DNA of 64,000 bases, from assembly GCF_009834535.1 (NCBI RefSeq), contig NC_045696.1:1054001-1118000 (forward strand), written 5' to 3'. Below are positions 1-64,000 of this stretch, piece after piece. A program made the position numbers and the translations under genes. The stretch's first letter is position 1; the number at the start of each line of letters is the position of its first letter. The stretch is from Camelus ferus. Taxonomy: Eukaryota. The notes beneath the pieces are model-generated. The model saw only the letters and a list, made by a program, of their open reading frames with translations, made no database searches and was not told the DNA's origin.

Positions 1-27
1 AGCGGCCACAGGCTGAGGGACACTCAC

Positions 28-81
28 GCGGAGGCTCTCCGGGTCGCCACCAAAGCCGGACCCCTCCATGTCAATGAAGGT
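28..81 (-). CDS. COL18A1: Exon 13 (54 nt): TFIDMEGSGFGGDPESLR, non-collagenous interruption with DMEGSG GAG site
   Basis: Acceptor ctttcccctcag; donor GTGAGT. Confidence 0.95.
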
Positions 82-399
82 CTGAGGGGAAAGCCCAGAG
101 TCCTGTCACCAGGAGCCCAGACCGTCCCCTGCTCAGCCTGCGCCCCTGCACTGCCCCGTGGCCCTCACCACGCAAGACTTTCACAGTGAGAATCAACGAA
201 GTGACCATGGGCTCCCCGGCCAAGAAGAAAACACCAGAGGGAAGGCAGGCAAGGCCCCGGCCCCTCCCCGAAGTCAGAGGCAACTGTCCCAGTCCTGGAC
301 ATCCCGCCCCGGGAAGGCCAGTGCCGGATCTGAGCACGGCGGGAGGTCCCTCTGCAGGGGACAGCAGGCAGACCCTGTGGTGGAACAGGGAGGGCTCAC

Positions 400-486
400 C
401 AGCTTGTCGTATCTGAAGGAGGGTCCCGGTGGCCCTGGAGGCCCTTGGGGTCCTGGGGGTCCCCTTGGCCCAACCCCAGGATCCCC
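400..486 (-). CDS. COL18A1: Exon 12 (87 nt): [29 protein letters not shown]
   Basis: Acceptor ttctgtttccag; donor GTGAGC. Confidence 0.96.
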
Positions 487-583
487 CTGGAAACAGAAGA
501 CCCTGGTCACATCAGGTGCACGACGCCACCTCAGGTCAGCAATGGAGACCAGGCACGCGCCCGCCCCACGCCCAGCCAGGTTA

Positions 584-682
<99 letters not shown>

Positions 683-1773
683 TCAGGAGGAGGCCCCTCC
701 GTCCCCTCCCTGGCTGAGCCACCAACGTGGGGCTCCGTGCCCCCAGAGCAGTGCCGAGCAGACAGGGCTGGGCCCTCCCAAGGCAACTAGGACATCGTGG
801 GGGTCGCAGGTGGGCACCACCGATCTCGGAGACGTGAGGCCCCCCAGCGGGGTGACTACAGCGTCCCACAGACACCCCGCCGGAGGGTGGACGCTCTGCC
901 CATTGCATGTGTGTGCGCGCCCACGTGTGCTGGGGGCACCATGGACTGCAGTGCTCACGCGTACACTGCCCGGGTGAGCGGGCAGAGGCCGCACGGCCTC
1001 AAGGACCTCAATGCATTTGAGCCTCCACGCCCCGGGCTCCTGGACCGGAGGCTCCAATGCACCCTGATTCAGCGAGCTTGGTAATCCTGGGTCCCGGACT
1101 CCGCGTGCTCACGCGCACACGTGCACACACGTGCGCTCTCACTCTGCCCGGGCCCCCACCACGCTGAGCAAAGCTGCGTCCTCAGGTACGAAGAGGCTGG
1201 GGCGAGCCCCGTGTCAACACACAACCCCCCCTCCTGACCTCCCCGCAGGCCCCCCGCCCCCCGCCACTGTTCTCTGCGCTGTTGTTCCCCAAACCTCCGC
1301 TGGAACCTTCCTGTGTAATTTTTTTGTTCCTTGGAAATAGCACTTCGATCTTTAAAAATCTGAACTGAGTGTTTTACGGTGTGAACTCTCACACTGACGT
1401 GCCCGAGACGCCGCCTGCGAGCACCTCTCTCCCACGTGTCGTGCCCCGACCCCCACGTCCATCTCTGTTACAGGCTTTTCTCCAAGAGCCTGGAAGCTAC
1501 ACCTTTTGTCTGTCTCCTTGGCTTCCTGGGAGTCCGAACATCTCAGCACACATGCATAGCTTGGTATTTTTCCATCAACACTTAAACTTCTATTTTCTTA
1601 ACAAATATCAAGTTGCATTTTCAAAATGGCTTCACTCTGAAATCTCTCAGTGCGGTGAGTGTGAAGACACACGGGGGGTGGGGGCCGGGGCCGGGGCCGG
1701 GGGTGTGGGGAGAGCCTGAGGGTCTTGCAGGAATGTCACTTACAACTGAGGCTCTGAAAGAAAAGCAACTTAC

Positions 1774-1800
1774 AGGTCTCCCATCTTCGCCGGGGTCACC
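1774..1800 (-). CDS. COL18A1: Exon 10 (27 nt): GDPGEDGRP
   Basis: Acceptor ctctctcccgccttcag; donor GTAAGT; three Gly-X-Y triplets. Confidence 0.93.
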
Positions 1801-2080
1801 CTGAAGGCGGGAGAGAGACCATTAGTGCCCAGCCTGAACATGGAAACGGACCCCCACCCCAGGCCCCTCCGCAAAATGACTCCCCCCCGGAGGGCGGCTA
1901 CGCGCACAGAGCTGGAGCACCTTCCGTCCGGGCGCTGTGGTCTGGGTCTGTGCCCGCTGGCCCTGAGCTGGCTCCGCCTGGACCCCGACCACCCTCCAGC
2001 TCTGCCCCGGGAATGGAGCGGCCAGGATCCTGCTGCCCAAGCGCCCACCCCCACTGGACAGAGGGGAGACGGGTACTCAC

Positions 2081-2266
2081 AGGCTCGCCATCCCTTCCAG
2101 GGGCGCCATCTTTCCCCGGTGGTCCTGGGGGTCCAGGGGGTCCCTGGGGCCCGGGAACAGGCTGTGCATCAGGGCTCTGCACCACTGGTCCCGCAGGACC
2201 CTGGGGACCCGCCGGGCCGGGCAGACCCTGAGCGCCTGGCTCCCCCTTCTGACCCTTCAGGCCTCG
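2081..2266 (-). CDS. COL18A1: Exon 9 (186 nt): first collagenous region [62 protein letters not shown]
   Basis: Acceptor ctttgtccccag; donor GTGAGT; Gly-X-Y repeats with one interruption. Confidence 0.97.
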
Positions 2267-2662
2267 CTGGGGACAAAGAGGAGAGGGTTCAGGCTGGCAG
2301 GAGCCACACACCTGTCCTGGGCTGGGCATGGGGTGGACAGGCACGGGGACACACGCAGGACATGCAAGGTGGACATGTTCAGCGGACACACGTGGGCACT
2401 GGCGGGGGGGCTGCCTGCCGTCCCGCAGACCCGTCTGATCATGGGTTCCCCGTGCTTCAGCCCGGGGGCCTCCCCAGCCCTGGACACCTGGTGGCTGCAG
2501 TGCTCATCACGACCCACCACAACCCACCATGCACCGGGTGTGGGAGAGGGCACAAAGGACACTGTGAGCCCCAGGGCTTCAGCGGGGGCCCCAGTGGGCA
2601 GGCCCAGGACACCGACCACCCTGGGGTCCCCGTGGTCCTGGGTCACGGGGAGGTGGCCTCAC

Positions 2663-2739
2663 CTCTTCCAGGCTGCCCCCAGGGCTCCACACGCTCCTGT
2701 CCCACGCGGTGACGGCGCCTGAGCTGGGGAGGGTCTGAG
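2663..2739 (-). CDS. COL18A1: Exon 8 (77 nt): (A)QTLPSSGAVTAWDRSVWSPGGSLEE
   Basis: Acceptor cctcccccag; donor GAG|GTGAGG; phase 1/0 bridges exons 7 and 9 exactly. Found by hand; this frame is not in the ORF track. Confidence 0.9.
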
Positions 2740-3799
2740 CTGGGGGAGGCACAGGTGGCCATCAGACCCCAGGGTGGCCTCCGCTCACCGCCCCTGCTCC
2801 CAGGGCTGCCCCTGCCCATGGCCCGGTGCTCAGTCCCAGCCGGGCCCAGAGCAGGCGCCCCAGCTCCCTCTGCCTCACACACTCAATCACTCCTCCTCTG
2901 GACGAGTCCTCAGAGTTCGGCTGCTCCCATCACAGCCCTTCTCCCCGAATGCCACATGTCTCCCGAGAGCCAGAGCGTCCGAGAGCCTGACTCGCCTTCG
3001 GGAAATGCAGCAGCGTTCTGCGTGGTGACCTAACACACGCAAGTCTCCCGCGGGCCCTGGGGACCTGCCAGGCCCGGCAGACCCCCTGCGGCTCCTCTTG
3101 GAGGGGTGACGGTGGGGGTTTCAGGACCCGTCGAGGGTCTGCCCGCGGGCCAAATCCACCCCTAGCCTGAGCTAAGGGTGGTTCCCACAGAGCTGTAAAA
3201 GCAACGGAACATGGAGAAGAGCGCCCGCAGTATGGACGCCCGCAGTGTGGACGCCTGGCCCGACACATCGTCCTGCTCGCCTCCCCTCCCCCGCCTGCCG
3301 GTTCACACCCGACTGGGTGTGGTGTGGCATCTTCCCCTTCGCGATGGAGTCGAATCTGGGGCTCCCCGAAAGCTTTCCTCCAATAGTGTCAGCTCTGCTG
3401 AGTCAATTACAAGCCAGGATTCACGCCACTTTTAAACGTCACGTGCTCCTGGGGGCTCTCTGCCCTCGCTGAGTCCTGGTCCTGCTCTGACAGTGCTGGA
3501 CGCTGAGCGTGGGGGCTGGACGGGACACGAGGCCCTTAAACCGAATATGGATGGGCCACCCGCGAGGGGCACACCTGTGGCCGCTCCACGGGGGGACACC
3601 CACCACTGCCTTCGGCCAGCGCCTGCCCCCGGGCACTGCTCAGTGAGCCAGCCTCCTGTCAGTGCCTCCTGGGTGCCCAGCAGCCCCAACCAACCCCGGC
3701 TGCACCCACCGCGGACCCACCATGCATCCCCAGTCGGCCACCAGAGGGCAGCCCTGCCCCGTGCCCGCGTTGGTGGAACCCTCCCAGGCCTAAATGACC

Positions 3800-4420
3800 G
3801 TGATTTAAGGCAAATTTAAAATCCCTGCCCCAAAGAGCATCTAGAACTGCAAACACATCGCTCAGAGAAAGCAAAGACCTAAATGGACAAAAGGAGAGAG
3901 GCCCTGTGTTCTGGAGTCAGAAGACAGCGTTGCCGGCCGCCCAAGACCGTCCCCCAAATTTACCTCCAGCATCAGCAACACTCCAGTCAAAACCCCAGCA
4001 CGCCATCTTGCAAAACCTGACAAACTGAATCTAAAATTCCTGTGAAAACGCGGACATGGAGCACCAGAGCAGGTCTGCAAAGGAAGAGCAGAGCCGGAGG
4101 CCTCACAGCGCCCGGTTTCAGGGAGATTACAAAGCCAAGCGATGGGACCCTGAGGAACAGCTGTCAAGACGGTCAGACGCGCCGCAAACAAAGCAGGGTC
4201 CGGAGAGGGCCCGCACACGCGCAGTCCTCAGCAAAGGCACGGATGCAACGCAGCAGGCAAAGCATGGCCCTCCCGGCAGACCGGGCCGGAGCCCCTGGGA
4301 CGTGGACCCAGCGCGGCGTGTGGGGCCACGTCCAGGGTCCAGGCCTGAGAGGAAGCCTCACCCTGTGGGACAGATGTGACACCAGCGTGAGAGCCTCATC
4401 TAACTGCACCAAAGCCAAGA
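3800..4420 (+). mobile_element. Old, highly diverged L1 ORF2 fragment
   Basis: Remnants such as gacaaactgaatctaaaattcctgtgaaaa and ggaggcctcacagcgcccggtttcagggagattacaaagcc recall the L1 ORF2 DKLILKF..W and GGLTLPDF..YYKA segments. Confidence 0.65.
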
Positions 4421-5844
4421 CCTCACTCTCCTAGGTCACTGCCCACAAAACGACGAGTCAGCCCACAGACCGAGCGTGGTGCAGGAGGCCTGCCTGCCTC
4501 GTCCGACCAGGCTCCGCTTAGCTCGACGACCTCCAGGTCTGACACAGCGCTGTCCGTCAAACACACTCTGATGAAACCTCCAAACAAAGGCGAACAAAAA
4601 ATGACCCCAGACCCGTCAGGCAGCCTCCCAAGGGCCCCAGATGGCCCCTGAACCGGGACCCAGGCCGCAGGGCACAGCGGGGCCGGGGCAGGCGGACCCT
4701 GCGGCCCGGGCGGGGGCGTCCCTCACTCAGGATGCTGGGGACCCGGCCGTGCCCTCGAGAAGCGTCAGATACAACAGGCACACGTCCCCGAGCACTGATG
4801 GAAGGACACAGGGCACGAACAGCGGGGACCCGGGGACAGCGAGCAACTCTCTCCTGTTCTTTCCTGCTCCTGAGCTGGCCGCACTGACACACATTGTTTC
4901 AGTGATTCTAAAAAGCAGTACGTGCTCTTCTCCAAAGTTACAAGAAGTCCGTGCAATCTCCTAAACCTCTGGCGTGAGTGTGGCAGACAGAGCTGTGCAG
5001 CTGTCTCCCTAAGCCCCCCGTCCCCTGGCTGCTGGGTCAGATCTAACCCTGGCACTGGTGCGCAGGGGCCTTGGAGAGTCGTTCACAGGTCACACCTGCT
5101 GAGGTCAGGACAGGAGAGTGTGTGGAACCCCGTCCTCACATCAGGCCCCCACACAGAAGAGGAGGCGGGAGAGGTGGTAGGGAGATCCGGAGGGTGAGAA
5201 GGCCTCCACCTGCCTGGGCTGCTGGGCCGGGAGCTGGGGGTACGGTGGCCTCTCGAACCTGAGAGTGACCCCTGGCTGACAGCAGTGAGGTACCCAGAAC
5301 CTCTGTCCTACAGCCATGGGGGGCGGGACCCTCCATACACCTGAAGGCCAGGAACCCGATCCTCCCGGAGGGAAGGCAGCCCCAGGCGCCGTGTGGGCCG
5401 ACCTTCCACTCGCGACAGCGAGGCAACTTTGTGGCCGCCTGTCACACGGCGACAGGCTGTGCGCTAAGGCACGTCCACCTCCACTGCGTCCCGGGCTCCG
5501 AGTCCATAGGGGCTTCCTGGCCCCAGACACCGGCCTCCTCGCGGCGGCCCTGGGCAGAGGCATCCCTGCACCTCCTCCCTCAGCACTGGCCTCACGTCCG
5601 GGGACTCCGCTGCCCCCAGGCTGGGAAGGGGCGGCACCCTCAGGCCGGTCCCGCCAGCCCCTCGGAGGCAGCAGAAAACACAAGGCAGCGAGGGGTCAGG
5701 TGGGAGCAGACCCCGAAGTCCGGCATGAGTGTGACGGGCGGGAGCCCCTCGCCTGACACACAGAGACACGGACACACGCTGGGCACACACTCCGCGCACA
5801 CGCACACACCGCCGAGGCGCACGGCATCCCCGGAGAAGCTTTAC

Positions 5845-5974
5845 CTCCTAACCAAGACGCCGTGGCTTCCTCCTCGATTTCGTCAGTTCTGGTCTCTTCC
5901 TCGCTGCCAACTCCAGCCAAGGGTGGAGAAGTGACCGGGGGAGCCTCGGGGAGCCTGGGTTCCAGGGGCACGCC
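5845..5974 (-). CDS. COL18A1: Exon 7 (130 nt): GVPLEPRLPEAPPVTSPPLAGVGSEEETRTDEIEEEATASWLG
   Basis: Acceptor cctctgtcctgcag; donor G|GTAAAG; phase 0/1. Confidence 0.94.
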
Positions 5975-7706
5975 CTGCAGGACAGAGGGGAGAACAGCTC
6001 TGTAGCTCAGTGGCGCGGGTGGCCCGTGAGGGCACGTCCTGGTGAGAACGTCAGGTTCAGATGCATCTGATTACAAAGTGAAGTATTCACGTATTTTAAG
6101 AAAGGGAAGAAGAAACCATCAGACTGCTCCTTAGACAGAAGAGACCAGCACCTTCCAGAGCTGTGTTCTTCTGAAGGGCTCATGGGGGTGGGGTGTCCTC
6201 GCCCCGTGAGCTCCTGAGCTCCGCGCACCTGGAGGAATGGACGAGCCCGCCCCCCACCCGGCCCCTCAGAGACCCTCAGGAACCCTGGCTCCTGCCCGTG
6301 GTCTGGACAGTGAGGGGCAGACGGTCATCTCCATCACAGACGCCCACAGACGGAGGGAGCCGCCCGCATTCACCGCACAAGGGAAGCTGTGGCCGCGACA
6401 CGTGCTTGGTGAGGACCATGACGCGGTGACTTCTGCCCACCCCCGACCTGAGGGGATGAGGCCGGCTCTGCTCTGAAAACTGGCTTCCCTGTCCCCAGAG
6501 GCACGTGGAGCCTCGAGGACGTGGGCACAGGTGCACATTCCTCTGTGCAGTGAAGGTGCTTCTGCGACCACTGCTCCCCTTGTGGCACGGGCTCCCTGGC
6601 GACACTGCTTGGGAGACAGTGCGGGCCTAGGTGCTCGGAACCAGCATCCCTGTGAGGCCGTCCGAGGGCTCCCAGAGCCGGACACCCAACCTTCCCGCTA
6701 CAGCCACAGCCCACCGATTCAGCGAAGGTCCCCGGGGCCTTCAGCTGGTCAGCCAGGCCAACACCCCAGAGAAGGAAGCCCGCTCACTGCAGCCTCTGCC
6801 AGGTTTTCTGAAGCAGGAGCTGGCCAAGGATGGCTGGCAGGTCAGGGTGCGGAGGCTGGGGGTGTGTGACAGGGACCCCACTTGGCCTCTGACCTCCTCC
6901 GTCTGCTAAGAGAGGCCCTGTGTCTGCAGCACCTCACTCCTCGGCATCGCTGGGCACCACCGTCCCCGTGGTTCCCCGCGTCCAGATGTGCTAGTCTGTG
7001 CGGAGGCTCCTGGGTGCAATGGTTGAGGACATGCTGGCCACGAGACCCAGGGCAGGGCCGCTGGGGGCATCCACTCACTGATGCCGTGCAGGGGGCTGCC
7101 AGGCACCAGAGCCAGCACCCCAGCGCTGCTGCCCGGAGAGCTGCTCCGGCCACGGCAGGGCCAGGGAGCCTCTCCTCAGGTGCGTGGAGGCCGCCCACTG
7201 TCCGCCCCAGGGCAGCTCAGCACCCGGCCCGTCACGGCCCCTCGACGGCCAAGCCCTGGGAGGAGGCGACATGAGCCGGGTGCTGGGCGGTGGGCGGGGG
7301 GGCAACACGGCTGTCCAGCGGGAGGAGGTGCCGTCCCTGTTGTACCCGAGATGCCCGGCCCTGCCTGTGTCCCGGGGGCGTGAGCTGCAGAGCAGGGCAG
7401 GCCTCACCTCCTGCCCGTCAGTCCCTTACGGCCCCGCAAGCCAACGAGAGATGCAAACACAGGTCAAGGTCACCCCAGACACCCAAGGAAGGTCCCGACC
7501 AGAAACCAGATGGCAAAGAACGTTCCCTCGAGCAGCCGAGAAGGTGCACCCTCGACAGCCTGAGGCCGAGCTCCCAGCTGGCTTCCAGCCGGGGGTTTGT
7601 CTTCGTGACACAGGGAGCCCTCAGGAGTCCCACGCGTGTGCGCACACACATGCCCGACCGCGCTCCACGGGCGCCCGGAGGGCGGTCTCGGCCTCCTAGC
7701 ACTCAC

Positions 7707-7766
7707 CGCCTCCTCCCCGAGACGCTCCCGGGTCCCCTCGAGCCCGCTGCCGAAGTCTCCGGACAC
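7707..7766 (-). CDS. COL18A1: Exon 6 (60 nt): VSGDFGSGLEGTRERLGEEA, Ser-Gly glycosaminoglycan attachment motifs
   Basis: Acceptor ccctgcag; donor GTGAGT; phase 0/0. Confidence 0.94.
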
Positions 7767-8542
7767 CTGCAGGGTTCAGGAGACAAGCCGGTGACCAAAG
7801 CCCCTCGCAGGGCCCGGGAGCCCAGGACGGAGGGAGGCCGGGGTCTCGGGGGCCATCAGGAAGGCACGTGCCAATCAGACGGACCAGAGTGGCCCCTTGG
7901 AGACCAGTCTGGCTCCTGGCCAGACACACAGGGCCACAGAGCAACGCCTTCCTCTCTTGTCACCCTGTTCCTGGGACGCTGTTCTGGGACACGGCCAGGG
8001 AGGAGAGGCCCTGCAGAGGGATGCACCCCTCACGTCCCGCCCGGTCCGTGCACGTGGCTGGACAGCCTCGCTCTGTTCCTAACGCTGTGGTCATGGGGCA
8101 CTGCTGAGATCTGAGGTCCCCCGGGGACACGGCCTTCCTCCTCCTCACCTGTCCTGCACACCTGAGAGCCGGGGTGTTCCACGCCTTAGGCCCCATGTGA
8201 CTACACTCAGCACACGTGCCCACGCACACTCACGCACGTGCACACTCACTCACACGTCTGTTACCGACTGTGTCACCCGCTGGCTGTTTGAGGGGTGGTT
8301 CTAACTTAACCTTCACTCTGTGTCCCGTGTGTGCTTCTAAGTGGGAAGTTCCAAGCAAGGGAAGCTCTTTCTGACGTTACAAGGTAGATAGAAACCTGAC
8401 CCCGGGTTACACGGGCCTGGAACGCCTCTTTCAAAGGAGGCCTTTCCAGTCCCATCACCCTGGGGTTCCAGGAAAGGCCCCACCCCCAGCTGTGTCCCCG
8501 CCAGGGCAGGGAGCCCTGCTCGACTGCAGCAGGGCCACTCAC

Positions 8543-8638
8543 CCCGTCGTCCGCGTCGTCCCGGTCGTCCCCGTCCTCCGGGCAGTGCAAGGGTCTCACT
8601 TGGGGGTCTCCGCGCACCCGCAGCTCTGAGATCAGCCC
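8543..8638 (-). CDS. COL18A1: Exon 5 (96 nt): GLISELRVRGDPQVRPLHCPEDGDDRDDADDG
   Basis: Acceptor ctctgcgttcag; donor GTGAGT; phase 0/0; end of TSPN domain plus acidic tract. Confidence 0.95.
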
Positions 8639-11047
8639 CTGAACGCAGAGGGAGAGAAAGGTCCCCAGGGGGCCGGGGGCAGGAGGCACAGGGTGCAGGC
8701 GGCTGGCAGCCGGGCCCATCTGAGGGCGACTCCAGCAGTGACGTCACTACTCCCTCGTCACCACTGTCAGCGGCACGTGCTCCCAGCCCCGCGCTGGTGC
8801 CAGGACCCGGCGCTGCAGGCGTCCGTGGTCTTGTTGCAGGGGAAGGTGTTAGGGGTGTGCGGTGCACCCAGGTAGGACAGTGAGACCAGGGCGGGCGGAT
8901 GGTGTCCCCGCAGGCCAGGAGGTAGACGCGCTGAGTCGGGGGAGACCAGCCTGTTGTTACACCTGGGCCAGCGCAGACGCTTGTGTCCAGAGCCTAGCCT
9001 GCCTGGCAGGTCCCTCTCGTACGCTCATGCCCCGCCAGACGTAGCTCCATCCTGGCCTCCCCCAGGCTCCTTCTAACCCGAAGGACCGCTTTGGGTGGGT
9101 GCTGAGAGAGCATCCAGCAGGCACGGGGGCCCCTGGGCCCCGGGTAGACCCCAGGGCCAGAAGCCTGGCTGCAGGTGGGAGAGGCCACCCGGGTCTGGAG
9201 CTCCGGTCTGCAGAGGGGCAGTGCCCCAGCCACGAGGAGGGGATTCGGCCAAGGGCAGTGGCTGCCTTGTTCGACAGGTACGTGTCCTTCCTCCCTGGAA
9301 CCCTGGGATGCTCCGACCACCACGGAGGGCGTGTGGAGGGTGTGCGTGGGAGAGCACGTAAGTGTGCGTGTGCGCGAGCACACGTGTGGGGAGCTGCAGG
9401 CCAGGAGCGGGAGTCCTGCAGTCAAGCCCCCACCCTCCTGTGTGGGCAGCACCCTCCCCCCCACCGTCCAGGCTCCAGGAGCGCCCCCGCCCACGGGGAG
9501 CGCAGGCCACACCAGACTGAAGAACGAGGGTGGCCTCTGGGCTCAGGTGGGTCAGCACTCGCTTCATGCTTGGGATGCAAATTCTCAGCCCACCCAGCTG
9601 TACTGAAAGAGGAGCAGGGCGGCCCCAGGTGACAGTTACCAGGCCTGAGAACCCCAGGGAAGTCCCGAGGGGCCAGATACTAAAGTTCTAGAAAGCCACA
9701 CTCTGAAGCTCCCCTGGGGGCACCTGGTCTGTGGCCGTGACTGGGTGGAGGGCACGAGGCTCCTAGCAGGTGGGGGTCAGGGTGCCCGACATCTGTGCAT
9801 GACTGTCCCCACACAGACACTGTCCATGAGGCTCTGAACTTCCGGCAGGCCAGGCCCACTGCAAACGCAGGCCAGCAGGGCTCCGGCCCCCAACACCGCC
9901 TGCCTGTGCAGCCGGAGGTCTCCCGAGGACACGGTGAGCTGGGGAGATGCCAGGTGCACAAAGGCCACGAGGGCCCTTGGCCCCTTGCAAACACTGACGG
10001 ACTTGGAACCAGATGTTATGAAATCCAGACCGTTTGAAATGTGTCCCGTCACTGCCCTGCTAGGGCGACTGGTCTTAAAAGTTGTGTGCAGACGATCAGA
10101 GCCTGAGAAAGCCCATCTCTGGTCACTGGTGTTGGGGCCACCTCCCAGGGACCTCGGCTCTGGGGACCTCCGACCCACCCCTCCTGCTCCGTCTGGAAGG
10201 GCTGTGTCCTGGGTGGGAGCTGCTGCACTCCTGGGCCCACCTTGCTCCTCCCTCCTCTGCTGGCTGACCCCCGGGTTGGCCCTACCCCAGCTGTGGGCCA
10301 CACTGTCACTGTCCCATCTCCTTTACACTTCCTGTACCAGCCTCGACGATTTACGTGAAACTCTCTTACAAGCACCTTTCCCCCCATTCCTCCGTCCCAT
10401 TAAGTCAGGAAATTACACAAATGCTGCAGCACTGTGACCAGGTTACACTACTGGTACGTGCGGCTCCAGGTGGCCGAGAGCGCCAGGGACAGGGACCTTA
10501 GTGCCCCGAGCTGCCCCTCAGTCAGGAACAGCAGGTCTGCCGTGGCTGGACTTGGGGGCCACAGAGGGAGGTCTGGGGGCAGGGTCAGAGGGGGCTGGCA
10601 CTTTCCCTGCCTGCTCCACACGACCAGTCCCGGCACCGAAACTGCCCAAACCCAGCGCGGCTGGTGGGCACCCTCTTGGCTTCAGGGGTCCAACTGGCTC
10701 ACTTCTTACAGAACGTGGCCAACAAAGCCACCTGCTAAGGAAAACTCGTAGCCTCCAGCACCCTCGTGACAGAACAAAGCAGTGCGCGGTCACGGCGAGG
10801 CGCACGGCCGCAGTGCAGGCCCCGGAAGGCCAGGCCACGACTCTCGTCCCCAAGCGCCTTCCTGCCCCTGGCCCAGGACAGGGGGTCCCAAGGGGTCTCA
10901 ATAAACAGACAACTGAACCAAACAGAACCTGGGTAAAGAGGAAGGTAGTTCCATGTCAAGAAAAGTAAACAAGAAAGAGGAAACAGGGACACTTTCAAGA
11001 AAGAGAATCAAGTCAAAAAAATTGAACTACAGAGTACGTGAAAAAGT

Positions 11048-11070
11048 AAAAAAAAAAAAAAAAAAAAAAA
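11048..11070. repeat. Poly(A) tract (A23)
   Basis: Direct read, within an A-rich stretch. Confidence 0.9.
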
Positions 11071-11789
11071 GGAGTTTGCTGACCACTGAAGAAGAGTTGG
11101 AAGCAATGTTCTGAGCAAAATGTTGCAATGACTGGGTGGAATTAGGGATTTCCCAACAGACACTTCTTACCAAACTGACTCAAGAAAAAGAATGAACCTT
11201 GAACAAGGTCGCGCAGACGTTGTTCTGGTGGCAGAACACAAAGGACCTGCAGGGACGTGGGGACCGGCGCTGGGCTGCGGGGTGGGCTGCGAGCTGGGCT
11301 GTGGGGCCGGGCGGTGGGTGGGCGGCGGGCCAGGAGGTGGGCGGGCTGAGGACCGGGCTGCGGGCCGGGTGGTGGGCGGGCGATGGGCTCGCCACTCGTC
11401 TCTGCCAAGGCTTACAAACCACACACGGGAGCGACTCTCTCCCAAGAGCCTCGCCTCAGAAAGGTGGACCAGCCTTGTGCTAAACCCACCTCGTCCCGGA
11501 CCCCCACCTCGGAGACAACATGGTTCTCCTCCCACCTGGCCAGCAGTCTGACCGAACACCCACAGGGGTTCTGAAGCATGAGTGTGCGGGGCCGTGAGGA
11601 GCCCGGCCACACGGCTGGGAGTGGCACACGTGAAATGTGCAGCAGCGCCCACGGGGGCCCAGCTGGAGCCAGACAGAAGGGCCTGGCAGGCCTCTGCTTC
11701 TCTCCTAACCTTCAGCAGTTTTTCTGGGTGTCTTCTCCAGGCCGGATTTAACCACATAGACACTTAAAATGTCCCAATGGTTTAAAAAA

Positions 11790-12040
11790 AAAAAAGACAA
11801 GGTGAAAAAGCAAATGAAAAACTGGGAAATAAAATTTGCAGCAAGCGTGAAAAACAAACGATCAGTGTCTTTCATACGTAAAGAGTTCATACAAACCAAT
11901 AAGAAACCGAACCCATTAAAACAAACACACACAGAATGTAATAAACAGGCCAGTCACAGAGGAAGAAATACAAATAGCCAGTAAACACATGAAGTAGTAA
12001 AGTCTGCCTTCACTGACAACCGAGAGATGCAAGCTAGAGC
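11790..12040 (+). mobile_element. Old L1 ORF2 3' fragment
   Basis: A-rich; actgggaaataaaatttgca and acagaggaagaaatacaaatagccagtaaacacatgaag match the WEKIFA and EEIQMANKHMK segments. Confidence 0.7.
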
Positions 12041-13447
12041 ACGCAGACAGGAGAGCCTGCACTTCCTCTGGCAAACTGTGCTTTGTACAGATGACACCAG
12101 CCTGGCACAGCCGAGAGCAGAGGCACACTGGGTGTCCTCGCTGCATGGTGGGGTGACCTGTCAGCGCCGTGAGGCAGGCGCCCCATCCCCCCTTTCCTGT
12201 GAAAGACACACAGATCCCATGGGGCGTTTTCCACCTCAAAGAGGCTGGGAAATCTCGCAACAAATCGCCAGTAAACACAGCGCTGCCCAGACAGCAGGGC
12301 TCTCTGCCTTTTCTCCAGCTTATCATGTTTGAGGATCAAAATGGAAACACAAAGAGGCCCAGTTTGGTACCAAAGTCCTGCTGGCTCCCAGACCCCATGG
12401 GGCAAAGTTCCTGCCAAAGGTGAAAGGTCAGCTGTCAGAACCGCGTCACCCAGGGTTTAGAACAACTCTGACCAAGCAGTCTTTGTCTGGGCGATAATTA
12501 GCCTTCTGTCCCCGGGCAGACGTCCCCCATTTGCACACACAGGGACCCCTGTCCTGACAGCCCGGCAGGGGCGTGCTAGCTGCAGACTGGCCGCAGTGTT
12601 GGAACTTGAGGACGTGAGAATCAGCGCCGCTGAGGGTGCCCACGCGCGACCTCCAGGAGGCGGGATTCCAGAGAAGGGTTCCAAGAGGCGTGGGGGCTGA
12701 GAGCCCAGGAGAAATACTTCACTAGGATCGGGGATCTGCCTGCCCCCTAAATGAAGGCAGGGCCAGGCTGAGGGGGAGGGGGCTCCCTGGGGACATTGTG
12801 GAGACAGCCACATGCCGGTCACTGGCGGGGAGATTCTGCCCATGCTGCTCTGAAGGGGAGGCCTGTCCCGGGGCTCACTGGCCATGGGGCACCACACAGC
12901 TGGGCAAAATAATCATCAGCACGACTGAGGCCAGCGCGCGGCATGAACCCCCGGGCCCGCCCGGCAGGCGTGAGCCGGACCCAGAAAGGCCCCCACTCGG
13001 TGCTCCGCTGCTGCTGACCCGAAATTCTTACTTTTCTCTGTGCACGATATGAAGCTGAGCCTGGACCCTGCCCCCCGCTCGGTGATGGTGCAGGGTGGGG
13101 CCTGGAACCCACGGGACGCTGCACACACGTTCAGACACACATGCGCACACAGGGTGGGGCTCCTGATGGTGGCAGGGGTGGGTACCCAGTTAAGAAGGTG
13201 GTCCAAGGGGCCACTCGGGCTGGCTGGGGCACAGAGAGGCGGGAGCATCAGTGGTGTACAAGACCCGTGGAGACCCTGCGCTGGTGGCAGAGCGGTTAGC
13301 ATGGCTGCCTTCCAAAGACCTGTGGGAGCTGGGCGGCCTGAGGGCCCAGGCCCTGACCACAGGCAGGCTCACTCCATCCTGTCCCCGGAGCCGCCCTTGT
13401 CCCCATCGCCAGCCCCTGCCCCGGGCGCGGATAGCCATCGCGATTAC

Positions 13448-13992
13448 CTGGAACTTGTCGGGGTCCGCTCGGCCAGCCTGAGCCACGAAGACGCGGGCAC
13501 CGGGCTCCAGCTGCAGGCCGCGCAGGGAGCGCGCCAGGGGCTCGCGCTGGACCAACTCGCAGTCCACGAAGAGCGCGGCGTGCGCGCCGTCCACGCTGAG
13601 TGCCAGGCGCGTCCAGCGCTCGTCCAGCGCGGGCAGCGCGAAGCTGGCGGCCGTGCGCGTGCGGGCGGCGCCGGGCTCCGTGTACAGCAGCTGCACCTGC
13701 TGCTGCCCGCCGCGCGCCGCCGCCAGCTTGACGCCCACCGAGACCACCGCCTGCGCCGCATCGGTGACAGCGAACAGCACGCCCGCGCGCGCCGAGGCCG
13801 GCCGCACGCGCGCCAGCAGCGAGAAGTCGCGGAACAAGGCGCCGGGCAGGAGGCTCTCGGCCGCCTGGCCGCCGCCGCTCTCCGGGCCGAACTCGTAGGC
13901 GGGCCCCACGTCGGGGTCGTGCACCAGGGCGACCTGACGGGGCGGGGGCTCCCCGAGCAGCTGCTGGAGCCCCACCTCGAAGCCTTCCCTGT
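13448..13992 (-). CDS. COL18A1: Exon 4 (545 nt): TSPN / laminin-G-like domain, first exon common to all isoforms
   Basis: Acceptor tctttctctcctgcag|AC; donor CAG|GTAATC; peptide [13 protein letters not shown]...[12 protein letters not shown]...[10 protein letters not shown]...FVDCE...DPDKFQ. Confidence 0.97.
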
Positions 13993-14360
13993 CTGCAGGA
14001 GAGAAAGACACCAGTGAGGCCGCGCGCCACGGCGGAAACCGAGGCGGGCTGCCCTCCCGCCCGCACCGTCCTGCTCCCCTGCAGCGCCAGCAGGGACTCG
14101 GCGGCTCCCCACAACCCGCGTCCATCCAGGCGCTGCGCAAGGATACGGCTGCCTTGAGCCCCGCGCCCTCCCGCACCGGCTCAAGGCCGCAGGTGGGGTA
14201 CAGCAGATCCTCGGAAACCAGCGCGGTGGGAAGCGCAGCGGCAGGCCAGGCCAGCTCAGCGACCCGACCCCATTAGCACAAGGAACCCACGCACACCCCA
14301 CATTCAGACCCACGGCTCACTCCCATCCTCTTGCTGCAACCCCACACTCGTGCTTGGACG

Positions 14361-14498
14361 CCGCCCCTATCCCATGCTGGGACCCCGCCCCCATTCCGTG
14401 CTCGGACCCCCGCCCCCATCCCATGCTCAGACCTCGCCCCCATCCCCATGCTCGGCACCCCATGCTCGGACCCCGCCCCCATCCCCATGCTGGGACCC
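14361..14498. repeat. Minisatellite, ~24-26 bp unit ccccgcccccatcccatgctcggac, about 5 copies
   Basis: Directly visible tandem units with small variations. Confidence 0.85.
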
Positions 14499-16189
14499 CT
14501 AGGAGAAATGCCCCTGGCACTGGTCCCCGCACCCCCGCCCACCCCAACCCCACCACACCCCAGAGAGACTGCACACAGGATGTGCCCTGAGCTGTGTCTA
14601 CACTAGCAACAGCCCCAAATGAACAAAACCCCCAGGAAGGGAGGTGGTGAGCGGGGCTGCGGTTCTAGGGGCCCTGTTTAGCCCGTGTCTTCCTTGTCTG
14701 CTCACACTCGTCACAGCAGACCCCACCCAAGCCCCCAGTCTGGGGGGGTTTTACCCGGCAGCGGCTGCCTCACAAGGCTCCTGGGAGGTGGGGCTCCTCG
14801 CTGCCTCCGCCCACAGCAGATGCCACGGCCACCTGACCAGATGGGGCTGCATGATGGGTGACCCAGGAGGGCCCCGCTTTCCCCGTAACCAACTGCTCAC
14901 ACTCCCGGCCCCATCCTCCCTCTCCAATACCCGATGGGCTCTCCTCCCCCTCCTCCTTGGTCGTCAGAGTCCTGGGGCCCCCACCATAGGCGCCCCCTCC
15001 GCAGTGTGGGCCCAGGCTCGGCTATGGTGCCCAAGCTGACCGAGCGCCTGGACCTGGCTGAGCCGTGGGTGCAGCACAGGGTGGGCTGCTTCCTAGGCGT
15101 GCAGGGGCCACTAGCAGCCTGCATCGACATCCTGGGGGTTCTGACGATCTCTGGGACCAGGGGTGTCCAAGGTTGGGGGGGGAGGACGGGGCCTACCTCC
15201 CTGTCTGGGGCTGAGGCCACTGCCAGACACAGGAGAGGGATAAACCCAACTCAGGGAGAGGCCTGCCCACCAGCGCCCTCCCTGAATACCTGTGCTGCCA
15301 GGCAGAGCTGTGATTTGGGGCGTGGTCTGGCCACGGGCCCCACAGAGGCCTCTCCTCAGAGGACCTCACCCACAACCTTGGAGGCGGGCACACGGGGAGA
15401 TGCCCTCCTGGGAAGCGGCTGCTGGCGTGTGGCTGTCCTGAGGAAGGCTCGGCTGAGCCCGAATGTGAATGTACTCGACGGTGTCAGTGTGTCAGCACGC
15501 GTCAGTGTCAGTGGGCACCCGGAGCCGGGTCCCAAGTGTGGGGTCAGGTGGGTCTGGTCCCTCCCGGGACAGAGCAGAGGGGACAGGTGCTGACCCCGCC
15601 TTCAGAGCCCCGGCCGTCCATCAAGATGCTGGCTGCTTTGGGTCCCTTTGCGTAAGGAGGGCCCAGGGCCCAGGTGGCCGCCCAGGAGAGGCTCTGAGAT
15701 CTGGAAACAGGACTATCGCCAGCCTGGGTGCCAGTGGCCCTGGCGTCCCGACTCAGCTATCCCCAGAGTTAAACCTGGATGTGCCTCAGCACCGCCCTTC
15801 CTCCCAGGCAGCCTGCACTTTTCCAAATCAATTAAGAACGCGAGACGCAGCAGCCGCTGACATCCTGGGCTGGAAGACAACAGCGCATTCCAGGGGCAGC
15901 CCCAGGGACCCCAGAGAGGCCTGAGCAGCTCCTCTCCCAAGTTCTCCGGTTTCCGCTCCACAAAATTCTTCATGGTTCCCTTCGGGAGTAAGCGACCGAA
16001 TGCCGCGGCCCTAAGATCACCGGTCCACCCTCCGGTTACAGGCATCCCGAGCGGGGCCGTGGGCCCCCCGCCCGCCAGCCTGGCAACGGCTCTGCCGGAG
16101 GCGCAGCCCCCAGACCACGGAGTCGGGGCGTGCCTCGCTGAAGACAGTCTCCTTTCAGCAAACAGGCCAGCCACGACCAGGGGGGCTTG

Positions 16190-18360
16190 AGCCCGGGTCC
16201 ACAAGGCTGGTTCAGCATTTGACGATCGATTCCCGTCGTCACATCAACAGGCTAAAGAAGAAAAACCACACGGTCATAGCACTAGACGCAGAAAAAAGAC
16301 TGTATAAACTCCAGCATCCATTATGATGAACGCTCTCAGTAAGCTAGGAATGGAGGCTGTCTACAAAACACCTGCAGCTGGCACCATACTTCATGGTGAG
16401 AAGCTTGACGCTCTCCCGCCGAAACCAGGTACAAGAAGCAAGGCGGCCCTCCCACTGCGTCCTTTCAACATCCTGCTGGAGTTCTAACCATCGTGAGACA
16501 AGAAAAGGGAAGGAAAGCACACAGACTGTGAAGGAAGAAATAAAACAAATAGTTTGTAGACGACATGAAAACCCAAATGGAGAAACTCCAAAATGATGGC
16601 CTAGAAAACACTCCTGGATGAGCAATGACGGGGGGTCGTGGGGCACGAGGTGACTGTACAAAGCCAAGCATTTCCCTACAAACCAGCGATGAAGCCAGAC
16701 ACACACACCACTTACCCCAGCAGCCCCACGATGACATGCTTGCTTCCACCTACAGTGGGTGTAAATACAACAGCCGCCTGCACAAGAGCTGCACGAGGAA
16801 ACCTGCGGGACTGATGAGCAAACCAAAGAACTACAGGGATGCGGAGGGGTCCCACGTTCACGAACAGGACTCAGTGTCGTCCATGCGGTGCTGCTAAAGG
16901 AACAGGCGAACAGACGAGTGGAACAGAACAGAGAGCCCAGAAACAGACCCACTGGAACACAACTAGCTAATCTTTCCTAAAGAAGCAAAGGCAATACAAC
17001 GCGGAAAAGACTGGCTTTTCAACCAGTGGTGCTGGAACAACTGGACACTACGTGCAGAAAAAGCAATGAATCCAGACACAGACCTCCCACCCTTCACAAA
17101 AATTAACTCACAGTGGGTCACAGGCCCAAATGTAAAATGCAAAACTGTACAGCTCCTGGTAGGTAACGGGGAGAAGCCCTGGATGACCTGGGGTTCGGCA
17201 GCGACGTTTTAGACAACGTCACAGACACGACTCACAACAGGGCTGACATGCGAGGCTTCCTTAAAAGGAAAAGCCTCTGTTCTCCAGAGGACACTGAGGA
17301 GGATGAAAAGACAAATCACAGGCTGGGAGAAAATATTTGCCAAACACCGGTTAGATAAAGGACTGTTAAGCCAAATGCATAAAGGACACTTAAAACTTTA
17401 AAATAAGGAAGTGAGGAGCCCAATTAAAAGTGGGCAGAAGATCTGAACAGACGCCTCATCAAAGACAGCTGGACGCAAATAAACGCACGGAAAGGTGCTC
17501 CACGTCCGACGTCGCCGGGAAATGCAAATTAAAAAAATGAGTTACCACGACCCACCTCGTAGAAGGGCCAAAAGCCAGACGCCGACAACACCCAGTGCTG
17601 GTGAGGACGGGGAGCCACAGGAACCCCCAGGCCCTGCCGGTGGGAACGCAGCACCGTGCAGCCTGCTTTGGAAGACAGCTGGGAGCTTCTTACAAAGCTA
17701 AGCGCACTCTGACCGTAGGACCCAGCAACCAGGCTCCTGGGTGTTTCCCCAAAGGAGTCGTGCATGAAAACCTGCACACAGACATTTCTAGCAACTTAAT
17801 TTGACAAAACTTGGAAGCAACCAAGATGTCTTTTCCTCAGTAGGTGAACGGATAAATAAACTGTGGTCCATCCAGACAGTGGAATGCTATTCAGCACCGA
17901 AAAAGAAGGGATTAAGTCAAGAAGACATTACTAAGAAAGAAGCCAGTCTGAATAGACTACAAACGACATGATTCCAACTTTACAACACTCTGGAAAAGGC
18001 AGAACTATGAGAGAGTGAAAAAAGAAACAGTGGTCTCCAGGAATTGGGGCGGGGGAGGGAAGAGCAGGTGGGGCACCGAGGGTCTGCAGAGCGGTGAGAA
18101 CACTGTGCGTGGCACTCACGGTGGCCACATGTCACGGCACATCTGTCAAACCCGCAGAGCGTACAGCGTCAGGAGTGAGCCCTGGTGTGAACCATGGGCT
18201 CTGGGCAATGCCGCGCCACTGCAGCTTCTCCAACAGCCACGAAGGCCCGTCTGGCGGGGCTGCTGGTGGCGGCGGGCAGGAGGGGTTCGGGCACTCTCTG
18301 TACCTTGCCCTCAAGTTTGCTGTGAGCCCAAATCTGCTTTTAAAAAAATAAACTCTTCTT
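16190..18360 (+). mobile_element. Degenerate L1 (L1MB/L1MC-type): ORF2 RT region to 3' end, with internal deletion near 16880
   Basis: aaggctggttcagcatt...aaaaaccacacggtcatagcactagacgcagaaaaa (GWFN...KNHMIISIDAEK), tggaacagaacagagagcccagaaa (WNR.ESPE), aaacttggaagcaaccaagatgtc, and a 3' terminus tttgctgtgagcccaaatctgcttttaaaaaaataaa. Confidence 0.9.
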
Positions 18361-19170
18361 TAAAAGTCAGACAAATGATAACAAAAAGTAAACAAATATT
18401 GCACCACCGCTATCAGATACAACAGAAGTCAAGCTGAAACCCATTGAGTGGGACAGAGTGGAGGGCAACTTAACAACCCACAGGTGCACGACGCTCCAGG
18501 CCCCGCCAGCCGCGCCCGACCACACGTCGGAAGGAAGTCTTCGTTGTCCGTGCAGACCCCAGCCGGGGCCTCTCCCACCCCATCTGCCCGTTAAGATGGA
18601 ACGTGGCCACCTCAGGGAGACAACCTGACTACGTGCCTGGAGGAGCCCCTCCAGCGCCTTCCCACTCACACAGCAACCGAGTCAGGGCGGCTGCGGCCGG
18701 GGCCCTCACCTCCACGTCCCAGAGGAGACAGAGGGCAAACACCCCACAAACACCTAGTCTGTGAAGCACCTCAAACGGGGAGGTGACCCACGACCCTGTG
18801 GACGTCAACACGCTTACAGCACGTGCGTCTGCACACACGTGCAGCACAGCTCACTCACACCTCGGGGAGTATTTCTGATGACCTAGAAGAGAAGACCATC
18901 CCGGGCGTCTGGATGCCGTGAATCCCCGACTGGGGCGCGTCACCCAGCGCCCAAAGCTCTCAGGCCTTGGGCCATTAATGCACAAGTGAATGGACAGGGG
19001 ACAAAGAAATCGGGAGGGTGGGCAGGGCCACCGGCCCTCTAGTGACACAGGGAGACTCCCAGACACGGGGCAGACAGAGAGGAACTTTCAGATACACAGA
19101 ATGTGATGCCACATCCGCAGAGTAAGAACACACGCACGTGTGGGTGTGCGCACGTGCATGGCACACACAC

Positions 19171-19577
19171 TATGGTAGCAGAGTCACAGGCCCCAGAGGT
19201 GTCCAACCCGTGACATCCAGACCTGTGGGTGTCACTTTCCTCAGCAAAGGGGACTTCGCGGAGGTGACCGTGGTCACGGCCCTTGAGATAAGGTCACCCA
19301 CTGTGACCACACCCTAAGCAGGGAACCTCTCCCAGCCAGGACAGAGACACGGCTGGCTTTGAAGGTGGTGGCAGGGCTCTGAGGTGCCTCCAGATGCTGG
19401 AAAAGGCAGACGTGGTACCAGGCCCAGGGCCCAGGAGGGACGCAGCCAGCAGATAGCATGCTTTTGGCTCAGAGAGGCTGATTTCTGACTTCTGACTCCA
19501 AACGTAATGCATTTGGTGTTGTCTTGAGCCACCGAGCGTGTGGTCACTTGTTACAGTGGCCGTGGGACACTCATACC
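19171..19577 (+). mobile_element. MaLR solo LTR (MLT1-like)
   Basis: aaaggggacttcgcggaggtga, gctggctttgaaggtgg, gatgctggaaaaggcag and tgtggtcacttgttacagtggcc are typical MLT1 blocks. Confidence 0.75.
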
Positions 19578-22219
19578 ACGTCTCTGCAAATCCAGAGACG
19601 CCCTGTGCTCAACAAGGGAGGCGCGGGAGCTGCGTCCAGTGCAGCCTCCTGTGTGGCCTGGGTGCGTGTGTCACCAGCTAGTTCTGGGATAAAAACCTCA
19701 CACAGGGAGAAGCAGCCAGGATGAGGTGAGGGGCAGAGTGGCCCTAAGGGGTGGGGGAGGTCATCTGCAGGTTTGCAGGAGGAAGGCTCCTCGGAGCGCT
19801 GGCCTCTGCGCACACTCCCTCCTCAGGACCGAGGCCGCCCACTCTCTTTCGGGAGGGGCCTCCCCCCACGACCCCCACACCCATCCTTCTGACTCCTTGA
19901 TCACTGGGGGACAGCCTCCTGCTGGCCCACCCACAGGTACACCAGGGGACCTGGGACGTGTTCCCGCCCTCCCCTGTGTAGGGCCTCACTCCCTTTTCTC
20001 TGGGGCCTGGGGGACAAGAGACCCTGCCCCAGGTCCCCCAGAGTGTGCTGCTCCCCACGGCACCATGGCGGGGCAGGCGAGCAGGACACGCAGAACCTGA
20101 CCAGGACCCCCAGACGGGCCAGGCCTGCAAATGCAAGCAGGGAGGGGGCTCCGCTCAGGGGCCCAGCCCCACCCGAACACAGAGCGCTGTGGGGCCCAGG
20201 AGGCTGTGGCCACGTGGTGCTCGGGGGTGGCACGGGGGCTCCCTCCCGAGCCCCAGCCACTGGCTGTGTGTCCCACCAGCCACATGCGGGTGCCAGCCCC
20301 TCCCCCTCACTCTCCTTGGCAGGGGCAGGGAGGGGGCAGATGGGGGGACTCTGAATGGGCTGCGCAGAGCTGGGCTTTATGGGCTGGTGTGACAGGACTA
20401 GGTGACCGTCCACATCCCACCGTCGGGGGACACCTCTGCCCTGGGGTCGGCCTGCAGGACACACGCAAGAGGGACAGAGGCGGTGGTGCCATGTGAGTAG
20501 GGGGCAGCTCTGACTGGGACCTGAGAAGGAAACAGCACCCATGGCTCGGGCCTCCCGCCCCCCCACTGTGGCCTCCCTCCCCCACAGGCCCCGGCACACG
20601 GGGTAGGGGTGCCTGGCCCAGCACAGGAGATCAGCAGTGGGTGGTGCCCCTGCCGCGAGGCCAACCCTGGTCCTCTGGGACCCTCCCCAGCCAGGCCACA
20701 TCCAGGAGCGGTCCCGGGTGTGAGGAACATCTGAGCCAGCTGACAGAAGAATCCCCAAGCCTTTTGCTAGGAACACAGCCTCCCTCACAGGCCGAGGACC
20801 TAGCCAGTGTGTGCAGATGTCCAGTGAGAAGTCCCCTTAGGGCCACTGCGCTGACTGGGCCAGCTGCGGTCAGGGAAACTCCACGCCCCGCGCAGCCGCG
20901 CCTGGGCCTGGCCGCGTGAGGACCACCTCGCACTGGCTCCCAGCCCCGTGCCCACTGTGGCTGAGCTCCCCGCCAAGAGGACCCGGGCTTGGCCAGAGGC
21001 CCAGCAGCAGGGTGGGTATGTGTTCAGGGCCCTGGGTGGGCAGGCCTGGCCCTCCCCTCCCTCCCCGCCTCACCCTGAGGAGGAGGAGGCGCTGGGCTGT
21101 GTAGGAGCTGCCCGGAGCCCCTTTACATGGGCCGGGGGGCCCTCCTGGCAGGACACCTCACCCCTGCGGGGCTAACCCTGCCCCCACGCCAGGCGGGGAC
21201 GCAACACAGAGGCTGGAGGAGGCCCGTGCTGGCCCAACCTTCGGGTGTTCTGGGGACCGATGTGTGTGGGATGTGGGGACACGTGACTCACTACAGCCCC
21301 CCACCCTCTGGGTGAGGTCAGTGCCCATGTTACCAATAGCCCTGGGCCCCTCCCTCCGCACACACCGGGCCCTCCCAGAGCAGGCCCTGCATGAGTGTTT
21401 CCCCAGGATGCCCTCCAGGCCACCTGGCCCCACGCAGGGCTCAGCCGCCATCGCCTGCGAGCAGAGGCCACCGTCCCTCCTCCCACTCCACTCCAGCCTT
21501 GGTTTGCTTCTTCCGAGGGGTGGGCACACCTGTCATGGGCACTTGTCCCTGCCCCACCCCTACCTGGGCACTGGCGGCCACCTCCTCGCTGTGCCCCTGG
21601 CCTGGCCATGGAGTCACCCACACACATCCCCCAAGGGCCCTGCAGGGTGACACCACCTCTTGGGGTCCAATGAAGCCACCCCAACCCCACCAGCCCAGCT
21701 CCAATGCCCAATGACTTTGGGAACCAGTGACCAGGTCAAGGCTGCTCCCCATGACACCACAAGGGAGGGAGGGGGACATGCACAGGCCGAAAAGGACGGG
21801 CCAGGCCTGCAAGTGCAAGCAGGGAGGGGGCACCACTCAGGGACCCAGCCCCCCGAGGACGAGGACGCAGATGGAGCTGGGTGGGGGGTGCTCGGAGGCT
21901 GCTGCTGCTCTCCCCCCTCCACTCCAAGCCACATGGTGATGGGGGTGCGGTCCAGGTGGACGCAGCTCCCAGGGAGGAACGGCCCTCCCGCTGCCCTGGG
22001 GTGGAGAGGCTCTGCTGCTCAGGCACTGGCTGGGGCGCGCCCCGCCTGCGCTCCACAGACTAACTGCTGGATGGTCAAGACCTCGACCTTCAGAGCAGCA
22101 AGCTGCTCCCTCCCCTTGCATCCGGCCCTGCAGTCCCCTCAACCGACCGTGCAGGCTGGGGCCACAGAAGGGATTCAGACGCTGCAGCACAGTGGCTGGG
22201 GGCAGCGGCCAGCATTTGG

Positions 22220-22290
22220 TGGGAATCCCGGCTCCTTTGGGAGTTGGCGTCACCGTTCTGTGCCTCAGTTTCCCCTGGTGACGGGAGCGC
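22220..22290 (+). mobile_element. MIR core fragment
   Basis: gaatcccggctcc...tctgtgcctcagtttcccc. Confidence 0.5.
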
Positions 22291-22542
22291 ACTGAGCTAT
22301 CTAAGAGTCATGGAGGGTCTGCCATTGACACACACGGAACCTCTGGTCTCAAGCATGCCTCCCACCCTCCCCAGACCTCAGCCTCCCCCTGCAAAGTAGG
22401 CATCACACCCCCTGCAGGCCCCTGGGGTAGCAGCAACACTGGGGGCCGGGTGGGGGTCCTCTGTGCCGAGTGCACACAGCCCCGGCCGAGCTCGTCTGGC
22501 TGGGCCAAGAAGAAAGGCAGATGGACCAGGCCGGCCGGTTAC

Positions 22543-23291
22543 CTGCAGCTGGCCCAATGAACACGCAGTGCCCGTCCTCCCGGGCCGGGAGCGAGGTGCA
22601 GGTGACCGGCAGCCCGCCCCCGTCCAGGTGGCTCCAGCACGCGTCCTCCAGGGCCTCGCAGAACTGGCGGCAGGGCGGCGGGGCGGGCAGCGGGCTGGCG
22701 CTGCAGGGGGGGGCCAGCAGCAGGCAGAAGAACCAGGCCAGGAAGCGGTGGCAGTGGGTCTGGAGCAGCGCCCCCCAGGCCCGGGCCGCGGCCTGCACCT
22801 CCTCGCCGCTCGCGTGGTGGAGGTGGTTGGGCAGCCAGGCGCGCCCGATGCCCAGGTGGCCGCAGACCGCCAGGGAGGGCGGCAGGGGCAGGCAGCGGCC
22901 GGCGGCAAGGCCGACAGGCTGCCCGGCGGGGGTCAGCGGGTCAGCCCCGAGCAGCGTGGAGCTGTTAGCGAGACCAGGCCCCACAGAGGCAGCCACGTGG
23001 GGCAGCCCAAGCACCAGTGCCCCTGATCAGAGCTGAGAGGAGGATGTGAGACAGCTTGGCGGGGGGCCCCGAGGAGAGAGCCGAGGGGGCAGCGTGCGCG
23101 CCCAGGGAGCCCATCACCAGGGGAGGCGGAGGCGGCGTGCGCTCGCGGACGTCGGGGTGCCGGTGCTGCTGGCCTAGGGTGGGCCGCCATGGGCAGGAGT
23201 CCTTCGCTGTCCAGATCCCAGGGCTGCCCCAGGGCCTGCCGGCTTCCCCAGGGAGGGGCCCCGCCTGGCGCGGAGGAGAGGGAAGTTCTAC
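22543..23291 (-). CDS. COL18A1: Exon 3 extension specific to the long isoform, including Frizzled cysteine-rich domain (~22560-22900); frameshifted twice in this sequence
   Basis: RCLPLPPSLAVC...THC...FFCLLLAPPC...PPCRQFCEALEDACW...VTC...GHCVFIG has 10 Cys; donor GCAG|GTAACC at 22542. Homologous peptide is spread over three ORF-track frames (22933..24066, 22965..23423, 22403..23014). Confidence 0.9.
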
Positions 23292-23952
23292 CTGGCGACG
23301 GCGGGGGCACCAAGGTCTCCCTGAGTGGTGCCCAGGGCCCGCCTGGGGAGGGCGGCGGCTGGGTGGGCACTGGCAGGGTGCTGGCCTCGGTCCTCTGGGT
23401 GTCCGGAGAGCTTGGGGCCTCACTGTTCAGCCAGAGAGCGATCCAGTTCTCCTGGGGGGCGCTGGGAAGTCCAGGGGTGGTGAGGGGTTCCGTGGGCGTC
23501 ACCAGAGCGGGCGTCCCCGCGCTGCTGGAGCTCTCGGTGGGGGCGGTGTCGCCCCACAGCCGGACGAAGCTCCGGATGCCCTGGGCCACGCTCAGGATCT
23601 CGGCTCCAACGCCAGCAATGTTGTCCCCCTTTGCGTCCGGGCTTGCGGTGGGGGCTGTGGGGGCTGGGGAGGTCCAGGCCTGGCCCGCCTCCAGCATCTC
23701 CAGAGGCAGCTCAGGGCTGGCAGGGGCTGTCCCCTGCTCAGCGGGGCCATCCTGGGGGACCACGTGCGTGGTGGTGTCCTCTGTGGGCGGCACAGGCGAG
23801 CTGCCAGGGGGCACAGAGGCCAGTGCAGCCGTGGGCTCAGCAGACTTAACGGACCACAACCATCCTATCAGGTCAGCCCGGGCGGCCGCGAGGCAACAGA
23901 TGAGCAGCAGCAGACCCCAGGGGCCGCGCCAGCCGCTGGGGTCGGGAGCCAT
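23292..23952 (-). CDS. COL18A1: Exon 3, medium-isoform part (661 nt): second signal peptide MAPDPSGWRGPWGLLLLICCLAAARA plus Pro/Ser/Thr-rich DUF959-type region
   Basis: ATG at 23952; CCLAAARA and NIAGVGAEILSVAQGIRSFVRLW resemble collagen XVIII long/medium N-termini; internal donor CCAG|GTAGAA at 23291 (phase 1, matches exon 4). Confidence 0.93.
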
Positions 23953-24850
23953 CGGGCTGTGTGCACCGCAGAGCAGGAGCAGCGGGCCGCCTCTGCCGTC
24001 CGGAGGTGGGGCCAGCCCGCTCCGCCTCCCGCCCACAGGCCGGCAGGCAGCTCCCCATTCACACATCTGGGTGGCTCCTCCTCTTCCCTCTCCCTCCCAC
24101 GGGGGGAAGACAGACAGGAGCCTCCACCCAAGGTGCTGGGCACACTTGAGAACCTCTCACATCTCCTTAAAGCAGCTGCAGACCCCTGGGGCCAAGGGGC
24201 ACAGACAGCATGCAGTGGGGGGTCCCACCTCCCTCCCCTGGGGCTGGAGGAGGCCCTGGGCCTCGCAGACTGCCGCCGAGTCCCTGCGCAGGCGCCTGGG
24301 CACAGGGGCTCCCAGCCAGCACCCTGGTCAGTCCCCTGGGGTGGGGCAGGGGCTCCTGGGTGCTCTGAAGCTTTGAGGAAGAGCTCCCTCCTCTCTCTGC
24401 AGCCTGCAGGGCCTGGCACCGAGAGAAAGCGCCTGGCACAGCCCCACAGGACATCTGCCCTGGGCAGGCCTGGGACCCTCAGGACACCGCGCGAGCCCCC
24501 AGCACACCCCGCCCATGGCCCTCTGCACTTGGAGCCGCTCTGACCGAGAACAGCCCGGAAGCCTGGCCATGGGCCACCACTCTGTGGCCAAATTGGAACT
24601 GAAGCAGCTCGACTTGCGGCAAGTCCGTCCTCCTGTCCCAGCTGTCCCACCAAGTCCGAGAAGCTGCGCGGGCGCTCGGTCCCTGGCCCCCGGGGGCCTA
24701 CTCAGAGCTGCCCAGCCCCAGCCGGCTCCCCTGCAGACGCCCGGCCTGCCCTCCCTTCATCTCACCGGAGACCACCCGCTGGCTGGGAGTGTTGGCCTCT
24801 TTTCCTGTTTCACTCCTCAAACACACTCAGAGGCACGGGTCCTCTGTCTC
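23953..24850 (-). promoter_or_regulatory. Internal promoter P2 / 5' UTR region for medium and long isoforms
   Basis: Inferred from position upstream of the exon 3 ATG and signal peptide, and from the known two-promoter structure of COL18A1. TSS cannot be placed from sequence. Confidence 0.6.
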
Positions 24851-27800
24851 CATCGGCTAGAACCCTGCTCTCGGGCGGCCACACCAGTGTCAGAGTCCTC
24901 ACCCGGGCCTCCAGGCCTGCAGGGGTTTCTGACTGACTCCTGAGAACCGGTCCAAAGGCCCAGCGCACAGGAGCAGCTGGGAGCCAGCATGAAGCCAGAG
25001 TGAGATCACGGGTCTCAGCAAGACCGACGGTCCCAGACAGACAGACGTCCTCCCCGCTGAACCCACACCTCAGAGCTTGGCTCGGGGGCTGTGCAGAGGC
25101 CACAAGGCGGGGCTGGGTGAGCAGGCCCAGCCTGCAGGCCCTGGGCGCCAGCTCCCTCCAGGCGTCACCCGGCGCCCCTCCAGGGCACCCCGCTCCAGGT
25201 CAGCCAGGCGGGCCTGCAGCTGGACCCCTCCCGCTGTGTCCCAACTCCTCCCCTCTGTGCAACCTTGGCCAACACAACTCTTCCATCCAAGACGCTGAAA
25301 GGATGCTGCCCTGTGGCCTTGAGCCCTGCAGGCACCTGCTTCGGGGTTTGGGGAGGAGGCCCTGGTCGCCCGGCACAGCCTTGCCTGGGACTCCGGGCTG
25401 TGTCCGCATCTGACTTTGATGGCTGCTGCCACCCTCGCCACCCAGCGCCCACCCTCAGTGCTGCCCCAGGAGCTCCCCCCCACCCCAGGAGGGGCCCCAG
25501 GCGGCCGGGGAGGGGGGTGGGGGTGGGCTTTCCCCACAACCCAAGGACCCCGGGGGCAGGGCCGGCTTGAGCTCCTTCCCAGCCTGCCCACCCAGCAGCC
25601 CGTCTGTGAGGCAGGGCCCACGCACCACGGGGCTGGCAGCACTTCTGGTAAGGAAGCCACGGCCGGGAGTCCAAGCTCCAGGTCAGAGCCCAGGAGAGGC
25701 GTCCACGCTTGCCCAGCACCTGCTTGTACAAACACCCGTGCCCACGCACTCACACGCTCACACAGCCTCTGCCACCACGTTCCCCGCCAGACCCCACGTG
25801 TGCCCCACGCGCCAGCCGTCCAGTCCCCACAGCGTGCCTCCTCCGGGCTGCGGCCGGGGGTCTCGGCTGCCCCTCCCCAGGGCTGGTCCTGGCAGTGAGG
25901 GCAGGTCAAGTGAGACAGCCCTGAGCACGTGCCCCCCAGCTCAGGACACCGAGGGTGCCACTGATGAGTCATCCAAGGGGCAAGGCTTGGCTGCCTGGGA
26001 TCAGAACTCATGTCTCAGGACAGCTGAACACTGTGTCCCCTCTCAAGAGAAAGGCAGGGGGCACCCCATATGCCAACATCTGCGTCTCAGCGAGGACTTT
26101 CCCCGTCATCAATCCTCCGATCCCAGAATTCTTGGAAACGCCCAGAAAACAGTCTCTGCTATTCAGTGCCGCTAATGTGATGTTATGCCTCAAAGTCTCC
26201 GGAAAATCTCAGGACAGAAGTTCCAAGGGCCCTTCCCCTCTCCCAGTATGTACGGAAGAAGGAACTCTGGGCCACTGGAGGCAGAGCTGCTGACACACCC
26301 AGGAGGGGCCCCCCTCATCCACCCTGTGGTCCAGGGCCCTCGGGCCCCGGGACCACTCAGAGGGGCGGCCCTGCATTCATTCGTGCAACTCCCCATTCTC
26401 GGGAGGAGGGACCACGTTCCCGCAGGGGCTCTGAGCGCCCACCCCACGACCCTCCAGACCCTGCCCTTCCTGCCCACCTTCCGGAGGCCAAGGTCACCTC
26501 CAAGCCCTTCTAGAGCTTCAGCGTCGACCTTCCCTGGAAAACACCTGCGCAGCTCGGCCCCAGGCCTCCACTCCCACCAGGAAGCGGCCTGTCGAGTGCT
26601 GCTCACTGGAGCTCCCTGCACACGCGTGCACACTCACGTGCGCACGCGTGTGCCCGCACGCACAATATGTATGCGCTTCTGCACACGCTCACGATGACAT
26701 GCAGGCCAGAGTGCACACACAGCACACTCACACATGCAAAGACACTCCCACACGTGTACACGCTCACATGCTCGCTCACACACACAGTGGCACCCAGAAA
26801 GCCTGTGGTGTAGACCAGGCTCCCGGGGCGGGCTGTGGCTGCAGCAGGCCCCGCCCCGGCCCAGCCCCTGGGGACACAGGCCGGAGCCTCAGGGCCCTGG
26901 ACGGAGCTCCCGTCCAGGAGGAGGGGCCGGTGGGCGCTGGCTCCTCTGGGGTCTGTGCTCATCGCGGAGGTTGAATAACCTTCCCGAGTCGCCCGTGGGG
27001 ACGGAGGCGGGGAATCGGATTCCGAGCGGGGAATCGGATTTCGCGGGAAACCGTCTGAGACCGTTGAAAAGCAGGTAACTGGGAAAGAGGCTGCATTTCT
27101 GAAAGAACTTTGTCCTCCCAGGTCCGGGCCCAGAGAGCCCGCGGACGGGCTGAGGGAGCACCGCAGGCCCCGGGTGGGGGGCCCGCACCCCTGCCCCTGT
27201 CCCCCCTCGGTCGTTCCTTCGTTCACTCACTCATCCACACGCCCTGAAGAGCCAAAAGGCCAAAGGGAGGACTCAGTTGAGACGCTGAGGGACACACAGG
27301 CCACATTCCTGAAAAGAGCCCCTTGCGAGGGAGGTGCCTGCCCCCACGCCGTGGCCTGCCGCCTCCCCCAGCCCTCTCCCCACCCCACATCTGAAGGGGG
27401 TCAGAGAGGCGCATTCAAGTGCACTTCGGAGTGTTTCCAGGTGACTTGTGCTGCCCACTCAGAATGAGAGCTCAAGACCCTGCCTCCCCTCCCCTCCTTC
27501 TCTGCACCCCCCCGCCTCCCCCTCCACCCCTCCCAGAGCAGCCCAGGCCCCTATTTCTAGCGTCCAGTGTCCCTGAGGCTCCTCAGGCCAGGATTAGAAG
27601 GGAGAGAGCCAGGTCCGAAGGCCCCTCGCCCCATCGCCTCCGGCTGGGACCGCCCGCCCAGCCTGGCTCTGTGCACCCTGCCCGTGGTTCCCATCCCCCA
27701 GGGAGGGCCCCAGATGCAACTGCCGTGGGACCACATCCTCAGGCACCTCACGTGTGCTCAGGTAACAAAGCAGTGCCTAATCATGACCCCCACAAGCACC

Positions 27801-30800
27801 TGCAGAAGGACCACCCCCCGGAGCAGAGGAGGCGGGTGCGAACGCCGCCGTCAGACCCCGGGACCCTGGCGGCCCCGCGCAGCCCTTCTCTGGCCTCCAG
27901 GGCCCCTGCGCAGGCCCCCTACAGACGGCCGGCTGCCCCGCTCAGCCCGTCCACGCCTTCCCGGCTCCTGGGTGACTCCAGTCACTGCGTGGTAACCTGG
28001 GCAATGGTGTCGGTGGGGCAGCGGCCCACAGCACACCTGGCTGGGCCTGGACACACCCCTCAGAAGCCAAGGGGGAGGGGGTCCCTGCACATGGTGTCAG
28101 GGCGGGCCCTGGTGGGCCCTAGCCAGGAAGCCTGCTCTTGTGGGGCCCGAGGACTGTGTGGCCCCCACGGGAGCCATGCTCTGTCCTGGGCCCTCCAGCT
28201 GAGTGTGGCCACGAGGGTCCAGCAAGTCCATGCATCTACCTGGGCCTGGAGGACCCTGGGGGCGCTGTCCCACCTCGGAGAGGCCTTGCAGGGCTCTCCC
28301 TCTGAACAACACCCCAAACCCACAGCCTTCTAAGTGGGCTCCCTCTGGTGGGATGGAGCCGACGGCCACCTGTCTTTCACACTCCCACCTCGGGCCTCAC
28401 CGAGGGACCCGGGCGCCATCCTCACAGGACCAGTCTCTCTGGCTCAGAGTGCTGCCCACTCCAAGCACTGCGGGGCTGAGGAGCCGGCCACCCCCCTGAA
28501 GAGGTCCCAGCACCCAGAACTTCCAGAAGGTTCTGCCTCGGGCAGCTGTGAGACGCGCCCACCTCTGCCCCGCCTCCCGACGGCCCTACCCTACGCCAGG
28601 GTTTGTCCTGTCTTGTTGGCCGGTCTGCTTCAGATTCCTGAATAATGTGGTCTTTTATTTTCATTTGTTAGAAGCACAAAACACCCACATGTGCGCAGAG
28701 AAACTCCGAGGGACGCAGAGGTGAGCTGCCCGGGGCCGACGGCCTGGCTGCGCTCTGGGAGCAGCCTGCTTCGCACAGCTTACAGGACCTCTACCGCGGG
28801 GCCTCAGCGTCCAGGGCCCACGGCGGACATCTCTCCTGAGGCCCCTCCAGCGGGCCTGCCCGGGCTGCCCACACGCGGCCCAAAGGCGGCGGGACAAGGG
28901 GTTGGAGGAACCACCGCAGCCACCGGCCCGCGTCCTCCGCCCCACCCCGCCCACCCCTCGCCAGCCCCCGCCCCTTGATGCCCCCCTAGCCAGCAGTGTC
29001 CCTCACAGACCCAACCCAGGTGGCCCTGGGGGCCGCTCTCCCTCGGGGACCAGAGACTACAAGGCCTGAGAGCAGCCAGCCAGCCCTGGTAGGTGTCCCC
29101 GAGCCCCCAGGGAGCCGGCCTGGGAAACCACGGTCCCAGCACTCCCAGCTCGGGGACAGGCTCTCCAGGGTGGTGGCACATCCAGGCAAGATAAGTCCAC
29201 CATGGGCACATTTCCAGTCCTTTCCAAATGGAAAGTGACTTTTCATCTTTCTGTGGTGCAACTGGCTTAGAGTTGTCCAGAGCATCTGAATGTTTGCCCC
29301 AACTCCGCATGCCATGGTGACTTTCTCGAGCCACAGTGGTACTGGCCGCAGCTCCTGAGATGCCTGTGGAAGGCTCTGCTGCTGTAGGGTCTGACGGCAT
29401 TCTGGCTGGGTCACCTCACCAGCCGGGCACCTCGCCAGGTCTCCTCTCCCAGCCTCTGCTCCTGGCCACGACCCGCCCCTGGGTTGCCCTGAAGACTGAG
29501 TGGCACGAGGTGGCCATCGGGGGGAGGCTGGGCAGCCAGGGTTGCAGGTCAAGGCCACGGGCACCTCCCCTTCCTGGGGGTGTCGGGCATCCGAGGACCC
29601 GCCTGGCCCCACCGCCAGTGAGACCGACGGGGACGTTGCGACACTGTCTGATGTTTAACCACCAGGCGGTCCAGGCCCCTCCCGCTCATCCTCAGGTGTG
29701 GTGTAGCCCGTCTCCCCCTGGTGGGGGTGAGCAGAGACTCCGTGTTCACCTCTCCCCCAGGGGCACCGCCCTCCACGGAGTCCCCCAGCCCTCCTGAGGG
29801 TGGTGACCCCGCTGCCTGCACGTAGCACAGGGTGGGCGGTGCTTCCTGGTGGCAAGAAGGCTGTCCCGGCCCCAAACCCAAATTCCTCTACGGGGGTAAC
29901 AGAGGCTCCCAATAAACACCAAGCATTGCCCAGCACTGAGCTGGGTGGGTGCTCCCATGACCCCACCGCTGGCTGATGGTGACACACAGGAGACCCTTTG
30001 GCCCCCGCAGAGCTGGCCCTTGGAAGGTGGAGGCTTCTTGCTGGAAGGGCCACCAGTGGAGGGGAAAGGTGGTCGGATGGCAGAGATCCTGAAGGCAGAT
30101 GCATCCTGGGGAAAAGGCACCTTCCCTGGGCCACCTGATGGCCACCAATGGAAGGCCACACGGAGGCTACACGGTCCTGTCCAGGGCACGCACCAAAAGC
30201 CTGAATCCAAACATGAGGAAGCAGCTGGGACTGTGGGCCATTTCACAGAGCAGCTGGCCGGGCTCTCCGAAAATCTCCAAGTCAGGTGAGACGGAGCCAG
30301 GGGGTGTGCTCTAGAGTAAGAGGCCGAGAAGCTACGGCACCAGGTGCCACGTGGTGCCACATGGTGCCCCGATGCTCCCTGGCCACCGAGCAGAGGCAAG
30401 AGCCGACTTCGTAAAGGACGTTACTGGGGTACTGGAGGCTGTCTGGACATGACCCGTTTGTCAGGGGGCAGGGAGGAACCATTGCGGGTGTCGGCGCAGC
30501 GATCAGGACGCCACCACTCACTTCACCAAGGAAAGCGTGTGTGCACCTGCACGGGCTGTGCGCACGCGTGTGTGCGCAGATGGGGCCGTGTGGACAAGCA
30601 TGCACACGGTCACTCATGTACGGAGTTGCGTGTCCGTGGGCACAGACACGGAAGGCGACGAGAGCACCTGGGTAACAAGGTGGTGGTGTTACAGGTGAGT
30701 CAAGGTGAAGGACGCACCTGAGCCAACACTGCACCAACCTTCCTGCAGGTTTGAGACACTCTCCTAAGGAAGTTCGCAAGGGAGGTGGGGGGCTCCTCCT

Positions 30801-31327
30801 GACGTCCTCTTGGAATAGCCTGTCCATCAGCTTGGTCTGCAGAAATGCAGGTGACTCAGCAGAGGCCAGGAAGGACGGCTTCCCAGGCACCAGTCCTCAT
30901 CCGGGGGGCTGCGCGTGGGCGTCAGCCCTGCTGAGCCTTCAAACCCCCCTGGCAGGTTGCCCGGAGGGCCAGGAGCCGCACGCCACCTCCCCTCTTCCGA
31001 CATCACCAACTTCTCTTACTCGACGAAATTTAGGTTCATTTTCGCGAAACAAAAGCTCTAAATGTGCAGTCAGACTTTGGACTCTATGTGAATCATCTGA
31101 GCTCCACCCAAAGCAAAGGGGGTATGTTTACAGGCTCTAAAAACTTCTCGAAGAACTGAGGGTTCCTCTACTTCGTTCTTTTTCAAGATCGGCTGTTCTG
31201 GGTGCCCTACTCCCCGTGAATCATTCCCCGTGGACACTGGGGATCGGTTTGCCAATTCCTACAAGACACCAGCTGGGACCTGACGGGGCTGCATTGGCTC
31301 TGTCGGCTGTTTTGGGGAATGATGCCA

Positions 31328-32349
31328 ATTTTTTTAAAATTGAAGTTTAGTTGATTTACAATATTGTGTCAATTTCTAGTGTATGGCACAGTGATTCAAT
31401 CATACACGTGTATGTTTGTTTTCATATTCTTTTCCATTATGGTTTATTACAGGATATTGAATGTAGTTCTCCGTGCTAGACAGTAGGATTTGTTACCTAT
31501 TTTATATATAGTGTATCTGTTAATCCTGAACTCTCAATTTATCCCTTCCCACACCCTTTTCCCTCAGTAACCATAAGTTTGTTTTCTACGTTTGTGAGTC
31601 TGTTTCTGTTTTATAAGTATAAGTTCATTTGTATCATTTTTTTTCAGATTCCACATGTAAGTGATACCATGATATTTGCTTTTCTCTGTCTGCCTTTATT
31701 TAGTATAACAATCTCCAGGTCCATCCATGTTGCTGCAAATGGCATTATTTTATTCTTTTTTATGGCTGAGTAGTATTCCATTGTGTACATACACCATATC
31801 TTCTTTATCCAGTCATCTGTCAGTGGACATTTAGGTTGTTTCCACGTCTTGCCTGTTGTAAATAGTGCTGCTGTGAGCATTGGGGTGCAGGTGTCTTTTC
31901 AACTAGAGTTTTCATCTTTTCAGGATATGTGCCCAGGATTGGGATTGCTGGATCAAATGCTAAGTCTGTTTCTAGTTTTCTGAGGAAACTCCATACTGTT
32001 TTCCGTAACGGCTGCACCAAACTCCACTCCCACCACATTGGGAGTGGGTGTAGGAGGGTTCCCCTTTCTCCACATCTTCTCCAGCATTTATTATCTGTAG
32101 ACTTTTTGACGATAGCCAGTGTGAGGTGGTACCTCGTTGTAGTTCTGATTTGCATTCTCTAATAATTAGTGATACTGAGCATCTTTTCATGTGCCTGTTG
32201 GCCATCTGGATGGTATGTCTTCCTTGGAGAAATGTCTATTTCGGTCTTCTGCCCTTTTTTGGTTGGGTCGTCTGGTGTTTCGTTGTTGCTGTTACTGAGT
32301 TGCATGAGCTGATTCTGTATGTAGGAAATTAAGCCTTTGCCAGTCACAA
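31328..32349 (-). mobile_element. Younger 5'-truncated L1 (ORF2 C-terminus + 3' UTR + tail), nested
   Basis: ORF 31644..31880 TAALFT.GKTWKQPKCP.TDDWIKKIW..YTMEYYSAIKKN; T-tract at 31329; flanking direct repeat ggaatgatgcca (31316-27) / ggagtgatgcca (32350-61). Confidence 0.92.
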
Positions 32350-33105
32350 GGAGTGATGCCACCGTAACGCCGTCTCCCAATTCATAAACATGGAATGTTT
32401 TCCATTTACTCTGATCTCCCTTATTTTCCCTATACATCATTTCTTAGTTTTCAAAATATGTATTTTGCACTTCTTTGTTACATTTATTCTTAGATATTTT
32501 ACTTTTTGATGGTTTTGTAAATGAAATTTTTCCCTTAATTTCATTTTTCAGTTGTTCATGGCAAGTTACCAAGAAACACAACTGGTTTTTTATGTTGCTC
32601 TTGTATTCTGCAACCTTTCTGTGTTTATTCATTAGTCTGAATAGTTTTTTACTGGATTCCTTAGGACTTTACATGTGTAAGATTGTGTCACTTGTGAAGA
32701 GTACAGAAGTGCTGAGAGGGGACAGACGTCCCTGTCTGGTCCCCGATCCGGGGCGGGGTGGGGCAGCCTGTCACTGGGGAGGGCGGTGTTAGGCCGGGGC
32801 TTTTGGAGATGCCTTCTGTTGGCTTGAGAAAGTTCCCTTTCTATTCCTAGTTTGTTGAATGTTCCTACCATGAAGAGGTGTTGGATTTTTCCAGCGCCTT
32901 TGCTGTGTATATCGACACGACTGTGTGAGTTTCATTTTTTATTCTTCTGACTGACATGGTGTAGTACATTAACTTTCAGACACTAACTTGCATCCCAGAA
33001 CAAAGCCCACCGGTCACCGTGTGCGTTTCCTTCTGCGTTGCTGGATTTGGCTTGCCAGTACTTTAAGGATTCTTGTGCTCGCGTCATGTGCGATATTCGT
33101 CTGTG

Positions 33106-33144
33106 GTGTGCGCGCGCGCGCGTGTGTGTGTGTGTGTGTGTGTG
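33106..33144. repeat. Compound (CG)6(TG)11 microsatellite
   Basis: gtgtg cgcgcgcgcgcg tgtgtgtgtgtgtgtgtgtgtg. Confidence 0.9.
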
Positions 33145-33452
33145 ATGTCTGTCTAGTCTTGGTAACCAGGTAATACTGGCCGCACAAAGTAAGTGGGCAA
33201 GTGCTCCGCCGTCTCTTTTCCGAAAGAGTTTGTGAGGAACTGGTTTTGATTCTTTAAATGGTGAGATTCAGCAAGGAAACAGGGCCTTCTTCATGGGGAG
33301 TTTTTGGATTATTAACTCAATCTTTTCGTTTGTTACGGATCTATTCAAACCATCTATTTCTTACAGAGTTTTAGTAATTTGTACCTTTCTAGGAATTGGT
33401 TCATTTCATCTAAGTTATTTAGTTTGCTAACATACTGCTGTTCATAGTATTG

Positions 33453-35250
33453 GGTCAGAACACTGTGTAAGGTCGGAATAAAGCTGGAGGAACCACGCTT
33501 CCCAATTTTAGAACTTACTACGATGCTAAGTCACCAAGACAGCACATCACTGGCACCAAGGCAGATAGATCAATGAAATAGGATTGAGAGTTTTGAAATA
33601 AATTCCCGCATATAGTCAACTGATTTTTGACAAGCACACCAAAACTATCCAGTGGGGGAAAAACAGGATTTTCAACAAAAGGTTCTGGGACAATCGGACT
33701 GTCACAGACAAAAGAATGAAGTTAGACCCTTATCTCACACCATATACAAAAATTTAACTTAAAATGGATCAAAGGGCTAAATATAAGAGCTAAAGCTGTT
33801 AAAGTCTTAGGAGAAAACATGGGAATAAATCTTCATGACCCTGGGTTTGACAAAGGAGTCTTAGATATGACACCGAAAGCCTCAGCAACAGAGAAAAAAT
33901 AGGTAAATTGGACTTCATCAAAGCTGAACACTTTTTCACTTCAAAGGACACCACAATAAAGTGAAAAAAAAAACACACAGAATGGGAGAAATTATTTGCA
34001 AATCACATACCCAGTAAGGGTTGTGCGTCTAGAATACAAGAAGAAATCCTACAACCCAACAATAAACAGACAAATCGTCCAGTTTTTTAAAAACAGGTGG
34101 AGAACTGGAATAGACACTCCTCAGTGAAGCCCTACCATGGCCAGTAAGGCACGAAATAACGCTCGCTGCCATCGGCCATCAGGGAGGCGCCACTGAGAAC
34201 CACAGCGAGACACACTTCACACCCACTAGGATGGCTGGAACCAAAAAGCTGCACCAAGCGGTGGACTGACGTGGAGAAGTCACGCCCTCATCCTCTGCTG
34301 GCAGAAGTGTCAGACGGGGCAGCCACGGGGGAAACAGTCTGGCAGGTCCTCAAATGATTAACCAGTTACCCTACGTCCCAGAAATCTCCCTCAAGGTGTA
34401 TACCAAAAAAACCGAAAGCACATCCACACAGAAACTTGTGCACAAAAGTTAATAACAGCACATTAGCCCAAACGTGGCACAACCCAAGTGTCCCTCAACT
34501 GCTGAATGGATGCAGGAAGGCGGTCCATCCGCACAGCGGAATATGACTCAGCCATGAAAAGGACCTTGAAATCACTGTGCTCAGGGAGAGAAGGCAGACA
34601 CAGAGGTCACATACTTACAATCCCGTTTACATGAAATATACAGACAAGGAAATCCACAGAGCATAGATTACTGGCTTGGTTAGAGCTGGGGTGACAGCTA
34701 AAAAGGTTTCCTTTGTCACTGAAGGGTAGTTGCTGTACCATGCTGTATGTTTCAGGAGTCGCAATTTTTAAAGGTTGTACACTTTATAGTTATTATTAAA
34801 GACTGGCTGTGCCCCAGGGGCACATTATACCCTTGTAGCTGACTTTGTGCCTAGTAGCTTGCAGGCTCTCACTCCCCCACTCCTGCTGCCACCCCCCCAC
34901 CCCCCGCCGGGAACCACTGATTTGTTCTCTGCGTCTGTGAGTCTGCTTCTTTTTTGTTGTATTCACTAGTTTAGCTGTATTTTTTGAGATTCCACACATA
35001 AGTGATGCCATACAGTGTCTGTCTTTCTCTGTCTGGCTTATTTCGCTGAATACAAAGCCCTCCGAGTCCGCCCGTGTAGTTGCAAACGGCGAAATAAAGG
35101 CTGCTTTTTCGAAGTGATAGGAATGTTCTACAACGCACCGTGTGCTGATGGCTACCCACGTCTCTGAACATACTAAAAACCACTGAATCGAAACACTGGA
35201 GGTTAGCGAGTTTATGGCACGTGAATTATAGCTCAGTAGAACTGTTGGGA
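33453..35250 (+). mobile_element. Sense 3' segment of the old L1MB-type element
   Basis: Begins at aaagctggaggaaccacgcttcccaattttagaacttactac (KAGG.TLP.F.TYY) and ends with an L1MB-like terminus tttatggcacgtgaattatagctcagtagaactgtt. Confidence 0.88.
34712..35095 (-). mobile_element. Second nested L1 3'-end fragment
   Basis: aaccactgatttgttctctgcgtctgtgagtctg...gagattccacacataagtgatgccatacagtgtctgtctttctctgtctggcttatttc; the host L1 3' UTR resumes after it. Confidence 0.8.
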
Positions 35251-35837
35251 ACAAGAGCTGAGGGGACTGCCATGCTGTTCAAACCGCACAGTCCTGATGG
35301 CTGCTTCATTTGCATTTATTTGTTAGTGAGATTGATGTTTTCAACACATTCAATGAAAGTATTTCTTTCCTTTATAAATTCCTAGGCACTTTTACTCATT
35401 TTTAGGACTGATAAAAGGGAGGATTTGCAATTTTTAAAAAGCCGAGGATATGGACACTGCTGTCTTTGCTGCTAACGGTGTTTTTCAAGCTTGCCACAAG
35501 CCTCTCACAGAACACAGGGCCTCACGTTTAAGGGGCTTCGAGTTCTCCAGCTCACAGTGTGCGCACCGGGGCCTCTTGTGGTCCTTGACGCCCTGCACCC
35601 CGCTCTGCAGCTCCTCACTGACACTCACCGGTGCTCACTCTGCACGAGGCGGGTGGCTGTCACACTCCGGCCCTGGGGACCGCCAGCCTCTCTGCCATCC
35701 TGCACCATGTCAGGAGCCGGGGTGGGAGGTGGGCACCCACTGGCCGGCGCGGGGAGCAGGGACCCTCCCGCTCAGGGCCCAACCCGGAGCCACATCCCTG
35801 TGCGTTAATTCTTCACCTGGTTCGTGGGGACACAGTC

Positions 35838-35910
35838 CCTTCCTTCATTCAACAAATACATACTGAGCCCCAGCGGTGCGCCCTGCCCTGCTCTCGGTGC
35901 TTGAGACGCG
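35838..35910 (-). mobile_element. L2 3'-end fragment
   Basis: ttcattcaacaaatacatactgagc is the reverse complement of the L2 terminal motif. Confidence 0.6.
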
Positions 35911-38049
35911 TCAGCTGCCGTGCAGGAAGTCCACCGTGAAGTGGGCCCAGGAGCTGAAGCAGGCGGGGGAGCAAAGGACACGGGGAGCGACGGCCCCGGA
36001 CACGCGACAGAGATGGCGCCTCTCGGAAGACGACAAGCCAGGGGAAGCGGGTTCCCCAAACACGGACACCGAAGTCGTGTGCAGTGACGTGCCTCCCGCT
36101 TGGGAGGGCCAGACACCCGCTCAGCCACCTAGGAGGGGACAGGCAGTCCTGCGGGCCCGTGGGGAGGACGGTCCCCTTTCCAGGAGTGCTGAGGTCAGCC
36201 AGGCTGGCGTCGCTGTGAGACCTGGATTCCTCGGCAGGTGCAGAGTCCTCTAGTGTCTGCACACATTGGGGCACCGGGGAGCCAGCGTTTCAGATGAAAG
36301 CTCTTGATCCAAGACATTAATATCTGACTACTGTTCCACTGAGCGCCCGGGGACCTGGCACCACAGAGCGTCACATTCCTTAGTGACAAGGGGAGAAAGG
36401 ACACTCTGAATGTGGGTCCATCCCCTCAACCTTACATGCCGGCACAGGACAGCCCCAGCCCCCGGGACCTCCTAAAATCCACAAGAACACGTCAGGAGCC
36501 GGGGCTCGCTGCCAGGTAGGGTGGGTGGATGGGGTTCAGGCACCACAAGGGCCCCCCACCAGCCGGGAGCTGGGCTCCTCGGGGCGGGGCTGCACGGGGA
36601 GCAGAGAGGACAGAGAACCCGCAGAGACCTTCAAAGCAGTGAGCAGCCCTATTACTTTTTAAGGGCCTGGCGGGTTGCTCATTAACTGGATTTTTACTGG
36701 GAGGCTGGAGGGCAGGCTCACATGGGGGGTTCCCACGGGGAGGGGTGGGAAGTGGCCGGCCTGCCCAGCCTCCATCTGTGAGCACCGGGCTTTGGTCTGG
36801 TTGGGGTTGCAGGTCAGGCACCTCTCACGTGCCGACACCCTGAATCCACCAACGCCCCAGCCTCCCTGCAGGACTGTGGCCCCAGGGCAGATGAAGGCAG
36901 GCTGGACCCGGGCGCAGTGGGGGCCCCGGATCCACTCCTGACCCTGGATCACCGCACAGGCGGCACCCGGCCGGCTCTGTGCCCCCATCCGCACAGGAAC
37001 CACCCAGGGCCAGCCGCCCAGCAGGGAGGAGGCCCCACAGCCAGCTGCCTCGGCAGAGCCATCCCAGACCCTGGGCAGACCCGGCCCCAGCCAGCCTCTG
37101 CGGGGTTCAGGAGCGGCGCACCCCACAGGGGCCAGGCTCTGGGGGTCCCGGTGGGTCCAGGCAGGAGCCCAAGGCTCCAGGGGCTGCAGCCCCCTCCTCG
37201 TTTCTCAGCGTGCCCTCCAGGAAGGGGCTGCAGACTCGGCAGGGTGGGCGACCTGGCCTGGGCGAGCTCGTCCACCGGCGGGTCGGCCCGCACGCCGCTG
37301 CCTGATGCCTGCCGACCCCAAGCCACCAAGGAAGTGGGGGCCGGGGGGAGGAGGACGTGGGGTGGCGACACGCTCACAGGGAGCGGTGGTGCCGTGCTGA
37401 CCGTGACGACAGAGGACATCCGGGTGCCATCTTGTCCCTGTTCCTGTCGCACGCCCGTGAAAGTTATAAACGCAGACTCACAAGCAGGTAAAATCAAGCA
37501 GAACGAGAGGAACGCGCAGGGGCGGGCAAGGCCCGTGGTTTGTTTCTCACAGTCGGGGGGGCAGTGCCCAGCGGGGCCCGGGCCCAGGGCAGTGGGCCCA
37601 GGGGGCCGTGGTGGGTGCCCAGGCCGGCCCAGCCCACGCAAGGCCCCACGAGGATTTGGACGACGTGGTGAGCATGCCTCCCCAGGACAGCCGTGACCTG
37701 GGCCCTCCCCGTCCGGACCATCCTCCGGGTCAGTCCTGGCCCAGCCACCCCCTACCCCGACCCTCCATCCCCCACCCCCAGGCCTGGGCCCGGGGCCCCC
37801 TCCCCCCCTGAGCGGCTTCTGGCCGGGGCCTGAGTGCGTGCGGGGCTCTGTGGGGTGGCTGGGGGGGCAGGTGGGTGAGGCTGGCGGCCAGGCCGGTCAC
37901 TGTGGACACACTGGTCCGAGAGGGCGTTTCTTGTCCTTTCTGCACTGCTTGGTCACTGGGTGGTGTGACCCGCAGGCTGACACATCCATGTCACGCCCCG
38001 GGGGCCAGAGAGGCTCACAGGATGGCAGGACCAAGTGTCAGAGACACCA

Positions 38050-38435
38050 CAGCATGTTCGGTGTCCCCAGAAGACACGCCCACGCCCTAACCCCCCACGC
38101 ACACGGCCTTGTTGGGAAGGTCTTGCAGGCACGGTCAAGGATCTCAAGATGCGGTCATCCCAGCTGGGCCGCGGAGCCAGCAATGAGGGGCCTGGACAGA
38201 AAACACAGACACGGGAGGGGCCACGTGGAGACGGAGGCAGGGGTAGGAGCGATGTGGCCGCAAGCCAGGGACGCCTGGACCCCCAGGAGCTGGAGAGGCT
38301 GGAAGGACCCTCCCCTGAAGCCCCGGAGGGGGCGCAGCCCTGCGACTCCTTGGCCCCAGAGCTGGGAGAGAATCGGTTTCTCTCATTTTAGGTCCCCATC
38401 ATGTGGCGGTTTGTGACGGCACCTCCAGGAGCCCC
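38050..38435 (+). mobile_element. MaLR solo LTR (MLT1B/C-like)
   Basis: ggccacgtggagacggaggcag, gccgcaagccaggga, gagctggagaggctggaaggaccctcccct, tgtggcggtttgtgacggca. Confidence 0.8.
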
Positions 38436-40370
38436 CAGGGTTACCAGGGACAGGGGAGCAGTGCGGGGCAGGCCTGTGGGAGCGGCAAGCCCCCTGAGCA
38501 GAGCTTTCCCGAGCCGTCAGGGCGCACTGAGGGGGCTCTGCCCAGGGTCTCGGAGGCATAGACTGCCTTCTGCTGACGCCTCCTCCTCCGAGGAAAATAA
38601 AGCCTTCTTTGTTCCCTGTAACACCGCAGGTGGGTGTCAGGAGAGACACAGAGGGGCGCGGGGGCCTCCCAAGGGCGGGGACTGACGAAGCTCAGCTTCC
38701 CCCGAGAGAACGGGGGTCCAGACAGACCCTGCCCCAGAGTGGAGACCCAAAAGGGGGCTCCCCCGAGGATGGTCTGTTTAGCCCCCAGGGCCCGGCCACA
38801 GGAGGAGGCAGGACAGCCCCCAGGGTGCCCATCCTGGGGTGCGGTGAGGACGCCCAGCGCAGCCAGCAAAGCTGACCCATCTCCTTCAACGCAGGTGCGA
38901 TGCCCCTCCCGGCCCCAGCCCTGCTCCTGCCTTCCCAGCACCCAGGGCTCTGAGGCTGCACTCGGGCCGGGGGCCCTGGTCTCCCGGGCCTGGAGTGGAG
39001 TCGGCCTCAGGAGTTGGGAAAGCTCTCAGGTGAGTCCTACGGGCAGGTGGGTGGAAAATAAAATCACAGCAGACCCTGGCTGCCTCCAGAGGACGTGTGA
39101 AAAAGACCCCAGGCCTTGTTGGAAGAGACTGGCCCTAGTCTGGAGCCTGGGTACCCCAGGCCGCTCTCTGAATGGGCCACCCACTCAGGGGCCCACCTCA
39201 TGGGCTGAGAAGCCAAAGGGGAGACATCAGCGCCCCTAACCCCCGGGGGCTTCTGGATGCTTTGCAATCCCACCCCCCACCCCCACCCTACCAACTGAAG
39301 GGCACCTGCTTGGAGATACATCAGTTCCACCCAGAATCCAGGGGCCTGGCTGGTCGGTACGCTGGTGCCAGAACAGTCAGGAAACAGCTGGTCTGGGCCA
39401 CGACCTCCCTCTCCACCCCCAAGATATCCCGAAAACCAGCGACGGGCTGTCAGCCAGCCCACCCCGCGGGCGCCTGCTTCCTGCCCTTCCAGGGCTGCTG
39501 GCGACAGGGACGGGTGGAAGGACAGGCCCGGGCTGGGGGTCGGGGCCACCAGCCTTCACGGGGTTGTGCAGACGCTTCGGTCCAACTTTGCTTCTCCCTG
39601 AACACAGACCGGACGGAGCCCATAAACCCCTCGCAGGCCCGTGTGCACGAAAGCCCTTCAGATGCCAGGCTCTGTGCAGACAGACTGCCCGCCAAACCCA
39701 GAGCCTCTCTGGGTTCACGTGCCCAGAACGGTCCCAAGTAGCAGTAACTGAGGAAAACTACGCTCCGCGTGGAGACGGGTTTTGTGCGCAGAGGACACCT
39801 TGGGTCCCCGAGCGCAGGGCTGTCATGCCAGGGACCAGCCACCGGGGGGAACCGCAGACCCGGAGATGGGAGACCCGATGGGCGATGGAAACAAAAGGCT
39901 TACGTTGTCAGATTCTTTGAAGTGTCAAAGTATCGCACATGTATTGCAACGCACAAGGGCGAGGACGCAGAAGCCGCCAGGCCCTCCCTCCCACGGCCCA
40001 GCGACCACTCACTCCCGCTCTGCCCCCACCCTTGGTGACTCTGAGCCCTACAGGCCGCCCTGAGGGGACCCTGCTCTGGCCCGCTCCCCAGCCCACCTGG
40101 CGGTGCCGGTACCGGGCCCCCCAGCATCTCTGGTCTGTGCGCTCCTGCTGCTGAACTGACCGACGGCAGGTGCTCTCCAAACAGGGGGTCACCGGGTCAA
40201 AGAGACAGGCTCCCCGAGTTTAGGTAACAGAGAGGTTGCAGTCATTCCAACAAGGATGCGGCATCCACATGGCCCTGGGCACCGCCAGCCCCCGGCGGGG
40301 CGTGTTTCGTGTTTCCCTTGTGCGGGATGCGTGTGGGACAAACATGCAGTCTGCGGGGCCAGAGGCAGGA

Positions 40371-40875
40371 TGGGAGCAGGCAGAATGGTGCCTCCCGCCC
40401 CCAAGACAGGCACATGCTGCCCACCTGGGGCCTGTGACCATGTAGAGTATGTGGCAGGAGGGAATTAAGATGCAGGCAGATTAAGGCTGCTGATCAGCTG
40501 ATCTTAAAATAAAGAGATTATCCTGGATTATCTGGATGGGCCCCCATACTCGTAAGGGTTCCTGAATGGGAAGAGGAAGGCAGAAGTCACAACCAAAGGG
40601 ACGGCCCCATGAGAAAGACTGAGCTGGTCTGGTTGTCACCAGCTCTGAAGGTGGAGGGGCCAGGAGCCAAGGATGCAGGCGCCCTGAGAAGCTGGGAAAG
40701 GCAGGAACAGGTTCTCCCTTGGAGCCTCAGGAAGGAGTCAGCCCTGCCCACACCTTGATTTTAGCCCAATGAGACCTATGTCAGACGTCTGATCTCCAGA
40801 ACGCTAGGAGAACACTTTGTGTGTTTTAAGCTATAAATCTGTGGCCATTTGTTAAAGCTGCTGCTAGACCCTCAT
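40371..40875 (+). mobile_element. MaLR solo LTR (MLT1D-like)
   Basis: gagattatcctggattatctggatgggccc, gagccaaggatgcaggc, agaagctgggaaaggcaggaacaggttctccc, caccttgattttagccca. Confidence 0.85.
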
Positions 40876-43800
40876 CTGCTCTGCACTTCCTGCCGGCTCT
40901 TCACCTCCATCCTGCACCTGCATCTCCAAGTTCGGGGGCCCCTCCCCCACCTGGACCCCATTCCTCCACACTCGGGGGTCCCCCCTCCATCAGGGTGGCT
41001 CAGGCTGCAGGCTCCCCCTTTCCTCAGGGCACAGGCTTCCTTCTGTCTCGGCGTTGCACGCACTTTCCTCTGCTTTGTTCTCATTTTCCTTCTGCATTTA
41101 CTTTCTACTTCCACGCAGTCAACCCTCCGTCCTTCCCCCTTGCCCTCTGAGGGTCCTTTTTAGCTCCCCCCTCCCCGGGAGGCCACAGACTGATGCCTGA
41201 ATGACAATCTGCCTTCAATTCCCTTCATCACCTGGGGGCCTGGGGGCCATCGCTCCACAAACTGTGGACCAGGACATGCTTCCCCTAACCTGTCATGGCC
41301 AATACTTTGCAAAAATGTTATGTGATGCGGAATACAGGAGTGTTAACACACAGGGACTGCTCAGTGTCCTGTCCCCAAACCGCCCAGGAGCTCCAGGCTG
41401 CCATCAGGAATTTGTTTCCAGTCCTGCCACATGCAGGGGTGCCTAAGTCATTTTCTTCCAGCTGCATGGACGGACGTGCCCCCCGCCACTGGGCAAGCTA
41501 ACTGCTCCCTCTCTCCAGAACCACCACTGCGGCCCTCCCTCCTCCTGGGGAAGCACTGTCTGCAAACCAGACCCACCAGCCCTAGGGGAGAGCAGAGCCC
41601 AGGGCTGCGGCTGGAGGGGCCGCAGAGAACCGGGAGGAGAGGGGAGACGTCAGCGGGCGGGGCAGGGTGGGTGGGCTCAGGAGATCCCCCCCCCCGGGTG
41701 TGTGTGTAAGTGTGTGTGTGCACATCTCCCCCCCGCCAGAACTCAGGCAGCTGGACCGGCCCAAACCTGGAAGGGGACAGTCCTTCTCGGCCCAGAGCCG
41801 CTGGGGTGGACGCCAGGAGACAGGTGTCCACTCTAACTGCCCTTCCTGGAGCAGCCTGGACAGCGGCTTGCGTCCACCACCGCCTCGGCCCAGACTGTCC
41901 AACAAAGACGAGCCTTTTGCCTAGTTAACAGCCCTTCTTCTTCCAGATAAAAGTTGAAAATGGGTATTCCTCTAAGCTTCAAAATTACAAGAGCTGTGAT
42001 CTGCAGGAAGTTATACAAGTGAGCATCAGGCCGCTTAAGGCAGCTTGTTCCACTGGGGCGCCAGGCACTGCCCCCCCGTCCTGACCCCGCGTCACTTGGG
42101 CCGCTCCCCCCACCCCCGCATGGCTGGACGTGGTCCTGGGCGGAGGGTGGAGGGCGGCTGCTCCCACGCCGCATCCCACTGGAGGAGAAGGACCAGGGTA
42201 TGCGTCCCTCCACACCGCCTCCTTCCGGGGGTCGCTGCTCAGACCAGTCCCCACGCGTGCAGCCCAAGGAAATCAACTGACGGTTAACACCAGCGTCACC
42301 CAAGAGAGGACAGGCTGCAGGGGGCACTGCAGGTGGGCTGCAGACCAGTTCCCTCTGAAACGTCCTGTCTCAGAGGACGTCGTGGTCTGCAATGCCCCCA
42401 CATCGTCCTGGCTTAGAGGGCACCCCCAGAAGAGCCGGAGGCCCCAACATGACCCACACTGGGCGCCACCCAGCCCAGGCCACCACCTGCTGCAACACTT
42501 GGTCAGAAAAAGGCTGAGGCAGACAGTCCGAGCTGCTCCCTCTGGGGGCCTGTCGCAGGGCAGGCTGAGCAGGAGGGACAAACCTCCCACTTGGACGTGT
42601 CACCGCCGGCCTGGGGTCAGAAGGGAAAAGCTCCTGGTCTCCAAGTGAGACAGCAGTTTCAGGAGCCGCTGCACCTGCGTCCTGCTCCCCGAGGCCAGTG
42701 TCAGGGGGCAGAAAGGCTGCCACGTCCTCTGGGTTCCCGAGTGCTCCCCCGGGACTGGGGTCCCCAGAGAGGGCCACCTCTCAGCGCCTCTCAGAGCCTC
42801 ACAGCCACCCCGCGGCCAATGCTTGTGACACTCAGCCACCGGCAAAGCCCATGGGAGCCAGGCCTCAGGAACAGGCCCTGCTGTGGCCCCTCACGGGGTC
42901 GGCCCGCACCGCTCCCCCTGACCGGCCCTTCTCAAGTCAGCCCAGGACGGGAAGCCACAGAGGCCTCAGCCACAGGGCCTCCTCACAGGTGCTGGGACCA
43001 GGCCTGTGGGATGAACCTGAATCCAGCCTGGATGCCGTCTAAGGCCAGGGCGTCGGAGACCCGCCCACCTCCAGGCAGACGCCTGGGCCCCTGGACGGCC
43101 CAGGGGAGGCCCCTCACAGCTCAGACGGCCTCCGCCTCCCTCAGGACCCGGATGGTCCCATTCACACCCGGCAGGTAAGCATTCGTGATGACCTAGGAGT
43201 TTCAAGTCTGTTCAGAACACACCTATGAAAGTAAAGGATACTTTAAATTTTAAGAGATTGAACAAAATGTTCTGTTCCATCAGCCAAACTTCCTACCGAC
43301 ATCTGAACAAATTCAGCATGTTTCTGCCTCCTGGTTCTTCTGCAAGACTCAGAGCTCAAAAGAAATCAAACATTAAAGAGAGTCCACGACCCCTTGCAGG
43401 ACGCAACCGCTGGAGCTATTTCCTTTGGCTGAACCGTCAAGTCAAGTTTCAAAGAGGATTAACATCTGTGAGGCTGCTGTTTTTCTCGAGAACCTTTTGG
43501 CGTTTTCTCACACAGTCCTTATGGGAAGGGGGCCCAGGACCCACCAGGGGGCATTTCTGGGGTGTCCTTAATGCACGGTTGGCATCTCTCTGGAAGTCGG
43601 GCGGGCGGCCGACGAGGTCAGTCTGATCAGTGCAGTTTCCGTCCACGGAGACGTGAGCGAGCTGTGGGCAGGAGGGGGCAAGGCTGCATCCTTCCCCGGA
43701 GGCACCTCGGGCGGGGCCCACGGGGCAGCGCCGAGCCACCAGCCGGCAGAGAGGGGTCCTTCCCAGGTGACCTGCCCCAGGGCTGCTCAAGAAGGGTGAC

Positions 43801-46194
43801 GCCCTGTCGCGGGCGCAGCAGGGCCTCCGGGGTGGGGGGGTGCCTCATGGGAGCCCACCCGGAGATCCACCGGGTCGGCCAAGCTCACAGAGGCCCCTCT
43901 GGGCGCCCCCTCCATCCCCAGGGCTCCAGGCCCGGCAGGCCGCCCTCCCACTCCGAGGCCGTGTCCCTCGGCGCGGGGGTCTGGAAGCAGAGTGGGCACC
44001 GGGCTCTTGGTCTGCGTCTGGTCCAAGTAAACCTGACAGCAACCCGACTGGACCAAACTCCCCAAGACAAGGGTGGGGTCCCCGAGGCCCTCCGTCACGC
44101 CTCCCCCCGGGGACCCGCAGGGCCAGTGGGGCATCATGGGCAGCCCTGTTTTCTCACCTTCCTCCAAGGCCCACCTCTGGCCCCTGCCGGCCCCGTGTTT
44201 GTGCTGGGCCTGTGTCTGAAACTGCTTCAAGTAACAAACACTGACAGCCCAGAGAGCCGCTGGGGCTCCCCCGGGTCTGAGGGAGAATTCTGTGGGGCTC
44301 AGAAACGTCCCCAGCACAGCCGCTGGAGCCCTGGGAACACGACCAGCCTCTGGAGCACCGGGAGGCCTCCATCAGACCGGGTCCCCCTCTCCTTGTGCCA
44401 TCAGGGCCTGGCCTCCAGCCCGGGTGGCCGCTGCGCGGGGTGGGTGCTGTGAGCAGCGTGAGCTGGGGGCGCCGCACAGGGCCAGCGCACAGCGGAGGGG
44501 TCTGTAAACGCCCCCCGCCCCGCCGCCCTCGGCCCCCGCCCGAGCTCTGCTCTGTCTCAGGCCCCGCCCAGGCCCGCCCGACAGCCCAGATAAGCTGCTG
44601 TGAATGGAATGTGACCTCCTCCTCCTGGGGTGTCAGGCCCCAGCCTAGCAGATAAATCACCTGGAAGACAAACGCCTGGGCGTCTGCAGGACGGACACAC
44701 AGCCCCTGCAGGTTAGCGGACCTGGCGGGTGTGGCCGTCCCCGCCGGCTTCAGTTTGCTCATTCGGACCTCCCGTCTCAGTCCCCAGGCTGCCAGGCGGA
44801 CCCACCTCATGGGGCGACCACGTGGGGTGACTGCGCACAGAGCCTCGTGTCCCTGGCTCTGCAGCCCAGCCAGACCCACTGACCCAATGCCTACTTGACG
44901 GAGGGCTGGGCCAGGGCTTCTGTGGAAGAGTCTGCAGCCATGAAGGCCATAAAAGGTCCCTCCACGTGGTCTCGGCCTTCCTCCTACACCGAACACAACC
45001 AGACCTGCGGCCGGGATGAGCCATCTCCACGTCCCTGGGCCCTCAGGGGCCCAGGAAGCCCCCCAGGCCCTCCATCCATCTCTGTGACCAGACCAGGGTA
45101 ACCGAAGGGCCCCTGGCCTGCCTGAAGCCCAGCCCCTGTTCTGCAGCCTGCAAGGGCCCAGGTGTGGCTGAGCCCAGGGCACTTCACCTGGCACCCCCTC
45201 CCCGGCACCCAGGCAGGTGGCTGAGGACCCCCTTCCTGCCTTGTCAATCACTTCAAACTGCCTCCCCAAGGTGGGGCGAGGAGTGATCGGAGCTGTGGTG
45301 GGAACTTCCACCTGCTTGGAACTTTACCTGGGACCCAGCACGGAGGGTCCTGGCATCCGCAGGGACGTGACCATACCCCCACTACGTGGTCACACTGTCG
45401 CCCACCCCGGCACCAGTGTGAACTCGACGAGCAGGCCAGCAGCCAGGGCCCCAGGGCAGCAGCAGCCACATGGCTCAGAGAGGGTGCGGAGGCCGCGGCC
45501 GAGCGCTGCTGACAGGGTAACAGACAGGGTAAGCAGGAGATACACCAGCAGTGCATCTGGCCCAACAGAAGAACCACCGACACAGACAGCTGTCGAGGGG
45601 ACAGCTGGAGAGGCCGTGGCTCCAGGCTCCACCTGCCCCTTTCCCACTCTCAGGTGCTCCATCAGGCCTGTGGGTCCTAGTTGCCGGCTCGTAGCTGGTT
45701 CATGGGCTCAGAGCTTGAAGCTGGAAATAGATGCTCCGGCCGCATCATGGGACCCCAGGGAGGGAAAGAGGGGATCTGGGACTGAGCCCCCCGGACGCAG
45801 GTCCGGCCCACAGGGCCTGCCACACTGCACACAGTGGGCGGACGAGTGAACGGACAGGTGGATCATGAATGAACGGACACCCCGAGCCAGCCCTGCGCCA
45901 GGGAGCCTCCAGCTAACCTGCGCTGCCCTCTCCCACACAGCGCGCATCCTTCCATCCGTGTGCACCTCTGTGAGCTCAGGGCCAACGGCAGAGGACAGCC
46001 CCCCGCCACTCCCTGCTGTCCCCCTGGGTCCTCAGAGAGGCCGCCGCCCACTGGGGAGGCTGTTCACACACTTGCCGGCAGGATTTGCAGAAGGAGGCCC
46101 TCTAGATCCAGCCTGGGGCCTTTTTAAGGGAAAGCCACTGTCCTGAGTCTGCAGATGGTTCAGCTACACAAAGTGCTTTCAAAGCCAAAGGACC

Positions 46195-46536
46195 CATGCT
46201 GGAGTATTATTCAGCTGTTAAAAAAAACTCAGCACGGACACACGACGTGGATGAGCCTGGACAGGATGGTGGCAGTGAGAGAAGCCAGACACAGAGGGAT
46301 AAACACCAGGGGATTCCATCCACATGAAGCGTCCAGAGCAGGCGAGTCCAGACACAGGAAGCGGGAAAGTGGGAGGCAGGCTGGGGAGGGCGGCCGGGGA
46401 GGGACGGCCAGCGGGGGTGGGCTTTCCCGACGAGGTGAGGGCTGCATGACGCGGTCAACGTACGGAATGTCACTGAACTGCTCACTTTAAAGTGGTTAGT
46501 TTTACGCTATGTGAATTTCACCCCAACAAAAAAAGT
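46195..46536 (+). mobile_element. L1 3'-end fragment (L1MB-like)
   Basis: ggagtattattcagctgttaaaaaa, gtggatgagcctgga, cactgaactgctcactttaaagtggtta...tatgtgaatttcaccccaacaaaaaaa. Confidence 0.8.
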
Positions 46537-49500
46537 TAAGGAATCTGGTTGTCCCCCAGCGCACATAAAAGAGAGCACATGACACTCGTGGAAACTGCCC
46601 ACCCCGTGTCCTCGAGTCTCCTGACCTCCAGTCCTGGCCGCTGGCCACGCCCTGCCAGTCACCACCTTCCCCAGTCTGCTCAGCCCATCCAGAGAGGCCA
46701 CCCCATCCCACAGCACATTCCCAGCCCTGGCCTCTCACCCACATGCTCCTGGAGCCCTGAGGGACAAAGCAAGGCAAGATGCACTCTCAGAAGTGCTCCT
46801 GTGGGAACAGTAGGGGCAGTAGGAGGGCTGCATGGGGGAGGTGGCATGGGCATGTCCACCTGCGCTGGCTCTGACCCAGGAGCCCTGGGGTCCTCTGGCT
46901 CCTGGGACAATGCCAGGAAGCAGCCACAGAGGCCAGAGTCTGGGAGGCCCTGAGGCCATGAGTCACTGCACCTCATTGCTCAGTCGTGAGCTCATCACTC
47001 AGGTGCCAGGCTGCGCTCCCGAGGCCGCGCCCTCTCACTTTCCTGTCAGCCCCACGGCTTTAGCCACGGCCCGGAGCCCCAAGCCAGCCGCAGACAAGCC
47101 AGAGCCAGTGTATGGAGATGGAAATCAGAGCCCAGATCCTAGTGGTCCTCAGGTCACGCGGCACGTGAGCAACTCCACTCGGACACGCCCTGCCGAGCTG
47201 GCGGGGCCCCAGCATGCAGGCTGGCAGGCAAGGCCACGCCAGGCGGGCATGGGGCAAGAGGAGGCCTGCCTGGAGGAGGCGGTTCTCTCACCACGCAGCA
47301 CCCCAGCGGCAGGCCGGGATCTGGGGTCTGAGTGGCGAGGCAGTCAGGGGAGCAAGGAGCCCCTCGGGGCTGTCCTGAGTGAGGGGACCCCTGCGCCCGC
47401 CTCCTGGGGTCCCCGCCCCAGAGTGAGCAGGGCCGTGGGCAGGAGGGGCATGGGGCCTGCCATCCCTGGAAACGTTATGCACACGTAGGAAGGAGAGGGA
47501 CGGTGGGGAAGGGAGGCGACACTCTGATGTAAAAGCTCTGGTGAGAAGGAAGCAGACAAGGGAGGAAACACCGGGACGGGAAGTTCTGTCGTTCCCAGCT
47601 CATCCCACAGTCACACGGCGTCCGAGGGCTTCAGCGGGCCAGCCCTGTACGCGCCCCGGCGAGGCCCTGCTTAACCCGATGCGCACTCAGGCACCGTGCA
47701 CACGTGCGCGCGCCCTTAGGCGCCCAGCTTTGGAAAGAGGTCACGCGGCGGGGCAGCGTTCTCCTCTTCCATGCCCCCCAGCACAGGACGGAGACGCCTG
47801 CTCGTGCGTCCAGCGCCCGTCACACCCTCCTACCTCTGCGCAGCCCCGGGCACCTCCTCCACCACCGGGGCCGCCGAGTCCCTGCAGCTCCCCGGGCCTG
47901 GGTCCTCCCGCCCCTCGGCCTGTGGCCGCCTGGGCCGCCGGACACTTGGAGGAGGAGGGCAGAGAGGCGGCGCTGAGCGGCACGCGTCTGCAGGGGAAGG
48001 AGATGCGCCGTGAACCCACGGCCAATCCAGGGACGAGCTGTCACTGAAAGGACGTGGTACCCGAGCCCGGCAGAGAGTAGGAGGGGCTCACACACGCAGG
48101 GAACCGGGAGCCCTTGCTGCTCCAAAATCTGCCCCAATTTCAGACACAAGTCTCCACTCGACTGTTCATGGGGGCACGTCCTCCCCCAATTGCGGGGCCC
48201 CGTGCACAGTAGGTGCACAGAGAGGGAGGAAAGGACACAGGAGGAAGCCCAGCCTCCCCCCCAGGCCAAGCGTAGAGGGACCGACCTCTGGAAGGTGACC
48301 GAGTGCTTTGGAAAGACGTGGTCAAAGACCAGCGGCTTAAGATGAGTTGCTCTCCATCCACACACGGGCAAGGCACCTGCAGAGACGGGACGCTCTCGCC
48401 TGATGTTAAAGAAGCGAACGGGCCCACGGACGACGCTCCCCGGCATTCTGGAAGGACAGCGCCGAGTCGGGCGGCAGGTGCACTGCCACCAGGAGCCCGC
48501 AGGCAGCCCCACTGTGTGAGCTCCCACATGCGAACAGGAGTCCTGGGGTCTGGGCGTCCTGGATGCTCACCAGCCCCTCAAGTCATTAGGGCTGAAAGTC
48601 AGACAGAACCAAGTTCAGAGCAGCGTGCGCCAATCCCTTCCGGGGCGGGGAGGAGCCCTCCTGGACCACGTGCGGAGCAGGGCCCCCGTCACCCCAGGCT
48701 CTGCACCCTCCCCCAGCCAAGGGGCCACGGCCGGGAGAGGCAGGGAGGCAGGACATGCTGGGGGAACTTCCGGCGTCAGCAACGGGACATCCCGCCCAGG
48801 CCCCCTCCCTTCCCAGGGCCCCTCAGCGCCGTGAGGCGAAGAGCGCAGGAGGGACCCTTCCAACAGAGAAATGAGTCTGGAAGACGGGAGAGCACAGGCA
48901 GGGCCGGGACCACACACCCACGCTGGAGGCCCGGCGTGGGGATCTGGGGGCCAAGAGCCACACGGCTAAATCCTCCCCACAATGACGGTGAGACTGACAG
49001 CGTCCAGCCACAGCCTCTGGCATCTGGGAAGCCTCGAGTTTGTGGCTGTCATCACTTTAATCCGCACGGGGCCTGTGGCCCTCTGGTGAGCTCATGCGCG
49101 GAAACAAACTCACAGACCAGGAGGACGGTGACAGCGGCGGGCCGGCCCCTCACGCTGCCTCTGACACCCGGCCTGAGCCCCTGGATTCAGGGCACTGGGG
49201 ATCGTGGCCGGGTCTTTGTGGTTTCCACCTTGCAGTTTGGAAGGACAGGGATCCGTGCTCCGCCCACAGCTTCCCCTGGGCTGCTCTTGGGCCTAACAGT
49301 TCAGCCTGGGCCCGCCCGACGGCCTGGCCAGGCCACCACCAGGGGCTGCAGGCCCTGCCCACGGGCCTCAGGGACGCCCATGAACTGAGCGGTGTCCCAT
49401 CCAGGGCCAGTGCCGGCCACCTCCTCCAGGCCCCCACTGGGATGCTGGGGTTTTCAGGGGCTTTCAAGGGGGCTGCCTGGAGCGGCCGAAACGGATGGTC

Positions 49501-51628
49501 AGCAGGTGGGAGGCAGGAAGGACAGCCTCGGGCCTGGTCAGACCAGTGGGAGACCGGTGTGTCCGAGAGCAGCAGGCCCCAGTGGATCCTTCAGGGCCCA
49601 GCCACCCCAGGGTAGCCGTGGGCAGAGGACGGCCTCTCGTGCCTCCGGTACAAGCAGGTCCCCAACTCTGGGGCCCAGAAGATCTCGCAGGCCCTCCCAG
49701 CCCCTGTGATGGGCACTGCCTATTCCCGGAGCCGGCAGCAGCGGGAGCTCCATGTAAAGAGGCACCAGACACAAGGGGCCAAGCTTAAACAGTGTGAGCC
49801 CCGGTCAGCTCCGAGCAAAGACGCCGCCTACCACGTCGGCTCCCCACCCCGAACTCCTCGGGAAGAGCCGGAGGAAGGACGGTTTCTAACCAAATGCAAA
49901 CATGCTCAGCTGAAGAGGAGAACCTGCCTCCTCACTGTGAGCGACTTTCAAGTCTGCTAACTACAGATGGTCTCACCTTCAGGAGGGGGCGTCCACTGGA
50001 CACCAACCAGAGTCGTGCCCAAGTCCCCGCCAGCCTCGCATTCAGGAGGGGGCACAAGCGAGGCACCCCTATCGCCACCCCCACCTCTCGGGTTACAGCA
50101 GGGGCCACCGGACGGGGCCAGGGGAGGGGAGCGTCACCTGACTGAGGCCCCAAAGGACGATCAGACAGAGGAGGGCGGGGCCGACCCATGCGGACCTCTG
50201 CCCCCTGGGAATGAAGTCAGGACTCTTTGCTACTCGGCACAGCCTTGCTGCTCTCACGCACACTCAACCTCAGCCTCCCACCCTCACCTCCTTCTCCCCC
50301 CGACCCCATCCAGCCACTGCTGGCCCTGCAACCCCGGGCCCGAGGCCATCACTCCTGGTTCAGAGGCACAGACCCCAAACCGACCAGGCCCAACCCCGGG
50401 TGGGCCTCTTGTCAAGGGCCGCTAAGTACGCGGCACGGGATTGGACATTCAGGTTAGGACGAAGCGTAAGGGCTGCTGCCAGGGACAAAGTCTGGTTTTG
50501 CCCAGAGCCTGTCTGTGCATCTGTCCCCAGGGAGCCTACAGGGCGCTGCGGGGACCCACACAGGCACCAGCTAGGCTGATGCCGGGTAGGACCCAGTGTA
50601 GACAACACTGGGGGCCCGTCTGGAGCCGCAGGAGGGGCCAGCCTTCCAGGGTGGGGCCACACTGGGGACAAAGGCCGCTCGGTGGTTCCTGGTAAAAGGC
50701 ACGAACGTGCAGGCTGGACCACGGAACCCTCGCCACGCACACCTGCCCACTGAGGCCCCGGGCCCGGGGGTGCTGGGTCCCCCTCTGCTGGAGGCCAGCA
50801 CACTGAGGCCTGAGGGCTGCGGGCCTCCACGCACCTGCCCTGCCCACCCCCACCACTGGCCCCAGAAGGTTCCGGAGAGCAGGAGGACCGGGGACCGGCG
50901 CTCCAGGGCCTCGGGAGTGCCACCCACGCCTGCCGTAATCCTGTTGCCAGGATATGGGCGAGGAAGAAAGGCAACGGTGCTGGATTAGTGTCTAGACAGT
51001 GTGACCTTTCCCCTCCTTCTCCAGATACAACTGGACGCGGATCGCAGCATCATGCGCTGATAGCGCCAAGAAAGGAGGAAGGTGTTCAAGGTGCCCGTGG
51101 GGACATTCTCGAGCAAGAGGACCATCCATACCTGTTCCGAGGCCTGTGAGCGCCAGCCCGGGGCAGAGCCGGCCGCAGGTGCACACAAAGGGGCTTTCAT
51201 GTGAGGGGGCCTCGCGGCCTCAGTTAGTGATGAGAGAACTCGGACGTCGAGGCTGCCAGCCCCTGGCTCCCCACAGGGGCCTTCCGCTAACTGTGTGCTG
51301 CCCACAGTCCCTGGCGGGCCGGGGACAGACAGCTGCCCCCCACGCCCGCTCAGCACACGTCCCACCCTGGCGTCCTCCCTCGCCTCCCCCCGGGGTCGGG
51401 GGGCACCTGAGCAAGTGAGGCCCTGTCACCAGCACACGGCATGACCTGGGGCGTATGCTCTTTATGTCCAATTTCATTCTCCTCCAGAAGATGGGTTTTA
51501 GTTCTTCTTTGCACCCATACAAGCACCTGAACAATTCCTGTTTTGAGTCAGCCCCACCTGGGCCCAGCCCCCAGGCCGCAGGACGGGTTAAATGTGTGTG
51601 AAAACAAGAGACGGTGAACAGAGACGGC

Positions 51629-51647
51629 GGGGGGGGGGGGGGGGGGG
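51629..51647. repeat. Poly(G) tract (G19)
   Basis: Direct read. Confidence 0.9.
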
Positions 51648-52562
51648 CCTTCTCTTCCCGTGTCCCGGACTGTTCAGGGTTTCAAATACTAACTGTGCCT
51701 TCCTGCTTGCCTTGCTTAATCTTACAAAATAAAGTTGTTTTTAAAAACATGAAATTTGCACTATACAGCCGGAGGGGCCCAGATCCCTTCCCTAAAGACA
51801 GTGCCCAGCGATGGCTCGGGGGGTCCCACCGGCCCGTCCTTCAGTACCAGCCTTTCTGACATTTATCTGGAGACATAAATCTTGAGAGAAACTCTCGTCC
51901 TTGGTGCAAAATACAGTCGGTGCCACCTGCAGCCATGCCCATACCCAGGGCACAGACGGGGCCAGGTGGCCGCCCCAGACAAAGTCAGAGCCCACCATGG
52001 GTGTCCCCGCACCCCCAGCCAGCCGCCAGTCCCAGGAACGGCCCGGCCCACACAGCGGCACCTCAGTGAGTCGGTGGGTGTGACGCAGGCTGGCGGCGGA
52101 GGTGGTGTGGCTTCAGCTAGGCTGCCGTGACCACAACTTACAAGGACCTAACTAACCGAGAGCAGATTAAACCTCGGCCTGGGCGCTGTCTTCCCTGACA
52201 CGAGCTCCCAGGTCCTGGGAGAGCTAGAAAGTTCACTGGGGGCGGAGTTGGCACATGTGAAGACTGAGGACATGGGTGGACGGCAGGAGGCAGCAGGCCG
52301 GGGGACGGCACACGGCTCAGACTCCCTGGCACAGGGAGGGTGGCCGGGCCAGGACCCGGCGCTCTGGGCGGGGTCAGCACAAGGACACCCGGTAAGGAGG
52401 TCGTGGGGACCCCAGGCCCCAGCACGTGGACAGGTGGGGCCAGGACCACCCAGGGGGCTAGTTAACAGCCACAGGGAAGGAGACCTGGAGGCCCGAAGGC
52501 TTGGGCAGTCACAGCGAGCGACCGTCACAGCTGGCGCAACAATGTCCGACCAGGATGCCGCC

Positions 52563-52632
52563 GCACAAGGAGCGTCTCCTGCAGACCCCTGCCCTCAGCA
52601 CAAGGAGCATCTCCTGCAGACCCCTGCCCTCA
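52563..52632. repeat. 35-bp tandem duplication (1 mismatch)
   Basis: gcacaaggagc(g/a)tctcctgcagacccctgccctca x2. Confidence 0.9.
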
Positions 52633-52828
52633 GCCCAGGCCCAGGGTGAGGAAATCCGCTCTCCCGACATCAGGGCTGCCCCTCACGAGGCGGCCTCGTA
52701 AACTCACGTCCTGGGTGAGCGCGGCCGGGAAACAGGAGCAGCTCCGGCCCGAACGGCCCTTCCGAAGGGGCACATCAAGGCACGGGGACTGTTTCTGCTG
52801 GAAGACGAGGGCAAAGGTCAAATCACAT

Positions 52829-52860
52829 GCAGCGGGTGACACACGCAGCGGGTGACACAC
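52829..52860. repeat. 16-bp perfect tandem duplication
   Basis: gcagcgggtgacacac x2. Confidence 0.85.
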
Positions 52861-53850
52861 GCGGAAGCACATGTGGGTTCTAGAACGTTCTGCCAGCCAA
52901 CTCAGTCCCGAGGAACGGCACGTGTCCACCGAGGAAACGGGCGGAGGGGGTGCAGAGGGTGAGGAAAGGGGCGAGAGAATACCGGGGGCCTGGCCGGGGG
53001 CCAAAGTCCAATCAAGTGGGCGGGTGGGGGGCTCCAGCTGTAGAAGTCAGCCACTCACTGTCTGCTAGCCAGTTAGGACTCAAAACCCAAGTCAACCAGC
53101 ATGGACTTGCTGAGCGGGAGCTGGGGCTGAACAGACCATGGGGACCAGGCCGTGAAGGACGACGGGGTCCCCCAGAACCATCAGGCCCTGCCCAAGGCCC
53201 TGGATCCCAGCAGAGCAGTGTGCCTTGCCCCCCCCGCCCCCCCCACCCCTGAGGAGGAGCCGCTCAGACTCCCCCAGAGTCCCCTGAGGCGCCCGCCACG
53301 AAGTGACCTTTGGGCTGGGCCAGCCCTGATGCTCCTGAGATGGCCCACAGGCCTATATAGGGCCCGGGGGGGCCTGTCCACTTCCGCGGGTCAGGGGACA
53401 GGGTCCTGGGCAGAAGACCCCCCTCGCTCCCGCCAGCAGCCCCCACCCCCAGACGCCAGGCCTGCGGGAGCCAGGCTGAGCTCTCAGCCACATGCTCTGC
53501 CTGGATGTCCCTCTGCTCATGTCAAACGCAAGACATCTCAGAGAGGCCCCTGTGCCAGAGGCAGCTGACAGCATCCGACACATGGAGGCAAACGAAGATG
53601 CAGGTTACCCGTCAGGACCCCGTATCACAGACTGTCCAGTTTGGCCGTTTTCGTAAGTTAGCCCAGTCTGGCCACCAGCTCCCACTGGGCATCAGAGGTC
53701 TCGGCACCAGATAACTAAAGGCCCACCACAGCACCCCAGGTGGCTGAAGGCTGATGAGCACTGGTCCACTTGACAAGCACTGAGTCCTGTCCACCTGCTC
53801 AGCACCTGGTCAGCTTTACTTTACAGAACTCTTTCTGGGGCTCACTGGGG

Positions 53851-53960
53851 CACTGGGCTGCACCGGGCCGCACTGGGCCACACCGGGCTGCACCAGGCTG
53901 CACGGGGCCTCACCGGGCCAAGCTGGGCTGCACCGGGCCACACTGGGCTGCACCGGGCCG
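53851..53960. repeat. 10-bp tandem repeat cacygggcyr x11
   Basis: cactgggctg caccgggccg cactgggcca caccgggctg ... in exact 10-nt register. Confidence 0.9.
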
Positions 53961-54614
53961 CGCTGGTACTTTCTAAGAATGTGCTTTTGTGCCACTCGCC
54001 TCATTCTCCAAAAATAGAACAAAGCGAGTCTCTGTCTGACCTTGTAGACAATGACACCTGCCCCCGCCCTGTGAGGGCCTGGCCGGCCTTGAGTCCCAGG
54101 AAAGCCCCCAACACACGGCCGCCTCACCCGCAGGCCCGTCCAGGCACTCTCCGGCCACCCACTGGCATGGCCTGACCCCCGCTCACTTGCTCTCTGCCTT
54201 CCTCCCCTGTCCAAGCTTCCTGTCCCTTCACTGGGGCCCGAGACAGCCCCTCGGCAGCCGGCCGGAGCCCGGCCCCAGCATGTCCAAGCCCCTGGCTGCC
54301 ACCCGGGGGCATGCGGAGGTCATGCTGGGTGCCTGAAAACAGGGGTCCTATGACCGCTGAAAGGTTCCTAGGACAGGGTCGTCTAACTTCTGCATGGAGA
54401 GCCCACAGCCCAGGGATGCTGGGTGCACAGGACAGAGAGTTGACCCTTGGGCCTCAGGGGTCAGGAAGGATACTCCAGGGGTCCTGCATGGGGGTGGCGG
54501 TCCCAACGCCTTAGAGCATATCAGAGGTTTCACACTGCGGTGAAGCAGCACTTCGCAAGTGAGAGCGTTTGCCGTTCCCATAACCCCACCCCTTTCAGAG
54601 ACCTGACCACACAT

Positions 54615-55050
54615 TGCACAGTGCCCTGGGGCTGCCGGAGTGAATGGCCACAAGGTCAGGGGCCTGAAACAACACAGTGGAGGGTAGGGGTCAAAATCTA
54701 ACCCCAGGTGTCAGCATGGCCATGTTCCTTTCCGGAGCCTCCAGGGGAGGGCCCATATCCTTGGTTCCAGGCCTGGAAGTCGCCTGTGTTCCTCGGCTCG
54801 TAGCCCCTCCGAAATCTGATCTCTCCCTGCAACCTCCCTCCTTGTTCTGCCCTGAACTTCCAGCCACCCCTGTCCTTTACTAGGACCCTGGGCTACAGGC
54901 GAGGCCCACCTGGATAATCCAGCATCCTCTCCCCAGCTCAGGAGACTTAATCCTATCTGCAAAGTCCTTTCCACCACGTAAGGCAGCGTTCGTGGGCTCT
55001 GCGGATTAGGACGCGGATGGCTCTGGTGACTGACGCTCAGCCGACCATAT
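54615..55050 (-). mobile_element. MaLR solo LTR (MLT1-like), reverse orientation
   Basis: ggcccacctggataatccagcatcctctcccc, cttaatcctatctgcaaagtcctt, ggattaggacgcggat. Confidence 0.8.
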
Positions 55051-56702
55051 GTCACGGGAAGTAAAGTTTAGATGGGGGATTTTTATCTAGGTTCTTAAAG
55101 GTGGGCAGTTAGGTGTCAGGAAGGCCAGCTCACCATCTGCCTTCTCTCTCACTGGCAGGCAGGGCTGCTTTCCGTCCGGGAAGCCGATTCCGGGAGGCCC
55201 TCGGGCTTCTGCAGCAGAGGGGCCGTCCACATGGGGCCAGGCAGAGGTCGGAGTCTGCAGGGAGGGCAACCCCTATCTGTTTAAAATGTCCGGTTTCCCA
55301 CAATGACAGTAAAGACTGTGGCGGCATGGGTGCTTTAACTTCCTTGTTTGCAAACCTCCGTGACATTTAATTATTTCCACAAAACAAGGTTCCGAGGGTA
55401 ACCAGTGCATCACCAGTTCTGAGTCCGCTCCGGCCAGACCCGAGCCCCTGGGGCTGGATGCTCATTTTAGCCAGAGAACAGGAAGGTCCTAGCTGTCCCA
55501 AGGACACTGGTGACCTGGACCAAGATGGGCTCCCCCGAGAGCCACGAGGGGACAAGGCTGAGATGCGAGGACCCAAGACAATCAGAGGTCACCGCCGAAG
55601 TCGGTGCACCACGACCCCACAGCGCAACGTGGGCCAGCCCCAGGACGCGGAGAAGGGAGCAAAGTGACGGCCAGAGGTCAAAGCAGGGCCAGAGGGCAGG
55701 CCCTGGAGGGGCACCTGGGCTCAGAAAGGGCCGCCTCCTCCCCGGGGGCCAAGAGGCTGAGGAGCGGCAACTGCCGCTCAGTGCCAGGTGCAGACCTGCC
55801 CCACGGGGCGGGAGGCTGTTTCGTTAAGACAATTTTTCACAGCACAAGAAGCCTCTCCAGGCCCCACAAAGGGCTGCTCCACAGGGCCCCTGCCGACCTG
55901 CACCTGGGTGGTCCAGCCCTCTCTTATGGGACCTGCCTTTCAAAACCCTCCGGCCGCGTGTGGGGGGAAGAGGGTCTGAGTCCGGCCCTGGAGAGCGGTA
56001 CCCGGCGGCCCTAGGATGGAGGCAGTGGTCAGAACGGCTGGAGGCCAGGTGGGGAGACCCCGAAGCGTGGACGGGTTGAACGGTGGCTCCCCTTCCTTCT
56101 GGTTGGAAGGCCGGGTGACTCAGGGCAGAAACGAAGGCGTTCAGTCTGCTGTCCTCTGGGCAGGCGCCCCCGGACGGCACCACATGCTGGGCCCAGACTC
56201 ACAGCGCAGACGGGGCGTCGATCCAGGAGCCGGCCTGGCCTGCAGAAAACAAGAGGCCAGACGTCCTCGGCCTCCTCACAGCCCCGTGGAGTCTCAGTGG
56301 GAGACTCTTTCAAAATACAGCAGCCTGGTAACAAGATCCAACAGGCAGAGGCAGGTCTGCGCCACCACCCCCACGCCCCGATCCCCCCGTGGGACGCGTG
56401 GGTGGGCGTGACCACGCCGGCACTGGGGCCGGGAACACTTGGAGGACCTGAGGGCCGCGGGAGTGAGTGGGCTGCTTTGTCTAATGCAAATGATCATTTC
56501 AGCAGGCACAGCCCGTGGCCAAGTAAGACTCTCACAAAACCCTGTTCCGGTCACGCGGACCCGTTTCCCACTCCCGGCATACACCAGGTCCTCCTCCCAG
56601 GCCCGGGCCTGACGGCTGCGTTGGGCCGTCCCCGACAGGGTGCTCCCCAGAGCCCAGTGAGGGGCTGTCAGGACACATCCCAGGAAGCTCCCTGAAGGAA
56701 TG

Positions 56703-56815
56703 TCCCATTCAGTCCCACAGACCAGAGACAGAGGCACAGAGGGTGAGTAACCTGCCCAAGGTCACACAGCGCTCAGAAGCAGAGCTGGAATTAAAGCCAG
56801 GAGCCTGGGCTGCAA
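56703..56815 (-). mobile_element. MIR SINE core fragment
   Basis: gaggcacagagggtgagtaacctgcccaaggtcacacagc...gcagagctggaattaaagccagg. Confidence 0.8.
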
Positions 56816-59800
56816 ACCCTCCCCGCAGATGGTGTCCCATCCATAACCACAGAGTGGCGGCCAGACTGCCTGCCAGCCGTCATACTCCACGATTTAGCGA
56901 CCACACACTTGTCTTCTACAAGGACCAGCTCCAACTCCACGCCCACTGAGATAGACTGAGGATGGTGACAGCTGCAGGTAGCACGTGGCACCCAGCCCCG
57001 CACAGCTCTCCTCGCACAGCCCTCACACCCTCCTCCCCCGCGGTCCCTGAGCCATGATGGTCACGCATGTCCCACCTCAAAAGGAAAAGGCCATAAAATT
57101 AAGGCGAAAACAACTCCGCGCTCTAAGACATTCCACGCCCGCAGTTAAAGCCTAACCACAAACCAGGAAACTATGCCAAACATGCCCCCCGAGCTGTGAC
57201 ACCGTGAGCAGACGCGCCGACGGGGACGCTGCGCAGGACAGAGCAGGAAGGCAGAGCAAGGAGAGACACAGAGGCCAAGCAGCGCTCGAGGGCCCTCACT
57301 CAGAAGGGAACGAACTCCAGAGTGGAAGTCCTCTGCTGAACAAGTGAGCCGGCTCTAGAAGGTGACAGTGCGAGGGTCCTGGAACATCGCCCCCCTCCCG
57401 CCAGGGCCCGTCCCCCAGCAGCACAGGCCGGCGGCCAAACCCTCCTGCCTTGTGCTGTCAAAGCACCCCCGGAATCACGCGGTTCCTTCCAAGGTGAATT
57501 CCCGCTTGCCTGAATGGAGACGTGGAGGAAGGGTCTCCCTTGGTGCTGGAGGCCACGGGCCTCCGTCGCAGCCCCTGCAGAGACGCACCCAGCTCCGGGC
57601 GGCGGGCTCAGCGCTCTCCCGGGGACAAGTCGCTCGCTCTGCAGTGCGCAGCAGGACGGCTAGACCGCCGAGAAGCACCCTCCAGGCGCTGCTCTCACAC
57701 GGGGGGCTCAAGTCGCCCCCACGCAGAACGGTACCTCTCACGTTCACTGAGAACACGTGTCAGAGCCTGGAACTGTCTCCAAGATTTCTGAGCTTCGATT
57801 CAGATCAAGGAGGCCTAGCCTGCCTAATTTTGAATCTACTCAAAGGAACATGCAAAAAGTAAAAGTAAGTACTTCCGACCAAAATCAAATGAATGACCGA
57901 ACCAAAAAAAAAATAAGTTAATAACACGTGGTATCTGTAAACGTTCAGCCTGAACTCCAGGGAAACCACCAAAACCAGTCGGTCAATAGCCGTGGTCTCC
58001 GCGGTCTGAACCCGGCCCCGCCCCTGTGGCCGTCACGGAGCTCTCACACACAGCTCCCGACCCGTCGTCTCGCAGCCTCGACCCCCAGCCTTCAGCTCCA
58101 GTCTCATGTCCTTTTCGAGGAAACACTCAATGAAGGTCAGCCCTCACACCCAGCCAGTGCCTGGGCCAGCTGGACCCAGCACACAGCCTCCTGCTCTTCC
58201 AGAAACCAGGGGTGGCCGAGAGCCCCGCCCGTCACCCCAGCTCAGGGCCAGGTGCCCCTGCCCTGTCCTGCCCGGCCTCGTCACAGTGGATCAGCCCGGG
58301 AGTGACCCCGTCTGCCAGGACGGAATTCCAGAAAGATGTATTGGCCTGGAACAAGTTCTCCTCTCTGGGGCTCTCGCTACAGACAGCCAGGAAGGCCGTG
58401 CTGGGGCTTGTCTCCTCTGCGGGGGTGCCGGGGTGGCAGGATGGCTCCTGCAGGCAGGCGGGCGGAGCGCAGACACTGCCCCGGGCCTCCAAACTTCATC
58501 TGACTCAGCGCGCCCGTGACCTGAGGTTCCTTCTGGCAGCCCCTCTGCGTGGCCCAGACCTGCTGATCTAAAGCATCGCCCCAAGGGCCAGCCAGCATCA
58601 CATCTCCACACCCGCCCACACGGGCAGTGCTGGGGAGCGGGGCACAGGAAGCTCGCTGCCGGCAGGGCGCCCGGTCTCCGCGAGCCAGGCAGTGGGTGGT
58701 GCGGGGTCACGGGCGTGTGCGGAGACGTGTGGCACCACACACAAGGCACGTCTCACCTGGGGGCGTGAGGAGCTTTACAACATGACCCCCAGGAGGAGGA
58801 GGGGAGCTGTTCCTGTCCCAGGTTAGAGGGGGAACCGCGGCAGCGAGGCGAGGGGCCCGGCCTGTGCCCACCACCCTGAACGCGGGTTCCCCCGAGACTG
58901 GCAGGAGATCACAGAGGGGCTCAGAGGCCCAGTCATTCTTGGAAGGAGCTGGGATCTGGGCACAGGGCCAGTCCTAGACCCTAAACCATCAGGGTCGGGG
59001 CGTGCGGTAAAGCGGAGTGTGTGACCGGACAGGCGGGTGGAGCGCCGCCCCCCAGCGGTTCTCACCGTCTTCCTGGGTCACTGCTGTCCACATGCACCAC
59101 GTTCAATCACCTTATGAGCGTGCCAACCTACACTTCCATTTTCCCAACACCTTGCCCCCCGCCTCCCCAGCAGCGTCAAGTTTCCACGTGTCACATCCTG
59201 CAGAGTCCACCTTACACCCAGACCTCAGACATTTGGTGCTTGGCCAGCTGTGTTCTGGGGAGAGGCGTTCCCTCTCAGATGACAGCTGACCCAGAGCCTC
59301 CAAGGAGCACGACACCTGCAGTCCGTCCCCGCGGGCACCAGGGTGGCCACGCCTCGACCAGGGCTGCAGAGGGGCGCCCGCTCTGCGCTGATGGCCGGCC
59401 TTGGCCGACGGAGCCGGGCCTGGGGCTGCTCATCACACAGCCGCAGCCAGACCAGCTGCCCCTGGCCTGCCTCATCTGACTCCTGAGTGCTGGCGGGAAG
59501 TCAGCCTCCGGGCCTGGAGGAGGCCACCGCCTGAGCTGACGGACCCTTCCCAGCAGTGCTCAGGCCACCAAGGCAGGGGAGGTTCTCGGACATCGTATCA
59601 GAAGACTGGGTTTTGCCCCATCCCACCATGAGCTGGTAGGTAGGTTCTCTGGAGCCCGGGAGCATTTCAGCAACTCAGATGAAGAAACAGCCTCTGGTGG
59701 AGAGAGCACGAGCGCGTGCACGTGTGCGCACATGAGAGTGTGCGCGTGTACTGTGCGCGTGTGCGCACGGGTACTATTCAGGTGAAGCGGGGCAGGTGGG

Positions 59801-60901
59801 GCAGGCTCCCGGCTCCCCTCACTCTGGGTGGAAACAGTTTCTCTCCTTCTAGGTTTCCTTGCAAGGGCTTCTCCCTCCTCCTTCTCTTAAAGGAAAACAG
59901 GAGTGCCTTGAAAAACAAGTTTTGCTGAAATTTAAAACTATCTTCAAGGTTCTGCGCCTGAACCCTGAAGACTCTCAGCAACAGCTTCCCCTAGAAACAG
60001 GCCTGCCTTGAACAAGAGCTCCTGCCTTTGGCTTAGGTCCGTTACCCAGTGCCTGAGACCCCGGGACGACAGACCCCCTCCGACACGGGGGCCCACGGGG
60101 TCCTCTAGCCCAAACCCTGCAGGCCCACCGAGGGAGTGGGGCGGTGAGGACACCAGCAGTCGGCCGAGACCGGACCCCACCGATGGACGGTGGGAAGGCC
60201 TCGGTGTGAGGAAGGGCAGGACAAGTGCCAGAGGGGGTGCAGATGGAGCCTAAGACTGAGGTCACGTGTAGGAGGGGCCAGAGACAAGGCGACGGGACAC
60301 AAGGCGCCTGGCATGGCCACACGCTTCCTGTGAGTGCCTGCAGGGCAGGGCTCTTCTACCTCAGCCCTGAAGTACTGCCCATGGGCAGATGGCCCCTTGA
60401 GCACCTGGGAGTCCTGCCCTTCCACCGGGAAAGGGGACTGCAGGCAGCTCTGAGCCTCCAGGTTCACAGACCACTCGGCCCCGGTCCCCCCAGGTCTGGT
60501 CCCACCAGGTTTCTGGTTATGCCAGCGGAGGCCAGACCCCTAGGGGAGCCCCCAGCCCCAAATGCACACAATGACATTCAAGGGTGTCAGAATGACAGTG
60601 GCCAAGCCTTAAAACAGGAAAGACTTTTTTCTCTGGGGGGTGGGTCAAGTGCAGCACAGAGACAGACGTGGAAAAACCCATCGTTTGGAGTCAGAAAAAA
60701 AGCGCCAATCAGCAAACTGGGCGTCACGCCTTTGATTCCCAGGGGTGATCTTCAAGGGTCTCTGGAGCACACTGGGCCCCTGCTAAGTCTGGATTTCACA
60801 TACACGAGCTCTTCTCCAGTAACACCCAGAGGGGGCAGCGGTTATCCCATCCCAAGGGGACTGGCTCCCAGCAGGGGGTCCCAGCTGGGTTCTCCCGGCG
60901 C

Positions 60902-60922
60902 GGGGGGGGGGGGGGGGGGGGG
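60902..60922. repeat. Poly(G) tract (G21)
   Basis: Direct read. Confidence 0.9.
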
Positions 60923-62838
60923 CAGCCCCGCTGAGCCCGCTTCCTGCTTTAACCTCCAGGGAACAGACAGAGTCACATTCCATTAGGCACCTTGCAAGGG
61001 GCCTGCCTTCCTTCCCAGAGGACCTGACACTGCAGCAAATCCCTCACTTCAGCCACGTGGGGAGAAGCCCGACTTCTACAACAGCCGCACCCTGCCCAGC
61101 ACTCCGGGGGGTCTGCGCCGGCCTGAGCACCCCGCTAGATTTCACCTCCCAGAGCTCGCGGACGGGCAGCCTGCTGCTGCTTCTCTGAGGCTGAGTAAAT
61201 CATCACCCCGGACTCCCGCTCTGCGGCCTCAAAGCTTCAGAAGCTGGGCTGTGGACGCTCCCTGTCTTTCCTCTTCCCCGTGATATATAATTACAAAAGA
61301 GGCCTCGGGATACAAATTCCTGCCCTTGAGCCCCCATCTGGGCACGTGGGTATCTTGTTCTCCTAGGACTTTGAGGGGATGGTCCCTGAAGGCATAATTA
61401 ACAGCCCGAAGTGGCCGTCGGAGGCCATAAGACCCCCCAGGGACCCCAGGGACCACCCTGTAAGCACAAACACTCGGCAAATGCTCCCTGGAGCTAACAC
61501 AAATAAACGAGGGTCGCCTGCCCCCTACACAGGCGCTTCGGCGGAGGTACTTAAGAGAAACTTTAAAAAACGTGCTGCTGCTTAATCTAGCAACTAAGCC
61601 GACTGGAAAAAATGAAACAAACTATTACTGCTGTCTCCCCAGAAAGACTTCCCTCCAGCCCTGCCCTCCTTCCTTGCCAGCTGTGGCCAACAGGTGTGTG
61701 GCTGCTGTGTGACCACATCAACATTCAACCTGGCCACAAGGCGCGGGCTGCCTGGGACCAATGTCACCGCCCGGCCGCTACCTCCACCTGCGCTAGAACG
61801 GAGGACTCCTTGGGGACCGGAGCTCCTCTCGGATCTGGCACCCCCGCCAGCTCCTCCCGGACCTTTGTTGGGCCTGTTGGGAGGAGGACCTGGGCGGCCG
61901 CGTGGTTAGGGACGGGGTCCCAGAAGCTGGTGGCAAAGGAAGTTTCAGCGCGGCCGGGACGGCCTTCCTGCCGCAGGCTGCAGTCCACGCGGGAAAGGCA
62001 GCGAGCCGACGCCGGGCAAACAACGGACTTCTGCGCATTGTTCTTTCTCTCCGCCACTGCGCTCGGCCGCATCAAAGGGGACCGCGCGCAATCCGACACC
62101 GCGGCGAGCGCGGGGACAGAGGCCTGGCGGCCGGGGCGGTGCACAAAGGCTGCCCCGGGGAAACCTGGGCAGTTTTGCCTCAACAGGTTGTAAACTACAC
62201 GGCTGCGCTCCGCACTGCCCTGTCCTTCCCGGAGACCTGCCAGACTCCGCGCGCGGGCACGCCGGGGCCCAGAGGTGTGACCCACTGCGGCCGCTCAGGC
62301 CCTGGGAGGGACGAGGCCGGTGACGGATTCACAGGCCCGGCGGGCCGGCGTTGGATGTCCGGGCGTCTCCGAGCCACTGCGCGGGTAGTAGACGCCACCA
62401 CGACCCTAGCCTGGAGACCTCGCCGGTCCTCGGCCAGCAGCGCTGTCTGCCGAGAGCACCAGCTTCCCCGCGAAGTCGCCATAGTTTGGTCACGACACGA
62501 GGGACTCTGGACGCGGACGGGTCGGCACCATCTCCAGCCCAGCCCGCTCCCCGGGTCCCGCGGCGCGCCCAGCTGGCGCGAATCGCCGCGGCCGAGGAAT
62601 GAATGGCCGGCGCGGGACACTCGGGACACACAGCCTCTGCCCGACCCCGTCGCCCTTCAGACCGCCGCCCGCGGGCCACCTGCGCGCGTGGGCAGAGCCG
62701 GGGCCGCCTCCCGGGAGCGAAGCTGAGACAGGCTGGGCTGAGGCCGCCGCCTCCCGAGACCGGCCAAAGACCTGCGCAAAGTGCGGCGGGAGGCGGGCGG
62801 GCCTGGTGCACACACTCTCGCGTCCCCGTCGGCTTTAC

Positions 62839-62933
62839 CTGGCTCGGCGGACGCTGCGCTGACTCCGAGAAGCAGGACCAGGAGGCCGAGCAAGTCCAGG
62901 AGGCGCTGCCGCCGCGGCTGCAGCCAGGGCCAC
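62839..62933 (-). CDS. COL18A1: Exon 2 (95 nt): short-isoform signal peptide (R)[31 protein letters not shown]
   Basis: Acceptor cccgcag|G; donor G|GTAAAG (phase 1); hydrophobic core followed by an ASA-type cleavage site. Confidence 0.95.
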
Positions 62934-63032
62934 CTGCGGGCACAAGCCACAGGTTAGGGAGCCGCGCGCGCCCCCGTCCCCGTCGGTGCGACCCCGTTGC
63001 CCCTGCCCGCCCGCAGCCCGCACGGCCCGCAC

Positions 63033-63043
63033 CTCGGCGCCAT
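63033..63043 (-). CDS. COL18A1: Exon 1 coding part (short isoform): ATG GCG CCG AG, M-A-P-R
   Basis: Strong Kozak context gagcATGG at 63043; donor GTGCGG at 63032; 99-nt intron 1. Confidence 0.93.
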
Positions 63044-64000
63044 GCTCGGCGGGCCGGAGCGTCTGTACCGCAGGATGCTGCGCCCTCCACCACGGTGCAT
63101 CCGCTCGGCCAGCCGCGCTCTGGCCGCCGCCGGGACCAGGCCGGGGGCGGGGCTGGTCAGGGGGCGGGGCGGGTAGGCCGCGGGGAGCAGGGACGGGCCA
63201 GGGCAGTGGGCGGGAAGGGGGCGGGGCAGAGGGCAGGGTGGGGCCCGAGGCCCGCGGCCCGGGTCGGGCGGGGTGCGCGGTGCTGGGGCCTGGGGCGCCG
63301 AATACACGCGGAGCAGAGCGGGGTGCGGACCCGGGATCTGGTCACCGGCTGTTCCCCGGGTCCTAGCACCCCTGTGCTGCAGCCGCTCTTTCTCCCCCCA
63401 CCCCCAGTCCCCAGGCAGCGTGACCTGCCCCCGCCCCGGTAGGAGCTGCCCGCTGCCTGCCCGAGGCGGCGCATGGGGTTCAGGGCTGCAAACCCGGGGC
63501 AAGGTCCGCGCACACGCAGTGTGTCCAGCCTGGCCTTTATTCGGGAAGGGGATTCGCCCTCAGGCCGAGTTCCGTGGGGTCAGCGGGAAGGCGGGCGATT
63601 TGAACAAAGACGTTCCTGGACAAGGGACAGCGGATGGAGGAGGAGGAAGCTGGGGTCCTCCTGCCCCGCCTCGTGGGCGCCGCGGCAGCTCACCCCGCCT
63701 TGCCTCCGCCTGGGGCTGGGGCCTGGACGGTCGAGCTCCCCATGCCCGGCTCCCCACGGAGCGCCGCCGCCTGAAACGCTGCTGGCAGATGGGCCTGCTC
63801 CCCACGAAGGTTCTGGTGGCCGCCCTGGCGCTCTCCTGTCCCCAAAACCTGGCCCAGGAGGCCCCGCTCCCTGCTGGAGGCCCAGCTGCCTACCAGGGCC
63901 TTGCAGGCTCCCTGCAGCTCAGAGCTATGTCTGGCCTTCTCCATTTCCTCAGGCCAGTGCTGGGAGAACCCCCCACCCCCGCCTGACCTGAGGCCTCCAG

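Follow-up and report, generated by a model that had tools for sequence, protein, structure and literature searches.

Collagen XVIII follows a three-isoform scheme and binds Wnt3a, as described in published accounts (PMC2270346; bioRxiv 10.1101/2021.03.08.434365). Wnt binding by the Frizzled domain is known from human and mouse only (PMC2270346, PMC10216475), and Wnt10b is given as bound by the Frizzled-containing domain (review PMC10216475). These sources link the long form to Wnt binding and, jointly with the medium form, to the accrual of fat and to triglyceride levels in plasma (PMC10216475, PMC2270346); Col18a1 P2/P2 mice, in which the medium and long forms are gone (original Aikio 2014), show reduced adiposity and raised triglycerides according to the review's summary (review PMC10216475). 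Because the mouse alleles described in these papers remove medium and long together, they do not isolate the role of the long form (PMC10216475, PMC2270346). On the side of sequence quality, one report shows for older Sanger/Illumina assemblies that false indels cluster in GC-rich 5' exons (PMC9516821).

The locus described here resembles V3C18 (long isoform, variant 3, FZC18) in having a second-promoter exon 3 with a DUF959/MUCL-C18 region, a linker and a 10-Cys cysteine-rich domain (CRD), an internal donor that leads to the medium and a distal donor that leads to the long isoform, and a TSP1-like exon next; it differs in that its frame is broken twice in the linker and, as written, stops before the CRD. 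These two frame breaks are present in the sequence and touch the long isoform only. The Frizzled-bearing form would thereby be gone as in Col18a1 P2/P2 mice, but the mouse allele, in the review's account, takes medium and long, whereas a real camelid lesion would take long alone. The locus also resembles the false-indel cases of PMC9516821 in having short indels within the GC-rich 5' coding exon of a gene that is conserved otherwise; those errors were proven by read mapping in older Sanger/Illumina assemblies, whereas here the errors are predicted from the sequence. Our preferred reading, to which we give a probability of about 0.68, is that the two extra bases would be consensus errors of the assembly and that the animal would have a normal three-isoform COL18A1; the odds of this and of every other reading below are our judgement and not a computed posterior. 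A literature search covering titles and the opening of abstracts, in a collection with few subscription papers, listed no camelid COL18A1 lesion and no frameshift of the long isoform.

Gene layout and the three isoforms

We identify the window (the whole stretch of 64,000 nt that was analysed) as the 5' part of camelid COL18A1 on the minus strand (Table 1). The N-terminus of the exon-3 protein matches DUF959/MUCL-C18 in Pfam (PF06121, E 1.6e-58, residues 16-198), and exon 4 matches PF13385 at E 8.7e-05, a hit under the curated Pfam cut-off. In a tree of the exon-3 protein from the window and 25 chosen orthologs, with X put at both breaks, the window branches as sister (support 86/95) to a group that unites one cluster with whales (Pontoporia) and ruminants (Bos mutus), which is the position of a camelid.

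Table 1. COL18A1 features of the window, in window coordinates.
Feature	Position	Strand	Remarks
Exon 1, short isoform	63043-63033	-	CpG-rich island
Exon 2, short isoform	62933-62839	-	CpG-rich island; open into exon 4
Exon 3 coding part, long isoform, ATG to distal donor	22543..23952	-	1,410 nt; phase 1 calls for two fewer
Medium/long common part	23292..23952	-	661 nt, open; N-terminal hydrophobic leader (by eye) and DUF959/MUCL-C18
Internal donor GT, medium isoform	23290..23291	-	phase 1; medium splice product open
Break 1, one extra base	23169..23183	-	best placement 23175-76, then 23173-74
Linker between breaks	23007..23174	-	second frame, colinear with orthologs
Cryptic 3' splice-site-like stretch	23023..23050	-	branch-point-like A 23047, pyrimidine tract, AGs 23034-33 and 23024-23
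Break 2, one extra base	22999..23008	-	23003-23008 indistinguishable, scores 185-187
Frizzled-type CRD	22544..22894	-	third frame; 10/10 Cys; 64/65 conserved columns kept
Distal donor GT, long isoform	22541..22542	-	intact
Exon 4, TSP1/laminin-G-like domain	13448..13992	-	phase-1 acceptor, open
Nine further common exons	8638-8543, 7766-7707, 5974-5845, 2739-2663, 2266-2081, 1800-1774, 655-593, 486-400, 81-28	-	all AG/GT, in frame

Counted from the ATG at 23952, exon 3 reaches 661 nt, or 3n+1, at the medium donor (last base 23292), and exon 4 begins at 13992 in phase 1; at the long donor (last exon base 22543) the count is 1,410 nt, or 3n, where phase 1 requires 1,408. The medium (662 aa) and short (477 aa) isoforms are open through all 10 common exons of the window, openness being judged to the last of these, beyond which the remaining COL18A1 lies. 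As written, the long product ends after 339 aa at the TGA at 22935-33 (minus strand), before the Frizzled CRD and 390 nt upstream of the long donor, and no single open frame connects the exon-3 ATG with the CRD and exon 4. By the 50-55-nt rule of nonsense-mediated decay (NMD), the long transcript as written is a predicted NMD target. The first-pass annotation had assigned the gene to COL18A1, set out the same isoform logic and placed the premature stop ahead of the CRD; all of this agrees with what we find.

Apart from the frame, exon 4 is very CpG-rich (15.7 per 100 nt; GC3 0.95), and the protein it encodes resembles the two nearest clusters at 83-84% and most other mammals at only 60-65%. 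Further upstream in exon 3, an ATG at 24066 lies in frame with the exon-3 ATG at 23952 (24066-23953, minus strand) and gives a 377-aa ORF; the ORFs of several orthologs likewise extend upstream of the exon-3 ATG, with similar residues.

Two single-base insertions in the exon-3 frame

We scored frame models against 22 chosen orthologs, comprising 21 of the 45 matches of the CRD-frame search described below and one cluster member. A model with two separate +1 events scored 330 and the best single -1 model 177, which bears out the earlier claim that exon 3 is broken twice. A length of 1,410 nt is also one base short of 3n+1, so that the frame could in principle result from the loss of a single base (net -1), or from some other set of compensating indels, instead of two +1 insertions; given the lower score and a middle frame that aligned to orthologs across 56 residues, we consider the chance of this almost negligible. 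At each break +1 also outscored -2 and +4, and on this ground the latter two events were ruled out at both sites.

The positions of the extra bases are less sharply defined. For break 1, placement at 23175-76 scored 170, followed by 166 at 23173-74, 161 at 23177-79 and 160 at 23183. Most orthologs read AARPGQQH here, and AARPG is the reading in the pig-like, whale and ruminant rows; this agrees with one substitution and an extra T or A at 23176-75. Placement at 23181-83, where the first-pass annotation had put the insertion, requires two residue changes and does not yield AARPGQQH; its site for break 2, at 23006-08, lies in the indistinguishable interval. That annotation had further argued for a sequencing error on the ground that both insertions lengthen homopolymers. 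The placements do not bear this out: the best placement of break 1 is outside any run, and the second best lies in the 2-base run 23174-73, where extension of the run is possible at the cost of one more substitution and is not favoured; the placement of break 2 is ambiguous. Since break 1 is best placed outside a homopolymer the argument is weak, and since a 3-base run lies within 5 nt of 53% of the positions in the break segment, it would be of little weight either way.

Conservation of the long-only sequence

A protein search with the CRD frame gave 45 matches among 3,062 candidates, the best at 86% identity; all 45 match proteins carry DUF959 and the Fz domain (PF01392 CRD) in one ORF, a property for which the search selected. 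The window CRD aligned with these PF01392-bearing orthologs, at up to 86% identity, with 10 of 10 cysteines. Ten or 11 cysteines were counted in 41 of the 45 orthologs, and the low count of one of the other four, P0046, is a trimming artefact. Sixty-five columns are conserved in 90% or more of the orthologs, and the window departs from them at one; over the same columns 24 of the 45 orthologs have no change, 9 have one and 12 have more. The identity of the window CRD to the consensus, 0.889, is joint ninth of 46.

We also compared the window with five intact artiodactyl rows by mean identity to 11 non-artiodactyl outgroups, and obtained 0.847 vs 0.785-0.833 for the CRD and 0.633 vs 0.519-0.630 for the long-only linker. 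Residues unique to the window number 4 of 89, 3 of 41 and 3 of 117 (the CRD) in the long-only blocks, vs 13 of 194 in the common part. Outside the two breaks we found no stop in the ortholog-matching frames, no lost cysteine and no lost donor. By these measures the linker and the CRD are as conserved as in intact artiodactyls, with no sign of decay, and the argument from the intact CRD made in the earlier annotation (10 Cys and the donor) is not only sound but extends, by the outgroup identity, to the linker.

With one conserved change in 145 non-synonymous sites, neutral drift can have reached no more than about 0.03-0.04 substitutions per site, so a loss cannot date from the camelid stem. 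We therefore rejected a long-standing loss on that stem, with which the undecayed CRD and linker disagree. Our tests of relaxation are at protein level only; as such they speak, on these sequences, against an old loss and not against a recent one.

Assembly error and recent loss

A broken part that has not decayed makes error more likely than real loss, and the ranking of the two in the first-pass annotation survives on this evidence (linker and CRD undecayed, one of 65 conserved columns changed). We think that the frame breaks are probably not in the animal itself. Two false single-base insertions would have arisen in the consensus of exon 3, a GC-rich exon (71-76% GC; exon 4 has 76%) of the type in which false indels cluster in older assemblies (PMC9516821). 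The true exon 3 would then measure 1,408 nt and be spliced in phase 1 from its distal donor to exon 4; the long isoform, with leader, DUF959, linker, Frizzled CRD, TSP1-like domain and collagen, would be produced as in other mammals. Such an error would amount to a warning only: the exon would be liable to mis-annotation, or to a "lost" call, in comparative studies of camels.

The competing account is a recent real loss of the long isoform only, in which one insertion would have inactivated the Frizzled-bearing transcript by predicted NMD and the second base would be a later neutral hit or an assembly error. The lesion might have gone to fixation in camels or be carried as an allele by the assembled animal, and the short and medium forms would retain their basement-membrane and plasma roles. 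Two properties of the breaks count against error and for this account. Both fall within the 749 nt of the long-only part while the 2,092 other coding nt of the window, exon 4 included, are clean, a confinement that had not been weighed before and that has p ~0.07 under uniform errors, a value to be read with the site chosen post hoc and errors known to cluster; and the best placement of break 1 is off a base run. The long form is also, according to PMC2270346, a low-level transcript in human tissues.

Damage to the CRD in three of the 45 ortholog records (P0045, P0048 and P0047) points the same way, although these may be errors too. In P0045, which has 17 members, two CRD cysteines are gone, leaving 8, and 8 of the 65 conserved columns are changed; in P0048 the start of the CRD is missing; and P0047, an NCBI record of Pongo abelii, has a frame shift inside the Frizzled CRD with 7 cysteines left in the aligned span. 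The domain may thus be labile, or the exon may be error-prone in other records also. P0047 is a second assembly with a break in COL18A1 exon 3, whether by error or in reality. P0038, which is similar to P0045, keeps 10 cysteines and is changed at 6 of the 65 conserved columns, and P0045, P0038 and P0048 may point to other mammal lineages in which the Frizzled domain is truly decaying.

Recent loss has to contend with linker and CRD that show no relaxation and with a long-only part that holds no further stop, lost cysteine or lost donor. At indel-to-substitution ratios of 0.07-0.12, the chance that another neutral frameshift arose while no more than one conserved position changed has a maximum of 0.15-0.21, or of 0.03-0.04 where that frameshift has to be a +1 insertion. 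A second neutral hit takes time, and this together with the lack of relaxation favours error. We judge a recent loss to be unlikely on balance. If it were true, camels would offer a natural knockout in which just the Frizzled-bearing form is missing, and the separate role of the long form would become testable in an animal with unusual fat storage.

A cryptic acceptor upstream of break 2

The first-pass annotation allowed for loss or error and missed a third outcome, in which a cryptic acceptor at 23024-23 gives an open CRD-bearing frame from the sequence as written. A pyrimidine tract and two AGs sit ten to twenty nt upstream of break 2. With an acceptor matrix made from the window's own 11 acceptors, AG 23034-33 scored 7.8 bits and AG 23024-23 8.1 bits, at about the 98th percentile of the 4,471 minus-strand AGs (8.1 being the 97.8th); both values are inside the range of the 11 true acceptors in leave-one-out scoring (5.0-15.5 bits), and the branch-point-like A lies 25 nt upstream of the in-frame AG 23024-23. 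Joining the medium donor to AG 23024-23 removes a 269-nt intron that includes break 1, and since break 2 is present the product is in frame with the CRD and the later exons, with 822 aa open to the last exon in the window. The medium donor joined to AG 23034-33 is, as written, out of frame and stops at 242 aa. Between the medium donor and the CRD there are 15 further AGs, which were discarded: some are out of frame, and those in frame are weak and sit upstream of both breaks.

Both bases could on this account be real and common to camels, with a Wnt-binding CRD isoform rebuilt through the predicted medium donor to AG 23024-23 junction; about 89 linker residues would be lost, and DUF959, the CRD and everything downstream would be kept. 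It is to the credit of this scheme that a GT donor, a branch-point-like A, a pyrimidine tract and an AG jointly give an open frame, and that it would account for the intact CRD and for the break positions alike. We nevertheless find it quite improbable. The matrix was built on 11 sites, and the rival out-of-frame AG 10 nt upstream is about as strong (7.8 bits); a pair of AGs spaced 10 nt apart offers an in-frame site in two of three states, so that finding one is no more than chance predicts. As protein, moreover, the putative intron is undecayed, with an outgroup identity of 0.612 vs 0.495-0.630 in intact artiodactyls and the 4 of 89 unique residues given above.

An exitron is an intron inside a coding exon. 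The interval resembles one in that it is bounded by GT and AG, lies within coding sequence and, once removed, would leave a shorter low-complexity linker; it differs in being a predicted site pair only, of 269 nt, which is not 3n. If used, it would be a clear example of a new internal intron that makes up for frameshifts. In a sequence without break 2 the upstream AG 23034-33 is the in-frame one, and a linker-shortened long isoform is conceivable in other mammals.

Public runs and sequence collections

Among the public runs, 24 rows were listed, with rows at shares of 0.15, 0.10 and 0.00 left out here; 20 contain the queried stretch or part of it, and 18 contain half or more, from 8 studies. 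With up to 95% of its words present in public runs, the sequence belongs to a well-sequenced lineage. The top share among the listed runs is 0.95 of 187 words, reached jointly by 9 rows from 4 studies, which carry two organism labels and one metagenome label. None of the listed runs, then, holds all words, which weighs against a recent loss. A share of 0.95 leaves 9-10 words missing, and an isolated difference costs about 3.1 words, so that the ceiling fits about three (two to four) window-specific differences. The probability of losing 9-10 words is 0.004 for one difference and 0.12, 0.25 and 0.18 for two, three and four, respectively; two differences alone lose 9 or more words with a probability of 0.17. 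Two false insertions, as our preferred reading of an assembly error has them, would supply most of the word deficit, which is not locatable within the stretch. The ceiling could also stem from private or species-level SNPs, from contig breaks, or from words that the index does not serve.

Protein collections yielded no camelid copy, either to the CRD-frame query above or in three further searches: the 339-aa ORF had 32 matches (best 65%), the exon-4 protein, queried with 9 intron-read residues included, had 14 (best 84%; the window's own 328-aa ORF is below the 334-aa floor), and the middle-frame peptide had one, at 62%. An exact look-up found 0 of 10 window ORFs, nor the 339-aa ORF. The collections thus appear to be without a camelid copy in either state, and absence from them is uninformative. 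A metagenome scan with 221 pattern matches gave a single locus, which does not match the window at DNA level and is an unrelated gene of the Frizzled/LDL-repeat kind. In this locus (L001, JGI contig Ga0102689_1042610), an ORF combines a stretch of acidic repeats with a Cys pattern like that of Frizzled and with repeats like those of the LDL receptor, all labelled by reading.

Other features of the window

Rfam gave no match in 1-22300 or 24200-64000, the range scanned, and no tRNA genes were found in the window. No repeated SINE family emerged from the 64 kb: a self-BLAST gave two short matches only, and a search with SINE start motifs gave no convincing copy. An A-rich stretch at 10900-11075 (plus strand) ends with some 23 consecutive A at 11048, and another A run is found at 11784 (11760-11800); both are probably tails of old retro-insertions. 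Two AT-rich patches, at 16300-17900 and 31400-35300, have translations like broken C-terminal fragments on both strands, and we take them to resemble pieces of LINE-1 ORF2. Short GC-rich minisatellites, all intronic, occupy 14340-14499, 52563-52634 and 53835-53966.
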